Positions 1-64,000 of a stretch of 64,000 nt of DNA are shown here, piece by piece (position 1 is the stretch's first letter; every line of letters starts with the position of its first letter). Origin of the DNA: an uncultured delta proteobacterium (lineage in GTDB: Bacteria > Myxococcota_A > Polyangia > Polyangiales > Polyangiaceae); NCBI GenBank assembly GCA_963716725.1, contig CAVQUB010000021.1, positions 96,001 through 160,000 of the forward strand, written 5' to 3'. The notes beneath the pieces were generated by a model. The model was not told the DNA's origin and did not search any database. It saw only the letters and a program-made list of their open reading frames with translations. A program made the position numbers and the translations under genes.

Positions 1-1129
1 GTACCTGCTCACCCGTCCCGGTTCGCCAGACCGCGAGCCAAGTCGGCCCACCCACCGCCACCAGCGGCTGGGACGGCGACAGGACTACGGAGCGGTTCTT
101 GGTGATCTCACGCACCCAATCCTCGGTCGCCGTCGCCCCGGCCAGAGGCAACTCCGTCGCCATCCGCTCCTTGCCGTCGGCGTCGAGGACCACGAGCTTC
201 CACGAGCGCGAGCCCGCATCCGACGGCCCGGTCTCCAAGCGCAAGAGCGCGACCTCCGAGTCGTTCGTTGCGAGATCGAAGGTACCGGGGAGCTCCAGGG
301 TCTTCTTGACCGCCAGGCTCGCGGCGGCGAGCTGCACCAGCTGGAGCTTCCCGTCGCTCCGGGCCAGCCAGATCTCGTCCAGACGGCGCGTGGTGAGCAC
401 TCGCCACACCTCGCCTCCCTCCGGCAAGGCCATCGACCAGTGCTTGCCTCCAGGGAAGAACCGCTTGAGCACTGAGCCCGCGGTGTAGACGTACGAACCG
501 TCTTTGAGCAGCGCGAAGCCCTTTTGATCGGCATCGGCCAGCGGGATCAAGTCGAGCGTGTCGAGCCGCCCCAGCTCCCCGAGTTCGTAGGGATAGAGGC
601 TGGGGTCGATGCCGTGGTGGACCCAAATCTTCTTCTTGTCGCGCCGGTCGCCCAGCACCAGGGAGTCCGGGAACAGCGGCAGGCGCGAGTAGCGCTCGGC
701 CTTCTTCGGATCCCGTGGCACGTACCAGACGTCGCTGGAGCCGGCCGCCAGCACGCTGCCATCGACCAGCGCGGCCACCCTTCGAGGCTGCGTGATCGGG
801 AGACGCGTGATTTCCTTCATGTCCTTCGTGCCGCGGATCACCAGCTCGGAGTCGGTGAGCTGCGCCAGGCGTTCATTGCCGAAGGCGACTCTCTGAGCTG
901 GCACGCGACGGGGGGCAACGTCGAGCCTCTCGCTGCGCATTTCGGCCACGACTCGCTTCGCCGCCGCGCTGGCGTCGAAGCCGCTGGCGTCCGGCGCCGC
1001 TGCCAGCGCAGCGTCGAGGTCTCTCGCAGGTGGACGCTCGGGCTCGCTGGGTCGGCTCGGCGGCGCAGGGGCGCGCTCTTCGCAGCCCGCGAGGGCCAAG
1101 ACAACAGCAAGAACCGCGAACGCTCGCAT
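1..1129 (-). CDS. Lipoprotein, probable beta-propeller-like; runs off the left edge (3' partial)
   Basis: Not in the ORF track because there is no stop in the window. Manual translation from ATG 1129: MRAFAVLAVVLALAGC-EERAP (lipobox LAGC), open to position 1, beta-strand-rich sequence. Confidence 0.8.
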   Translation of the reverse strand, partial: MRAFAVLAVVLALAGCEERAPAPPSRPSEPERPPARDLDAALAAAPDASGFDASAAAKRVVAEMRSERLDVAPRRVPAQRVAFGNERLAQLTDSELVIRGTKDMKEITRLPITQPRRVAALVDGSVLAAGSSDVWYVPRDPKKAERYSRLPLFPDSLVLGDRRDKKKIWVHHGIDPSLYPYELGELGRLDTLDLIPLADADQKGFALLKDGSYVYTAGSVLKRFFPGGKHWSMALPEGGEVWRVLTTRRLDEIWLARSDGKLQLVQLAAASLAVKKTLELPGTFDLATNDSEVALLRLETGPSDAGSRSWKLVVLDADGKERMATELPLAGATATEDWVREITKNRSVVLSPSQPLVAVGGPTWLAVWRTGTGEQV

Positions 1130-1190
1130 GGCGGGCCGAGGATAGATCGGACAGGTGACAGCCGGTGCAACTCCGAGTACTGCCAGCCGA

Positions 1191-1616
1191 ATGTTCGCAC
1201 GTGGGGCCGCCTGTCTGCTGCTGTCGGTCGCGTGCGCGACGGGCTGCGGCTACTTGCGCAAGGTCGGCGACTGCCGACGCCTAGCCACCCACGTGAACCG
1301 CGCGCTCACGGAGATCTCGGCCGCCCGCGACGCCGGGGGAGCCACCGCCGAGACCTACCGTGACCTGTCTGCTCGTTACGAGCGACTGGCCCACGAGGTC
1401 GAGATCGGAGTCAGGACCGACGACGCGCGCGGCAAGACCCTCCGGGAGTACTCGCAGTCGTTTCGAGAGACCAGCCGCGCCCTCACCGCGCTCGCCTTCG
1501 CCCTCGAGCAGAAGGACGAAGCGGGCATCACGCGGCTACAGCGCGAACTCGCAACGCTCGCGCGACGCGACAAGACCCTGGTCTCGCGGCTCGACGCGTT
1601 GTGCGCCGAGCCCTGA
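1191..1616 (+). CDS. Hypothetical helical lipoprotein
   Basis: MFARGAACLLLSVACATGC signal/lipobox followed by amphipathic helices; ATG 1191 preferred over 1155. Confidence 0.7.
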   Translation: MFARGAACLLLSVACATGCGYLRKVGDCRRLATHVNRALTEISAARDAGGATAETYRDLSARYERLAHEVEIGVRTDDARGKTLREYSQSFRETSRALTALAFALEQKDEAGITRLQRELATLARRDKTLVSRLDALCAEP

Positions 1617-1623
1617 GCTCCGA

Positions 1624-3501
<1,878 letters not shown>

Positions 3502-3574
3502 GTCAGCAATTGTGCCCTCAGCGCGAGCAGTTCTCAACTGGCGCCCGGCCCCGCCGTGGAACGTCGCGTCAGGC

Positions 3575-4774
3575 TCACTTCTTTTTCTTCTTGGGACGCG
3601 GGACCTTGCGCTCTTTTGGGCCGACGCTCACCTGACCCCACACGTAGCCAACCTGGCGCCGGAACTGGCCGAGCTCGTCGCCGCCGAACAGCCACAGGTC
3701 CCGGGGATCTGTGTCCATGTGCAGCATCGGCGCCCAGTGCCCGCTCGAGACCCAGGTCAGCACCTTTGGCGCGGTCAACGTCGATCGCACCAGCACGATG
3801 CCGCAGGCCGGCTTGACGGCGAGGCCGGAGCATCCGCTGAGCACATGCAGCTCTTCGTTTCCGATCGGGCGCCAGACCCAGTGCCGCTCGAAGCGGAAGC
3901 CCTTCTGCTCACCGATGTCTTGCTTCGCCTCGGCGGGCAGTAGACGCAGCGCCGACGCAGCGAGCTCCTTGTCCGGCGTAGCGCGCGGGTCGAGCTTGTC
4001 CCCGCGCACCACGTTCAGCACGACCTCGGATTCGTTACGGGGCCCTGCGCAACATCGGAAGCCAGTGTTGGCAGCTCGACTCTCGGCGGACCGTCCGATG
4101 GCGTTTGCGCAGCGGCCGACGAGCTCGCCTTGCGGCGCGTTGCCGCCGCGCACCGAGACCAGAGGTCGATTCGAACCACGACCCCAAGGGCTGTCAGTCC
4201 ACTCCCAAACGCCGCCGTGCATGTCCCGCGGTCCGAGCTCACTCTTGCAGCCGACGAGAAACCCCGTCGGTCGCATCGCCGATACGCTTCCGGTTCCGCA
4301 GCGATCGGCGCGGTAAGCGTTGCCGTACTCGTAGGTGTAGTTGTTCGGTCCCTTGCAGGAGCGCTCCCACTCGAGCTCCGTGCAGAGGCGCTTGGCACCC
4401 TCCTCGCACAACGCCGCGGCCTCGGCCTGCGTGACATTGGTGCGGGGGATGGCCCCCTCCTCGTTGGGGAACGGAAATAGGTCCATGTAAAAGCCGTGGA
4501 GGATCACCTGCTCGCCGGGCATTTCCTCGTCCGCGAGCCGCGGATACGCGTCCGGCGGCGTCCCCGCCACCAGCGCGCCGCCGGAGATCCACACCATGCC
4601 CTGCTTCGGCTCCGGGGGCGCGATGGGCGGGCCGATGGACGCGCTGGCGGACGGGCTGGGCTCGGTGGGCTGAGAACGGCGGCCGCGGTCGCAGGCCGCG
4701 CTCACCAGCAGCGAGAGGAGCAAGAGGGTCGTGGGCCAGCCCCAACGTTCGCGGCGCGCGAACGCGAGCCTCAT
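3575..4774 (-). CDS. FGE-sulfatase (SUMF1-like) domain lipoprotein
   Basis: Lipobox [31 protein letters not shown] and TGFRCC motifs; ATGA overlap with the upstream gene. Confidence 0.85.
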
Positions 4775-6213
4775 GGCTCGCCGCGCTCGTCCTTCTCGCG
4801 CAATCCGAGCTCTTTCATCTTGAGCTGGAGCCCCTTGCGCGAAATCTTGAGCAGGCGCGCGGCGTGGGTCACGTTGTTGTGAGTCTGTTCGAGCGCCTTG
4901 AGGATCAGCTCGCGCTCGAGCCGGCTCATGGCCGCCTTCACCCGCTCTTTGAGCCCGTCGGCGGGCGAGCCGTCGAGGGCCGGCGGCGGCTCCGAGGGCG
5001 TCGCCGATCGTGAACCCTCTGCCCGCGTCACCTCGGGCGGGAGATCCGCGGCCGAGATCCGATCGCGGTCGCAGAACAGCACCGCGCGCTCCACCAGGTT
5101 CTCGAGCTCCCGAATGTTGCCCGGCCACGGATACGCCATGAGCAGTTGATCGGCTTCCGGGTCGAGGCCCTTGACGCTCTTCTTCAGGCGCGCGTTGAAC
5201 TTCTCGATGAAGTGCCCGACCAGCACCGCGATGTCTTCGCGCCGCTCTCGGAGCGGAGGCAAGCGAATCGAGACGACGTTCAGCCGATAGTAGAGGTCCT
5301 CGCGAAAGGTTCCGTTCGCGATGTCCTTCTTCAAGTCGCTGTTGGTCGCGGCGACCAGTCGTACGTCCACGTGAATGGTCTTGATGCCGCCGACCCGTTC
5401 GAACTCGTGCTCTTGCAGCGCGCGGAGGAGCTTGACCTGCATCTCGATGGGGATGGTGCCAATCTCGTCGAGGAAGAGCGTGCCGCCGTTGGCCAACTCG
5501 AATCGCCCAGGCTTGCTGCCGACCGCCCCGGTGAACGCTCCGCGCTCGTAGCCGAAGAGCTCGCTCTCCATCAGATCGCGGGGGATGGCTGCGCAGTTGA
5601 CCTTGATGAAGGGTTTGTCGCGCCGCGACGAACTCTCGTGCAGCGCACGCGCCACGAGCTCTTTGCCGGTGCCACTCTCGCCCGATACGAGCACCGTGGT
5701 CGGAGTGTCGGCGACACGCTCGAGCACCGCATACAGGTCCAGTACGCTCGCGCTCTGACCGATGATGCCAAAACGAGCGTCTTTCGGCGCCTGCGCCTCG
5801 GCGCTGGGGCTGAACTCGACGGACGACAAGTCGCGGGTCCGAAGCGCCTTCTTGACGATGGCCCGCACCTCGGCCTGATCGAAGGGCTTGGTGATGTAGT
5901 CGAAGGCGCCGGTCTTCAGCGCCTCGACGGCGTTGTCGACGGTCCCGTGCGCCGTGATCATCACCACGGGCAGCTCGCTGTCGATGGCCACCGCCCGCCG
6001 CAGGAGCTCCATGCCGTCCAGTTTGGGCATGCGCAAATCGGTGATCACCAGGTCGATGTGATGGTCCGCGAGGACCAGGAGCGCCTGCTCGCCGTCGTCG
6101 GCGGTGTGCACGTCGTAGCCGTCGCGCGCGAGCTGCGCGGCCAGGACCCGGCGCAGGTTCGGCTCGTCGTCGACCACCAAGATTTGTTTGCGCTCGGGCA
6201 GCATCGAATCCAT
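4771..6213 (-). CDS. Sigma54-dependent response regulator (NtrC/AtoC family: REC-AAA+-HTH)
   Basis: [41 protein letters not shown] and a C-terminal Fis-type HTH. Confidence 0.95.
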
Positions 6214-6220
6214 CAGACGC

Positions 6221-7561
6221 TCATTCGCATCGGGAGCCGCGCTTCGACCCCGGGAGCAGCTTGGAGCAGTAAAAGAGCGCTGCCTTGCCGTTGCCGGGCG
6301 CTCCGGCCACGAAGATGTCTCGGTCGGGCTGGTGCACGACTGCGATGGACGTGCCCAGTCGGTCGCCGGACTCCGCGCTGGAGATGAAGCGCGCCTCGAG
6401 CAGCCACTCGGGATGCTCGGCGGACACGTCGAAGACGAAGACAGCGCCGGCATCGGATTCGTCGCGCACGGCCATGCCCGGCGCCCCGACCAAGACCTCG
6501 CCGTCGCCGTTCTGATCCAGATCCGCCACGGCCAGCGCCGCGCCGAAGCGTGAGCCACCGCAGCCGTCGAGGTCGGCGGTGGTCCGACACTTCAGCTTGA
6601 CGACCGGCGTCACATTGGTCGCACAGGAGGCGGGCGCACCCTCGAGCAGCGATCCGTCGATGACCCAGACCTCCTTGTCGGTCGCGACCACCAGCTCTTC
6701 GTTTGCGTCGCCCCCGGTGACGAAACCGGCGCTGAGCGTGCGGCCGAACCCGGGCTCCGACGACGCAAAACAGTGCGCGAGCGCGCCGGTGTCGTCGAAA
6801 ACGTGGACCCGGCTCAGGGCGGGTTCCCCCACGGCTATCCAGCGTTTGCCTTTGGTTTCGAGGATCGCGAGGGCGGCCCCGAAGGTGGGACCCGCGGGTC
6901 CCGGGTCGAGGGAGGTCGGGTCTTGGGAGCCTGCGGGGTAGAACCAAGCCGAACCGCTGGAAGTGTCGAGGGACGTCGCTCCGGCGGCGACCACCGGCGT
7001 GAGCGGGACCACGGGCTGAGCGTTGCCTGAACGCTTGGGCCGCTCCGACGTCAGCGCCAGCTGATTGCCCGGCTCGGGCAGGCTCAAACCCGCGGGCGCG
7101 TCGAGCCGGCTGAGGAACGCTGTCTTTCCGGCGTCGCACTGCACTTGGATGCCGGTGCCGTCCCAACCTTCGGCGAAGCACAAGGTGCGGGGCTGGTTGT
7201 CGAGAAACGCCTTGGGCATCGCGGCAGCGTTCTTTGCGAGCGTGCAACCCACATCGCAATGGCCTGCTCGCGCGGCGTCTTTGCTCGCGCCTTGGCCAGT
7301 GCCGATCTCGAACTCCGCGCCACCCGTGTGCCCCGGCGCGGCGCCGACGAACACCCGATAGAAACCGTCCACTTCGGCGCTCGCAACGCTCGAACCGAAG
7401 CCCGATCCGACGCTGTCTGGCTTCTCGAGCAGCAGCACCGGCGCGTCCTGGCTGACATCGTCGAAGCGCGCCCAGGAGCACGACACGACACCGGCGACGA
7501 GGCCTAGCGCCAGCGGAAGGACCAGGGCAGCCCGGCGCGGACTAGCGTTCCAGGTCGGCAT
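6221..7561 (-). CDS. FG-GAP/integrin-alpha repeat lipoprotein
   Basis: [35 protein letters not shown] and VAGAPG repeats; lipobox VVSC. Confidence 0.85.
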
Positions 7562-9228
7562 CAGAAGCGCCCTCCGATCGAGAAGCCCTGGGGGCCGGGA
7601 GACACGCCGATCGAGAAGCGCTGGTCGCGGCGGACCTTCGGCTGCGGCAGCGCGACTCTCGACGGAGTCTGCCGCCAAGCCGTGGGTCGCTGCTTCCTCG
7701 GATCGTTGAACTCGACGGGCTTGTTCTTCACGGCGCGGGATTCAGGCAGCGGATCTTTGATGAAGTTGTAGGTGGCAAAGGCACCCAAGACGCCACCGAT
7801 GGCGAAGCCGGCGTTGGCGCCGATGGCGAAGATCCGCCCGCGCTTGATCCGGGCGTCGTCCTCTTCGAGCACGCCCGCCTTGCGATCGTTCTCGAGGTCG
7901 TCGTGCAGGTTGTTCGACCAGATGCCGAAGAACACCCCGGCGCCGACGAACGCGGTACCGATCACCGCCTGCGTCCAGGCCGCGCCCCGCGGGTACTTCT
8001 TCACCATGTCGGCGTGCAGGGGCATGACCTGCCCGGCGGGCACGGTGACGACCTCCTCATAGGTCTTGTACCCGCTCGAAGCGATGGTCAGCTTGTGCTG
8101 CCCCGCGTCGGCCTTGACGGCCAGGGGCGCCTCGCCGGAACGCCAGACGCCCGCGGGTTTCTCGTCGATGGAGACCTTCAGCTCCGGCGCGTTGCCGTCG
8201 ACCCGCACGTAGCCGTAGCCGACCCGGACGAGCTTGACCTCGAGCTCCTTCTGCTCGCCGCGGCCCAGGTCGAGCTTCTTGACGAAGGTCTCGAAGCCGG
8301 GCGCCTCGACCAGGAGCGAGTGCCGTCCGCTCGCCACCAGCTCGCCATGCGGCGTGGCACCCCATGGAGCACGTGCGCGTCTATCGTCGTCGATGAACGC
8401 GTAGGCGCCGATGACGTTGGCCGATACGCGCAAGAAGCTCATGAACTCTCCCTGGGAGAGGTTCGCGCGGAAGTGGAACACCTTGGCGCGCCGAACCTCG
8501 ACCGCCGCGTCGCAGGCCTTGAAGTCCATGTAGGGATCCACGACGACGTGGTAGCTGCCGACTTCCAAGGTCAGGTTCGCCGGAGACTGCGCGGTGGTCA
8601 CCTGATGCCAGCCCGGATTCTGGCCCCCGAGCTTGAAGGCCGGTGCCGACTCCGTCGTCCGCGCGTACAGCTTGATGGGCGCCCCCGGCGGGTCGGTCTC
8701 GATCAGCGCCAAGGACTTCATGGAGTCCGCGGTGTCCGAATCCAGCGCCGGAGGAGGAAGCGGCGGAGCGGCGTCGTCGGCGCCCGCTTCACCGGCGTCG
8801 TCGAGGCCAGCGTCCGCGTCCGGCGGCGGCGGCGCCATGCCCTTCGAGGCTTCCAAGGCGGCGATCCGGGCGCGCACCTTGGCGGCGTCCGGAGCGTTGG
8901 GATCGGAGGTCAAATAGTCCCGGAACTTCTGGAGCGCCGGGTCGACCTGACCCAATTTTTGGTAACAAACTCCGGCGTTGAACAGGAAGGCTGCATACGG
9001 CTGCTCGGCGTGCCCGGCCTCGAACAGCTTGGCGGCCCCCGCGTAGTCGCCGGACACGAAGAGCGCCTGCCCCTTCTCCATGCGCTCTCGGATCAGCTCC
9101 AGCTTCTTCGCCGAGACGGCCTTTCCGCCCTGAGCTTTCGCTCCGTCAGGCGCCGAGAGCGCAACCACCAAGATCAACAGCAGCCCGCTCAACCACGCCA
9201 GTGTTCTCGATGAGGTAAGCCGTCCCAC
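7561..9228 (-). CDS. TPR + PEGA domain membrane/secreted protein
   Basis: Signal peptide, TPR (GDYAGAAKLFEAG...FNAGVCYQKLG), PEGA-like repeats (ETDPPGA, VEAPGFE, ASSGYK) and C-terminal hydrophobic helices. Start GTG 9228 is inferred. Confidence 0.8.
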   Translation of the reverse strand: MGRLTSSRTLAWLSGLLLILVVALSAPDGAKAQGGKAVSAKKLELIRERMEKGQALFVSGDYAGAAKLFEAGHAEQPYAAFLFNAGVCYQKLGQVDPALQKFRDYLTSDPNAPDAAKVRARIAALEASKGMAPPPPDADAGLDDAGEAGADDAAPPLPPPALDSDTADSMKSLALIETDPPGAPIKLYARTTESAPAFKLGGQNPGWHQVTTAQSPANLTLEVGSYHVVVDPYMDFKACDAAVEVRRAKVFHFRANLSQGEFMSFLRVSANVIGAYAFIDDDRRARAPWGATPHGELVASGRHSLLVEAPGFETFVKKLDLGRGEQKELEVKLVRVGYGYVRVDGNAPELKVSIDEKPAGVWRSGEAPLAVKADAGQHKLTIASSGYKTYEEVVTVPAGQVMPLHADMVKKYPRGAAWTQAVIGTAFVGAGVFFGIWSNNLHDDLENDRKAGVLEEDDARIKRGRIFAIGANAGFAIGGVLGAFATYNFIKDPLPESRAVKNKPVEFNDPRKQRPTAWRQTPSRVALPQPKVRRDQRFSIGVSPGPQGFSIGGRF

Positions 9229-9298
9229 AGCTGCGCACTTGACCCCGGATGCGGGCGTGGCACAAGCCCGAGCGGTTTCGGGCTCCAAGGCCTCGGTC

Positions 9299-9351
9299 GT
9301 TGCACGAAGGTTGCACGAAGATTGAGGTCCGGCCCCAGGTGCCATTATGCT
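9299..9351 (+). promoter_or_regulatory. 11-bp perfect tandem repeat (GTTGCACGAAG x2) abutting a possible sigma70-type promoter TTGAGG-18-TATGCT
   Basis: Repeat at 9299-9309 and 9310-9320; -35-like 9322-9327 and -10-like 9346-9351, in a divergent intergenic gap. Confidence 0.45.
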
Positions 9352-9370
9352 ATCGAGAAGCTCCCCCGGC

Positions 9371-10240
9371 ATGCCCCGAATTGCCATGCGCGCCCCCTGT
9401 CACCTCATCTTGGCTGCTGCCTTCGCGCTCGCGCCCGCCGTGGCCGCGGCCGAGGATGCGCCGAAGCCGTTCCCAGCGTGTGAGAAGACTCCGACCGAGG
9501 GTGACGTGGCCGGCGCCAAGGGCGCCTTCCAGGCAGGGCAGGCCTCCTTCGAAGAGGGCGACTACAACCGCGCGATCTCCTACTGGGACGACGCCTATCG
9601 GCGCGACTGCACGGCGCACGCGTTGCTCCTGAATCTGGCCCGGGCCTTCGAGCTCAACAACCAGAGACGCCACGCTGTCGGCGCGCTCGAGACCTACCTG
9701 GCGCGCCAACCGAGCTCCCCGCAGCGCGATCAGATCGCGCGGCGCATCGAGGGGCTGAACGAGAAGGTCACTCAAGACGCGGGCAAAGCCGGCGTCAGCC
9801 CCGCTCCCGGTCCCGATGGCAATCCGCCGGCCGTCGGCGTCGATCCGGAAACTCCGACCTCGCCGGACACCGGCGGCAGTCGGCCCATCACTCCGCTCAT
9901 CGTCGCGGGCGCTGGCGGCGTGATCACCATCCTGGGCGCTGTGCTCTACCTGGGCGCATCGTCGGACGTGAAAGACATCGAGGACCAGTGCGGCGGTGGC
10001 CGCAACTGCCCGCCCAAGCTTGCGGAAGAGGGAAACGACGCCCGGAGTCGTCAGACGACCTGGGGCATCGTCACCATCGGCGGCCTGGCGGTCACGGCCG
10101 GTGGCCTGGTTTGGTACCTGGTGTCCAAGCCGAGCCAGGCCACGTCGACCGGCGCCCTGAAACAAAAGCGTGTGCTCCCGCGCGTCGATCCGCTGGTCGG
10201 CCGTGGCTTCGCCGGCCTCGGCGTCAGCGGCTCGTTCTGA
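9371..10240 (+). CDS. TPR-containing membrane protein
   Basis: Signal peptide (AVAAA-EDA), TPR (GDYNRAISYW...LLNLARAFE) and two C-terminal TM helices. Start could be 9347, 9371 or 9386. Confidence 0.8.
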   Translation: MPRIAMRAPCHLILAAAFALAPAVAAAEDAPKPFPACEKTPTEGDVAGAKGAFQAGQASFEEGDYNRAISYWDDAYRRDCTAHALLLNLARAFELNNQRRHAVGALETYLARQPSSPQRDQIARRIEGLNEKVTQDAGKAGVSPAPGPDGNPPAVGVDPETPTSPDTGGSRPITPLIVAGAGGVITILGAVLYLGASSDVKDIEDQCGGGRNCPPKLAEEGNDARSRQTTWGIVTIGGLAVTAGGLVWYLVSKPSQATSTGALKQKRVLPRVDPLVGRGFAGLGVSGSF

Positions 10241-10510
10241 TCAGCGCGCGGGTTCTTCGGGCTCGGGGTTCGCTTCGTCCCGATCGTCGCTCTCGGTCTC
10301 GGGCTTCGCGCGCTTGCTGGTGAAGACGACGTAGCGTGACTGAGCGTTCGGTCCGCCGTCGAGTCGTGACAGATCAGGCTCGAGCGGAAAGGGCGTCTCG
10401 CTCGACGAGCCGCCGCAGGCCGCGAATGCGGCGACGAGTGCGATGGTCGAGACTGCGCAAGCGAGTCGAAGCACGGCGAGGTCCGTAGCACGGGAGCTGC
10501 GCCCTCGCAT
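10241..10510 (-). CDS. Small hypothetical lipoprotein
   Basis: IALVAAFAAC-GGSSSETPFP lipobox and an acidic tail; start uncertain. Confidence 0.6.
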   Translation of the reverse strand: MRGRSSRATDLAVLRLACAVSTIALVAAFAACGGSSSETPFPLEPDLSRLDGGPNAQSRYVVFTSKRAKPETESDDRDEANPEPEEPAR

Positions 10511-10556
10511 AGGGTTCGGGTGGCCCGGCGGGACGAGTTGCTCTAGCTTTCGCCCG

Positions 10557-11117
10557 ATGACCGACGCGCGGCGCGCCTTTCGACCCGTGCTGCTGGCAGC
10601 GCTCGCGGCGGCTTGCGGCGGGGAAGAGCAGGCGCCCGATGCCTGCCCGGCGCCCGCTTGCCCCGTCGATACCGCCGGGCTGGATCTCTCGACGCCCGCG
10701 GTCGGCTTCACCGCCGAGGTACTGCCGCTCCTCCGCCGATCGTGCGGCCTGTCGAACTCGTGCCACGGGTCGGCGACCTCGAGCGCTGCCGACCTCTACT
10801 TGGGCCCCAAACGCAGCGACACCACCACGGTCATCGATCAAGCCCTTCGTCAGAAGATCATCGACGCAATCGTGGACGTTCCCTCCAAGACGGCGGCCGC
10901 GATGTCCCTGGTGAAACCCTCGGATCCGACCCAGAGTTTCCTGATGCTGAAGATGGACGGTTGTCACGTCGCGGCAGGCCTCGTGTGCACGCCCCAGCCG
11001 AAATCGAAATCCGGGGCTGCATGTGGCGACCGGATGCCACAGACCGCGTCGCCGCTCTGCGTGGAGGACCGCGACGTCATGCGTCGCTGGATCGCGCAAG
11101 GCGCTTCGAACGATTGA
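10557..11117 (+). CDS. Lipoprotein with cytochrome c-like motifs
   Basis: LAAAC lipobox; CGLSNSCH, VKPSDPTQSFLMLK, GDRMP and RRWIAQGA motifs. Confidence 0.65.
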   Translation: MTDARRAFRPVLLAALAAACGGEEQAPDACPAPACPVDTAGLDLSTPAVGFTAEVLPLLRRSCGLSNSCHGSATSSAADLYLGPKRSDTTTVIDQALRQKIIDAIVDVPSKTAAAMSLVKPSDPTQSFLMLKMDGCHVAAGLVCTPQPKSKSGAACGDRMPQTASPLCVEDRDVMRRWIAQGASND

Positions 11118-11124
11118 GGGGACG

Positions 11125-11730
11125 ATGATCGGAAGACTCGCGGGCAGAGTGTTGGCTGAGGACGCGACCGGCATGCTGCTCGTCGATGTCGGTGGAGTGG
11201 GCTACGAGGTGTCGGCTCCGGTGGGCGCTCGCGGTCGGGCCCAGTCCAATGGCCCCGACCAGGTGGTGTTGTTCGTCCACACACACGTGCGCGAGGACGC
11301 CTTCGACCTCTTCGGGTTCGCCGCCGAAGAGGAGCGCAGGGTGTTCCGACTGCTGATCGGCGTACCCAACGTGGGACCGAGGACGGCCCTGGGGGTGCTC
11401 AGCGCAATCCCCTTCGACGAGCTGGCACGCGCCGTCGAGACCGGTGATGTCGCGCGGCTGACCCGGGTGCCCGGCATCGGCAAGAAGACAGCCGAACGCC
11501 TGGTGCTCGAGCTCAAAGAAAAAATGCCGAGCGCCGGGCTGAAGTCCGCGGGCCCCGAGCCGGCCCGCTCGCCGGCGTCGGACGACTCGCGAAAGCTGCA
11601 CTTTGCGCTCACGAACATGGGTTACCGGCCTGCGGAGGCCGAGCGAGCCTTGAAGGCCCTGGGCGACCGCGTGGGCCAGGACCCGCTCGCGGACTTGCTG
11701 CGCGACGCGCTCGCGGTACTGAACCCTTAA
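11125..11730 (+). CDS. ruvA: Holliday junction branch migration protein RuvA
   Basis: MIGRLAG, DVGGVGYEV, HVREDAFDLFGF, VGPRTAL, VPGIGKKTAERLVLELK and ALTNMGY motifs. Confidence 0.97.
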   Translation: MIGRLAGRVLAEDATGMLLVDVGGVGYEVSAPVGARGRAQSNGPDQVVLFVHTHVREDAFDLFGFAAEEERRVFRLLIGVPNVGPRTALGVLSAIPFDELARAVETGDVARLTRVPGIGKKTAERLVLELKEKMPSAGLKSAGPEPARSPASDDSRKLHFALTNMGYRPAEAERALKALGDRVGQDPLADLLRDALAVLNP

Positions 11731-11772
11731 CCGCGCTCTTTGGCCCCAGCGGCGCCCCACGTCCCACGATCC

Positions 11773-11800
11773 TTGACCCCCACGAGGGGGCGTGGATAAT
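11773..11800 (+). promoter_or_regulatory. Possible sigma70-type promoter for the FHA-Nudix-comF-GYF gene run
   Basis: TTGACC (11773-11778), 16-nt spacer, GATAAT (11795-11800); about 65 nt upstream of the next start. Confidence 0.45.
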
Positions 11801-11865
11801 CGCGCAGTTATTGCGAAAGTTGCGGCGCAGACGCCCCTACCACCGGCGCGCCGGGGAGCCCCTCA

Positions 11866-12942
11866 GTGATCACCTGTCCGAAGTGCAGCAAGGAAAACCA
11901 GGACCACTACAAGTTCTGCCTCGGTTGTGGTGCGGAGCTGCCGAGAGGCGCCGCCCCCAAGCCGTTCTCGCCGCAGACGCCGCCGCACGGGGTAGCGCAA
12001 CCCCCGCGCTCCGCGACGCCCGCAGTGGCGCCGACGCCGTCGGCACCCCCGCGACCCGGACCGGCACCGGTGCCCGTGCCCACCCCCACTGCGACACTCA
12101 CCCCCGCAGCCGCAGCCGCACCCACTCCCTCGGCCGCCCCCGCCGCGCCTTCGGGTACCGTCACCTGCCCGCAGTGCGCTCACCAGAACCAACCGGGCAA
12201 CCGCTTCTGCGCTTCCTGTGGCTACAACGTCGGTGCGCTCGCGGGGTCGGTCCCCGCCCCGCCCGCCGCGCCTGCCGCACCGACGGCTGCCGCTAGCGCG
12301 AGCGGACCGAGCGTGACGTTCACTGCGCTGCGCGCCGACGGCACCGAAGCAGGAACCTACAAGCTCCCGGATGCGCCCACGCTCACCGTCGGCCGCGACA
12401 CAGGCTCGATCTTCGCCGGCGACAGCTATCTCTCGCCGCGACACGCGACGTTCAGCCGACGCAATAGCCAGCTCTTCGTCAAAGACGAGAACTCGCTCAA
12501 CGGCGTGTACCTCAAGGTCAAGCCCAACGAACCCTGGCCCCTCGAGTACAACGACATCTTCCGCATCGGACAGGAGATCGTGCGCCTCGAGGAGCTGAAG
12601 GCGGTCGGCGCGGCCCCTGACGGCGTCGAGCGCTTCGGCAGCCCGGCCAAGGGTTACATCGGGCGTCTTTCGCTGATGATCGGCCGAGATACGACCGGAA
12701 ATGCCTTCCCGATCCCGGAGCGCGGCGTGCACTTGGGCCGCGAGCGCGGTGATGTCCTCTTCTCGGAAGACGGCTACGTCTCGGGTCTGCACTGCCGCAT
12801 CGCGCGGGCGGCGGACGGCAAGATGCACCTCACCGACGTGGGGAGTTCGAACGGCACCTTCGTGCGCCTGGGCAAGGAACAACTCGTCCAGCGCGGCGAC
12901 GTGCTCTTGATGGGTCAACAGCTGTTCCGCGTCGATTTCTGA
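11866..12942 (+). CDS. Double zinc-ribbon + tandem FHA domain protein
   Basis: CPKC..CLGC and CPQC..CASC ribbons, a Pro/Ala linker, and two FHA domains (VGR..SPRHA..SLNGV; LGR..SGLHC..SSNGT). Confidence 0.9.
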   Translation: MITCPKCSKENQDHYKFCLGCGAELPRGAAPKPFSPQTPPHGVAQPPRSATPAVAPTPSAPPRPGPAPVPVPTPTATLTPAAAAAPTPSAAPAAPSGTVTCPQCAHQNQPGNRFCASCGYNVGALAGSVPAPPAAPAAPTAAASASGPSVTFTALRADGTEAGTYKLPDAPTLTVGRDTGSIFAGDSYLSPRHATFSRRNSQLFVKDENSLNGVYLKVKPNEPWPLEYNDIFRIGQEIVRLEELKAVGAAPDGVERFGSPAKGYIGRLSLMIGRDTTGNAFPIPERGVHLGRERGDVLFSEDGYVSGLHCRIARAADGKMHLTDVGSSNGTFVRLGKEQLVQRGDVLLMGQQLFRVDF

Positions 12943-12953
12943 GGCCGGGCACC

Positions 12954-13352
12954 ATGTCTGGCCCTCGAACGATACGAGTCGTTGCCGCCGTCATCGAACG
13001 CGGTGGGGATTATCTGATCACGCAGCGGCGGCCCTCCGCCGTCCTCCCCCTGCTCTGGGAGTTCCCCGGCGGCCGCGTGGAGGATGGCGAGACTGACGCC
13101 GACGCCTTGCGGCGCGAGGTGAAGCACCGCTTGGGCGTCGAGGTCCAGCCCGGCCAGCTGATCAGCTTCGTGAGCCATCCCTACGAGCACTACACGGTCG
13201 ACCTGTACCTGTACGAGTGTCGGATAGCCGCTGGCGAGCCGAAGGAGCTCAACGTACACTCGTTCAAGTGGGTGACGAGCGGCGACTTCGACCAATATCC
13301 GTTCACGCCTGCCGACGAGCTGTCGATGAACAAGCTGCTCGGCCTCGGCTGA
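12954..13352 (+). CDS. MutT-like Nudix hydrolase
   Basis: WEFPGGRVEDGETDADALRREV Nudix box; VVAAVI start and FTPAD end. Confidence 0.9.
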   Translation: MSGPRTIRVVAAVIERGGDYLITQRRPSAVLPLLWEFPGGRVEDGETDADALRREVKHRLGVEVQPGQLISFVSHPYEHYTVDLYLYECRIAAGEPKELNVHSFKWVTSGDFDQYPFTPADELSMNKLLGLG

Positions 13353-13957
13353 ACCGCATCGCCGCGCTCGTGGCCGTGGTGGCAGTCGCCACTCCCTTGC
13401 GCGCGCAGTCCCCCACGGCACCGCCGACGCCCGCGCCCTTTGGACCTGGAGCCCGGCTCGCGGTGGTCAGCGAGGGCAAGCCGGTCAACGTGTTCGTTGC
13501 GCGACTCGATCCAAGGGCAGCAGAGCCCCCGCCCGACAGCAGCTTCGTCAAGCTCGGCAAGACCCCGCTGGCGGTCGATCTGCCCCAAGGCAGCTACCGC
13601 ATCGAGGTCGAAGGCGTGGATATCTCCAACGAATCTCTGCTCTTCGAGATGCGGAACGAAGCTCGGTCAATCAGGGTCCGCACCGGCTCCGAGGGGCTCT
13701 CGACCACCGGCACGCTCTTCATGGGCATCGGCCTGCTCGGCATCGTCGGTGCGACGGCCATCCTCGCCTCCGGTTCGAAGGCCCCGAGCAAGCTCGACAA
13801 GGCCAGCGTGCTGATCCCGATGTACGCGGCCGGCGCGGTTTGCTTCGGCGGTGGCCTCGCCATGAGCTACGTGGGCAGCACCAAGCTCGAAGCCAGCCCA
13901 CCGGCCCGGACCGGTCCGGTCGGGGGCGCTTGGCTCGCCCTGCGCGCTTCGTTCTGA
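13349..13957 (+). CDS. Hypothetical exported/membrane protein (PEGA-like segment + TM helices)
   Basis: Signal-like N-terminus, GKTPLAVDLPQGSYRIEVEG and two hydrophobic helices. Start uncertain (CTG 13349 or GTG 13370). Confidence 0.65.
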   Translation: MNRIAALVAVVAVATPLRAQSPTAPPTPAPFGPGARLAVVSEGKPVNVFVARLDPRAAEPPPDSSFVKLGKTPLAVDLPQGSYRIEVEGVDISNESLLFEMRNEARSIRVRTGSEGLSTTGTLFMGIGLLGIVGATAILASGSKAPSKLDKASVLIPMYAAGAVCFGGGLAMSYVGSTKLEASPPARTGPVGGAWLALRASF

Positions 13958-14014
13958 GCGCACCGCCGACGCTCACGACGCGCAACCCGGCGACCGTGCG
14001 CCCGATGAGCGAGC

Positions 14015-14746
14015 ATGACTGTCCTGGGCCAGGCGTGGACCTGCCTCCTCGATCTCGTCGCGCCACGCGATTGCCCCGCGTGCGGGCAGGACGCCGGGCG
14101 GAGCCTCTGCGTGGCGTGTCACCGATTGCTCGAACCAGCACCGACTCGCGACCTCGACGGCATCCCAGTGGTCGGCGCCGCGCTCTTCTTGGCGCCGCTC
14201 GACGGGGCGGTGCACCGCTTCAAGTACCAGTCTCGTCCCGACCTGGCTGCACCGCTCGCGGCGCTGTTCACTCGGGCCGACCTCGGGCGACTCGGTGCGG
14301 ACCCGCGTTCCCTCTTCGTCCCGGTACCGCTCCACCGGACCCGGCTCGCCGAGCGCGGCTACGACCAGTCGGCGCTGCTTGCGGGGGCCCTGGCGCGAGC
14401 ACGCGGGAGGCGCACCTGCGCCCGGGCACTCTGGCGCACCCGTATGACTCAGCAGCAAGCCCGACTCGACGCGCGCGCTCGATGGGACAACGTGATCGGC
14501 GCGTTCGAGCCCAACCCGAAGGTCAGCCTGGCGGGACTCCCGGTCGTCTTGGTCGACGACGTGGTCACCACCGGCGCCACCGCGAGGGAGTGCGCCGGCG
14601 TGCTCGGTCGAGCCGGCGCGCACGTGACGGCCATCGCATGCATCGCGCTCACCCCTCACGGATCATCCAGGAATCTTGCTCCCCCGCGCGATCCCAGCGC
14701 TCCGGAATTGATGCAGCAGTCGGAAAATGGGAAACCGCTCGCGTGA
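14015..14746 (+). CDS. comF: ComF family protein (zinc ribbon + phosphoribosyltransferase)
   Basis: CPAC..CVAC, VPVPLH..ERGYDQ and LVDDVVTTGAT motifs. Confidence 0.9.
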   Translation: MTVLGQAWTCLLDLVAPRDCPACGQDAGRSLCVACHRLLEPAPTRDLDGIPVVGAALFLAPLDGAVHRFKYQSRPDLAAPLAALFTRADLGRLGADPRSLFVPVPLHRTRLAERGYDQSALLAGALARARGRRTCARALWRTRMTQQQARLDARARWDNVIGAFEPNPKVSLAGLPVVLVDDVVTTGATARECAGVLGRAGAHVTAIACIALTPHGSSRNLAPPRDPSAPELMQQSENGKPLA

Positions 14747-16650
14747 GCGACGACGAAGCCGAGAGCTGGCACTGGGCCGACGCCGACGGCGTGATCAGCA
14801 TCGTGGACGATTGGGAGCTCGTGTCTTCGCTCTCGACCGGGTCGCTCCCGCACTACACGCTGGTTTGGCGCATCGGCTGGAAGCAGTGGCTGCCCGCCTG
14901 CAAGGTCGCCGAGCTCTCGACCAGTCTTCCGAAGAGCAAGCTGGAGCAGCCTGTCGATCCCGGCTCGGATCCACTGCTCACCGAGCCACCCGCGCCACCC
15001 GTCGATCGCTACCAGGCGTACAAGACCCGAGAGGCCGCGGCGATGCTCCTCGGATCGAGCTCGAAACCCGCGGCGAGGGTGCCCGTCGCGCCGCCGACCG
15101 GAAGGCCTCCGAGTCTGGTTCCGACGCCACCGCCACCGCCCATCGCGGCGCGGCCCGCCCAGCCAACGCTGGTCGAAGTGAATCCGATTCAAGCGACGGC
15201 GACGTTGCGCCCACCGGGCGCGGTCCCGCCTCCACCGCCCGCCGTCCCCTTGCCGACTCCCTTCACGGCTCCGGTAGCGCCGCTCATTCGCGAAAAGATC
15301 GTCGAAGAGCCGGCGCCGATTTCCGTCGAAGCTCCGACGAATCCCCACGCTTCGCCCGCCGCGGTCGCCTCGCCCGAGAGCGCGCCGCTGCCCTCATGGA
15401 GCGAAGACCTCGACGCGGAGGTGCGCGCGAACATGCGCCCCGCGCGCGGCAAAATGCAGCCGTCGGCCTATGCGCCGCCCCCACCGCTGGCAAATGCCAC
15501 AAGGCCCGCGGTCCGATCCAGCAGCGGTTGGGTGATCGGCCTCGTGGCTATCGGTGGCGTCGGATTGCTCGGCGCCAGCGTGGTGGCCTGGCTGGCGCTT
15601 CGGCCAGGCAAAGCCCCGGCGCCCAGCCTGAGCGCGAGCGGCTCCGCCGGCGGCGCCACCGACAAGACGCCGGTGCGGGCGTGTCGGCTCGACAGGGCCG
15701 CCGCCCGCCTGTCGACGGCGATCAACCCCGCGGTCGCGCCGGTTGTCGCGGCCACTCCGGCGGGAGGCAAGTTCGCCATCGGCTTTGCGGCCAGTGACCG
15801 AGAAGCCGAGGGCATCACCGTCGACGCGTCGACGTTGGCCGTGGAGCGACCGTTTCGCGAGAGCACCCGGCGCGACGTCACCAGCGTGGTCCCGCTGACC
15901 GCCGGCGGAAATCTGTCCTTCGCGGTCGATCAGGACGAGCCTGAGTTTCGCTCGGCACGCACAATCGACGTGAGGGGCCCGTGGACGCTGGGCTGGACCG
16001 CCGAGGGGCTTGCCCGCCGGGCGGGCTCGGGCGCTCCGACGACGCTCTGGACGACACCCAGCGACAAGGCCACGGATCCGAAGGTGGCCGCGCTCCCAAG
16101 TGGGGGCTTCGCCGTCACGGCGCGGCGCGGCGGGCAGAGCGGCACGGTGCTCGTCGGGCTTCTGGGCGCCAGCGGCGAGCAGCAGGGGCCGGTGGTCGAC
16201 GTGAGCGCGAAGCCCCAGGTCGGCTCACCGGCGATCGCGGCCAGCGACCGGGGGGTACTGGTGGCCTTCGCGGGGCGGCCTACCGACGAATCCTACTGGA
16301 CTCTCCAGGTCGGGACCGCCCCGGCGGGCGCGCTGCCCACCAAGGCCGATGGCTTTGCCACCCCCCCCGGGGGGCTCGGGGCCGACGCCATTTCCCCGGC
16401 AGTCGAAGGGGTTTCGAACGGGCGCTGGCTCTTGCAGTGGACCGAGGGGGCGCCCGGACAGCGCCAAGTCCGCATCCAAACCCTTGGCTTCGACCTGGTT
16501 CCCGTGGGAGATCCCATCAATCTGTCACCCGAAGCGCTCAACGCCGGCCAAGGCGTAGTAGTTGTCCAGGGCGACCAGGCGATCTCGCTATTCTTGGTGA
16601 AAAAAGGCAAGGCCCACGAGCTTTGGGGAGCAACGCTTTCATGTCCGTGA
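14743..16650 (+). CDS. GYF_2 (DUF4339)-like domain bitopic membrane protein
   Basis: GTGA overlap with comF; WHWAD..TLVWRIGWKQWLPA, a long Pro-rich linker, a TM helix and a beta-rich external domain. Confidence 0.8.
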   Translation: MSDDEAESWHWADADGVISIVDDWELVSSLSTGSLPHYTLVWRIGWKQWLPACKVAELSTSLPKSKLEQPVDPGSDPLLTEPPAPPVDRYQAYKTREAAAMLLGSSSKPAARVPVAPPTGRPPSLVPTPPPPPIAARPAQPTLVEVNPIQATATLRPPGAVPPPPPAVPLPTPFTAPVAPLIREKIVEEPAPISVEAPTNPHASPAAVASPESAPLPSWSEDLDAEVRANMRPARGKMQPSAYAPPPPLANATRPAVRSSSGWVIGLVAIGGVGLLGASVVAWLALRPGKAPAPSLSASGSAGGATDKTPVRACRLDRAAARLSTAINPAVAPVVAATPAGGKFAIGFAASDREAEGITVDASTLAVERPFRESTRRDVTSVVPLTAGGNLSFAVDQDEPEFRSARTIDVRGPWTLGWTAEGLARRAGSGAPTTLWTTPSDKATDPKVAALPSGGFAVTARRGGQSGTVLVGLLGASGEQQGPVVDVSAKPQVGSPAIAASDRGVLVAFAGRPTDESYWTLQVGTAPAGALPTKADGFATPPGGLGADAISPAVEGVSNGRWLLQWTEGAPGQRQVRIQTLGFDLVPVGDPINLSPEALNAGQGVVVVQGDQAISLFLVKKGKAHELWGATLSCP

Positions 16651-17570
16651 CCAACCGTATCCTCCGAACCGCCCACGCAGTCACCCTCAGCGCGAGCGTG
16701 AGCTTCATCCCTCTGACCGCGGCCGGTCTGGTGGTCTGTGCCACGGGCTGTTCCATCCTGGGCAGCCCCGGACCGTCTGCCGTTTCGCAGGGGCAGAAGT
16801 ACCAAAGCGGCGATCCGACCTTCGACGAGTTTTTCGGCAACCTCTACGACATGCAGGTGGAGCTCGCGCAGTCGCCCGCCTCTGAAAAAGAGATCCGCGA
16901 AGAGCTCGCCAAGAAGGTGAAGCTCGACGAAGGCGCCTCGGCCAGCATGCTCGGCAAGAAGCTCGGGAAGAAGACCGAAGAGTTCGCCACCGCCGGCACC
17001 GGCCTCAAGATGGAGGTCGAAGGGCTCGACGGCGATGACGACCCAAAGGTGACGCTCTCGGTGAAGGGCAAGGAGCTCCAGGGCGACGACAAGTCGCTGG
17101 TTGGGGCCATGGAAGCAGCGGTCAAGAGCGCAACGAAGCTCCACGTGCGGATGAAGAAGATCAAGAAGGCGCTGGATCAGGCTACAGGCCAGATCCTCGC
17201 CCTCGAAGGGACTGTGGACGCGGCCTTCCGCAAGGGCGGCCCCAGGAAGAAGGCGGAAGCCCGCAAGAACCTGGACGATGCCAAGAAGCTGGTCCCCCTG
17301 ATGGGCGCGCGCGCGGAAGAGATCGCCGAAGCCGCGAAGAGCACGGCAAAGAAGGTCTCCGAAGCCGCCCAGACCGACACAGGGCAGTTCGACGCGCCGA
17401 CGCCCCCAGTCGAGCCGCCGCCGACGGAACCCGACCCCGAGAAGCCCACGGACAAGAAGCCCGCGGACAAGAAGCCCGCGGACAAGAAGCCCGCGGACAA
17501 GAAGCCTGCGGACAAGCCCGCGGACAAACCGGTGGACAAGCCCAAGCCGCCCAGCGACTTCGAGCCCTGA
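16641..17570 (+). CDS. Coiled-coil lipoprotein with DKKPA-repeat tail
   Basis: VVCATGC lipobox, Lys/Ala-rich helices, C-terminal repeats ending DFEP. Confidence 0.75.
   Translation: MSVTNRILRTAHAVTLSASVSFIPLTAAGLVVCATGCSILGSPGPSAVSQGQKYQSGDPTFDEFFGNLYDMQVELAQSPASEKEIREELAKKVKLDEGASASMLGKKLGKKTEEFATAGTGLKMEVEGLDGDDDPKVTLSVKGKELQGDDKSLVGAMEAAVKSATKLHVRMKKIKKALDQATGQILALEGTVDAAFRKGGPRKKAEARKNLDDAKKLVPLMGARAEEIAEAAKSTAKKVSEAAQTDTGQFDAPTPPVEPPPTEPDPEKPTDKKPADKKPADKKPADKKPADKPADKPVDKPKPPSDFEP
17451..17543 (+). repeat. 15-bp coding tandem repeat GACAAGAAGCCCGCG (DKKPA) x4 plus degenerate 12-bp units
   Basis: Read directly from the sequence. Confidence 0.9.
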
Positions 17571-17581
17571 AACCGGGGGAT

Positions 17582-18928
17582 TCAGTTGACGCTTTTGATG
17601 GCGTCGAGGAAGGGCTGCGCTGCCACGAAGTCCGTGCAGCGTACCGCCTCGGCGCCCCGCGAGTCGTAGACCAACACCGTGGGCAGTCCCACGACCTTGT
17701 GCTCTTTCATGGTCGCGGTGACCACGGGGTCCTCGTCGTCCGTCGCGTCCACTTTGACGGCGACGAACCGACCGGCCTCGCGTGCAACGCCGTCTTCGCT
17801 GAAGGTGTGCTTGTCGAGCTCCTTGCACGCGCCGCACCACGCCGCGGTGAAGTCCAGCAGCAGCGGGCGCTTCTCGGCGGCTGCTTTGGTGCGCGCCTCC
17901 GCGACGCTGATGCTCTCCCAAGCCAGGGTGCGCGAAGGCTTCGACACACCCGCGATGAACGCGAAGCCACCGAGGCAGACGAGCAAGATCCCTAGGCCCT
18001 TTCGGCCCTTCACGCCCGGGCCAGGCTCCTCGAACGACCGGTGGACTGCCCCGAGGAGCAGACCGACTAGCGCCGCGGCCGCCGCCACCGCCAAGAACGT
18101 CGTGGTCGGACGCGCGAACTTCGTGAGCGCTGGGAAGGCCGACCCCAGGAACCACAGCGCAACCACGACCAAGACGATGCCCAAGACCGACTTGACGTGG
18201 ACCATCCAACGGCCGCTCTTCGGAAGCTGGACGGCGAAGGCCCCAACCAGGAAGAAGGGCGCGCCAAGGCCGAGGGCAAACGCGGCCATCGCCAGCGCAC
18301 CGAGCGCGGCGCTCTGGGTCTTGGCGATCCAGGTCAGGATCCCCGTCAGCACCGGTCCGGTGCAGGGCGCGGCGATCACGCCGCAGACCAGACCGAGCAC
18401 GAAGGCTCCTTTGAGCCCGATCCCTCCCACGGTGGCCAGCTTGTTGGTCAGCGCGGATGGGAGGGTGAACTCGAAGGCTCCAAACATGCTGGCCGCCATC
18501 GCGAGAAAGAGCATGCTGATGACCACGATCACCCACTTGCTCTGGAGCACGGCACCGAACATCCCGCCGGTGAGCCCCGCGGCCAGGCCGAGCGGGACGA
18601 ACATCGCGACGATGCCCAGCACGAAGGCCAGCGACAACAGAACCCCCTGGGCTCGGCTCCTCGCTTCTTTCGCGCCGAACACGCTGACCGTCACGGCGAT
18701 CATCGGGTAGACACACGGCGTCAGGCTCACCAGCAGGCCACCCAACAGCGCGGCAAGCGCCGCGTACAGCGGCCCCTTCTGCAGCGCGCGGGTGAAGGCA
18801 TCGCCTCCGCCGCCGCTCGCCGCGTCGCCAGCCACTGTGCAAACGTTGCCCGAAGCCTCGGCCCCCAATGACCAGGCCGAGAGCACCATCAGTACGACCA
18901 TGAATGGGATCCAGCGGAAGCGTGTCAT
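17582..18928 (-). CDS. dsbD: DsbD/CcdA-thioredoxin thiol:disulfide interchange protein
   Basis: LTPCVYPMI, AAPCTGP, LPKSGRWM and a thioredoxin DFTAAWCGAC; short form lacking the large N-terminal domain. Confidence 0.88.
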   Translation of the reverse strand: MTRFRWIPFMVVLMVLSAWSLGAEASGNVCTVAGDAASGGGGDAFTRALQKGPLYAALAALLGGLLVSLTPCVYPMIAVTVSVFGAKEARSRAQGVLLSLAFVLGIVAMFVPLGLAAGLTGGMFGAVLQSKWVIVVISMLFLAMAASMFGAFEFTLPSALTNKLATVGGIGLKGAFVLGLVCGVIAAPCTGPVLTGILTWIAKTQSAALGALAMAAFALGLGAPFFLVGAFAVQLPKSGRWMVHVKSVLGIVLVVVALWFLGSAFPALTKFARPTTTFLAVAAAAALVGLLLGAVHRSFEEPGPGVKGRKGLGILLVCLGGFAFIAGVSKPSRTLAWESISVAEARTKAAAEKRPLLLDFTAAWCGACKELDKHTFSEDGVAREAGRFVAVKVDATDDEDPVVTATMKEHKVVGLPTVLVYDSRGAEAVRCTDFVAAQPFLDAIKSVN

Positions 18929-19017
18929 CGAGTGTCGCTATTGTAGTTCCGAGCCCGCCCCGTGTGGAGGGTCAGCCCGCTGCCCGGCCCGACGAAGGCC
19001 GGCGCGAAGCCCCTCGC

Positions 19018-19776
19018 TCAGGCCTTCTTACGAGGGATCCGGGCCAAGAGGCGCCGCGCGCGGGCAATTTCTCCGTTCAACGCCACCGCCAGCGCCACCC
19101 GGCCGCCCGTGGATCGCTGGACGAACGCCCGCAAGTACCGCCGAGCCTCCTCGAAATCGCCCTCGTGAAAAGCCAGCTCGCCCAGCACGAACTGCCCGTA
19201 GCCCTGTCCGCAGGCAGCGTCTGCGAGGCGTTCCCTCATCGCGTTGACCGCATCGGCCTCGACCACCTCGCCGCCCGCCATCCGCGAGAGGGCCAGCTGC
19301 GCCTGATAGAGCGGCCGATTGGTCGTGCCCCAGCGCGACGCGCGGGACAGCGCACCCGCCGCCTCGCGATAGCGACCCGCGAGATAGAGCACGCTGCCCA
19401 GGGTCCACAGGTGGAAGGCGCGGCGGGACGGCGGGCTCACGCGACTGGCGAGACGGAGATGCGAAACCGCGCCCTCGTGGTCACCGACGCCGAGGCAGGC
19501 GCGGGCCGCGTCTTGGCGCGCCACGTCGGGCATCACGTCGAGGGATACGATCTCCAGGGCGACGGTCAGCGCTTGATCGAAGCGCTTGGCCTCCATATGA
19601 GACAGGTACAGCTGCCGGAGCAGCATCGCGCGGGTGGTTCGGCTGATCCGGCCACCGCGATCGAGCGCCCGCAACGCGTACTTGGCCCGGAGGCCGGACG
19701 TGCGTGCGAGCGTTGCCTTTCGGAGGAGCAGCTCGGGCGTAGCGGCTTCTGCCGCTGCCGCGCGCGTTCTGGACAT
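19018..19776 (-). CDS. TPR-like repeat protein
   Basis: Repeated TPR-like helices (LGSVLYLAGRYREA; LGELAFHEGDFEEA). Confidence 0.75.
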   Translation of the reverse strand: MSRTRAAAAEAATPELLLRKATLARTSGLRAKYALRALDRGGRISRTTRAMLLRQLYLSHMEAKRFDQALTVALEIVSLDVMPDVARQDAARACLGVGDHEGAVSHLRLASRVSPPSRRAFHLWTLGSVLYLAGRYREAAGALSRASRWGTTNRPLYQAQLALSRMAGGEVVEADAVNAMRERLADAACGQGYGQFVLGELAFHEGDFEEARRYLRAFVQRSTGGRVALAVALNGEIARARRLLARIPRKKA

Positions 19777-19864
19777 CTGCCACCAAGACTAGCAAGCCCT
19801 GCACACTCGTCCAGATTTCTGAGGCGCCTTTGAAAGTCGGAGGCTTCGGGATAAAGCCATTCTC

Positions 19865-20167
19865 ATGAGCTCGCCGGCCTTCCGACTCGCTGCCGCGGCA
19901 GCCTGGGCCCTGACGGCGTTCGGCTGCGGGCACCCCGCCACCGAGTCGGAGTGCGAGGAAATCGTCGAGCGGGTGGCGCGCCTCGAGCTCGAGAAGAAGT
20001 ACCCCCAGAGCCCTGATTCGGTGCGGGAGGAAATCGAGGCCACGAAGAAGAGCGTGCGGGGGTCCATGCTCAAAGAGTGCGTCGGGAGACGCATCACCAC
20101 GAAAGCCATGCAATGCGTACGCAGCGCGAAGACCAGCAAGGAGGTGGTGGAGAGTTGCTTCGACTGA
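19865..20167 (+). CDS. Small Cys-containing lipoprotein (paralog 1)
   Basis: LTAFGC lipobox plus four spaced Cys. Confidence 0.75.
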   Translation: MSSPAFRLAAAAAWALTAFGCGHPATESECEEIVERVARLELEKKYPQSPDSVREEIEATKKSVRGSMLKECVGRRITTKAMQCVRSAKTSKEVVESCFD

Positions 20168-20448
20168 GCGGGACCGCCTGGATCTGCCTCAGCCTGCTCT
20201 CGAGCTGCGGCAAGCCCCTCGCCCCTGCGGAGTGCAATCAACTCCTCGACCACTACACCGAGCTCCTGGTCCGGCAAGACAATCGCACGATCAGCGACGA
20301 GGAAGTCGACCGCAGCAAGGCCGGTGCGCGCCTGAAGGCGGCCGGCTCGCACGAATTCGCCAGGTGCAGCTCCAAGGTCTCACGCCGCCAGTGGGACTGC
20401 GCCATGAGGGCCCCCAGCGTGGACGAGGTCGAGCGATGTCTGCTGTGA
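20164..20448 (+). CDS. Small Cys-containing lipoprotein (paralog 2)
   Basis: LLSSC lipobox; same Cys spacing as the upstream gene. Start uncertain (CTG 20164 or further upstream). Confidence 0.65.
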   Translation: MSGTAWICLSLLSSCGKPLAPAECNQLLDHYTELLVRQDNRTISDEEVDRSKAGARLKAAGSHEFARCSSKVSRRQWDCAMRAPSVDEVERCLL

Positions 20449-21293
20449 GCAGCGCCGCGGCACGACGGCTGAACCGTCAACTGCGACGCACCATCGCAGA
20501 GCACGAGCTCTTCGAGTCCGGCGACCGCGTGCTGATCGCCGTGAGCGGCGGCAAAGACAGCCTGACGCTCCTCGACCTGCTCGAGATCTGGAGCCGGGGT
20601 CCGGTCTCCGTGGAGCTCACGGCCGTGCATCTCGATCAAGGGCAGCCCGGCTACGACGGCGCGCCGCTCCAGACCTTCTTGGAAGCGCGAGGCGTCGACT
20701 TCGAGATCTTGCGGGAAGACACCTACTCGGTCGTCACCCAGAAGCTGGGACCAGAACAGACCTACTGCTCGCTGTGCTCGCGGCTCCGGCGCGGCATCCT
20801 CTACTCCGCAGCCGAACGCCTGGGCGCGAACAAGATCGCGCTGGGCCACCATCGCGAAGACGCGCTCGAGACATTTCTGCTGAACCTGCTGTACGCCGGC
20901 AGGCTCCAGACGCTCCCGCCGAAGTACCGTACCGACGACGGCCGCTTCGAAGTGATCCGCCCCCTGATCGAGTGTGCCGAAACCGATATCGCGGCCTACG
21001 CGGCAGAGCGCAAGTTCCCCATACTGCCCTGCGGGCTCTGCGGCTCTCAAGAAGGACTTCGGCGCGACGCGATGGGCGAACTGCTCTCCCAACTCGAACA
21101 GGACAACCCCTCCGTGCGAGCCATCATGCTCAATGCCCTGGGCAACGTGAGCCCCACGCACCTGATGGACCGAGATCTGGTGCGCGCCTGGAGCGCGCGG
21201 CCCGCCGACGTCCGTCCGCCGGGCCTGCTCGCCGAACGTCCGCGGCACGCCCGCGCTCTTCCGGTCGTGAGCACCCGATCGCGACTGCCCTGA
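20436..21293 (+). CDS. ttcA: tRNA 2-thiocytidine(32) synthetase TtcA
   Basis: PP-loop SGGKDS, HLDQGQPG, CSLCSRLRRG, LGHHRED, VIRPL and PCGLCGSQ. Start 20436 or 20445. Confidence 0.93.
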   Translation: MSAVSSAAARRLNRQLRRTIAEHELFESGDRVLIAVSGGKDSLTLLDLLEIWSRGPVSVELTAVHLDQGQPGYDGAPLQTFLEARGVDFEILREDTYSVVTQKLGPEQTYCSLCSRLRRGILYSAAERLGANKIALGHHREDALETFLLNLLYAGRLQTLPPKYRTDDGRFEVIRPLIECAETDIAAYAAERKFPILPCGLCGSQEGLRRDAMGELLSQLEQDNPSVRAIMLNALGNVSPTHLMDRDLVRAWSARPADVRPPGLLAERPRHARALPVVSTRSRLP

Positions 21294-21364
21294 TCCGGCT
21301 GGCAACGCGCCGATCCCTGCGCCTCTGCTGGCCCGACCGGCGAACGTGTGCAACCCTCTCGCTC

Positions 21365-22018
21365 GTGGTCGCACGCGCAGTGGGCTTGTTCGTTCTGGCA
21401 ACGCTCGGCTGCCAAGGCCAGACCGTGGGCGAGTCTTCCAGCGGAGGAGCGGCCGGCTCCGCAGCGGGGGGCGCGAGCGGGACCAGTACCGGGGGCTCCA
21501 ACACCGGCGGCTCCAACACCGGCGGCTCCAACACCGGCGGCTCCAACACCGGCGGCTCCAGCACCGGCGGCGCCACTGGACCAGGCCCCCACGGCGCGTT
21601 GCCCACTGGCTATTGCTGCACGTCCAACGACGACTGCCGCTACCGGGCATGTCTGGATTTCGGTGGCGTGAAGATGTGCAGCGACCGCTGCACCAACTCC
21701 GCAGCCTGCACTACCGGACCAGGCTTCGCGTGCAACAAGACCTCCGAACAGTGTGAGCCTGCCGGACCACCCGCCTGCATCCCGGCCGATCAGTGGCAGC
21801 TCGGGTCCAAATCCGCCGGAGGCTGTTGCTATGCCGCGGGGGACGGCACCGCGGGCGAAGAGTGCCAGGGCAATTTGTGCATGGCCTTCGGCCCGCTGTC
21901 GAACCCGTTCATCTGCACGCAGGCCTGCGCCACGGGGAAGGACTGCCCGCCGACCTACAAATGCGAGACCGCCACCGGCTTCTGCTGGCCCTACGCGACA
22001 AACTACACCTGCCAGTGA
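21365..22018 (+). CDS. Cys-rich lipoprotein with GGSNT linker
   Basis: LATLGC lipobox, TGGSN repeats and two Cys-rich modules (CC..C..C..C). Start GTG 21365 is inferred. Confidence 0.7.
   Translation: MVARAVGLFVLATLGCQGQTVGESSSGGAAGSAAGGASGTSTGGSNTGGSNTGGSNTGGSNTGGSSTGGATGPGPHGALPTGYCCTSNDDCRYRACLDFGGVKMCSDRCTNSAACTTGPGFACNKTSEQCEPAGPPACIPADQWQLGSKSAGGCCYAAGDGTAGEECQGNLCMAFGPLSNPFICTQACATGKDCPPTYKCETATGFCWPYATNYTCQ
21488..21571 (+). repeat. 15-bp coding tandem repeat ACCGGCGGCTCCAAC (TGGSN) x5.6
   Basis: Read directly from the sequence. Confidence 0.9.
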
Positions 22019-22021
22019 CGC

Positions 22022-22447
22022 TCAGGGCGCGCAGGCTGGCGGGGCCTGAGGCGCCTGGCCACACGCCAGCGCGAGACGCACCTCGACGGCGTCAATCCAC
22101 TCTCGATGCGTGGCGCGATGCGGCTCCAGGATCTCTCTCGCGCGCGCGTAGCTCTGCGCGGCGTGCCCGGGCTGGCGGTTTTGAAGCCGCAAATCGCCCA
22201 GCTGCACGAAAGAATACGCGGGTTCGGGACACTCGTAGCCGCAGGCGGCGATCCGCACGACCAACGCTCCGGTCGCGAAGTGAATCGCCGATGGCAGATC
22301 GCCCAAGCCGGCGAGTGCCCGCGCGCGTTGCTCGAAGCGAAGCGCTCTGTAGCGTGGCTCTTCGCTCGCTCGGTTCTGCGCCCCACACGCCGCGAGACCA
22401 ACCCCAATCGCGAGGACCCAAGCGCGAGGCACGACCCAGGGTGCCAC
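22022..22447 (-). CDS. Small TPR lipoprotein
   Basis: GLAAC lipobox; kinesin-light-chain-like TPR (AYSFVQLGDL..AAQSYARAREI). Confidence 0.6.
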   Translation of the reverse strand: MAPWVVPRAWVLAIGVGLAACGAQNRASEEPRYRALRFEQRARALAGLGDLPSAIHFATGALVVRIAACGYECPEPAYSFVQLGDLRLQNRQPGHAAQSYARAREILEPHRATHREWIDAVEVRLALACGQAPQAPPACAP

Positions 22448-22480
22448 GGCGGAGCGGATGCGCTACTAACCGACATCAGC

Positions 22481-23827
22481 ATGCAGTCGCGAAGTCTGGT
22501 CCTGGCGCTCGTGCTCGCGGCGGCGAGCTGTGCCGGCCCGCGCACCGGGCCGCGGGCGGCGCCGGCTCGTCCGTCGCTCGCCGTCGACCAAGACGCCGAG
22601 CTCGGGCGCTTGGCCGACCAGCAGGTCATGGCGGAGGTGCGAGCGCTCCCGGATCGCGCCCTGCAGACCTACGTCGAGGGCGTGCTGGCTCGCGTGGCTG
22701 CCCACGCCGATCCGACGGCCAGCCGTTGGACCCTGCGTCTCCTCGACACCTCTCATGTGAGCGTGCGCTCGGGGCCGGGGGGGTACGTATACGTCACGCG
22801 CGGGCTGCTGGCCTTTCTCGGCTCCGAGGCCGAGCTCGCGGCGGCGCTCGCCCACGAGGTCGCCCACGTCTCGGGGCGCGACTGGAGACGCCAAGCCGAG
22901 AGCCTCGCCGCCCACGGAGTCGAAGACGGCGACATCAGCAAGCTGCGCCCGGACGATCGCCTCGCACTCCTGTCACGCCTGCGACGTGAAGAGCACTTGG
23001 CCGACGAGCGCGCGCTGGGATACCTGGAACGCGCCGGGTACGCCCGCGGTGGATTGGCGGAAGTGCTCGGGCTCTTCGAGGCGCTCGAGCGCCTCGCCGG
23101 CGGCAACCGCGTCCCTCCGTCGCTGCGAACCCACCCCGCGACGCGTGAGCGGCTGAGTGCCATTGGAAAGCGCTCGACGCCCGGCGGCGAGTGGAGGAAG
23201 GCCGAATACCTGGCCAAGATCCAGGGCCTGCTCTTCGGCGAAGATGCTCGGGACGGCTATCTGATCGGCGACCGCTACGTGGTACCCAACGCCGACTTCG
23301 AGCTCCCGCTGCCAGCGGCTTGGCGCGCGCGCTTGGTGGGTCGGGATCTGATCGCCGCTCTGCCTGGCAAAGCCACCATCCTGTTGGTCGCGCGCTCCGA
23401 GCACGGGACTCTCGAGCGGACCCTGAGCGCGCTCGGAGACGCCACGAGCTTCACCGAGCTCAGCCTCGGCGAGCGGCGCGCGTTCTCCGCTCGCAAACCC
23501 AGCGACGGCGGGCTGACTTCGATGAGCTACGTGTTCGACACCCCGGGGGCACCGCTGGTACTGGCCTTGGTGGTGCCCGGAGGGGAAGAAGACAGCGAGC
23601 CCGTCCGCGTGCTGTTGGGCAGCGTCCGAAAGATCGCCGACCCGGCGCTTCGCAACCTGGGCACGCTCCGCGTCCACGTCGTGAAGCTCGAGGCACCCAG
23701 CTCCCTGCGCGCGGTCGCGCAGGCTCGACCCACGCATACGAACCTCTCGACGCTCGCCCTGATCAATGGCGTCGACCCGGATCAGGTCCTGCCCACCGGG
23801 ACGCTGATCAAGCGCATCGAGCCCTGA
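22481..23827 (+). CDS. M48 family zinc metalloprotease lipoprotein with LysM-like C-terminus
   Basis: AASC lipobox; PGGYVYVTRGLL, ELAAALAHEVAH, THP motif; LALINGVDPDQVLPTGTLIK. Confidence 0.88.
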   Translation: MQSRSLVLALVLAAASCAGPRTGPRAAPARPSLAVDQDAELGRLADQQVMAEVRALPDRALQTYVEGVLARVAAHADPTASRWTLRLLDTSHVSVRSGPGGYVYVTRGLLAFLGSEAELAAALAHEVAHVSGRDWRRQAESLAAHGVEDGDISKLRPDDRLALLSRLRREEHLADERALGYLERAGYARGGLAEVLGLFEALERLAGGNRVPPSLRTHPATRERLSAIGKRSTPGGEWRKAEYLAKIQGLLFGEDARDGYLIGDRYVVPNADFELPLPAAWRARLVGRDLIAALPGKATILLVARSEHGTLERTLSALGDATSFTELSLGERRAFSARKPSDGGLTSMSYVFDTPGAPLVLALVVPGGEEDSEPVRVLLGSVRKIADPALRNLGTLRVHVVKLEAPSSLRAVAQARPTHTNLSTLALINGVDPDQVLPTGTLIKRIEP

Positions 23828-23833
23828 ACGGTA

Positions 23834-24112
23834 CTAACGTACCAAGCTCGCCAGGACCAAGACCAAGACCAGAAGCATCGCGAGGATGCCTAGGATCCAG
23901 AGGATGAGGCCTCGCCACGCACCACTGAGCGTTCTTCCTCCGCGGTCCTCGCAAGCAAGACAGATGGCCCAGGGCCGAGTGCCGCCTTCGGTCAATACGC
24001 AACAGTCTCCGCAGATGGGCACGCGGCAGCGCGCGCAGGGTCCCACGGCCAACGCCCCACAGCGGACGCAGTGCTCGCCGCCGCCGTCGTCGTGGGAGGT
24101 GAGCTCAGGCAC
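23834..24112 (-). CDS. Zinc-finger (B-box-like) membrane protein
   Basis: CVRC, CARC, CGDC and CLAC motifs followed by a TM helix. Confidence 0.7.
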   Translation of the reverse strand: MPELTSHDDGGGEHCVRCGALAVGPCARCRVPICGDCCVLTEGGTRPWAICLACEDRGGRTLSGAWRGLILWILGILAMLLVLVLVLASLVR

Positions 24113-24131
24113 GGGAGGGGATTCTAGTGCC

Positions 24132-24479
24132 TCACCAGCGGGACATCGCTCCCAGGTTCTTCACGACGGCGAAGCCCGCACCCCGGAGCATGCCGCCCGC
24201 GGTGGCGCTGCGCAGGCCAGACGCGCAGTAGATCACCACCGCGCGGTCTTTGGGGCCGAGCTCGCCGACTCGCGCCGAGAGCTCTCCGAGCGGTATGCAG
24301 ACCGCGTTCGGCAGGTGCCCGCCGGCAAACTCGCCGGGCGTACGCACGTCGAGCAAGAGTGCCCCGGCTTCTACGAGCTTGCGCGCCTCTGCGGGTGAGA
24401 CATCCCCGAATCGGCGCCGCAACATGAGCGCGAGCAGGCCCACGGTGGCAATCAGCAGGATCCACTGAATGGGGGTCAT
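24132..24479 (-). CDS. Membrane-anchored rhodanese domain protein
   Basis: N-terminal TM; LLDVRTPGEFAGGHLP; active-site YCASGLRS. Confidence 0.9.
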   Translation of the reverse strand: MTPIQWILLIATVGLLALMLRRRFGDVSPAEARKLVEAGALLLDVRTPGEFAGGHLPNAVCIPLGELSARVGELGPKDRAVVIYCASGLRSATAGGMLRGAGFAVVKNLGAMSRW

Positions 24480-24528
24480 CGCGGTTGAGTGTTGGAGCCA
24501 CGCGCCGAAAAATGGATTCGCCCCGTGG

Positions 24529-24954
24529 TCAGTCTGGGGAGCGCTGCTCCCGGATGATGCGTTGGAGCTGCCCGGGATCGATGCGCGCATCCATCAGCGG
24601 ATGGATCGCCGAGCCCTCCCACTGGGCGTGGGCCTCGAGGGCGGTGGCGAGCTCGTCGAGCGTCTGCCGGAAGAGCCCGCCCGCTTCGGCGAGCGCGGTC
24701 AGGTCGGAGAGCAGGTCCCTGATGCGATCGTGCTCGTAGCGCACGCGCCGGCAATCAGCGGCGTGGCTCCGGTCGATGAGCGGCAAGAGCTGCGCCTCTT
24801 CGAGCCGGAACTGCAGCTTCAGGCCGCCGGCGAAGAGCACCCACAGAGCGAGCAGCCCGGCCCGGTCCGCCGGCGCGGTCGGGCTCGAGAGCTGATCCAA
24901 GAGCGCGCGGAGGCGCGCGTGCTCCTGGCGGAAATAGCTGCAAAGGTCGCTCAT
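24529..24954 (-). CDS. Hemerythrin-like (HHE) domain protein
   Basis: QEHARL, FRLEEAQLLP, EHDRI and HAQWEG..P spacing of the hemerythrin fold. Confidence 0.7.
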   Translation of the reverse strand: MSDLCSYFRQEHARLRALLDQLSSPTAPADRAGLLALWVLFAGGLKLQFRLEEAQLLPLIDRSHAADCRRVRYEHDRIRDLLSDLTALAEAGGLFRQTLDELATALEAHAQWEGSAIHPLMDARIDPGQLQRIIREQRSPD

Positions 24955-25004
24955 CGCTGCCCGGGAGCTCGACCTCGGCCGAGCCCCCGCCCCCGGGTCC
25001 GGAC

Positions 25005-27023
25005 TCACTCGATGGGCGGCGGAAGCACGCCCTTGGCCTTGGCCTTTTCGCAGCCGCGTTCGACGCCGGTGGAGCCGTCCTCGGATTTGACGACCTTGAA
25101 CTCGACGCGCCGGTTCTTCTCCCAAGCCGCCCCGTTGTGGCCCTCGTCCAGCGGGCAGTATTCGCCGTAGCCCTGGGAGACGAGCCGTGACTTGGTCACG
25201 CCGCGACTGATCAGCGCGTCGACCACACTGGCCGCGCGATCGCGGGTCAGCTTGAGGTTGTAGTCATCGCTCGAGCGCTCGTCTGCGTGACCGGCCACTT
25301 CGATCACCATGAACTCCGGATGCCCCTTCAGGGTCGCCGCGACCGCGTCCAGGATGGCGGTCGACTCCGGAAGGATCTTGGCGCTGTTCGTCTCGAACAT
25401 GACCTTGTCGAGGATGATGATGTCCGAACCCTCGATCAAGACCTTGCCCTTGTCCGGGCAGCCGTCTTCGTCCTCGAAGCCGTTGTAGGTCTCCGGATCG
25501 TTCGGGCACTTGTCCTTCACGTCCGGGATCTGGTCCTTGTCGTTGTCCGGATCGGGACAGCCGTCCTCGTCTTCGAAGCCGTCCTTGTCTTCGGGATCGA
25601 GCGGACAGCTGTCGTCCTTGTCGAGGATGCCGTCCTTGTCGTTGTCGGGCTCGGGCAGCCGTCGTCGTCCTCGAAGCCGTCGCGGTCTTCGGGATCGTCC
25701 GGGCACTTGTCGCGCGAGTCGAGGATGCCGTCGCCGTCGCGATCGCCGTCCTGGCCCTCCGGGCAGCCGTCGTCGTCGTCGTCGCCGTCGCGATCTTCAG
25801 GGATGTTCGGGCAACGGTCGTCGACGTCCAGGATGCCGTCGTTGTCGTTGTCCGGCTCTGGGCAGCCGTCTTCGTCCCGGAAGGAGTCGAAGTCTTCGGG
25901 ATCGTCTGGGCACTGGTCCACGTCGTCTTTGTAACCGTCGCCGTCGCGATCGCCGATGCTCGGCTCGAAGACGAAGCCGAGCACCATGCGCACGTCGGCC
26001 GCCTGATGACCGGTCACGAAGGCGCGACTTCCGCCGCCCATCATCAGGTAGCTGTTCCGCTCGACGAAGAGCTTGATTCCGCCAAGAAATTCGGCGCTGA
26101 GCTTCTGCTTGGAGTCACTCTTGCCGTCGAGCAGGTAGGTCCCGTAGCTCTCGACCACGAGATCGAGGGGGTCGAGCGCGCGAAACGCGATGCCGGCACC
26201 GAAGGTGGCCAGGTTGCCCGCTTCGAGCTTGCCCTCGGCGAGCTGGTTGCGACCCGCGTTGTCCAGCTCGAACTTCGGGTTCTTGCCGGTGTGACCCCGG
26301 TAGCCCGCGTCGAGGCCGACCTTCAGCCGCCGCGATGAACCGAACCGGTTCTCGAATACGACGTGCGGCCAATACCAAACGCCAGGATCTGCCCCGAGAT
26401 CGCGAGGGGCGTCGCCGACCGGAATGCCACCCTGCACGATGACCGCCAGACCTGGCCCGCGATCGACCCGGGTGAGGCGCAGCTTTCCCTGCAGCGCCAC
26501 GGTGCTGATCTTCTGCGCGTCGAGCTTGCCGGTGTTGTAGGTGTCGCCCGTCGCGCCGAGCTCGTTGGCTTCATTGCCCGCCATCAAGACCACCGGCACC
26601 GTGATGCCGATGCTGCCAAAGTTGGCGATGCCGTAGTTGAAGCCGAAGGTGCCCTGAAACGAGTTTTTGACCAACGCGTCCACGCCGCGCTCGGCGCTGG
26701 GCCCCCCGCTCGCGCAGCTCGGCTCGCCCGGACCCCCGCAAGCGTCGCGGTCGGCATTCGTCCGCATCAAGTTGCGGCCGTAGTCGAGGACCAGTCCGAA
26801 GCTGATGTCGTTGGCTCCGAGGATGTCGGAACCGTTGACCGACATGAACCCCTTGGAGTCGATGGCGGGACGGAACAGGTGGGTGTCCATGCCGTCGCCG
26901 TTCTTCTCGACGACTCGAGGCTCCTCCTGCGCGAACGCCACCCCAGATATCGCGAGCAGCGTGCCGAGGCCCGCCGCGGTCCACGCCCATCGCTGGCAGC
27001 TGCCTGCTGCTATCCCATCGCAT
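25005..27023 (-). pseudogene. TraB-like outer membrane protein (beta-barrel + 5 thrombospondin type 3-like repeats + OmpA C-terminal), interrupted by two frameshifts; may be assembly errors
   Basis: ORFs 25517..26941 and 25005..25706 join at a GGG run (25653-25655) inside a D..DGCP-EPDND repeat. OmpA motifs GHADER..LTRDRAASV..GYGE..NRRVEF. The RBS AGAGGAG + ATG 27023 is out of frame with the signal peptide. Confidence 0.85.
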
Positions 27024-27189
27024 CGTCAGCGCGCTCCTCTCCCGCGGTCGGCTTCCGCGGCCAAGTGTTGCGGCGCCGGAAGCTTGCGAAAATCCAAGAG
27101 TTAGTCGAGCTGACCGTAGCAGAGCCCGATTTTCGGTGTCAACGCGACCCGGGCGCCGGCTCGCGCAAATGCTACGGTGGGAGGCTTTG

Positions 27190-27840
27190 GTGAGGCTGAC
27201 GGTCGCGGTCGCCCTTTTTTCAGCCGCTACGGTGTTGGCGGACAGCTCCATCCTCTGGGCGGCACCCGCCCAGCCCGAACACGCCGTGGCGCCCGCCTCG
27301 AGTCAGGCGAAGAGCGGCGATCGGCGCCGGATCTTCGTCGGAGTCGTAGGGTTTGCCGCGCTGGCCTTGGGGCTGACGGGGCTTTGGCTTCTGCGGCGCT
27401 CTCGAGCCAGAATCGCGGTGTCACCCCCCGCTGAGGGCGCCGCTCCGGGCCCGGTGGTGACCCGCGTGGCCCGAACTGCGCCGCCCGCAGCTGCGGTCCA
27501 GAGCGACGGAGGGCGGCTGGCCTGCCCCGCCTGCCGGGCACAGGCCTCGCCGCCAGCTCTCTTCTGTAAGTTCGACGGGACCCGGCTGGTCCAGCTTCGG
27601 GACGCCGGCGATGCCCGCGAGCCGAGCGGCGGCGTTTGCCCGGTCTGCGAGCAGGATTTCGATCCTGGCATCGACGCCTGTCCGCTCCACGACGAGGATC
27701 TCGTTCCAGCGGCCGAACCCAGCTCCGCCGAGCGGCCCAGCGGGCAGTACCCCAAGATCTGCCCTACCTGCGGAGTCCAGTACCCGAACGGCTCGGGATT
27801 TTGTGGCGCGGACGGCTCGGCACTGGTCACAGTGAACTGA
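27190..27840 (+). CDS. Membrane protein with three zinc-ribbon motifs
   Basis: Signal/TM helices, then CPAC..CKFDG, CPVC..CPLHD and CPTC..CGADG. Confidence 0.75.
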   Translation: MRLTVAVALFSAATVLADSSILWAAPAQPEHAVAPASSQAKSGDRRRIFVGVVGFAALALGLTGLWLLRRSRARIAVSPPAEGAAPGPVVTRVARTAPPAAAVQSDGGRLACPACRAQASPPALFCKFDGTRLVQLRDAGDAREPSGGVCPVCEQDFDPGIDACPLHDEDLVPAAEPSSAERPSGQYPKICPTCGVQYPNGSGFCGADGSALVTVN

Positions 27841-27919
27841 TTGGATCTTGTCGCTTCGCCAGAGCGGCCGAGTTGGTTTAGATTTTGGTCTCGAGTCCAG
27901 AGTTCGGAGCCGAAGCACG

Positions 27920-29470
27920 ATGAAGATTACCTGTCAGTCCTGTGGCGCGAAGTACGCAATCGCGGACGAGAAAGTCCGCGGGCGCCGCGTCAAGGTTCGC
28001 TGCAAAGGTTGCAACGAGCCCATCGTCGTCGATGGCTACAATGAGCCACCGCAGGATCAACACGCCGCGCCGCCCCCAGCCCAAGAGGGAGGAAACGCGG
28101 CGGCTGACACCTGGAGCGTCAACCTGACCGACACCGATCAGCGCTCGATGACGACCAGCGAAATCGTCGATGCTTGGAACGCCGGAAGCATCCCCGCCGA
28201 TGCCTTCGTGTGGAGAGAGGGCATGGACGACTGGGTGCCGCTGGCCTCGGCGCCCGATCTGACGCCGTACCTGTCGGCGGCCCAACACTCGGCGCCGGTT
28301 CAGCCGGAGCCCGCACCAGCGTTCGACTTCTCGCCGCCGGTCGCGGGAGGCGGAGCCGCACGCGTCGAACGATCGCGCGGCGCCGCTGACATCTTTGGTA
28401 GCGCCGCCGCGGCCGGCTCCGAGGAAGAAATGGCCAACGCGCCCTTCGCGGGCGGCGAGGCGTACGACGATCAGAAGCCAACCGGTGCTCGCAACGAAAA
28501 CTCGGTCTTGTTCTCCCTCGATGCGCTCAAGGCCGGGGTTGGACCGGCCACCAGGGCTTCGGCACCGGCGCCGCGGGGCACCGTTCGGCCGGCCGCGAAC
28601 GATTCGGCCGATCTCGACGACATCATGAACATCGGTGGCGGCTCCATGGGCGGGCCGCTGTTCGGAATGGGCGCCAACCAGGCGCTGCTCGCCGCCCCGC
28701 CCCCTCCACCTGAGCCGCCGCCGCGCCCGAGCATCCCGAGCGAGATGCCCGCAGCGTTCAACAGCATGCCGCCTCCCGGCTACCCACCGAAGAAGAGCAA
28801 CACTGTGGTGTTCGCAGTGGGCGGCGGCGTCGCGCTGCTCGCCGTGATCGCCATCGTGATCGGCATATTTGCGCTGCGCAGCGGGAAGACTGAAGAGGCC
28901 AAGGCGGCCACCGGCGACAAGAGCGACAAGAGCGCGCAGGCATCCGGCAAGAGCGGCAGCGCGCCAGACGAGAAGAAGGATGAAAGACCCGCCGATCCGG
29001 ACAAGAAGCCGGACGAGGCGAAGCCGGACGACCCGACCGCAGCCCCCTCGGCGTCGGGCGAGAAGAAAGAAGTCACCGAAGAGGAAAAGAAGCGCTTCGC
29101 CGAGGCGATGAAGAAAAAAGAAGAAGAGGCGGGAAAGGCGCCGGAGGAGAAGAAGGAGGAGAAAGTGGTCAAGAAGGAGGAGCCGTCGAGCGGCGTCGCC
29201 TCGTTCAACAAGGGCGCGGCTATCGCGGCGCTCGGCGGAGCCGCAGCGCAGGCCTCGGGCTGCAAGCGCCCCGGGGGTCCCACCGGCAGCGGCAAGGCCG
29301 TGGTCACCTTCGCGCCCTCGGGTCGGGTCACCAGCGCCAACGTGAGCGGCGGTGAATTCCCGGGCACCTCGGTGGGCAGCTGTGTGGCCGGAGTGTTCCG
29401 GCGCGCGCAGGTGCCCGCCTTCAGCGGAAACGCGGTGACCGTCAGCAAGGGCTTCTCGATCTCACCTTGA
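27920..29470 (+). CDS. GltJ/AgmX-like protein: MJ0042-type zinc ribbon, GYF_2, TM, TonB_C-like C-terminus
   Basis: MKITCQSCGAKYAIADEKV..CKGC; FVWREGMDDWVPL; TM; C-terminal C..G.GKAVVTFAPSGRV..SCV..F. Confidence 0.85.
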   Translation: MKITCQSCGAKYAIADEKVRGRRVKVRCKGCNEPIVVDGYNEPPQDQHAAPPPAQEGGNAAADTWSVNLTDTDQRSMTTSEIVDAWNAGSIPADAFVWREGMDDWVPLASAPDLTPYLSAAQHSAPVQPEPAPAFDFSPPVAGGGAARVERSRGAADIFGSAAAAGSEEEMANAPFAGGEAYDDQKPTGARNENSVLFSLDALKAGVGPATRASAPAPRGTVRPAANDSADLDDIMNIGGGSMGGPLFGMGANQALLAAPPPPPEPPPRPSIPSEMPAAFNSMPPPGYPPKKSNTVVFAVGGGVALLAVIAIVIGIFALRSGKTEEAKAATGDKSDKSAQASGKSGSAPDEKKDERPADPDKKPDEAKPDDPTAAPSASGEKKEVTEEEKKRFAEAMKKKEEEAGKAPEEKKEEKVVKKEEPSSGVASFNKGAAIAALGGAAAQASGCKRPGGPTGSGKAVVTFAPSGRVTSANVSGGEFPGTSVGSCVAGVFRRAQVPAFSGNAVTVSKGFSISP

Positions 29471-29506
29471 GGCGAGACGCGAGATGCCCCGCTGCGGATC
29501 GTCCGC

Positions 29507-30838
29507 TCAGCTCTGACACCCGCAGCCGCACTCGTTCGAGAACGGCACCGACGGCGGCGTGCAGAAGTATTTGACGAGCATGCACTTCTCAGGGCTTTGC
29601 GCCATCCACGTCTTCTTCGGATCGTTGTAGTTGCAGACCGGCTTGCACGCGCCATCGGTGAGGTAGCCCTTGCTCTCACCCGCGTCGCCGGCGTCCGCCG
29701 TGACGGCTCCCTGGAAGCCGCAAGAGTTCGAGTAGGTCTTGGGCGTGCCGTTCTTGATCGTGCCGCAGACCGGCTGGTAGAGCGCCATGCAGGCGACGGG
29801 TTCGTCGCAGTGCCCAGCGCGGATCTCTGAGCTGGAGAGGTTCGAGAGACTCGAGCCCAACCACGACTCGGCTGCCCCCTTGGTCTCGAAGTTCTTCGCG
29901 TAGACCGTCGGCGAATTCACGTTCGGCGGGCTGATCCAGCCGATGGCGCAGTAGCCTTCGGGGCACGCGCCCGCCCAGTACTTGCCCTTGCTCTCGCCGC
30001 TGAACCCAGCCGCCGCGCGCACGACCTTCTGGAACTCGCACAGACTGGCGTAGGTCGCTTCTTGATCGGTGACGATCGGAATGCCGCAGACCTGCGGGTC
30101 GGTGCTGGGGCACTTCTTGGTGTTGAGCGACTCGCAGCTTCCGTAGTTCACCCCGCTCATGGTGACCTGCGGATCGAGCCCAACCCAGGCATCCGCTGCC
30201 GCCTTGTCGTTCGCCGCGAAGTTCTTGGCGTAGTAGCGGCCGTCGCTGGTGGTAAATTCCGCGCAGAGGGGCTGATCCACGCAGACACCCGTCTTGCAGG
30301 GCGCCTGCTTGCACTGGGGAAGCGCGCACGCCTTGCCCGGACCGCAGTCGGCGTCCTCGCTGCATTCCTTGGAGCACGCAGCCGAGAGCGAGTAGGAGTA
30401 CCAGCTGTTCACCTTCTCGTACCAAACCGGAGAAGCGAAGACCCAGTAGTCACCGGGTGAGCCGAGCGTCACGTTCAGGGTCGCCTCGCTGGTGGTGGCG
30501 TAGGTCCAGTCAACGAGCTTTCCCTTCGCGTCGAGCACCATCAAGAACGCACCGAGTTGCTTCGGCCACGTCGCGCTCAGGCTGAAGGTCGTGTCGGTGG
30601 CGGTACTCGCGGAAAACCGGTAGACGTGACGACGGCTCTTCGGCTTGACCGCGTTCTTCAGCGCCCCGGTCTGACAGTCGAAGTCCCAGTCGTAGTAACG
30701 CCACCCGCCCGCGAAGTGAGTCTCCGCGCCCAGCGCGCTGGTGGGTTCGGCGTCGTCGGGCGCCTCCGAGGTGGCCGCACAGCCGGTGAGGGCAGCGAGC
30801 GAGAGTCCGAAACCGACCAGAAAGGCTTTCTTCAACAT
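29507..30838 (-). CDS. Lipoprotein with PPC-like domain and two Kazal-like repeats
   Basis: LTGC lipobox; CPSTDPQVCG..TYASLC and CMALYQPVCG..TYSNSC; Cys-rich C-terminus. Confidence 0.8.
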   Translation of the reverse strand: MLKKAFLVGFGLSLAALTGCAATSEAPDDAEPTSALGAETHFAGGWRYYDWDFDCQTGALKNAVKPKSRRHVYRFSASTATDTTFSLSATWPKQLGAFLMVLDAKGKLVDWTYATTSEATLNVTLGSPGDYWVFASPVWYEKVNSWYSYSLSAACSKECSEDADCGPGKACALPQCKQAPCKTGVCVDQPLCAEFTTSDGRYYAKNFAANDKAAADAWVGLDPQVTMSGVNYGSCESLNTKKCPSTDPQVCGIPIVTDQEATYASLCEFQKVVRAAAGFSGESKGKYWAGACPEGYCAIGWISPPNVNSPTVYAKNFETKGAAESWLGSSLSNLSSSEIRAGHCDEPVACMALYQPVCGTIKNGTPKTYSNSCGFQGAVTADAGDAGESKGYLTDGACKPVCNYNDPKKTWMAQSPEKCMLVKYFCTPPSVPFSNECGCGCQS

Positions 30839-30894
30839 GACGCGTCACCTCTTGGAGCCCATCCCCTGACAGACCCCTACATGTAGGTGGACGC

Positions 30895-30923
30895 GGTGTA
30901 CGCCCCGACTCCGCGTCTGTCAA
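30895..30923 (-). promoter_or_regulatory. Sigma70-type promoter for the Kazal lipoprotein gene
   Basis: Minus strand reads TTGACA-17 nt-TACACC, about 55 nt upstream of ATG 30838. Confidence 0.55.
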
Positions 30924-30957
30924 CGGCCAGCTGACGCGCCGCGTAATTCACGCAATT

Positions 30958-33108
30958 TCAAGGTGTTGCGAGGCGCTCGCGAAGTCGTGTGCTGCGCTCT
31001 TCGCGCCGAACCTCGGACAGCGCCAGGCGCAGCGCCCGGGGATCGGCCACCACCACGCACAGGCGCTTGGCGCGCGTCACCGCCGTGTAGAGCAAGTTGC
31101 GACTCAGCATCACGAAGTGCGCGGACGAGAGCGGCAGCACCACCACCGGGTACTCGCTGCCCTGACTCTTGTGGATGCTGGTTGCGTACGCGAGCGTCAG
31201 GCTCTCGAGATCCGTGTCCTCGAGATCGACTTCGCGCTCGTCGAAGCGCACCCGCACCCGACGCTCCGAAGCGTCCACCGCCACGATGACACCGAGGTCG
31301 CCGTTGAAGACGTCGCGCTCGTAGTCGTTCTTGGTCTGCATGACCTTGTCGCCCACGCGAAGCTTCTGACCCCGCGAGTCGAGCGACGGCCCGCTCGGGT
31401 TGAGCGCGGCCTGCAGGCGCTCGTTGAGAACTTGGGTGCCGGCCGGTCCCCGGTGCATCGGTGTGAGCACCTGGATGTCCTTCACCGGATCGAAACCGAA
31501 TCGCTTCGGGATGCGCGTCGCAGCGAACTCGACCACGAGCGCCGCTGCTTCTTCGGCGTCGCGGCGGTGCACCACGAAGAAGTCGGCGTTTGTCTCCTCG
31601 GCGTTGGCGCTAACCGGAGGCTCGCCGACGAGAATGCGATGAGCGTTCTCGACGATGCGACTCTCGCTGCCCTGGCGGAAGATCTCGTTCAAGCGCACGA
31701 CCCGCACGGCCCCGCTGTCGATCAGATCCCGCAGCAGCGCGCCGGGCCCAACGCTGGGCAGCTGGTCCGCGTCGCCCACGACCACCCAACGCGCCTCCGA
31801 TGGCGTCGCCGAAAGCAGCGCGGCGCCCAGAGGCAGATCGATCATCGAGGCCTCGTCCACGATCACGGCGTCGACGTCGAGAGGGGCGTCGGCGGTGCGC
31901 TGGAAGCGGGCCGATCGCGGCTCGAACTCCAGCAAGCGGTGCAAGGTGGTCGCCTCGCGGCCCGTGGCCTCGGCCAGGCGTTTGGCGGCGCGGCCCGTGG
32001 GCGCCGCGAGCCGCGTGCGCAGGCGCGCGGCCTCGAACACGCTGAGCACGGCGCGCACGATGGTGGTCTTGCCCACGCCCGGGCCGCCGGTGATGACCAG
32101 CACCTTCTCGCTGGCAGCGGCCTCGACCGCGGCGCGCTGCGCCGGCGCCAGGGAGAGGCCCCGGCGCTTCTCGAAGGCGTCAATGGCGGTCTCGAGCCCC
32201 GGGAGCCGGGGCGCCGGCGCATCGATCAAGCGCCTCACGCTCTCGGCGAAGCTCTGCTCGGCGGCGTGCAGTCGCCACAGAAAGGCAAAATCGTCCTCCA
32301 CGACGACCCGCTCGCTGGCACGCAGGGCGTCCACCGCAGACTCGACGTGAGCGGCGTCGATCTCGAGCATCGCGGCCGATCGCTCGACAAGCGCCGTCCG
32401 CGGCACCGCGACGTGCCCCTGATCGGCCAAGACCCCGAGCTCGTGTAAGACCCCGGCTTGGGCGCGCTCTGGGTGATCTCCGGCGATGCCCAGCGAACGC
32501 GCGATGCGATCCGCCGTCTTGAAGCCGACGCCGTGGACCTCGAGCGCCAGTCGATAGGGCGAAAGCTGCACGACGCTGGCGCTGCGCTCACCGTAGCGTT
32601 GGAAGATGCGCGCCGCCAAGGCCGGAGATGCGCCGTGGGTCTGGAGCAGAACCATGACGTTGGCGATGGCGCGGTGCAGGACCCATGCCTTCTTGATCTC
32701 TTCCACGCGCCGCGCGCCGATGCCCGGCACATTGCCCAGCCGCTCGGGATCGGTGTCGAGCACCTTCAGCGACTCGAGGCCGAAGGTCGCGACGATGCGC
32801 TTGGCGAAGCCGGGGCCGATGCCCGGAATCAGCCCCGAGCCGAGGTACTTCTCCAGGCCGACCAAGGTCGCCGGCTCGATGGCCACCAGCGACTCGGCGC
32901 GAAACTGCTCGCCGCGCTTCGGGTCACGGACGAAGTCGCCGGTGACACGCACCCGGGTGCCAGGTCCCACGGCCTGGAAGTTCCCGACCACGACGATGGA
33001 TCCAGTCTGTTTTGCGTCGTCGATGGATCCGACGCGCAACACCCGGAAGCCCGTCTCCTCGTTCTCGAAGGTGACGCGCTCGACTTGGCCCGTCAGCGTG
33101 GTCGGCAC
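30958..33108 (-). CDS. recD2: ATP-dependent RecD-like DNA helicase RecD2
   Basis: N-terminal OB/HhH region (YLGSGLIPGIG); TGGPGVGKTT, APTGRAAKRL, DEASM, GDADQLPSVG, HKSQGSEY and LYTAVTRA motifs. Confidence 0.95.
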   Translation of the reverse strand: MPTTLTGQVERVTFENEETGFRVLRVGSIDDAKQTGSIVVVGNFQAVGPGTRVRVTGDFVRDPKRGEQFRAESLVAIEPATLVGLEKYLGSGLIPGIGPGFAKRIVATFGLESLKVLDTDPERLGNVPGIGARRVEEIKKAWVLHRAIANVMVLLQTHGASPALAARIFQRYGERSASVVQLSPYRLALEVHGVGFKTADRIARSLGIAGDHPERAQAGVLHELGVLADQGHVAVPRTALVERSAAMLEIDAAHVESAVDALRASERVVVEDDFAFLWRLHAAEQSFAESVRRLIDAPAPRLPGLETAIDAFEKRRGLSLAPAQRAAVEAAASEKVLVITGGPGVGKTTIVRAVLSVFEAARLRTRLAAPTGRAAKRLAEATGREATTLHRLLEFEPRSARFQRTADAPLDVDAVIVDEASMIDLPLGAALLSATPSEARWVVVGDADQLPSVGPGALLRDLIDSGAVRVVRLNEIFRQGSESRIVENAHRILVGEPPVSANAEETNADFFVVHRRDAEEAAALVVEFAATRIPKRFGFDPVKDIQVLTPMHRGPAGTQVLNERLQAALNPSGPSLDSRGQKLRVGDKVMQTKNDYERDVFNGDLGVIVAVDASERRVRVRFDEREVDLEDTDLESLTLAYATSIHKSQGSEYPVVVLPLSSAHFVMLSRNLLYTAVTRAKRLCVVVADPRALRLALSEVRREERSTRLRERLATP

Positions 33109-33134
33109 GTCGTGAAGCTACACCGCGCCGACGA

Positions 33135-34640
33135 TCACTGCTGGCAGATCTTGAAGCGGCGCAAGCGCAAAGTGTTGGAATCTCGCCACGCCACCAGCAG
33201 CTTGTCGTCGGCGTAGGCGATGACTGGTTGGTCGACGGAGGAGGAGAGCTTCGACGTGGTTGGCCCGTCCATCTCGAAGCCTCCCACCGCCACGACCTCG
33301 AGCTGGCCCGGCGCGAGCTCGACGTAGCTGGCGTTGACCCACAGCTCGCCGGTCGCAGCGGTGACGCCGGCGACGGCGAAGTGGACGCGTTCGCTGCTGG
33401 AGCCTGGCGGCCGATTGTAGGCCACCAGGCCCGGCAGCGACACCCCGGGCAGGGTGGGATCGTCAGCGGACTTGCAGGTCTCGATCTCGCTCCAGCTCCC
33501 GCCGGTCAGGTAGAAGGAGTTGAACTCGGTCAGGACCGGACCGATGGGCTTGTGGGCGAAGGCTCCCACCCACATTCGTCCTCGACCTGCAGCAGCGAGG
33601 CCCTCGAAGATCCCGGTCTTGGCGTAGCAGGACGTGATCGTGTCGCCCACGCCGCCCGGAAATGTCAGCCTGAGCTGCGAGTCGTCTCGCCAGAGCGCGC
33701 CCACCGCCGAGTCGGACACCACCGGCGCCAGGCCGGTCACTGAGGCGGCCGGAATCCACTTCTCCTTCGGTTTCGCCCCCGCGCTGCCCATCCACACGCC
33801 GCCAGGCCCGATCCACATCGCGCTGGCTTGTCCGTTCGGAGCGACGTACGGAACCGGTCGTCGCGTGCCGTCGAGGGTAGCGCCGTAGCAGGCGCCCGTG
33901 CACACGTCCTTGGCAAGGGGTGGACTCAGAAGGTCGGCGGGGTACTCGAGCTGTTTTACGCGCCAGTCCAAAACTCCGACCTCCACCGCGCCGAACCCCA
34001 CCAGCTTGCCACCAGCGTAGAGCAACCCCACCGGACCGCGGGGAGCTGCTCCGAGATCGGAACCGAACAGGCGCTCGGCGCCCTTCTGCAGCGAGCCAGC
34101 CACGGGCACCTCGAAGACCGCGGTCTCGTAGTCGTAGGCCAACGGCCCGGCGTCGGGCTTCTTGGTTCCGAAGTACTTGGAGACGTAGAAGCGCCCGGCG
34201 CCGCCGGTCACGCTCAACCCGCCGAGGTGGTCATGCGCAGGTAGGTCGATCTGCCCATCATCGAACAGCTTGCCCGTGTGGAAACACACGTTGGGTCCGG
34301 CATCGTGCTGGACGCACACGTCGGTCGTGCACGGATCGCCGTCGTCGCACTCGGCGCTGACCCCCGGAGTCGTACAGGCCAGCGGTCCGGCATCGGCCGA
34401 GTCCCCGGCGTCCCCCGCATCACCCGCGCCGCCCGCGCCGCCCGCGCCGCCCGAGCCGCCGCCCGAGCCGCCGCCCGCCCCGGCGCCGCCAGTCCCGCCC
34501 GCGCCTGCGGCCCCGCCGAGGGAAGAGTCGGTGCCCGCATCGCCGGCCTCGGCCCCGAGCTCGTCAAAGTCCAGGAGGAATGCGCAAGAAACCGAGCCAA
34601 AGAGCGCGATCACTGGCAGCCAGCCGAGGGCGGTACGCAT
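33135..34640 (-). CDS. Hypothetical lipoprotein with Gly-rich linker and CDDGDPCTTDVC repeat
   Basis: SVSC lipobox-like motif; Dictyostelium-type Cys repeat; beta-rich C-terminal domain. Confidence 0.75.
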   Translation of the reverse strand: MRTALGWLPVIALFGSVSCAFLLDFDELGAEAGDAGTDSSLGGAAGAGGTGGAGAGGGSGGGSGGAGGAGGAGDAGDAGDSADAGPLACTTPGVSAECDDGDPCTTDVCVQHDAGPNVCFHTGKLFDDGQIDLPAHDHLGGLSVTGGAGRFYVSKYFGTKKPDAGPLAYDYETAVFEVPVAGSLQKGAERLFGSDLGAAPRGPVGLLYAGGKLVGFGAVEVGVLDWRVKQLEYPADLLSPPLAKDVCTGACYGATLDGTRRPVPYVAPNGQASAMWIGPGGVWMGSAGAKPKEKWIPAASVTGLAPVVSDSAVGALWRDDSQLRLTFPGGVGDTITSCYAKTGIFEGLAAAGRGRMWVGAFAHKPIGPVLTEFNSFYLTGGSWSEIETCKSADDPTLPGVSLPGLVAYNRPPGSSSERVHFAVAGVTAATGELWVNASYVELAPGQLEVVAVGGFEMDGPTTSKLSSSVDQPVIAYADDKLLVAWRDSNTLRLRRFKICQQ

Positions 34641-34729
34641 CGCTCACAGCATAGCCGGGGCCCGCTGCGCAGGCCAACCCGCTCCGTCCTTGCAGCCCGG
34701 ATCCGCGCCGGGGTATTCGAACAAGCGTC

Positions 34730-37440
<2,711 letters not shown>

Positions 37441-37444
<4 letters not shown>

Positions 37445-38229
37445 GCGGCGAGTCCCCGGTCGCGATCGAACGACGCGGGAGCGTCGCGATCTTGCGCATC
37501 GACCGCACCGATCGCATGAACGCGCTGTCGCGGGCGACGCTCCAGGCCTTCGGGCGCATCGGACGAGAGCTCGGCGGCGATGCGTCGCTGCGCGCCATCG
37601 TGTTGACCGGCACGGGCGACAAGGCCTTCTGCGCCGGCGCGGATCTCAAAGAGCGCCAAGGCATGGACGAGAACGCCGTGCGCGATCAGGTGAAGCTGTA
37701 TCGCAGCGAGCTCGGCTGGCTCGATACCTCGCCGGTGCCCGTGGTCGCCGCGCTCAACGGCGTGGCCCTGGGCGGCGGACTCGAGCTGGCGCTGCTCGCG
37801 GATCTGCGCGTGGCCGCGGCCCACGCGACGCTGGGGCTGCCCGAGACCAGCATCGGCATCATCCCCGGTGCTGGCGGCACCCAACGCTTGCCCCGAGTCG
37901 TGGGCGAGGCTCGGGCCAAAGAGCTGATCTTGCTCGGTCGCCGCCTGAGCGCGGACGAAGCCCTGGCCATCGGTCTCGTGAACCGCGTCACTCCAGCCGG
38001 GGTGGATCTGATCGAGGACACCTTGTCGTTCATCACGCCCATCAGCCAAGGCGCCCCCATCGCGCAGGCCGCGGCGCTTCGGGCCATCGACCTGTCTTTC
38101 GAGACGGATCTCGATCACGGGCTCGAGCTGGAACGTCTGGCCTACGACGACTGCCTCCGCAGCGAGGACCGCCTCGAAGCGCTCAGGGCCTTCGCCGAGA
38201 AGCGCAAGCCCGAGTTCAAGGGGCGTTGA
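37441..38229 (+). CDS. Enoyl-CoA hydratase/isomerase family protein
   Basis: FCAGADLKE, ALGGGLEL and LPETSIGIIPGAGGTQRL motifs. Confidence 0.95.
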
Positions 38230-39368
38230 GCGACCGCCCGCTCACCTCGAGACTCGCGCCGACGGTTGCGATCGCGGCTCTGGTCGCGCTCGCCGTCGCG
38301 CTCGGGGTCTGGCGCCTGCGACGGGTCGCCCCGGAGACCGCGCCGCCCGAGGGCGCCCACGGTCAGAGCGCGCGTGACCCTGCACCAGTCGACGCGGCCG
38401 CTGACGCGGCGTCCGCGCTGCCCAAACCCAAGCGGCCGGACGACGACCAGCCGAAGACGCTCGGCGCCCAGCGCGAACGGACCTACGGGCGCATGCGCGA
38501 CGAGCTCGGCCTCGACGCGGCCACCATGCAAAAGGTGCGCGCCATCGTCGACAAGAACAAGGTGATCAGCGAGGGCAACCCGGAGGTCTCCACTCACCCA
38601 ATGAAGCGCGGCGAGTGTTGGGAGGCTCGTGACCGAGCGGGGCTCCACGAGGCGGAGGCGCTGGTGAAGCTCGAGGTGAACCAGAAGCTGTGCGGCGCCC
38701 GCCACATGGTTCCGGTCTTCGGCAAGGACCAGAGCCAACGCGCCGAGCTGTGCATCGATCAGTACGAGTTCCCCAACATGCCCTGCGAGTACCCGATGGT
38801 GTACCCCTCGGCTCAGGAGGCGGCGCAGCTCTGCGTCGCCGTGGGCAAGCGCCTGTGCGACGCCCACGAATGGGAAGGCGCCTGCGCAGGCGAGCTTCGC
38901 CGTGCCGAGGACGAGTACCTCTGGACCAGACCGCGCCGCGTCGAAATGGAGTTCTTCAAGAACGAGAAGCGCGACAAGATCTGGGCTTATGGTCCCGAGA
39001 AGAACCACCGAATGTGCGCGACGGGTTCGACGAAGAGCCCCAAGTGCAACGGCGGGGGCTGGGAGACCTGCGGGACCAACTCGTACCCGGCGGGCGCGTT
39101 CCCGGAATGCGTGAGCCCCTTCGGCGTGTTCGATCAGCACGGCAACGCCGCGGAGCACATGAACCTGCCGATGAAGGCCGAGGAGCTCGGGAAGCGCGGC
39201 GGGCTCGGCGAGACCGAGATGAAGGGCAGCTGGTTCATCTTCGCCCGCGGTGAAGCCCACGAAGACGACTGTCGCTGGCGCGCCCCGGCGTGGCACGCGA
39301 CACGGATCGACTACTGGAACAGTCACCGCAACTATCACCTGGGCTTCCGCTGCTGCCGCGACCTGTGA
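38226..39368 (+). CDS. FGE-sulfatase (SUMF1-like) domain protein
   Basis: TTG start overlapping the upstream stop; N-terminal TM; CIDQYEFPN, KRLCDAHEWEGAC, DQHGNAAE and LGFRCC motifs. Confidence 0.85.
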   Translation: MSDRPLTSRLAPTVAIAALVALAVALGVWRLRRVAPETAPPEGAHGQSARDPAPVDAAADAASALPKPKRPDDDQPKTLGAQRERTYGRMRDELGLDAATMQKVRAIVDKNKVISEGNPEVSTHPMKRGECWEARDRAGLHEAEALVKLEVNQKLCGARHMVPVFGKDQSQRAELCIDQYEFPNMPCEYPMVYPSAQEAAQLCVAVGKRLCDAHEWEGACAGELRRAEDEYLWTRPRRVEMEFFKNEKRDKIWAYGPEKNHRMCATGSTKSPKCNGGGWETCGTNSYPAGAFPECVSPFGVFDQHGNAAEHMNLPMKAEELGKRGGLGETEMKGSWFIFARGEAHEDDCRWRAPAWHATRIDYWNSHRNYHLGFRCCRDL

Positions 39369-39425
39369 ACCACCAGTCGCGAGCGATCTTGACCTGATCC
39401 GCGTCCACCGCGTAGCCCTTGGCGC

Positions 39426-39578
39426 ATGCGTCGGTTCGTCGTCTTGGGCATCCTGATTTCCACCTTCGGCTGCTCGGGCGACCTCAGCATCAACGGCGCG
39501 ACCATCGAACAGCTCGTGAAAGATCCCAAGCTGCTCGCCGAGGTCGAATTGCTGCGCACGGCCTCGAACTGCCCCTGA
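39426..39578 (+). CDS. 50-aa putative lipoprotein
   Basis: Manual translation MRRFVVLGILISTFGC-SGDLSINGATIEQLVKDPKLLAEVELLRTASNCP; below the ORF-track cutoff. Confidence 0.5.
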   Translation: MRRFVVLGILISTFGCSGDLSINGATIEQLVKDPKLLAEVELLRTASNCP

Positions 39579-39638
39579 CCAGGAGGCATCGCCTCGGATT
39601 CGTGCGCCGCTGCGACGCAGCTGGGCTAAGCTCGACCC

Positions 39639-41162
39639 ATGCGCGTTTCAGCTTTCTTGGCGGTGGTTGCGATCAGCGGCGCCGCGGCGGGGATCCTCGC
39701 CGGCGGTTGCGGCAGCTCGAACTCCGGCGGCGGTGGCGGTGGAATGGACTCGGGCCTCGGCGGCGAGGCCGGGTACGCCGGAGACGGGGGCAGCGGCTTC
39801 GGCGGCGAGGCCGGGTACGGCGGCTCGGACGGCGGCGGCCCGGTCGGAGGACCGCCGCTCCCGCCACAGCTCGAGTCCAAGCTCGAGGAGCTCGGGACGA
39901 CCTGCATTCAGCTGATGGTGAACTACGACGGTGATCCCATCGAATGGTCACTGATCGAAGCGGGGCGCGCGGCCTACGCGCAGGGCGCCACGGACATTGC
40001 CCTCTCGCAATCGGGCTGCACGCGCATGTACGTCGATCGCGACGGTGCGACCGTCAAGAGCGCCTGGATCGTCGCGCCGCCCTTCGTGGTGGTCGCGCTC
40101 GATCCTCGGCTGCCACCCTTCTTCCTCGGCTCCCTCTCGGCGTGGGTGCCGGCCTCGACTGGGGAGGGCTTCTTCGTCGATGCCGATGGCGATGGCTATT
40201 TCGAGCACCGCGAGAACGTCGAGTACGAGAAGAAGGCCGTGATCGAAGCCTTCGCGCAGCCAACGAACAGCGTCAGCTGGCGCCGCACCGTGACGGTGAC
40301 CGCAGACAGTCGCTTTTACGACATCAAAGATGAGCGCTTTGACACCGGAGGCGCGCCCGTGACCACGACGAGTTCGGCGCCGATCAGTCAGAAGGCATGC
40401 GATCCGGCCGGCAACAAGCCGCCCCCCAAGGATCCGACCTCGAAGCAGCCGGCAGACGTGCAAACGCGGCCCTGCACTCCGGACGAGCGCAGCAAGATCT
40501 GGAAGTCCATGGGTGAGGCCAACCTCAAAGGCAATCGCTGCCTGTGGGCCCTCGGGAAGCGCGACGCTTCGGACAAGGTGTTGCACACCTTCATACGCGG
40601 CGAGCCGACCTTCGAGTGTACCGACGAGGATCAGGGGTTCATCGCGGCAAACGACCGCGGCTTCGCCAACCTCTTCCCTGATCAATACCGGATGATCTTC
40701 CACTCGGACTTCTTCACCAAGGATCCGCTCTCGGCCCAGGCGGCGGGCACAGCGTTCCACGAGCTGCTCCACTTCGTCGGCACTCACGACGGCGATCTCG
40801 AGGCCGCGGCGTCGGAAGCCAACCTGCGCCTGACAGATCCGACCTACGCCTGCGAGTACGCGTGCTTCGGCGACAATGCGACGGAGTGCCACATGGCGGC
40901 GTGCCTCGGCAAGACGATGAGCACGAGCTGGAAAGGAAAGAAGTGCACCGGAACGCTGGATGACACGATGAGGGCCAAGCTCGAGAAGGCGCGTGGCAAG
41001 CCGCTGGCCGGATGCGCTACCGGTCACCAGGTCGGCGCGCTGTGCCGTAGCTTCGGGGGCGGCGCCAACGTGCTGTTCTGCGGCACGCTCCTCGAGTGCG
41101 AAGGCATGTGCCAGGACAAGTGCGAGAGCAAGAGCCTCTCCTGCCTCGACGACTGCCGCTGA
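39639..41162 (+). CDS. Lipoprotein with HExxH zincin-like motif and Cys-rich C-terminus
   Basis: LAGGC lipobox; GTAFHELLHFVG; many C-terminal Cys. Confidence 0.75.
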   Translation: MRVSAFLAVVAISGAAAGILAGGCGSSNSGGGGGGMDSGLGGEAGYAGDGGSGFGGEAGYGGSDGGGPVGGPPLPPQLESKLEELGTTCIQLMVNYDGDPIEWSLIEAGRAAYAQGATDIALSQSGCTRMYVDRDGATVKSAWIVAPPFVVVALDPRLPPFFLGSLSAWVPASTGEGFFVDADGDGYFEHRENVEYEKKAVIEAFAQPTNSVSWRRTVTVTADSRFYDIKDERFDTGGAPVTTTSSAPISQKACDPAGNKPPPKDPTSKQPADVQTRPCTPDERSKIWKSMGEANLKGNRCLWALGKRDASDKVLHTFIRGEPTFECTDEDQGFIAANDRGFANLFPDQYRMIFHSDFFTKDPLSAQAAGTAFHELLHFVGTHDGDLEAAASEANLRLTDPTYACEYACFGDNATECHMAACLGKTMSTSWKGKKCTGTLDDTMRAKLEKARGKPLAGCATGHQVGALCRSFGGGANVLFCGTLLECEGMCQDKCESKSLSCLDDCR

Positions 41163-42676
41163 CTGCGCCGGCGCGCCTCGCGCTGCTCGGCGTCGTTCTT
41201 GCGCTGCTGACGGCGCTCGTGCGCGCACCCTTTCGGCACCCCGACGGCGGGCACTTCCACGTCGCGCTGGCCCAGGAGCTGATGCTGAGCGCGGGCGCGG
41301 CGCTGCTCTGCGCCTTGGCTTGGCGCGCACGCCTAGCCACCCGAGCCGATCGCATCACGCTCTGGATCGGGCTCTTGCTGCTGCTCGAACTCCTCAGCGC
41401 GGCGCTGGCTCCGAACGGCCACCTGGCGCTCCGGGCCTCGACGCTGGTATTCGCGGGCTGCGCCCTGCTGCTCATCGCGCGCCACGCGCCCCCGGGCTCA
41501 GCGCAGGCCTTGGCCGTGCCGGCGGGCGTCGTCGCGGCCAGCGTCGTACTCGAAGCGCTGGGCGTGCTGCCTGGGCTCTCGCCACCGGGTCACGCTCCGG
41601 GCGGCGTGCTCGGTCAGCGCAACCTCGCGGCCCAGTTCATCGTATGCGGAGCCCCCTTCGTCGCGCTCTTGGCCGTGCGCGCGCCGGTGCGCTGGCAGCG
41701 CGGAGCGGGCCACGCCCTTGCGGCGCTGTCGATAGCAGCCGTCGTGCTGACGCGTTCTCGCAGCGCTTGGCTCGCGGTGATCGTGCTGCTCGCGCTCGGC
41801 GTCACGCTCGTCAGTACGCGCGCCGACAACGAGGGACGAGGCCGCGCGGCCCTGCTCGCGGTCACCATCGCAATCGGCGCCGGCGTTGCACCTCGCTTGC
41901 CGACGACGCTGGCGTGGTCATCTGCTACGCCCTTCCGAGATACGGCCTCACACCTGGTCGATGCGTCGACCGGCAGCGGAGCAGGACGCATGGCGCAATA
42001 CGGCACCACGCTGCGGATGGCGCTCGCGCACCCAATGCTAGGCGTGGGGCCAGGCGGCTGGTCGGGTCAGTATCCGCGCTTTGCCGCGGCGAACGATCCC
42101 AGCTTGCGCGCAGGCCTCCGCCCCACCAATCGACTCCCGAGCTCCGATTTGTTGGGCGCCGTCGCCGAGCGCGGGTTCATCGCGCTGGTGCTCGGGCTGC
42201 TCCTGCTGGTCGAGCTGTGGCGCGCGCCGGGCGCCGAACGCTGGACGCGCCGCGCGCTGCTGGTCGCGCTGGCCGTGGTCGCCAGCCTCGACGCAGTACT
42301 GCAGACCGCAGCGCCCCTCGCCCTCGTCGCTCTGGGTCTGGGGTTCACCACGCCCGCGGCCGACGAGCCCCCGGCGGGCACGCTGCTGCCGCGCGCTACC
42401 TTCGCGACCGCCGCGCTGATCTTGCTGGTCTTCGCCGGATTTTCCGGGCTGCGCCTGGCCGCGCTGCACGCGCTCTCGGGTCGTCAGACCTTCGCTGCCT
42501 TCGAGCTCGCCGTACGCCGCGACCCGGGCGACGTCGCCAGCCGCATGACGCTGGCCGAGGCCTTGGTAAAAGCCGGGCGTTGTGCCGAGGCGCGCTCGCA
42601 CCTCGCGTCGCTGCAGAGGCACTCGCCCGCGCACCCGTGGCTCCGCGAGCTCATCGGCCGCTGCGCGTCACAGTAG
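41159..42676 (+). CDS. O-antigen ligase / O-oligosaccharyltransferase-like (Wzy_C) membrane protein with C-terminal TPR
   Basis: Multiple TMs; GVLGQRNLAA, LTRSRSAWL, HPMLGVGPGGW and AERGFIA. Start uncertain. Confidence 0.8.
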   Translation: MTAPARLALLGVVLALLTALVRAPFRHPDGGHFHVALAQELMLSAGAALLCALAWRARLATRADRITLWIGLLLLLELLSAALAPNGHLALRASTLVFAGCALLLIARHAPPGSAQALAVPAGVVAASVVLEALGVLPGLSPPGHAPGGVLGQRNLAAQFIVCGAPFVALLAVRAPVRWQRGAGHALAALSIAAVVLTRSRSAWLAVIVLLALGVTLVSTRADNEGRGRAALLAVTIAIGAGVAPRLPTTLAWSSATPFRDTASHLVDASTGSGAGRMAQYGTTLRMALAHPMLGVGPGGWSGQYPRFAAANDPSLRAGLRPTNRLPSSDLLGAVAERGFIALVLGLLLLVELWRAPGAERWTRRALLVALAVVASLDAVLQTAAPLALVALGLGFTTPAADEPPAGTLLPRATFATAALILLVFAGFSGLRLAALHALSGRQTFAAFELAVRRDPGDVASRMTLAEALVKAGRCAEARSHLASLQRHSPAHPWLRELIGRCASQ

Positions 42677-42777
42677 GCGCCGTTGGTTCGGAACGAAGCG
42701 GAACGCTCGACGCGGCTGCAGCGCGGCGCCGCCGCGCGAGGGCGCCCGCTCGGATGGCGTGTGATACGATCGCTGCC

Positions 42778-44256
42778 GTGATCGATCCGCCGGAGTCGCG
42801 GCGCACGTCGGAACCCGGGCTGTTCCCCCACCGGCTCGGACGCTATGAAGTGCTGTTGCCCATCGCCAGCGGTGCCATGGCGACCGTGTACCTGGCGCGA
42901 GGGTTGGGCCCCGACGGCTTCGAGCGCGACGTCGCGCTCAAGCTCACCCATCTTCACGTGCGCGAAGACCCCGGCTTTGTCGTGTCGGTGATGGACGAGG
43001 CACGACTGGCGGGACAGATCCGTCACCCCAATGTCGTATCGGTGCTGGACGTCGGCGAAGACGCCCTCGGCGTGTTCATCGTCATGGAGTACGTCGAGGG
43101 GGATTCTCTGTCCGTGCTCTGGCGCTCCCTGCGAAAGCGCGAAGAACGAATGCCGCTGGCGGTGGGGCTCCGCTTGATGGACGACCTGCTGCGGGGGCTG
43201 CACGCCGCCCACGAACTCGTCGACGACGACGGAAAGGCCCTGGGCCTGGTGCACCGCGACGTGACCCCGCACAACGTGCTCTTGGGCATCGACGGGGTGA
43301 CCAAGCTCACGGACTTCGGGATCGCAAAGGCCGCCTCGCGGCCTGGCAGCACCGCGACGGGACGGGTCAAAGGCAAGATCGGCTACATGGCGCCGGAGCA
43401 AGCCCAGGGGAGGAGCATCGATCGACGGGTCGATGTCTGGGCTGCCGGTGTCAATGCCTGGGAGCTGTTTGCGGGCACCCGCCTCTACGACGGCAGCAAC
43501 GACGCCGCGATCTTGCTCAAGATCGTGCGCGAACCGCCGATGCGCCTGCGCGCCATCAATCCCGAGATCCCGGCAGCGATCGAGTCCGTCGTCGCGAAGG
43601 CGCTCGCCCTCGACGCCAGCGATCGTCATGACAGCGCGGAAACCTTTGCGGAGGCCCTCGTGGCCGCCGCACGATCGGCGGGCATGCACCGCGCCGAGCG
43701 CAGTGAGGTCACCCGGTTCCTGCAGCCGCTCCTGGGGGAGCGCTTGGAAGAACGCCGGGCCAAGTCCCGCGAAGTACGTGCTCTCCGGCAACAGTCGACA
43801 CAACTCGGGCGGCTGGACGCAAGTTCGCGCCCGTCGCAGCCCGAGCCATTGCTCCGGCGGGTCGAGGCGACCCGCGTCACTGAGGTCGAGCGGTCGGCTT
43901 CGACCGGTCACACGCAGACCGGCACGGCTGGGCTCTCGCCCCTGGCGAGCTCCATCCTGCCGCCGCGCCGGCGCCGAATGCTCGCCATCTCCGCGATCGC
44001 TGGCGCGGGCCTCACCGCGGTGGTTCTCGGCGTCACCGCTCTCGACGATGGCAGCGAACCCGCCGGCCGCGCCGCAGCGGCAAGCGCTCAGCCCGCTGGG
44101 GCCGCGGCAGCGCTTCCAGCGCGCCCGGCCCCGTCACTGGCCGCCTCGACCGCCTCGACCGCGTCGGCCAGCTCGACGGCACCCGAGTCGGAGACGCCGG
44201 CGAGCTCGGCGGGCGGTCGGGGCGGCGCTTCGACGCCAGCTCGCGGAAATCGGTAG
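42778..44256 (+). CDS. Ser/Thr protein kinase, membrane-anchored
   Basis: GAMATVY, VALK, HPNVV, HRDVTPHN, DFGIAK, YMAPEQ and DVW motifs; TM helix. Start GTG 42778 or ATG 42754. Confidence 0.93.
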   Translation: MIDPPESRRTSEPGLFPHRLGRYEVLLPIASGAMATVYLARGLGPDGFERDVALKLTHLHVREDPGFVVSVMDEARLAGQIRHPNVVSVLDVGEDALGVFIVMEYVEGDSLSVLWRSLRKREERMPLAVGLRLMDDLLRGLHAAHELVDDDGKALGLVHRDVTPHNVLLGIDGVTKLTDFGIAKAASRPGSTATGRVKGKIGYMAPEQAQGRSIDRRVDVWAAGVNAWELFAGTRLYDGSNDAAILLKIVREPPMRLRAINPEIPAAIESVVAKALALDASDRHDSAETFAEALVAAARSAGMHRAERSEVTRFLQPLLGERLEERRAKSREVRALRQQSTQLGRLDASSRPSQPEPLLRRVEATRVTEVERSASTGHTQTGTAGLSPLASSILPPRRRRMLAISAIAGAGLTAVVLGVTALDDGSEPAGRAAAASAQPAGAAAALPARPAPSLAASTASTASASSTAPESETPASSAGGRGGASTPARGNR

Positions 44257-44313
44257 CCCTTCCGGAGACACCGCCCTGGGGTCAACGGAGTGCATTCAGT
44301 CGGCCGGCTCTGA

Positions 44314-45624
<1,311 letters not shown>

Positions 45625-45806
45625 GAGCCGTCCATCTTACCGCGGATCGCCGACGGTGAAGGCTCCAGAGGCGGCACCAGCGGCTTCGTCGAGCGCAAAA
45701 AGGCAACGGAGAAAAACCCGAAGTACCCGGGGCTCAACCCGCGGTCCCTGCCTTGGGCGCGATGCTCGTGTGACGAGGAGCGCGGCCCTCGGCCCCGGGC
45801 GGAATC

Positions 45807-45836
45807 ATCCGGACACTTTGGGATCTGAATCCGGAC
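45807..45836. promoter_or_regulatory. Candidate enhancer (UAS): ATCCGGAC direct repeat with 22-bp periodicity
   Basis: ATCCGGAC at 45807-45814 and 45829-45836, upstream of the sigma54 promoter. Confidence 0.45.
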
Positions 45837-45885
45837 GCACCAGTATCCACGGGGAGGATCTCCCGAGATTTGTCCTCGCGCCTGG

Positions 45886-45902
45886 CGGCACGACGCGTGC
45901 AA
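45886..45902 (+). promoter_or_regulatory. Sigma54 (-24/-12) promoter of the PilZ gene
   Basis: CGGCACGACGCGTGCAA = GG-N10-GC, matching TGGCACG-N4-TTGCW; followed by RBS GGAGG and ATG 45924. Confidence 0.7.
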
Positions 45903-45923
45903 CGGCCCCCCTCGGAGGTCGAG

Positions 45924-46265
45924 ATGGAGAAGCGAACCAGCCCCCGCACCAAGACAAACGTCGTGCTGAACGCCCGGCAGGGCAAGGCTAGCTACACGCT
46001 GCGTTGTACCGAACTCTCGCAGACAGGACTCTTGCTCTGCGTGCCGCGGGCGCTGAAACAGACGCCGTGGCCGTACCTGCGCGCGTCCATCGCGCTCAGC
46101 GACGGACCGGTCAACCTGCTCGCCCGGCGGATCGGCGAGCGGGGCAATCGGGTCGCGTATGCGTTCATCGTGCTCGATGACGCGTCGGAGGCCCGGCTGA
46201 CGGACTTCCTGTTCGACTGCCTACACGAACAGCAAGTGGGTCACCGACGCCGGCGTGCGGCGTGA
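45924..46265 (+). CDS. Stand-alone PilZ domain protein
   Basis: RTSPR (RxxxR) and ELSQTG (variant of D/NxSxxG); C-terminal helix RLTDFL. Confidence 0.75.
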   Translation: MEKRTSPRTKTNVVLNARQGKASYTLRCTELSQTGLLLCVPRALKQTPWPYLRASIALSDGPVNLLARRIGERGNRVAYAFIVLDDASEARLTDFLFDCLHEQQVGHRRRRAA

Positions 46266-46266
46266 T

Positions 46267-46977
46267 TCAGCCCTGCTCGAACTCCGTCCGACGGCCTTGC
46301 TGCACCATGATCTGGTCATACTCCTGGTACAGCGAGTGACCGGAGTGGGTCTTCGGCAAGTCGATGCCCAAGACCCGCGCTGACAGCAGGCCCGCCAGCG
46401 CCAAGACTCGATCACGCTCGGTGTAGCGCCCCACGCAACGCAGATCGGAGAGCTTTCGCTTGATGGTGGCCGTGAGACGGTCGGCGAGGCGATCTGGGAT
46501 GTGCGGCATCTCGAAGCTGGGGGTCAGCTCCTCGGCGAAACGCGAGATCGGCGGCGCGAAGTCCTCGTCCGCCTTCCGATGACGGCGAACGCTGCGCGCT
46601 TGCGCGTTGCTGATCGCGTCGTCGAGCACTGACTCGATCTGCCGGACCTCGAAGGGCTTGGCGATGAAGGTGATGGCCAGGTGCCGCGCCAGTCGCTCGA
46701 GACGCGGCTCGTCTTCCCCAGTGACCAGCGCGATGGTCATGTCGGGGTTGTTTTTGCGCAAGAACTCGCCGAGCACGAGCCCGTCCATGTCCGGCAGCCT
46801 CTGATCGAGGAAGGCCACCTGGAAAGTCCAGAGCGGCAGGAGCGCCATGCCCTCTTCCGCCGACGCAGCTGGCAGAGCTTGATGGCCACGGCTGGTCACC
46901 ACGCCGACCAGCACGCGACGCACGTCGTCGTCGTCGTCGATGACGAGCACGTTGAGTTGCTCGGCGTCGTGATCCAT
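46267..46977 (-). CDS. Response regulator receiver protein with unrecognised C-terminal domain
   Basis: VLVIDDD, FLDQRLPDMDG, VTG and AKPF motifs; about 110-aa helical extension. Confidence 0.85.
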   Translation of the reverse strand: MDHDAEQLNVLVIDDDDDVRRVLVGVVTSRGHQALPAASAEEGMALLPLWTFQVAFLDQRLPDMDGLVLGEFLRKNNPDMTIALVTGEDEPRLERLARHLAITFIAKPFEVRQIESVLDDAISNAQARSVRRHRKADEDFAPPISRFAEELTPSFEMPHIPDRLADRLTATIKRKLSDLRCVGRYTERDRVLALAGLLSARVLGIDLPKTHSGHSLYQEYDQIMVQQGRRTEFEQG

Positions 46978-47043
46978 CCGCTGCCCTCCGATTCGGGAGC
47001 GTACCACGCCCGCGCGGTGACTTCTGCTACACTGCGTGGCTGG

Positions 47044-48255
47044 ATGTCGTTCCACCTCCGGTCCGCCGGACTCGTGCTCATCGGGGCCTGGGCGATGCTC
47101 GTTCCCAGTTGCCTGGGCGTGGACGCTGCCAGCGTCAGCCCCGTCCCAAAATCCGACGCTGGGGTGGACGCTGACGCGGCCGGACTCGCCGACGGATCGT
47201 GGGCGTGCTCGCCGAAGACCTGCAAGGACCTGAACGCCAACTGCGGCGAGACCAGCAACGGTTGCGACAAGCTCGTTCAATGCGGCAGCTGTCCCACCGG
47301 TGAGAACTGCGGCGCGGGCGGACCCAATGTTTGTGGTGTGGGGACCTGCACCCCGTCGACCTGCGCGGCGGCGGGCGCCGAGTGTGGCCTGATCGGCGAC
47401 GGCTGCGGCAAGACCCTCGACTGCGGAACCTGCGCCTCACCCAAGGCCTGCGGTGTGAACAGCCAGCCCAACAAGTGCGGGTGTCTGCCCACCAGCTGCG
47501 CAGCCCAGGGCAAGGACTGTGGGAGCATCCCGGATGAGTGCGGCGGCACGCTGCCCTGCGGCAGTTGCCCTTCGGGAAAGAAGTGCGGCGCGGGCGGCGC
47601 GCCCAACGTCTGCGCGTGCGAGCCGACGACTTGCGCAGCGCAGGGCAAGAACTGCGGCAGCATCCCAGACGGGTGTGGCGGCAACCTCGACTGTGGGAGC
47701 TGCAAGGCGCCCAAGACCTGCGCGGGGCTCGGCACACCGAACATCTGCGAGTGCAGCCCGGCGGACTGTCCGCCCATCTACAAGAACAGCTTCGAATCGG
47801 CGAGCGACTACCCCACGGGCTGGGTCGCTTGGCAGAACTGCCCGACGGACGCGACTTGGAGCGCGGACCGCGAGCTGTACCCCGCGCCGGGTGGCGGCAG
47901 TTGGGGCCTACGGCTGCACACCACCGGGTTCGTCGGGGGCTGCCAGTACCCGGGAACGTACGCCGCGAGCCCGCACCTGAGCGCGCTCCCCAACCGGGTC
48001 TACCGTGTTCAAAGCTGGAGTCGTAACGCCGGCAGCACCGGGCAAACCACAATCCTGTTCTTCGACTCGAAGGACCAGCAGATCGGCGCCCAGTTCGGCA
48101 CCTGGACCACGGACAGCTGGCAGTACGGTGCGGACCCGCCATTGATGGCCACCTCGCCCGCAAACACCACTACGCTGGTCATTCGCTACTCCCTGCAGAC
48201 CCCTTCGGCGTACGCCGACCTCGACCTGCTCGAGGTCTACCTCGAGCCGCTCTGA
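47044..48255 (+). CDS. Cys-rich repeat surface protein with C-terminal beta-sandwich (CBM-like) domain
   Basis: Four C.P.TC...G..CG...DGCG..L.CG.C...CG repeats; signal ending VPSC. Confidence 0.8.
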   Translation: MSFHLRSAGLVLIGAWAMLVPSCLGVDAASVSPVPKSDAGVDADAAGLADGSWACSPKTCKDLNANCGETSNGCDKLVQCGSCPTGENCGAGGPNVCGVGTCTPSTCAAAGAECGLIGDGCGKTLDCGTCASPKACGVNSQPNKCGCLPTSCAAQGKDCGSIPDECGGTLPCGSCPSGKKCGAGGAPNVCACEPTTCAAQGKNCGSIPDGCGGNLDCGSCKAPKTCAGLGTPNICECSPADCPPIYKNSFESASDYPTGWVAWQNCPTDATWSADRELYPAPGGGSWGLRLHTTGFVGGCQYPGTYAASPHLSALPNRVYRVQSWSRNAGSTGQTTILFFDSKDQQIGAQFGTWTTDSWQYGADPPLMATSPANTTTLVIRYSLQTPSAYADLDLLEVYLEPL

Positions 48256-48257
48256 GT

Positions 48258-49952
48258 TCAGCAGTCGTCGGGGACCAGCTTGATGTCGTCTTCCTGAACC
48301 ACGGTCCACGACTCGGCGGGCCCGTAGCTGACGGTGACTTCCTCGGTCGGAACACCGGACGCCTTCAGCACCTTCGCCACCGAACAGCGCGGCGCACGCA
48401 CCGCGCCGGCCATGGGCATGTCGACCGGAAAGGGCGCCACCACCGGAGCCTCGCCCGCGAGCGTGACAGAGACGAGCTTGCCGCGCGCAACGAAGGAATA
48501 GGAGATGGTCCCGCCGTCCTCGCTGGCGAAGTCCACGGATCCATCGGCGGTGGGGTTGTCGATGGTCATCGACGAGAGCTGCGCCCCCGGCAGCTGCTTC
48601 AGCGCGAGCTCGAGGGCTCTGGGATAGAACGCCACGGCGTCCACGCGTTTCAGACTGATCACCCCCCGCGCCCGGGCCGCCGGGGCCGCCGAGCCCGTCG
48701 ACAGCGGGCCCGCACCCGCCCGGGGTGCGCCCGTCTCCACGATGGTGATCGTGTCGCGATCACCAAACACGGCCAGCGCGATCAGCGCCGAAGCAGCCAT
48801 CGCGAGGCCGAGCACTGCCAGCCCGATGACCGCGAGGGTCGGACCTCCCATTCCTCGCTTGCCAGCCTCGGGCCCGGCTTCCCGCAGCGTTGCGGCATAG
48901 CCCGGCGCGGTCGGCGCGGTTTGGGCGACGCGCTCCGGGATCCCCGACGGCGTGAAGCCGCCGGCCAGGATCGGGCGCGGTGAGCCCGCGGGCACCCCGG
49001 TCAGCGTCACGAAGCTAGTCGCTGGAAGGAAGGGCGCCACCTGGCGCAGCGCATCGGCGAAATCTTGCGCGCTCTGAAACCGGTGCGCGGCGTCCTTCTC
49101 CAGCGCACGCAGCGCGACGCTCTCGAGGGCCGGCGGGATCTCCGGGCGCAGCTCGCGAAGAGCGCGGGGTCGAACCTCGATCTGCTGTCGCAGCAGATCG
49201 AACAGGTTCTCCGCGTCGAAGGGGCGCTGCCCCGTGAGCGCTTCGAAGGCGATGACCCCGACCGAATAGATGTCGGATCGATGGTCGACGGTCAGCCCCC
49301 GCGCCTGCTCCGGTGACATGTAGTACGGCGTGCCCAGCAGCGCCCCGGTCCGTGTAGCGCCGCTGAGGCCCGCGATGTCGGGGCGCAGCTTGGCGATGCC
49401 AAAGTCGAGCACTTTGACTCGACCAGTGCTGGTCACGAAGACGTTGTCCGGCTTGACGTCGCGATGGGTGATGCCCTGGGCGTGGGCCGCGCCGAGGGCG
49501 TCCAGTACATTCAGCAAGATCTGCACGACGGCACCCAGCGGCGCCGGACGATGCAACTCGAGCACGCGGGCCAGCGGCGCGCCCTCGAGGTACTCCATCA
49601 CGATGTACGGGCGGCCGTCGGGGAGTCGACTCAGGTCGATGACGCTGACGATTCCTTCGTGGCGCACGACATTGACCGCGCGCGCTTCGGCGAAGAAGCG
49701 CTCAGTGACACCGGGCGCGCGCGCCGCGTCCGTGGTCAGCACCTTGATGGCTACTCGGCTGCCGATCTCGGGGTGCACGCCTCGGTACACTTCGCCCATG
49801 CCGCCCTGCCCGATCAGCGTCGCGACCCGGTAGCTGCCCACGGTCGAACCCAAGAGTGGGCACGACGCACTGTCGTTCAGCGTGCCGCCGTCTTCGGTGC
49901 AGAACCCCGGTGTGGGGTACGATCGCGCGCACTCGACGCAAACAAAGGCCAC
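48258..49952 (-). CDS. Ser/Thr protein kinase with N-terminal zinc ribbon and TM
   Basis: CVEC..CTEDG; GQGGMGEVY, HRDVKPDN, DFGIAK and GTPYYMSPEQ motifs. Confidence 0.95.
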   Translation of the reverse strand: MAFVCVECARSYPTPGFCTEDGGTLNDSASCPLLGSTVGSYRVATLIGQGGMGEVYRGVHPEIGSRVAIKVLTTDAARAPGVTERFFAEARAVNVVRHEGIVSVIDLSRLPDGRPYIVMEYLEGAPLARVLELHRPAPLGAVVQILLNVLDALGAAHAQGITHRDVKPDNVFVTSTGRVKVLDFGIAKLRPDIAGLSGATRTGALLGTPYYMSPEQARGLTVDHRSDIYSVGVIAFEALTGQRPFDAENLFDLLRQQIEVRPRALRELRPEIPPALESVALRALEKDAAHRFQSAQDFADALRQVAPFLPATSFVTLTGVPAGSPRPILAGGFTPSGIPERVAQTAPTAPGYAATLREAGPEAGKRGMGGPTLAVIGLAVLGLAMAASALIALAVFGDRDTITIVETGAPRAGAGPLSTGSAAPAARARGVISLKRVDAVAFYPRALELALKQLPGAQLSSMTIDNPTADGSVDFASEDGGTISYSFVARGKLVSVTLAGEAPVVAPFPVDMPMAGAVRAPRCSVAKVLKASGVPTEEVTVSYGPAESWTVVQEDDIKLVPDDC

Positions 49953-49992
49953 GCGGCAAGGATACACCGGCGGCGATCGCCGTCAGGCCTGG

Positions 49993-52900
49993 TCAGAGCC
50001 CGACCCACGCAACGCCCGACCACCGCAGTTTCACTGGTTTGCCGGTGGCTGGCAGCTCGAGCTCGCTCGACGCCAAGGCCGGTGGCGCGCCGACGGCATC
50101 CGACGGGAGCAGCGTGCCCAGCCGTATCTTGTAGGGACGAGCCGGCACCAGCTCTTCGGGCCGAGTCAGCTCGATCTCGATCTCGGCGCCGCTCGGGTCG
50201 AAGGCGATGGAGTAGAGCCCCATGGCAGCCGCCGCGATGTCAGCGGGGATCTCTTCTTTCTCTTTGCCGAAGCGGCGAACCAGCTTCACCTCGATACCCG
50301 GCAGCGCTGACGGCGTTCGGAGCAGCAGCACGTGGCGCTTCTCGGTGCGCGGGACCTCGAGCGCGGCGAAGGTCAGCGCGTCCGTCTGCCCCGTGCCGGC
50401 CGCCGTACCCGATCGCGCCTCGGCGAGCAGCGCGGCGGCGACGTGTCCAGCCAAGGTGGAGGCCGCGGCCTGCCCCGACCGACCCCCGGTCTCGACGACC
50501 CGTGTCAGCAGGCGGCGCGCGAGATCGAGTCGGCCCGCGCCCGCGTGGGCCAGCGCGCTACGAAGCACTCCCGCGGGCTCGTCGGTCGCGAGCTCGGCGA
50601 GAGCGGCGTAGGCCTGGCTTGCGTCGTCGAAGAGCCCCTCATTGCGCAGGCGGTCACCCAAGAACGCACGCGCCCATGGATCAGCCGGCGCTCGCTCGCC
50701 CAGCTCGCCGAAGGTCCGGCGCGCTTCGTCCTGCTCTCCGAGGCGCAAGAGCGCGCTCGCCACGTCGGCGAGGACCTGGGCCGACGCGAAGGGGTCGAGG
50801 CGCACGCGGCGCGCCTCCTCCGCGAGTTGCTCCTTCTTGCCCTGCGCTTCGAGCAGCGCGATGAGCCGACCTTTCAGGAAGCTGTCGTGGGGCGCGATGC
50901 TGAGGAACTTGCGCACGACGGCCAGACGCGCGTCGTCACTGCCCGCGGCACGGTAGCGCTTCTGCAGCACCGACATTGGGTAGCTCTCGCTCCCGACCAA
51001 GGCCAGCTTCACGCGCGAGAGTTCGGTCGCGTCTCGCGCACGGCGCACGGCTTCACGGCGGACGAAGGCCGAGGCCTCGATTTCACCGGCGACATCGAGC
51101 GCGCGCGCGAGCTCGACACGGCGCGCGCCGTCCTTCTCCACGAGCAGTGCGAGTTCGAGCAGCGCGCGACGATCGGCCCAGCTCTTGAGTTCACAACCGC
51201 GCTTGGCCGAGACGTAGACGTCAAAAGGGCCTTCGGAGCCGAGCCGTACGCGCCACACGCCGCGCCGGAGCGGCATCGGGAGTTGCGAGAGCGACGAGCA
51301 CTTGGTGCCGCGGAGCGAGACCCGGGGCGGCGGCAGCATGATTTCCCTCTCCACCTTCACCTTGCCGCCGAGGCCGCTCTCTGGGTACGAGAGGCCCTGG
51401 AGCGCCACCTCCACGCAGCGGTTCAGCGCATCGTCGTTGGCGAGCGCCGAGTTGCCGCGCACCTTGACGTCGCTCGGCCGACCTTCCCCGTCGATCGCGA
51501 GCGAGATCAGCAGCGTGCCGGTGAGCTCAGGCCGGAGCGCCGCGCGCGAATCACGACACGCGCGGACCGACGGCATGGCCGTGTCGATGGAGAACGCGGC
51601 CGCGGCCGACACAGCAGTGGCCAGCTCCTTCTCACCTTCAGCGTCATCGACCCGACCGGGGTGCGGCACGCTGACCAGCGCGCCGGGCGCGAAATCCTCG
51701 CTGGATTTCGTCACCGGAACGTCGTCCCACGGCGAGATCACGTCCGAGAGAGCGACGTCGAGCTGCCGCGCTTCGAGGGCGGTACCCGCGTAGCTCGGCT
51801 GCGCAGCGAAGCCCGTCCACGGAGTCATCAGCCCGGCACGCAGCGCGACATCCGTCACCGACTCACGACCGCGCCGCGCGAGGAGCAGCTCGTCGATGCG
51901 AGCCTTGGCCCAGCGCCGACGCACGTCGTCGGGCCAGGGCGAGACACGCAGCGCGACCAGCATCGAGTCCTCGTGCGAGCCGTCCTTGTCGCGCCACTTG
52001 AGGGTGATCGCGCTCGGCGGCCGGCCCCGCACGCGCCCCACGACCTCGATGGTGCTCCCAGCGAAGGCGGCGCGCGCCGTGCGTGGGTACACCTGCTCGA
52101 CCTCGGGACCGAGCACCAGCTCGACGCCAGCGAAGGCGGGACGCAGCGCATCGGCCACCAGCTCGGTGGCCGCCGCGGTCGCATCAGACGAATCCGTGAC
52201 GAAGAGCAGGGGACCCGAGCCCTGGGTCAGCGCCCGGAGCGCCCGCACGTGAGCCGTGGCCCCGACGGCAACGGCTCCCACCCGCGGCTTGCCGCCCGCC
52301 CGGCGAGCGAGCCGAGCCTCGATGCTCTTGACGTCGGGATCGCCCAGCGTCGCCCAACCGTCACCGACGTAGACGACCACGCCGGCCGGCGCATCCGCCG
52401 GCAGCGCGTCGGCGCCCGCTTCGAGGGCTCGGCCCAAGTCGGTGGCGCCCCCCGGAGCGAGCTTGCCGAGCGCGTCGATGATGGCGGTCTTGCGCGGGCC
52501 GTCCAGCGGTCCGATGGCAGCGGGCCCGACCGGACGCACGCTCTGATCGGCGCTGAGCACCACCACGCGGTCGCGGTCCCCCATCGCGTCGAGCACCGAG
52601 CGCACGAAGGCACGAGACACGTCGAGCTCCGCCGGCTCGGCGCTTCCGGAGGTGTCGATGACGAGCGCCAAGGTCGCCCCGACGTCGGGCCCCGCCTGGG
52701 CAGATCCGCTCGCACCAGCACCGTGCTTGCGTCTTCATCGCCATCCTTCTTGGCGATGTACATGCGCGCGTTGGAGTCCCAGGGCGCGAGTTCGACGTCC
52801 ACCACCAAGTCCGCGCTCGGACGGAAGTCCGGGCGGCGCGTGCGCACGCTGGTGCCCTCGACGTTCGTGCCCGAGCTCGCCGCGAGCGACCGTGGTTTCG

Positions 52901-54012
52901 CCAGCGCCGCGTCGATCTGCGCCGAGAACTCTCCGATCAGCGGCGGCTCGCCAGCGCCGGCCATCGGGAAACGGTACTGCGCGAGCAGCTTGCCGGACTC
53001 GCGCCGCACCGGCAGCCACTCGATGTACTCGACAACCACCGTGATGGTCGCGCCGCTCGCAATGGTCGGCAGGTGCCCGCGCACCCAACCTTCGCCGGCC
53101 CATTCGAGCAACGCGGGGCCCTCGGGAGCGAGCTGCACCGATTCGCGGTGCGCGAGGGCGATCTTGCCCTCTTGCAGGTCTTCGTCACGACCCCAAGCAA
53201 AACGCGAGACGATGGCGTCCGGCGGCAGCGCCATGCGGAAGTCGCCGCGAACGCCGCTGCTCCCGCCGTTGAAATAGGTGGTGGTGACCCGGGTCTCGGC
53301 GATCTCGGGCTCGAGCTTCGCGCTCACGTCCAACGCACGAATGGTGAGCGGCGAACCCGGGTCGCCGGGCTTCGAACCGAGATTCTGCACCCCAGATTTC
53401 ACCGACCGCACGCCGCGGAGGTCCGGCCGCGCCCCAGGGAGCCGCGAGCCCGCCCGTCCAGTCGTCGAAGGCCTTCTCCGGGCGGACGCTGACGTTGGCG
53501 CCTTCGATCAAGGCGGACTCGCCCGCGCGCACCTTGTGCTCGCCGTTGCCGGCGCTCACGACAATCTCGTCGTTGGCAGCGTAAACCCGAGCAGGACCTT
53601 CGCGCCGGTCAAAGCCGACACGGGCAGCGCCGGGACGCACCTTCACGTCGCCGACGGAAATCTCGGCGCGAGCCCCGACCACCCCCTCGACGAACAGTCG
53701 GCCGCTCTCCAGGCTGATCTTCGCGTCGTCGACGCTGATCTTCGTCGAGCGGTCGATCAGCACCACCGTGCCGTCGTCGAGGCGGATGCGCGCTCGACCT
53801 TGTGCGTCGGTCTCGACGCGCTGCCCGGGTGCGATCCGTACGAGACCGCGCCGCTCCCCCTCGTTCACGTTCACGCCCGGATGAACCACCGACAGGTCGG
53901 CTACGGTCACGCCGCGTTGAATGGCTCTGGGCCGCGCGATGAATACGACGCCGGCAATGATGACGCCGAGCACGACGACGATCGCGAGCGTCCGCAGGAT
54001 CTTCTTAGCCAC
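49993..54012 (-). pseudogene. FecR-like + VIT + vWA + TonB_C-like + TPR protein (about 1340 aa), interrupted by two frameshifts; probably assembly errors
   Basis: ORFs 53185..54012, 52227..53411 and 49993..52671 are collinear with the upstream paralog. Shifts at the C run 53390-53393 and the G run 52698-52700. MIDAS motif DTSGS. Confidence 0.85.
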
Positions 54013-57000
54013 GGGTCACCTCCCCGGTGCCGAGATTGAAACGGATGGTGGGTGGACCGCCGCGCTCGAAGCGAACCGGCAGCTTGATGATCTTCTCGCT
54101 CTTGCCGAGCTCGTCGAACACGACCGTGAGCGTCAGCTCGGCACCGAGCCGCGCGGCGGCCTCGACGTCGCCCTTCTCGATCCGGATTTCCACCCACCGA
54201 GCCCCCTTCGAGGGCATGCGCGCCTGTGCGATGCCCAAGGTCACGTCCCCTTCGGACGCCGGCATCGCTGCACCGAGCGCGTTGGTGTAGAGCACGGGGT
54301 GCAGCTCGGGATGGGACCAGGTGAGCGTCACCCGCGCGCCTCGGCCCGTCTTCGCGCCCTCGGAAGCCAGCACACGTTCCGCGCGCGCGGCGAGATCCTC
54401 GGCCTCTTGTTCCCGCTTGCCTTCGCGGGCAGCCAGGCGTCCCCACGCGAGGAAGGTCGCGGCGAATGCCCGCGAAGTTGCGGCGGGGCCCGAATCGACA
54501 TCGGGGGCCCCGGCGCCGTGGCCCTTCTCGGTCCAACGCACGGCTGCTTCGACCTGGCCCTCGCCCTCGGCGGCCGCGGCCAGCAGGAGCGCGACGCTCG
54601 AGTCGTCAGGCGTGATCGTCGCCAACGTCTCGTATTGTCGACGCGCGTCGGCGAACCAACCGTGAGCTCGAAGTAGATCGCCGAGGCGGCGACGCGCCAC
54701 TGGATCGTCCGGCGCGAACTCCACGATCTCGCCGAAAGCGCGACGTGCGAGGCCCTCGTTCTCGGCCTTGCCCTTCGGCTCCTTCATCGACGCGGCGATG
54801 CGCAGGTAGAGTTCGCCAATGGAGGTGCGGACGTGCGCATCCGCATCGGGCCGCGCGCGCAGGCGCTCCGCGAAGTCCGCAGCTCCCGAGAAGTCCCCGG
54901 CATCCTCCAGCGCGTCGAGAAGACGAAGCGCCAGCGGGAAGTCGTCGGGCCACTCCCTCACGAGCACTCGCAACTTTGCCGCGCGCAGGCTCGGATCCTT
55001 GGTCTCGGACAGCAACTTCTCGAGCATGCCCGGGTCCATGCTCTTCAGCCCGAGCGCAGCGTGCAGCTCGCGCATCTGCTGCGCCGTCTTGATGCGAGCC
55101 ACAATGCCTCGGTAGAGCGAGTCGGCGGCGGTGGCGTCGTTCTGCATCAGCTTCCAGAGCCCGACGCGCATCTGCACGCTGCCGAGGGCGTCGAGCATCA
55201 GCGAGAGCAGGCGTCGTCGCTCGGTCCAGCTCGGCGCTTCACAGCCCCGAAGCGCCGTCTGATAGACGCCGAGCACACCGCCCGGGCTGCCCGCCATCTT
55301 CGAGAGACGCTCGCGCCACAGGGTCACCCGATCCGAGAGCGGGAGATCCGCCGCGGCGCTGCAGCGGATCACGAAGCGAGGGATCACGTCGAGCCCGACC
55401 ACGACGAAGGGAGCGTCGATCTTCTCGGGCTTGGTTCCCCCACCGCCGCCGGGCGAAAACATGATCGGGTAGCTGACGGTGACGATACCGCCTTCGGGCT
55501 GCGGGAAGCTGAGACCGGTGAACGCCGCAACGACGCAGGCGACCACGCCGGAGTCCGGAACGTCCGAATCCCCATTCCTGGCGTTCGCCACCTCACCCTG
55601 AGCGTTGATCACGAAGCGAACGGCGACGCGGCCCTCGAGGTTCGGGTTGCGTTGGAGCCCTTGCTCGTAACACAGGCGAAAACGTCCGAAGTTCTGCCGC
55701 ACGATGCGCTGCACGACCTCCGGCGGCAGCTTTCCGGTGACCTGAGTCGCGCCCATGCGCACCGACGGCACCGACGTGGCGTGAGCGCCGCCCAGGCGCC
55801 CGTGCCCGGAGCCGAAGCCTTGACCGGATCCAGTCCCAGCGCCTTTGCCGATGGTGCCGATCGAACCGAGTCCGATCCCTTCGCCACGACCGCCGCCACC
55901 TTCACCGATGCCGCTCAGACCGAGACCGCCCGCACCGGAAGCATCCCCGATCTGGTCGCCCCAAGTGTTGCCTTTCGCCGACTTCGTCTCGGGAGCCTCG
56001 CTGGGTTTGTCCTCCCCGGCCGCCGGCGCGCGTTCTGCCTTGGCGACGGGCGCGGCCGCCGTCGCGGCGGCCTCGGGCGCCGGCGCGGCCGGCGGCGATG
56101 CGGCCAGCGAGTCGTCTCTCCCCCAAGGCGCCGTTGGAGCGCTCGGATCCCCCCCCGCACCGGTGTTCAAGAGGCCGATCATCCCAAACTCGGAGCTGTC
56201 CTTCAGGGCCTGCTGACGGGCGATGTGAGGGTCCGCGTTGTCCCGGGGTCCTTCCACGCCGTAGCGCTTGGCCGAGGCGCTCGCGGGGCGCCCCATCGAT
56301 CCCTCTTCACCCTTGGCGCGGGTGCCAGTACCGCCTTCTTTGTTGTCGGACTTTGCGGTCTCCTCGGCCACTTCTTCCCGCTCGCGCTCACGCTCGAGGT
56401 CTTCCTCCGTCATGCGCTTGCGCCGCTCTTCGGCCAGCTCCCGCGCGGTTGGTACGTAGTAGGACGTGACCGGAGTGATGATGCCAAAGCGTGAGCCGAC
56501 GTCGACCATGGCGGCCCTGCCCGCGCGCTCGCGGAGCAACTCGCCGAGCCGTGCCTCGGCCCAGCGACGCCGAAGGTCACCCTGATCGTCGAGGGCCCGC
56601 GGATCGAGCGGCAGCTCTTTCTTGCCCTCCCGGGTCGTCACCGTGATCTTCCGGGGGGTCGCGCCTGCGGTGCGACCGACCACGATCACGGTCTCGTCCG
56701 CTACGAGCGCGCCCGAACCCCGGGGATAGATGCGCTCCACGCTCTCGCCGAGACTGATCTCGGTTCCGAGCCAGGCCGGCCGCTCGGCACGCTCGAGCAC
56801 TGCGAGACCCGCACGAGCCGCCGACGCCGCGTCGTCGAGTCGGCTCGCGAAGCCGCCGCTGGCGAGCCCCGCGAGCAACGCCATGTCGACGTCGCGCCCG
56901 ACGCCGAGCGAGAAGACCCGCGGCGGTCGCGGCAGCTTGCTCATCTTCTGCTCGAGATCCTTGAGGGTGATTTCGCCGACGGTGGGCAGACCGTCGCCGA

Positions 57001-58741
57001 TGTAGACCACGACTCCGCGACGCGCCGGATCGAGCTGGCTTGCCGCCAGCGTGAGCATGCCGCCGAGATCGGTGGCTCCGCCGCGAGACAGGCTGGCGAG
57101 CGCCGCGGAGTAGCGCTGACGCACGGCCGTGTCGATCTTCGCGAGCCCGGTCAGGTCCGGAAGCAGCGGCCGAAGCGATTCGGCGCCGGCCCACACCACG
57201 GCCCGGTCCTCGTCGCCCAGGTGACTGAGCAATCCCATGGCCGCCGCCCGCGCGAGGGCCATGCTCGACGCATCGTTGGCCGCCGACGCATCGACGACAA
57301 TGGCGAGATCGAGTCCGCCGGCTTGCACCGGCAGATCCGTCGCGCGCAAGGGGACGAGCACGTAGCCCACCTCGCCGATCGCGGTCTTGTTGGCTTCGGT
57401 GCGTGCGTCCGGCGCGAGCACTTCGAGATCCGGAGAGTGCTTGGCGTGATATGCGCCCGCAGCGCTCACTCCGTCGTCGAACAGCTCAACGGAAAGATCC
57501 GCGCGCGGAACGTAGTCTTGCGCGCGCACTATCACTTCGGTGCCCTGGCGTGTGCCGGCCATGCCGACCCGAACGTCCTTCGCTCGCGCCTTCGCGAGCT
57601 CCACCTTGATGGTCAGTTCTTCGATCACGGGCAGCGAAGCGTCAGTGCCCTCCGCTGCCATCGGATACACGTAGTGGCGCCGCTCCCCTCGCTTCCCGTT
57701 GCGCGGCAACCACTCGGTGTAGCGCACGACCACGCGCCGCGACTCGCCGGGGCCAATCGGGTACAGCCGCGCGCGATAAGCCCCGGGACCTTCCCACTCG
57801 AGCAAGGCGGGATCTTCGGTCGATCCGGCGTAGACGTTGGACTGATACTGCGCGGCCGCCGCTGCGCTCTCCTTGACTCGGCCCCACACCACCTCGCCGT
57901 CGCGATCGACACCAAAGCGATGGATAGAAGCGCCCTCGGGCGATCGGAAGCGGTAGATGCCTTCCACCGTGGCCGAGGTCGGGTTGAAGAAGCGTTGGTC
58001 CACCTCCGTCACCGCAAAGTCGCCGTCCACGCTGACCCGCACGTCGAGGCGCTGGATGGCGAGCGGAAAGCGCGGCGAGCCGACGTTGCCCGGCGGACGT
58101 GCGCCCACGGTGCCCACTCCGAAGGGGGCAGGAGTCGCCACTGGATCGGTGGTCGCGAGCCCGCCGGTCCAGTCCTCCCAGACCTTCACGGCCTCGAGGG
58201 TGGGAGCGCCGTCTCGCTTCGCGAGCAGTCGTTCCCCGGCACGCGCGCGCACGGTGTCACCGAGACGCACCTCTCCGTCGAGCACATAGGCCTCGGTGGT
58301 GCCGTCCGCGGACACGTCGAGGCTGGCGCGGACCTTGGCGAGCTGCAGCTTGCCGCTCGGCACCTCGATCTCCGTCGCGCGGCTCACGGGCGAGTCGACG
58401 AAGATCCGTCCGGACTCGAGCTTCACGCCGTCTGCGTAGACCACCAGCTCGGCCGGCCCGCGCACCAGGAGGGTGGCCCCGGCGTCCCGTCGCAGCCAGG
58501 CCAATCCTCCCGGTTGCACCTTCACCCGGGATCCATCGACAAGGCGCTCCCGTGGATAGGGATCGCGCTCTTTCTCGTCGGGCAGCGTGACGAGCACCGC
58601 GCGCCGAACGGTGCGGAGCTCGGCCCAAGTTTGGCTGCGCGGCGCCAGCGGACGTTCGCGGCCGCCGCAGGCAAAGGTGGTGACCACCAGCAGGAAGAAA
58701 CCAAACCAGACGCCTAGACGCCTGGCGATGTGTGGACGCAT
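54005..58741 (-). CDS. Lipoprotein: FecR-like + VIT + vWA + AgmX/PglI(GltG)-like TonB_C + TPR (about 1580 aa)
   Basis: TTFAC lipobox; VIT (AVTEVDQRFFNP..EGIYRF..DPALLEW..LYPI); vWA (IVVDAS, GGATDL, IGDG); IVRQNFGRFRLCYEQGL..FPQPEGGIVTVSYP; TPRs. Start 58741 or 58759. Confidence 0.9.
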   Translation of the reverse strand: MRPHIARRLGVWFGFFLLVVTTFACGGRERPLAPRSQTWAELRTVRRAVLVTLPDEKERDPYPRERLVDGSRVKVQPGGLAWLRRDAGATLLVRGPAELVVYADGVKLESGRIFVDSPVSRATEIEVPSGKLQLAKVRASLDVSADGTTEAYVLDGEVRLGDTVRARAGERLLAKRDGAPTLEAVKVWEDWTGGLATTDPVATPAPFGVGTVGARPPGNVGSPRFPLAIQRLDVRVSVDGDFAVTEVDQRFFNPTSATVEGIYRFRSPEGASIHRFGVDRDGEVVWGRVKESAAAAAQYQSNVYAGSTEDPALLEWEGPGAYRARLYPIGPGESRRVVVRYTEWLPRNGKRGERRHYVYPMAAEGTDASLPVIEELTIKVELAKARAKDVRVGMAGTRQGTEVIVRAQDYVPRADLSVELFDDGVSAAGAYHAKHSPDLEVLAPDARTEANKTAIGEVGYVLVPLRATDLPVQAGGLDLAIVVDASAANDASSMALARAAAMGLLSHLGDEDRAVVWAGAESLRPLLPDLTGLAKIDTAVRQRYSAALASLSRGGATDLGGMLTLAASQLDPARRGVVVYIGDGLPTVGEITLKDLEQKMSKLPRPPRVFSLGVGRDVDMALLAGLASGGFASRLDDAASAARAGLAVLERAERPAWLGTEISLGESVERIYPRGSGALVADETVIVVGRTAGATPRKITVTTREGKKELPLDPRALDDQGDLRRRWAEARLGELLRERAGRAAMVDVGSRFGIITPVTSYYVPTARELAEERRKRMTEEDLEREREREEVAEETAKSDNKEGGTGTRAKGEEGSMGRPASASAKRYGVEGPRDNADPHIARQQALKDSSEFGMIGLLNTGAGGDPSAPTAPWGRDDSLAASPPAAPAPEAAATAAAPVAKAERAPAAGEDKPSEAPETKSAKGNTWGDQIGDASGAGGLGLSGIGEGGGGRGEGIGLGSIGTIGKGAGTGSGQGFGSGHGRLGGAHATSVPSVRMGATQVTGKLPPEVVQRIVRQNFGRFRLCYEQGLQRNPNLEGRVAVRFVINAQGEVANARNGDSDVPDSGVVACVVAAFTGLSFPQPEGGIVTVSYPIMFSPGGGGGTKPEKIDAPFVVVGLDVIPRFVIRCSAAADLPLSDRVTLWRERLSKMAGSPGGVLGVYQTALRGCEAPSWTERRRLLSLMLDALGSVQMRVGLWKLMQNDATAADSLYRGIVARIKTAQQMRELHAALGLKSMDPGMLEKLLSETKDPSLRAAKLRVLVREWPDDFPLALRLLDALEDAGDFSGAADFAERLRARPDADAHVRTSIGELYLRIAASMKEPKGKAENEGLARRAFGEIVEFAPDDPVARRRLGDLLRAHGWFADARRQYETLATITPDDSSVALLLAAAAEGEGQVEAAVRWTEKGHGAGAPDVDSGPAATSRAFAATFLAWGRLAAREGKREQEAEDLAARAERVLASEGAKTGRGARVTLTWSHPELHPVLYTNALGAAMPASEGDVTLGIAQARMPSKGARWVEIRIEKGDVEAAARLGAELTLTVVFDELGKSEKIIKLPVRFERGGPPTIRFNLGTGEVTRG

Positions 58742-58934
58742 GCTGCGTTGCCAGACCATATCGCGCCTCCGATGTTCCCCGGGGGGGCGACTATACGCCC
58801 GGGGATGGGGAAGCCGACGCCGCATTCGATCAATCTGCCGTGGCTTGCCCCATCCATTCTCAGGGCTCTGACCCGCTGGCCCGCGATTGATTGGCTCTTC
58901 GCTGGGTCCTGGGACAATTCGGCCCGGCTGCCGC

Positions 58935-60284
58935 CTACTCCTTCGGCGGCCGCACGCCGTACTTCGTCGTCATCGGCGGCTGATCGGGCGGCGCTTCGAC
59001 GGCGTACTCGGCCACCGACGGTGGTTCGTCCCCTTGGGGCGGCGGCTCGGGCGGCGGTTCGACAGCGTATTCCTCGACGGACGGAGGCTCGCCGGGGAAG
59101 GGATCCGCGGTCGGCGCCGCGGGGGGCGGGCCCTGAGGCTTGTCGCCCGCGCAACCGATGCCAAAGGCGGCTAGCAACGCCGCCGGCGCCAGCGCGAGGG
59201 GCGCGTACCGACGCTTGCTCTTCACGAGTGATCGCGCGTCGAGGGTCGCGACGCGGTGATAGCAGAAGGGGTTCTCACTGCCACCTTCGCAGGTGCGCAT
59301 ACTGAAGCAGCCGCCTCGGCAGATGTCTGCGTGCTCGCAGGTCCGACAGAAGCCCGTGAGGCTGTCCGTGGAGAAGCTCCGGTTGTACGAGAACGCACCT
59401 TCGCGGTGCCAGATGTCGGCGAGCGCGTGCTCCGCCAGGCTGCCTTCGGTCTCCTGGGTCGCTTGGAGTGAGAGGCAACCCTTGACGCTGCCGTCGGACT
59501 GGATGCCGAGGTGACGGCATCCCGCGAAGCAGCCGACCCAGCACTCGACCGGCGTCGACCGATGGCGGCGCAGCGTGGACTCGTATTTGCCGTAGTAGCC
59601 GATGTTGTTGGCGATACGAATGTTGATCGGCGAGCGTTCGACCAAGCTGGCGAGGGCCGGGATCAGCTGGAGCAAGTCCTTGGGGTCGAGCTGTTCGGAG
59701 CGGTGCTCGAGCAGGTTGCCCATGGCCGCGCCGAGCTGCAGCTGCCAGACGTACACCTTGCCGGCCAAGAGCTCTTCGATGGCGTCGAGCTCCCGCACGT
59801 TGCGCTTCTGCAGAGTCGTGACCACGCCGACGGGCGGACCGGCAGCGTGACAAGCTTCGATCAGCGCCATCACCCGCTTGAACGAGCCTGGCAGGCCGCG
59901 GTGTCGATCGTGGGTGGCTTCGAGACCGTCGAGGCTCGCCGCGATACTGACCAGCCCCGCCTCTTTGGCACGGCGCGGCAGCTCTTTGTCGGCACGGGCG
60001 GCGTTGGTGATCATGTTCACGGCGATGCCGCGTCCGGCAGCTTCAGCTCCCACGGCCTCCCAGTGCTTGGACAGCGTGGGCTCGCCGCCCGAGAGCGTGA
60101 GGGTGCGACAGCCGAGATCTGCGAGCTCGTTCGCGATCTCGAGCAATCGCGGCCGACCGAGCTCGTCCGGCCGCGGGTTGCCCGCCCGCGATCCGCAGTG
60201 ACCGCAGCGCAGGTTGCAGGCCAGCGTCAGCTCCCAAGTGCAGCTCTTCGGCACGTACCCCAGGCCGTCCACGATCTCGCGCAT
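58935..60284 (-). CDS. Radical SAM/SPASM peptide maturase (splicease-like) with fused C-terminal lipoprotein-like Tyr-repeat tail
   Basis: WELTLACNLRCGHCGSRAG, SGGEP; SPASM GCFAG..GIQSDGSVKGC..CRTC..CRGGC..NPFC; about 95-aa tail. Confidence 0.9.
   Translation of the reverse strand: MREIVDGLGYVPKSCTWELTLACNLRCGHCGSRAGNPRPDELGRPRLLEIANELADLGCRTLTLSGGEPTLSKHWEAVGAEAAGRGIAVNMITNAARADKELPRRAKEAGLVSIAASLDGLEATHDRHRGLPGSFKRVMALIEACHAAGPPVGVVTTLQKRNVRELDAIEELLAGKVYVWQLQLGAAMGNLLEHRSEQLDPKDLLQLIPALASLVERSPINIRIANNIGYYGKYESTLRRHRSTPVECWVGCFAGCRHLGIQSDGSVKGCLSLQATQETEGSLAEHALADIWHREGAFSYNRSFSTDSLTGFCRTCEHADICRGGCFSMRTCEGGSENPFCYHRVATLDARSLVKSKRRYAPLALAPAALLAAFGIGCAGDKPQGPPPAAPTADPFPGEPPSVEEYAVEPPPEPPPQGDEPPSVAEYAVEAPPDQPPMTTKYGVRPPKE
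58941..59090 (-). repeat. Three imperfect peptide repeats EPPSVEEYAVEPP / EPPSVAEYAVEAPP / QPPMTTKYGVRPP
   Basis: Seen in the translation of 58935..60284. Confidence 0.85.
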
Positions 60285-60360
60285 CTCGTCGCCTCCTCGG
60301 CCTCGAGGCTAACGCCTTCCCGCGAGGCCCGAGCTGACCGAGGTCATGTCGACCGTCGGC

Positions 60361-61173
60361 TCAACGCCGCGGCTCGGCGCGCTTTCCGAGCACCTTCGCC
60401 ACGCCCATCGCCCGAAGCATTGGTCCCTCGAGACTCGGAATCAGCTGGCGCAGCGCCAAGAGTGGGCGCACGGGTCCCGCCGTCACGAGCACCTCACCCT
60501 TGCCCCGGATCACCTCGATCACCGCTTGGGCGACGGCATCCGGCGATACCTCTCGGAAGGCTGCCGGCGCCCGGAGCCCCGTGTCCGCCCACATGCCCGC
60601 ACCCGAGACGAAGCCGGGGCACACGACTCCGACATGAACCCCCGTCCCGTGCAACTCCACTTCGAGCGACGAGCTGAGACCCACGAGGCCGTGTTTGGTC
60701 GCGGCATAGACCGAGTTGTAAGGAGTCGCAGACTTGCCGGACATCGACGAGACGTTTACGATCACGCCGCTTCCACGGGCGATCATCGCCGGAAGCGACG
60801 CCCGCGTCAGCTCGATGGGCGCCACCAGGTTGATCTCGATCTGCGCGCGCACCTCGTCCTCGCTTTGATCGACCAACAGCTGGGTGACCTCGATCCCGGC
60901 GTTGTTGACCAGGATGTCGATGGCGGCCGCCTCCTTCGAGAGTCGTGCTCGATCCTCGGCCCGCGCGACGTCGGCCGAGACCACCTCGACCCGGACGCCC
61001 AGCGCGCGACACTTCTCGGCGACCTGATCGAGCTTCTCCCGGTCACGCGCCGCGAGCACGAGCGCGATGCCTTCGCGCGCCAGCCGCTCGGCAATGTGCA
61101 GGCCGAGCCCCCGTGACGCGCCTGTGACCAGCGCGCGCTGGCCTCTGAGATCCGCGGACATGCTCCGCCGCAT
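60361..61173 (-). CDS. Short-chain dehydrogenase/reductase (SDR)
   Basis: TGASRGLG, NNAG, SS and YAATK motifs; start 61173 or 61161. Confidence 0.95.
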   Translation of the reverse strand: MRRSMSADLRGQRALVTGASRGLGLHIAERLAREGIALVLAARDREKLDQVAEKCRALGVRVEVVSADVARAEDRARLSKEAAAIDILVNNAGIEVTQLLVDQSEDEVRAQIEINLVAPIELTRASLPAMIARGSGVIVNVSSMSGKSATPYNSVYAATKHGLVGLSSSLEVELHGTGVHVGVVCPGFVSGAGMWADTGLRAPAAFREVSPDAVAQAVIEVIRGKGEVLVTAGPVRPLLALRQLIPSLEGPMLRAMGVAKVLGKRAEPRR

Positions 61174-61248
61174 GCCACGGGACCAAAGTGCGCGAAAGCC
61201 TCGTCGCCCGTATTTCGGTATAGTCCTCGATCGGGGGGCAAGCGCCTC

Positions 61249-63456
61249 ATGCAGGACACCACTCGCCTCGTTCTATCGGTTTCGGCGGCGCTGACCAGCG
61301 CCGAAGAGCGGGACGTCGACCGGTCCATCGAGCTGGCGCTGCGGCAGAGCGCCGAGCTCACCGGTGCCGACCGCACCTACGTCTTCCTGCTCTCGGACTC
61401 GGGCACGCAGATCAGCAATACCCACGAGTGGTGCACGCCGGGCATCGAGCCGGCGCGCGACCAACTGCAGCGCTTGCCGCTCGACGCATTTCCCCTTGCG
61501 TTCCGCGAGTTGCTCGCCGATCGCGATCTGGTCGTGCCCAAGGTGCTCGAAGCCCCGCCGGGACCCGATCGGGAGGAGTGGATCCGAGAGGGCATCCGAT
61601 CGCTCTATTGCACCCCCCTGCGCATCCACGACCAGACCGTCGGGTTTCTCGGCTGCGACTGGGTTCATCGCGAGCAAGCCCTCGACGACCCCACTCGAGA
61701 GCTGATCCGACTCACGACGCTGTTGGTCGCCACCGCTGTGACGCGGCGGCGAGCGATGCGCCGACTCGAATACAAGAACGACTTCGAGGCGCTCGTGCTG
61801 CGGATCGCCTCGGAGTTCATCAACCTGCGTGGTGAGCCGATCCGCGCGGCGGTCCACGAGGCTGTCGCCGACATCGCGAAGTTCGGCGAGTTCGAAGGCG
61901 CGTACCTGTTTCGCTTCCGGGACGATGGACGAGCGCTGCCGGAGTACCTGTGGCGGTCGCCGCCCATCTCGATGCCGGGTCCAGAGCTGGTGAACCAGCC
62001 CGATCCAGGGCGATTTCGCTGGTGGCGCGACCGCATGCGCGCTGGTCGGACCCTCACGCTCAGGAGCCTCGCCGACATCCCTCCCGAGCAGGTCGAGATC
62101 CGGAAGGTCCTCGCCGAACACGGCGTCGCGGCGGCCATCGACCTTCCGATCAGAATCGGTGGAGAAGTCTGGGGGTTCGTCGGATTCGTCTCCGCTCGCA
62201 GCCCGCGGCGATTCGACGCCGACGAGGTCCAGTTGCTCGAGCTGGCCGCCCAGACCCTGGCCGGAGGCATCGGCCGCGCTGAGGCCAATCGCGCCGAGAG
62301 CGAGCTCGCGGCGCAGCTGCTGCAGACGCAGAAGATGGACGCCGTCGGGCACCTGGCCGGAGGTGTCGCGCACGACTTCAACAACCTGCTCGTGGTCATC
62401 ACGCTTTCGCTGCACGCCGCCCGCCGTTCTCTCGGAATGAACCAGGGACAGACCGAGCAGGCGTTGGACGAGATCCAGAAGGCAGCGACCCGGGCGACCA
62501 AGCTCACCAAGCAGCTGCTCACGCTCGTTCGTCAGGCTCCGACCAGCGTGACCGTCCTTGATCTCAACGCCACGGTCGAGGAAGTGCTCTCGCTCGTCCG
62601 CCGGGTCCTGCCCAAGTCGGTCAGCGTGCGCTTCGCACCCGCAGCGCAATCGTTGCCCGTCAAGGCCGACGCGACCGAGATCGAACTCTGCCTCCTGAAC
62701 CTGTGCATGAACGCGCGCGATGCGATGCCGGAGGGCGGCGAGATCACGCTGAGCACCCGTCGGGTGGTCTTGACGCCGGAGGCCGGGCTTCCGCCTTGGT
62801 CCCGGCCTGGGCCTCACGTCTTGCTGGAGGTCAATGACACCGGCCACGGCATGGACGGCGAGACGGTTCGACGCTCCTTCGACCCATTCTTCACCACCAA
62901 GGAGCCGGACAAAGGCACCGGGTTGGGGCTGGCGGCGGTCTGGAACATCGTGAAAGGACATGGCGGCGTCGTGCGCGTCGAGAGCGAGCCGGGCGCCGGC
63001 AGCACCTTCTTGATCTACCTGCCCGAGGTCACCTCCGCCGCCGACGCCCTCCCTCCGAGCTCACCGGACGCTTCCCCGGGCGGGCACGAGACGGTGCTGC
63101 TCGCGGAGGACGACGAGATGGTGCGGCACAACGTCTCCGGCGTACTGCGCGGGGCGGGCTACCGGGTGCTCGAAGCGAAGGACGGTCAAGACGCCGTTGG
63201 TCTGCACTCCCGCAACGTGGGCAGCATCGATCTGATCGTGGTCGATGCGGTGATGCCGAGGAAGAGCGGCCTGCAAGTGTATCGCGAGATCTCCGCGCGC
63301 GACGCGAGAGTTCGAGTCTTGTTCACCAGCGGCTACAGCCGCGACGTATTCCCCGAAGAGTTCTTCGCCTCCGGCAAGCACGATCTGATCGCCAAGCCGT
63401 ACTCACCCGAGGCGTTGCTCGCCGCCGTTCGCGCTGCGCTGACACGCGCGGGTTGA
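61249..63456 (+). CDS. Hybrid sensor histidine kinase (GAF-GAF-HisKA-HATPase-REC)
   Basis: Two GAF-like domains; AHDFNNLL, NLCMNARDAM, DTGHGM, FTTK..GTGLGL; REC LAEDD..D..KP. Confidence 0.95.
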   Translation: MQDTTRLVLSVSAALTSAEERDVDRSIELALRQSAELTGADRTYVFLLSDSGTQISNTHEWCTPGIEPARDQLQRLPLDAFPLAFRELLADRDLVVPKVLEAPPGPDREEWIREGIRSLYCTPLRIHDQTVGFLGCDWVHREQALDDPTRELIRLTTLLVATAVTRRRAMRRLEYKNDFEALVLRIASEFINLRGEPIRAAVHEAVADIAKFGEFEGAYLFRFRDDGRALPEYLWRSPPISMPGPELVNQPDPGRFRWWRDRMRAGRTLTLRSLADIPPEQVEIRKVLAEHGVAAAIDLPIRIGGEVWGFVGFVSARSPRRFDADEVQLLELAAQTLAGGIGRAEANRAESELAAQLLQTQKMDAVGHLAGGVAHDFNNLLVVITLSLHAARRSLGMNQGQTEQALDEIQKAATRATKLTKQLLTLVRQAPTSVTVLDLNATVEEVLSLVRRVLPKSVSVRFAPAAQSLPVKADATEIELCLLNLCMNARDAMPEGGEITLSTRRVVLTPEAGLPPWSRPGPHVLLEVNDTGHGMDGETVRRSFDPFFTTKEPDKGTGLGLAAVWNIVKGHGGVVRVESEPGAGSTFLIYLPEVTSAADALPPSSPDASPGGHETVLLAEDDEMVRHNVSGVLRGAGYRVLEAKDGQDAVGLHSRNVGSIDLIVVDAVMPRKSGLQVYREISARDARVRVLFTSGYSRDVFPEEFFASGKHDLIAKPYSPEALLAAVRAALTRAG

Positions 63457-63680
63457 TGCGCGCGCCAGCAGACGCCAAGACCACGCTGCTTTACATGGCG
63501 AGTGGAGCTCCGTCCAACACCGCGACGGTGACGGACTCGACCGGCGAAGGCGGTTTCATCAACGTGAAGCCGGGCCCGGCGGCGCTCACCGGCTCCGTCG
63601 GTGGCAAGCCCTTCGGCACGGTGAAGGTCCTGGCGAGAGCCGGGTTTCTTTCACAATCGAACCTCGTGCCGACACCCTGA
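63456..63680 (+). pseudogene. Short ORF resembling a detached C-terminal fragment of a secreted protein
   Basis: YMASGAPSNTATVTDSTGEGGFINVKPG is protein-like, but there is no signal peptide or RBS and it abuts the kinase stop. Confidence 0.4.
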
Positions 63681-63748
63681 GCGCACCGGCCTGTTTTCAG
63701 TCGCCGTCGGCTTGATCTAGGCTGCGCCCGCCAACGACCGGAGGCCTC

Positions 63749-64000
63749 ATGCGCAGCTCGATCCTACTCATCCCGCTCCTGATTGCGTCCTGCTCGGGCC
63801 CCGCCGCGACCGGCGGCACGCCGCCGAGCACGAGCCCCGCGCCGACGGCGCGCGATCCGAAGCTGCCTGCCTGGAAGCTCGGTCACTTCTCGACGCCCGA
63901 CGGCATGGTCGGCGTGGTCATTGATCGAACCGGCGACGCCTTCAAGGTCCGGATGGACAAGTCGGAGGAGATCGTCGAGCTCTTCGAGGAGCCCCAGAAG
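63749..64000 (+). CDS. Lipoprotein, 3' partial at the right edge
   Basis: GGAGG RBS; MRSSILLIPLLIASC-SG lipobox; open to the window end. Confidence 0.8.
   Translation, partial: MRSSILLIPLLIASCSGPAATGGTPPSTSPAPTARDPKLPAWKLGHFSTPDGMVGVVIDRTGDAFKVRMDKSEEIVELFEEPQK

Follow-up and report, generated by a model that had tools for sequence, protein, structure and literature searches.

The locus raises the question of whether a radical SAM/SPASM enzyme and the peptide on which it acts can be carried by one gene. In the window, i.e. the whole stretch of 64,000 nucleotides that was analysed, the ORF list contains an open reading frame at 58935..60284 on the minus strand (the strand of all features given below), which starts with ATG, encodes 449 amino acids followed by a stop codon and joins an enzyme, a signal-like segment and a tail. 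A ribosome-binding site, GAGGAGG, is read from the sequence at 60292..60298, 7 nt 5' of the ATG. The earlier note had taken this frame for a splicease-like enzyme fused to its own putative lipoprotein substrate. The motifs that it quoted are all present in the translation: WELTLACNLRCGHCGSRAG (residues 17-35), GCFAGCRHLGIQSDGSVKGCLSL (251-273) and NPFCYHR (338-344) for the enzyme, VKSKRRYAPLALAPAALLAAFGIG-C (354-378) for the signal/lipobox segment, and SVEEYAV (402-408), SVAEYAV (423-429) and MTTKYGV (438-444) for the tail repeats. The stop-free run into the tail was likewise borne out, the translation showing no stop codon between the last SPASM cysteine, C341, and residue 449. In the third codon position, the GC content of the tail (0.83) is close to that of the enzyme part (0.85), which shows the tail to be coding in the frame of the ORF.

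In a draft genome such as this one (35 contigs, with a completeness of 84%), the loss of a stop codon, a frameshift or a mis-assembly of the MAG might have joined a radical SAM gene to a downstream lipoprotein gene. A homolog set of 121 proteins was gathered (the 120 best database clusters and the window protein), and a protein was called fused when a tail of at least 50 amino acids extended beyond its SPASM domain. The same architecture was found in 79 of the 121 proteins examined and, among genome loci, in 31 of 47, at least three of the loci being duplicates of one another, and it is spread over many genera. Every row of clade A (60 rows) and of clade B (15 rows), both with an SH-aLRT support of 100, is fused. 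The codon-position GC is unbroken across the junction, and the residues 341-348 (CYHRVATL), which end the SPASM domain, are invariant in clade A. Since the tail recurs in so many proteins and loci, the fusion cannot be put down to assembly; this recurrence, together with the invariant junction, rules out such an origin, to which we give a negligible weight, and the enzyme-tail fusion is real. From the comparison of the homologs, the fusion is judged to be ancient and retained. Full-length homologs that come near to identity with the window protein are P0001 (96% identical) and the proteins of loci L046 and L048 (85-86%).

The radical SAM/SPASM domain covers residues 1-348 (59241..60284), as placed by Pfam, NCBIfam, the AF2 model and PDB folds, with Pfam matches to Radical_SAM at residues 18-171 and to SPASM at 252-317. 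The CxxxCxxC motif of the radical SAM cluster (C23, C27 and C30; 60195..60218) is invariant in the 31 aligned sequences. The cysteines of the SPASM auxiliary clusters, assigned from invariant columns and the Pfam SPASM match, lie within residues 248-341 (59262..59543), where C252, C270, C313, C316, C322, C326, C332 and C341 are invariant in the same 31 sequences. The window protein thus has the radical SAM motif and the complete set of SPASM cysteines, as in PlpX-type spliceases. The core of the enzyme is modelled by AF2 with a pLDDT of 80-96, and among PDB folds it comes closest to the RiPP maturases SkfB, PqqE and SuiB, CteB being also matched. A sequence search of the PDB gave SkfB as top match and no splicease structure for comparison, and a search of the ESM Atlas gave generic radical SAM clusters only.

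The profile check proposed in the earlier note against TIGR04103, TIGR03913 and TIGR04133 returned exactly these as the three best NCBIfam models, each below its cut-off: 246.3 bits over residues 15-353 for TIGR04103 (cut-off 725), 244.1 bits for TIGR03913 (cut-off 591.75) and 127.8 bits for TIGR04133 (cut-off 425). The two top models, which are both peptide maturases, have matches that together span about residues 9-353, score about twice as high as the next NCBIfam models and rank first for fused and unfused relatives alike. TIGR03913 describes a GDL motif peptide-associated radical SAM/SPASM maturase, and the window tail has no visible GDL motif; the short name of TIGR04133, rSAM_w_lipo, points to a lipoprotein partner. 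TIGR04103, an equivalog model, is what we take to be the PlpX family; PlpX itself is linked with InterPro IPR026482 in an ACS Catal. review. Because the best matches, TIGR04103 and TIGR03913, are both far under their cut-offs, the enzyme is described as splicease-like and not as a member: by sequence it is placed outside the PlpX family, in a separate clade, and the label of splicease rests on HMM rank and substrate motif, in a tree without a characterised splicease. The claim that it matches the PlpX clade did not hold, given 246 bits where 725 are needed, an equal score on TIGR03913 and a clade apart.

The tail after the lipobox-like cysteine (residues 379-449; 58938..59150) is rich in proline and acidic residues and is predicted to be disordered, with an AF2 pLDDT below 50 for residues 379-429 and 435-449. 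It contains SVEEYAV, centred on Y406 (59061..59081), SVAEYAV, centred on Y427 (58998..59018), and MTTKYGV, with Y442-G443 (58953..58973), which is followed by RPP. In alignment A1, made of 31 sequences of the window protein's relatives, Y406, Y442 and G443 are the sole invariant residues after the cysteine, and Y427 and P447 are at least 90% conserved, in agreement with the earlier expectation of conserved tail tyrosines. The third motif agrees with x-Y-G-[IVML]-P, the consensus of the family. The 96% identical protein P0001 reads SVDKYGI in the part of its tail that matches motif 1, and an insertion sets the two tails apart.

The YG pair is enriched above chance in the family as a whole. The 79 fused tails contain 339 YG, against 55.9 expected when each tail is shuffled, and 78 of them have at least one. 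The residue that follows the 481 tail tyrosines is G in 339 cases (70%), A in 47 and Y in 40, the latter being the first Tyr of YYG; in 208 cases, position Y+2 is I, V, M or L and position Y+3 is Pro. A signal-like segment followed by a YG/YA tail, whose recurrence the earlier note had proposed as a check, is found in 78 of the 79 fused homologs. Of the three sites in the window tail, one is YG and the other two are YA, and another family member, P0047, has YA only; no evidence was found that spliceases accept YA.

A standalone tail homolog of 52-168 amino acids was not found, the only match being P0241, a fragment of the same protein. Around 11 clade-A loci, within 6 kb on each side, no neighbour is common to more than four, which agrees with the statement in the earlier note that no precursor or partner gene lies nearby. 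With neither a recurrent neighbour nor a standalone tail homolog, the gene is considered self-contained. Judged by the shared ORFs, the separate Nif11/NHLP precursor and PlpY-like gene of type I spliceases are absent from these flanks. The cognate XYG-bearing substrate of PlpX-type spliceases has its counterpart in the tail, though fused to the enzyme. Both the window gene and the paralog L003 have an SDR gene on their upstream side. The synteny of SDR, VIT-VWA and kinase genes is seen only in the ~85%-identity relatives L046 and L048 and, with no neighbour shared beyond the count given above, the SDR was rejected as a conserved partner.

Additionally, the same genome encodes an unfused paralog, L002, which scores 500 bits on TIGR04103. 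It is preceded by a separate gene of 84 amino acids, the stop codon of which overlaps the ATG of L002 and the product of which consists of a Zn-ribbon, a basic stretch, a TM helix and GIGC, then AYGMPP. Small genes of this kind, with TM segment, Cys and YG, are present in two copies at L060 and three at L061, and proteins with a helix, a TM segment, GC and YG adjoin the unfused close relatives L013, L014 and L059. A database search from L002 gave, as names, 'radical SAM' or 'SPASM' and one derived from TIGR03913 (the NCBI name of P0137, 65% identical to L002), and no PlpX or tested splicease. These two-gene systems share with the window protein the series of basic stretch, TM helix, small residue-Cys, YG and acidic Pro-rich tail, as well as the position of a substrate module beside a splicease-like rSAM/SPASM enzyme. 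They differ in that the module has its own gene and stands behind a Zn-ribbon or helix cytoplasmic domain, whereas in the window protein the enzyme takes that place. The two-gene versions suggest, in the manner of a Rosetta stone, that the tail is a substrate and, considering them together with the conservation of the tail, we hold with good confidence that it is the substrate of the enzyme to which it is fused.

Between enzyme and tail lies a lipoprotein-signal-like unit (residues 354-378; 59151..59225), read from the sequence and recurring in homolog tails. It is made of a basic n-region (KSKRR), an 18-residue uncharged h-region, YAPLALAPAALLAAFGIG, and Cys378 (codon 59151-59153). In the AF2 model, DSSP assigns a continuous helix to residues 342-373 (59166..59261), which starts at the SPASM end, crosses the basic stretch and reaches the hydrophobic segment, and along which the pLDDT drops from ~78 to ~52. 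The unit was found in 74 of the 79 homolog tails by a strict lipoprotein-style rule and in 78 by a relaxed one, these rules being used instead of an earlier 19-residue-window helix rule that gave 56 of 79. Position -1 to the Cys is G in 63 of the 74 strict-rule tails, A in 7, S in 3 and L in 1, i.e. G/A/S in 73 of 74. The uncharged stretch has a median length of 18 residues (range 13-23), the n-region of the fused homologs a median net charge of +4, and the post-Cys tail a median net charge of -22.5, which is never positive. The invariant residues of the unit in the 31 aligned sequences are C378, Y360, P362, P367 and A368; a conservation of the h-region at Y360, P362, P367 and A368 is above what is usual for signal peptides and hints at another role. 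A match of the tail to NF058595 (lipo-invert putative C-terminal anchoring domain), with 15.7 bits and E = 0.014 for a cut-off of 37, was rejected as non-specific, because matches below the cut-off occur in 14 of 14 control genomes and at 68 places in the genome of the window.

This helix, and the disordered tail that the model leaves undocked, would also agree with a C-terminal part that is a membrane anchor followed by a disordered extracytoplasmic spacer, the substrate of the enzyme being elsewhere and YG serving in binding or structure. The conserved h-region is what an interaction helix would show, and the link between domain and tail is drawn from sequence comparison. A spacer, however, would not hold Tyr-Gly invariant amid changing surroundings; the module of TM segment, Cys and YG that is also encoded in small genes beside unfused paralogs is the pattern of a substrate, and no alternative substrate gene is conserved nearby. 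We regard the anchor reading as quite improbable. The single-chain AF2 model, built from alignment A1, is in itself weak evidence and uninformative on binding. A complex prediction of enzyme residues 1-352 with tail residues 379-449, using A1 for both and made without controls, gave a score of 0.01 (mark 0.32), which speaks neither for nor against binding.

The signal-like unit may also be read as the start of a second product. Translation from an in-frame GTG at residue 354 would yield a 96-aa prolipoprotein, MKSKRR...C, with a classic lipoprotein signal of basic n-region, 18-residue h-region and GIGC; this would be the true precursor, modified in trans, and the fusion would be incidental. 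Upstream of GTG354 stands CGCGCGATCACTC, which holds no Shine-Dalgarno sequence, and residue 354 is variable in the homologs (V, A, R, S and others). In the 79 fused proteins, enzyme and tail are never separated by a stop codon, and the failure to find a standalone homolog also argues against a second product, which we consider very improbable.

The elements of a signal-peptidase-II-type signal, i.e. n-region, h-region and lipobox Cys, are thus all present and conserved, but they are internal and not N-terminal. A classical bacterial lipoprotein has its lipobox Cys near the N-terminus, not beyond about residues 15-35; that of the window protein is residue 378. Both lspA and lgt are present in the genome of the window, above the profile cut-offs. 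In the literature, no precedent was found for the processing of a lipobox 378 residues deep, behind a folded Fe-S domain.

Considering homology and motif, the most likely chemistry on the tail is a splicease-type tyramine excision, for which we would offer slightly less than even odds. The tail could be a substrate for another Tyr chemistry, of which crosslinking through C-C or C-O, beta-hydroxylation and epimerisation are examples, with Cys thioethers in clade B. The enzyme falls under every family cut-off and into its own clade, it scores equally on TIGR03913 and TIGR04103, YG has become YA in the subclade of the window protein, and its nearest solved folds include the thioether or crosslink formers SkfB, CteB and SuiB. 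In clade B, YG is embedded in Cys-rich CCxCDYGxPPPxCC repeats, which would suit thioether chemistry too. The tails of clade A, on the other hand, have zero Cys after the lipobox (CC = 0), so that a thioether is impossible there. Also against another chemistry, x-Y-G-[IVML]-P is the published splicease site, no conserved side chain other than Tyr has an evident role, and L002, with its similar YG precursor, reaches its 500 bits on the splicease model. A chemistry other than tyramine excision is therefore held to be unlikely.

Taken together, the data favour, with a probability of about 0.55, a one-polypeptide RiPP-like system in which enzyme and substrate share the same chain and the tail would be modified and then exported. 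Of the earlier interpretation, the recurrence of the architecture, the conserved tyrosines and the lack of a partner gene stand, and the match to the PlpX clade does not. In the one-polypeptide system, the N-terminal radical SAM/SPASM domain, which lacks an N-terminal signal and has three Fe-S sites, would be kept in the cytoplasm and would modify, in the disordered tail of its own chain or of a neighbouring copy, the tyrosines at x-Y-(G/A)-V. Segment 354-377 would then insert N-in/C-out, placing the acidic tail outside. Because the enzyme would be cytoplasmic and the tail is predicted to be outside, modification must come before export. Export of the tail is likely on these predictions. At Cys378, in the lipobox-like context G-I-G-C, Lgt would add the diacylglyceryl group and LspA would cleave; cleavage would part the modified peptide, now anchored by lipid, from the spent enzyme, so that the enzyme would in effect stand in for the leader peptide. 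This processing by Lgt and LspA is put forward tentatively, at somewhat less than an even chance.

In its most complete form, which we find doubtful, the system would be a factory with a single turnover: the enzyme would be the leader, tyramine would be spliced from its own Y-G/A sites, the tail would be threaded out, Cys378 would be lipidated by Lgt, and LspA would cut the G377-C378 bond. Leader peptidase and exporter would both be supplied by the housekeeping lipoprotein pathway, and the inner membrane would retain the used enzyme. What results would be a triacylated, acidic, Pro-rich peptide with alpha-ketoamide warheads on the myxobacterial envelope, of use, e.g., as a surface-anchored protease inhibitor. 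In the Zn-ribbon/TM/Cys/YG precursors encoded beside the unfused paralogs, the same logic would be divided over two genes.

The window system is a variant on known themes, namely spliceotides, DAG-RiPPs and borosin-type fusions. With the spliceases (PlpX, PcpX, RhaX, RcsX, RasX) it shares the nature of a radical SAM/SPASM peptide maturase, TIGR04103 being its best model. Leaving aside the survey of Scott et al. 2022 (Chem), which is said to have covered 939 predicted splicease systems, no published description of a one-gene design of enzyme and substrate was found for this enzyme class. The window system differs from the spliceases in that the presumed substrate is on the enzyme's own polypeptide and not in a Nif11/NHLP-type precursor gene, that a TM/lipobox unit stands between enzyme and core, and that two of three sites are YA, in addition to the bit score and clade given above. 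The presumed site, x-Y-G followed by a hydrophobic residue and Pro, is alike; published sites, as far as the consulted extracts give them, are MYG/LYG, and the splice tag of PlpA2 is ...PGYGLPI (PMC10533398, Table 1). The window system has no separate RRE/Y protein, which is also the case for the non-cyanobacterial and 'binary' splicease types described in the accessible portion of PMC11414181; in that portion, natural splicease systems have two or three components, and X-leader fusions are engineered.

For the DAG-RiPPs, RiPP-lipoprotein hybrids whose precursors carry the signal peptide of a lipoprotein, the available sections of PMC13056109 give an experimental demonstration with MNIO enzymes. 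In the systems treated there (DybA/DybH, NedABC), a cytoplasmic maturase acts first, then the signal directs the precursor to Lgt/LspA, and the signal peptide doubles as a removable leader; the same order is proposed for the window protein. The three parts of the DAG-RiPP signal are also found in the window unit, with its invariant Cys. Unlike the window system, the DAG-RiPPs of these sections have MNIO enzymes and separate precursors of 50-160 aa with N-terminal signals, whereas the window signal is internal, behind a 353-residue enzyme, and its lipidation, unlike theirs, is only inferred. The main text of PMC13056109 contains zero mentions of 'radical SAM', 'rSAM', 'splice' or 'fused'. The borosins (OphMA-type), according to the part of PMC7878506 consulted, are self-modifying and, like the window protein, have the enzyme domain and a C-terminal core on one polypeptide. 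Their enzyme is a SAM-dependent alpha-N-methyltransferase and not a radical SAM/SPASM protein, they were first found in fungi, and no membrane or lipobox segment is described for them in that part, so that the analogy is architectural only.

If the proposed reading is correct, one protein would join the ketoamide/beta-amino-acid installation of spliceotides, the lipoprotein maturation of DAG-RiPPs and a borosin-like fusion. It would be a minimal one-gene system for ketoamide installation, useful for protein engineering, and would make it possible to test directly if a lipobox far inside a protein is processed by Lgt and LspA; it would also be a natural experiment on the acceptance of Tyr-Ala by a splicease. 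Mining pipelines that seek short neighbouring precursors or N-terminal signals would miss this fused family by design. The reading would also give a hint of modified lipopeptides decorating the envelope in many Myxococcota; a relative of the enzyme, at E <= 1e-60, was found in 130 of the 401 sampled genomes of the phylum Myxococcota.

The gene at 58935-60284 (-) is a single ORF of 449 aa, with a ribosome-binding site (GAGGAGG) 7 nt 5' of its ATG. All motifs cited in the earlier note were found in its translation where they had been placed, and the frame is indeed free of stops beyond the last SPASM cysteine, from C341 through residue 449. The radical SAM/SPASM domain (residues 1-348; Pfam Radical_SAM 18-171, SPASM 252-317) is followed by a signal-like unit at residues 354-378, made of KSKRR, 18 uncharged residues (YAPLALAPAALLAAFGIG) and Cys378, and by a Pro- and acid-rich tail at residues 379-449, predicted to be disordered (pLDDT < 50); the structure model also predicts a long helix at residues 342-373. 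The tyrosine motifs of the tail are EYAV (Y406), EYAV (Y427) and KYGV (Y442), and third-position GC hardly differs between the enzyme part (0.85) and the tail (0.83). Translation starting internally at GTG354 is very unlikely, as this codon is preceded by no SD sequence and position 354 is not conserved among homologues.

The enzyme-tail fusion is real, old and widespread. From 5.8 billion protein clusters searched, 8000 candidates were scored and the best 120 taken; together with the window protein, 79 of these 121 proteins have a tail, counted as such if at least 50 aa lay beyond the enzyme-domain end set by HMM. Tails of this length were also present in 31 of 47 fetched genome loci, among which at least three pairs seem to be duplicate fetches of one record (L009/L046, L011/L062, L012/L056); 30 of the 31 have the hydrophobic stretch with its Cys, and 29 of these 30 at least one YG. 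The record titles of the relatives name Polyangiaceae, Myxococcales, Myxococcota or 'Deltaproteobacteria' MAGs, and an enzyme relative, fused or unfused, was found at E <= 1e-60 in 130/401 genomes of an even sample of the phylum. The tree of 126 enzyme domains, with two N-terminally truncated rows left out and seven rows of the L002 type (an unfused paralog) added as outgroup, placed the window enzyme in fused clade A (60 rows, SH-aLRT 100), which is joined to the fused Cys-rich clade B (15 rows, SH-aLRT 100) at a support of 88; the matches P0061 and P0066 are fused, yet group with unfused relatives. An artefact as the origin of the fusion is given practically no weight. One copy of the fused gene in a Polyangiaceae MAG (L055:6880-7695) matches, in one frame, residues 1-272 only, with the HMM end at 274/356, and is possibly frameshifted or broken.

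The top NCBIfam models for the window enzyme are TIGR04103, which we take to be the PlpX family (246 bits, cut-off 725), and TIGR03913 (244, cut-off 592), followed by TIGR04133 (128, cut-off 425), and none of the 25 models listed reached its curated cut-off. The first two also rank top in all nine relatives and paralogs scanned, fused and unfused. All Fe-S ligand cysteines are invariant in 31 clade-A sequences, and the best structural matches of the enzyme model are the RiPP maturases SkfB, PqqE, SuiB, CteB and anSME; a sequence search of the PDB found no splicease structure. The model ranking, the invariant cysteines and the structural matches thus point to a peptide-modifying rSAM/SPASM enzyme, in a clade of its own outside the nearest curated families, which include the presumed PlpX family. 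The earlier reading of a splicease acting on its own tail is partly supported: its computational predictions held, except for splicease family membership, given the distance of the TIGR04103 score from its cut-off.

The signal-like unit was found in 74 of the 79 tails by a strict lipoprotein-style rule (at least two K/R, 14 uncharged, mostly hydrophobic residues, then Cys), in 78 by a relaxed rule and in 56 by an earlier, cruder 19-residue hydrophobic rule. Its Cys sits 24-32 residues into the family tails, after an uncharged stretch of median 18 (range 13-23), and the preceding residue is G in 63, A in 7, S in 3 and L in 1 of the 74 strict-rule tails. The net charge has a median of +4 in the n-region and of -22.5 after the Cys, where it is positive in no tail, an asymmetry of the kind that N-in/C-out insertion would call for. 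Y360, P362, P367, A368 and C378 are invariant in the clade-A alignment. Judged from sequence, this Cys with G, A or S at -1 looks like a lipobox; no precedent for a lipobox placed after a folded domain of 353 residues was found in the literature searched. The h-region is unusually conserved and may have an extra role, e.g. as an enzyme-binding helix akin to the activating helices in the splicease fusions built by the Piel group (PMC11414181).

Beyond the Cys, the 79 tails hold 339 YG versus 55.9 expected by shuffling. The predicted combination of signal-like segment and YG/YA tail does recur. The 481 post-Cys tyrosines are followed by G in these 339 cases, by A in 47 and by Y in 40 (YYG), with I, V, M or L at Y+2 and Pro at Y+3 in 208. 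The tail tyrosines are conserved as anticipated, Y406 and Y442 (with G443) being invariant and Y427 at least 90% conserved in the 31 clade-A sequences. YA and YG are exchanged among close relatives: a window EYAV is KYGI in P0001, a 96% identical match, and P0047 has YA motifs alone. The published splicease site is generally XYG, with MYG and LYG for RcsA/RasA and a splice tag ...PGYGLPI (PMC11414181, PMC11626197, PMC10533398 Table 1), and the x-Y-G of the tails, with a hydrophobic residue and then Pro behind it, matches this site; a citing paper credits Scott et al. 2022 (Chem) with 27 characterised or 939 predicted splicease systems. Clade B (e.g. L016, L024, L031, L032, L037; P0064-P0067, P0111, P0115) has a TM and Cys unit as in clade A, but the tails behind it are longer (about 150-290 aa), and in them Cys-rich repeats CCxC(D/E)YG(V/I)(I/L/P)P...CC are interspersed with plain (D/E)YG(V/I/M)P repeats; the pattern suggests disulfide- or thioether-stabilised modules around YG sites.

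The L002 locus of the window's own genome (contig C8, about 228.6-230.0 kb) encodes a precursor-like protein of 84 aa (L002:1220-1474 (+)), in which a Zn-ribbon is followed by RRR, a TM helix, GIGC and AYGMPP. The stop of its gene overlaps the ATG of a 385-aa rSAM/SPASM enzyme (L002:1471-2628 (+)) that scores 500 bits on TIGR04103, still below the cut-off. Two precursor genes of this type are present at L060 and three at L061, and at L013, L014 and L059 proteins with helix, TM, GC and YG adjoin enzymes that are closely related to the window enzyme but unfused. In the fused form, the enzyme stands where the two-gene precursors have their small cytoplasmic domain. A search of proteins of 52-168 aa gave no standalone tail homologue, and, in agreement with the claim that no precursor or partner gene lies nearby, no ORF cluster besides the gene's own frames was common to over 4 of the 11 loci compared across +/-6 kb. 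Therefore, the splicease-like motif together with the separate-gene module by unfused paralogs and the lack of both a conserved neighbour and a standalone tail homologue make the tail most likely the substrate of the enzyme; that the C-terminal part is a mere membrane anchor and spacer is quite improbable.

With the tail as substrate, the cytoplasmic enzyme domain would modify tyrosines of the tail, either on its own chain or on that of another copy. By analogy with spliceases, this chemistry would most likely be tyramine excision, another Tyr-centred chemistry being rather unlikely. Since Gly does not participate chemically in the net splicease reaction as published, a co-evolved, tyramine-excising enzyme could conceivably work with Ala in its place. 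The basic/hydrophobic segment would then insert and the acidic tail cross the membrane, with Cys378 as the lipobox Cys for the lipoprotein pathway, for which the genome has both lspA and lgt. RiPP precursors of MNIO enzymes that are matured by this pathway, the DAG-RiPPs, were demonstrated experimentally in 2026 (PMC13056109), in a paper whose main text nowhere uses 'radical SAM', 'rSAM', 'splice' or 'fused'. Their mining drew on adjacent ORFs of 50-160 aa that bear a signal at the N-terminus (PMC13056109) and would thus miss the window-enzyme family. DAG-RiPPs have MNIO enzymes, separate precursors and N-terminal signals, whereas the window protein has an rSAM enzyme, fused, and an internal lipobox-like unit. 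Neither a natural splicease-substrate fusion nor a lipobox-bearing spliceotide precursor was found described in the literature searched. The interest of the gene lies chiefly in its one-polypeptide design and internal lipobox-like unit, as a variant on known systems.

Small proteins at L013:2606-3535 (-) and L014:973-1470 (+), tail-to-tail with close but unfused relatives of the window enzyme, each combine a TM helix, GC and YG motifs with a helix at the N-terminus and 'acidic double-disulfide repeats'. Against NF033662 (cut-off 41 bits) the L014 protein scores 45.7, above; of the two L013 proteins, the one scanned scores 36.6, below. At L017:1-258 (-), where the ORF extends past the contig end, and L021:1259-1432 (-), Gly/Ser/Pro-rich AMYGG(M/T) repeats lie directly upstream of unfused rSAM/SPASM relatives, in divergent orientation, and may be a further precursor type with MYG sites. 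A small Pro/Lys/Glu-rich ordinary lipoprotein without YG (L038/L005; contig C5 of the window's genome, about 509.7-511.4 kb), its signal ending LGIAC, lies directly upstream of another, non-splicease-like radical SAM gene; it is this genome's top-scoring match to the 'lipo-invert' model NF058595, below cut-off.

Synteny of the SDR, VIT-VWA and kinase genes with the window is confined to loci L046 and L048 (~85% identity). The SDR gene lies directly upstream of the fused gene on the same strand (60361-61173 (-)), as another does for the unfused paralog L003 (L003:2630-3445 (-)); the pairing does not extend to more distant fused loci, and a role of the SDR as ketoamide reducer would be pure speculation. 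The 1606-aa VIT + VWA + TPR protein (54005-58825 (-)), encoded on the strand of the rSAM gene and starting 110 nt after it, has an N-terminal hydrophobic stretch with a lipobox-like end, FACGG; in L046 its gene is about 5.7 kb off. The hybrid histidine kinase (61249-63456 (+); GAF x2-3, HisKA, HATPase_c, receiver domain), whose gene runs divergently to the SDR/rSAM pair, has in addition a partial 40% match in L054.
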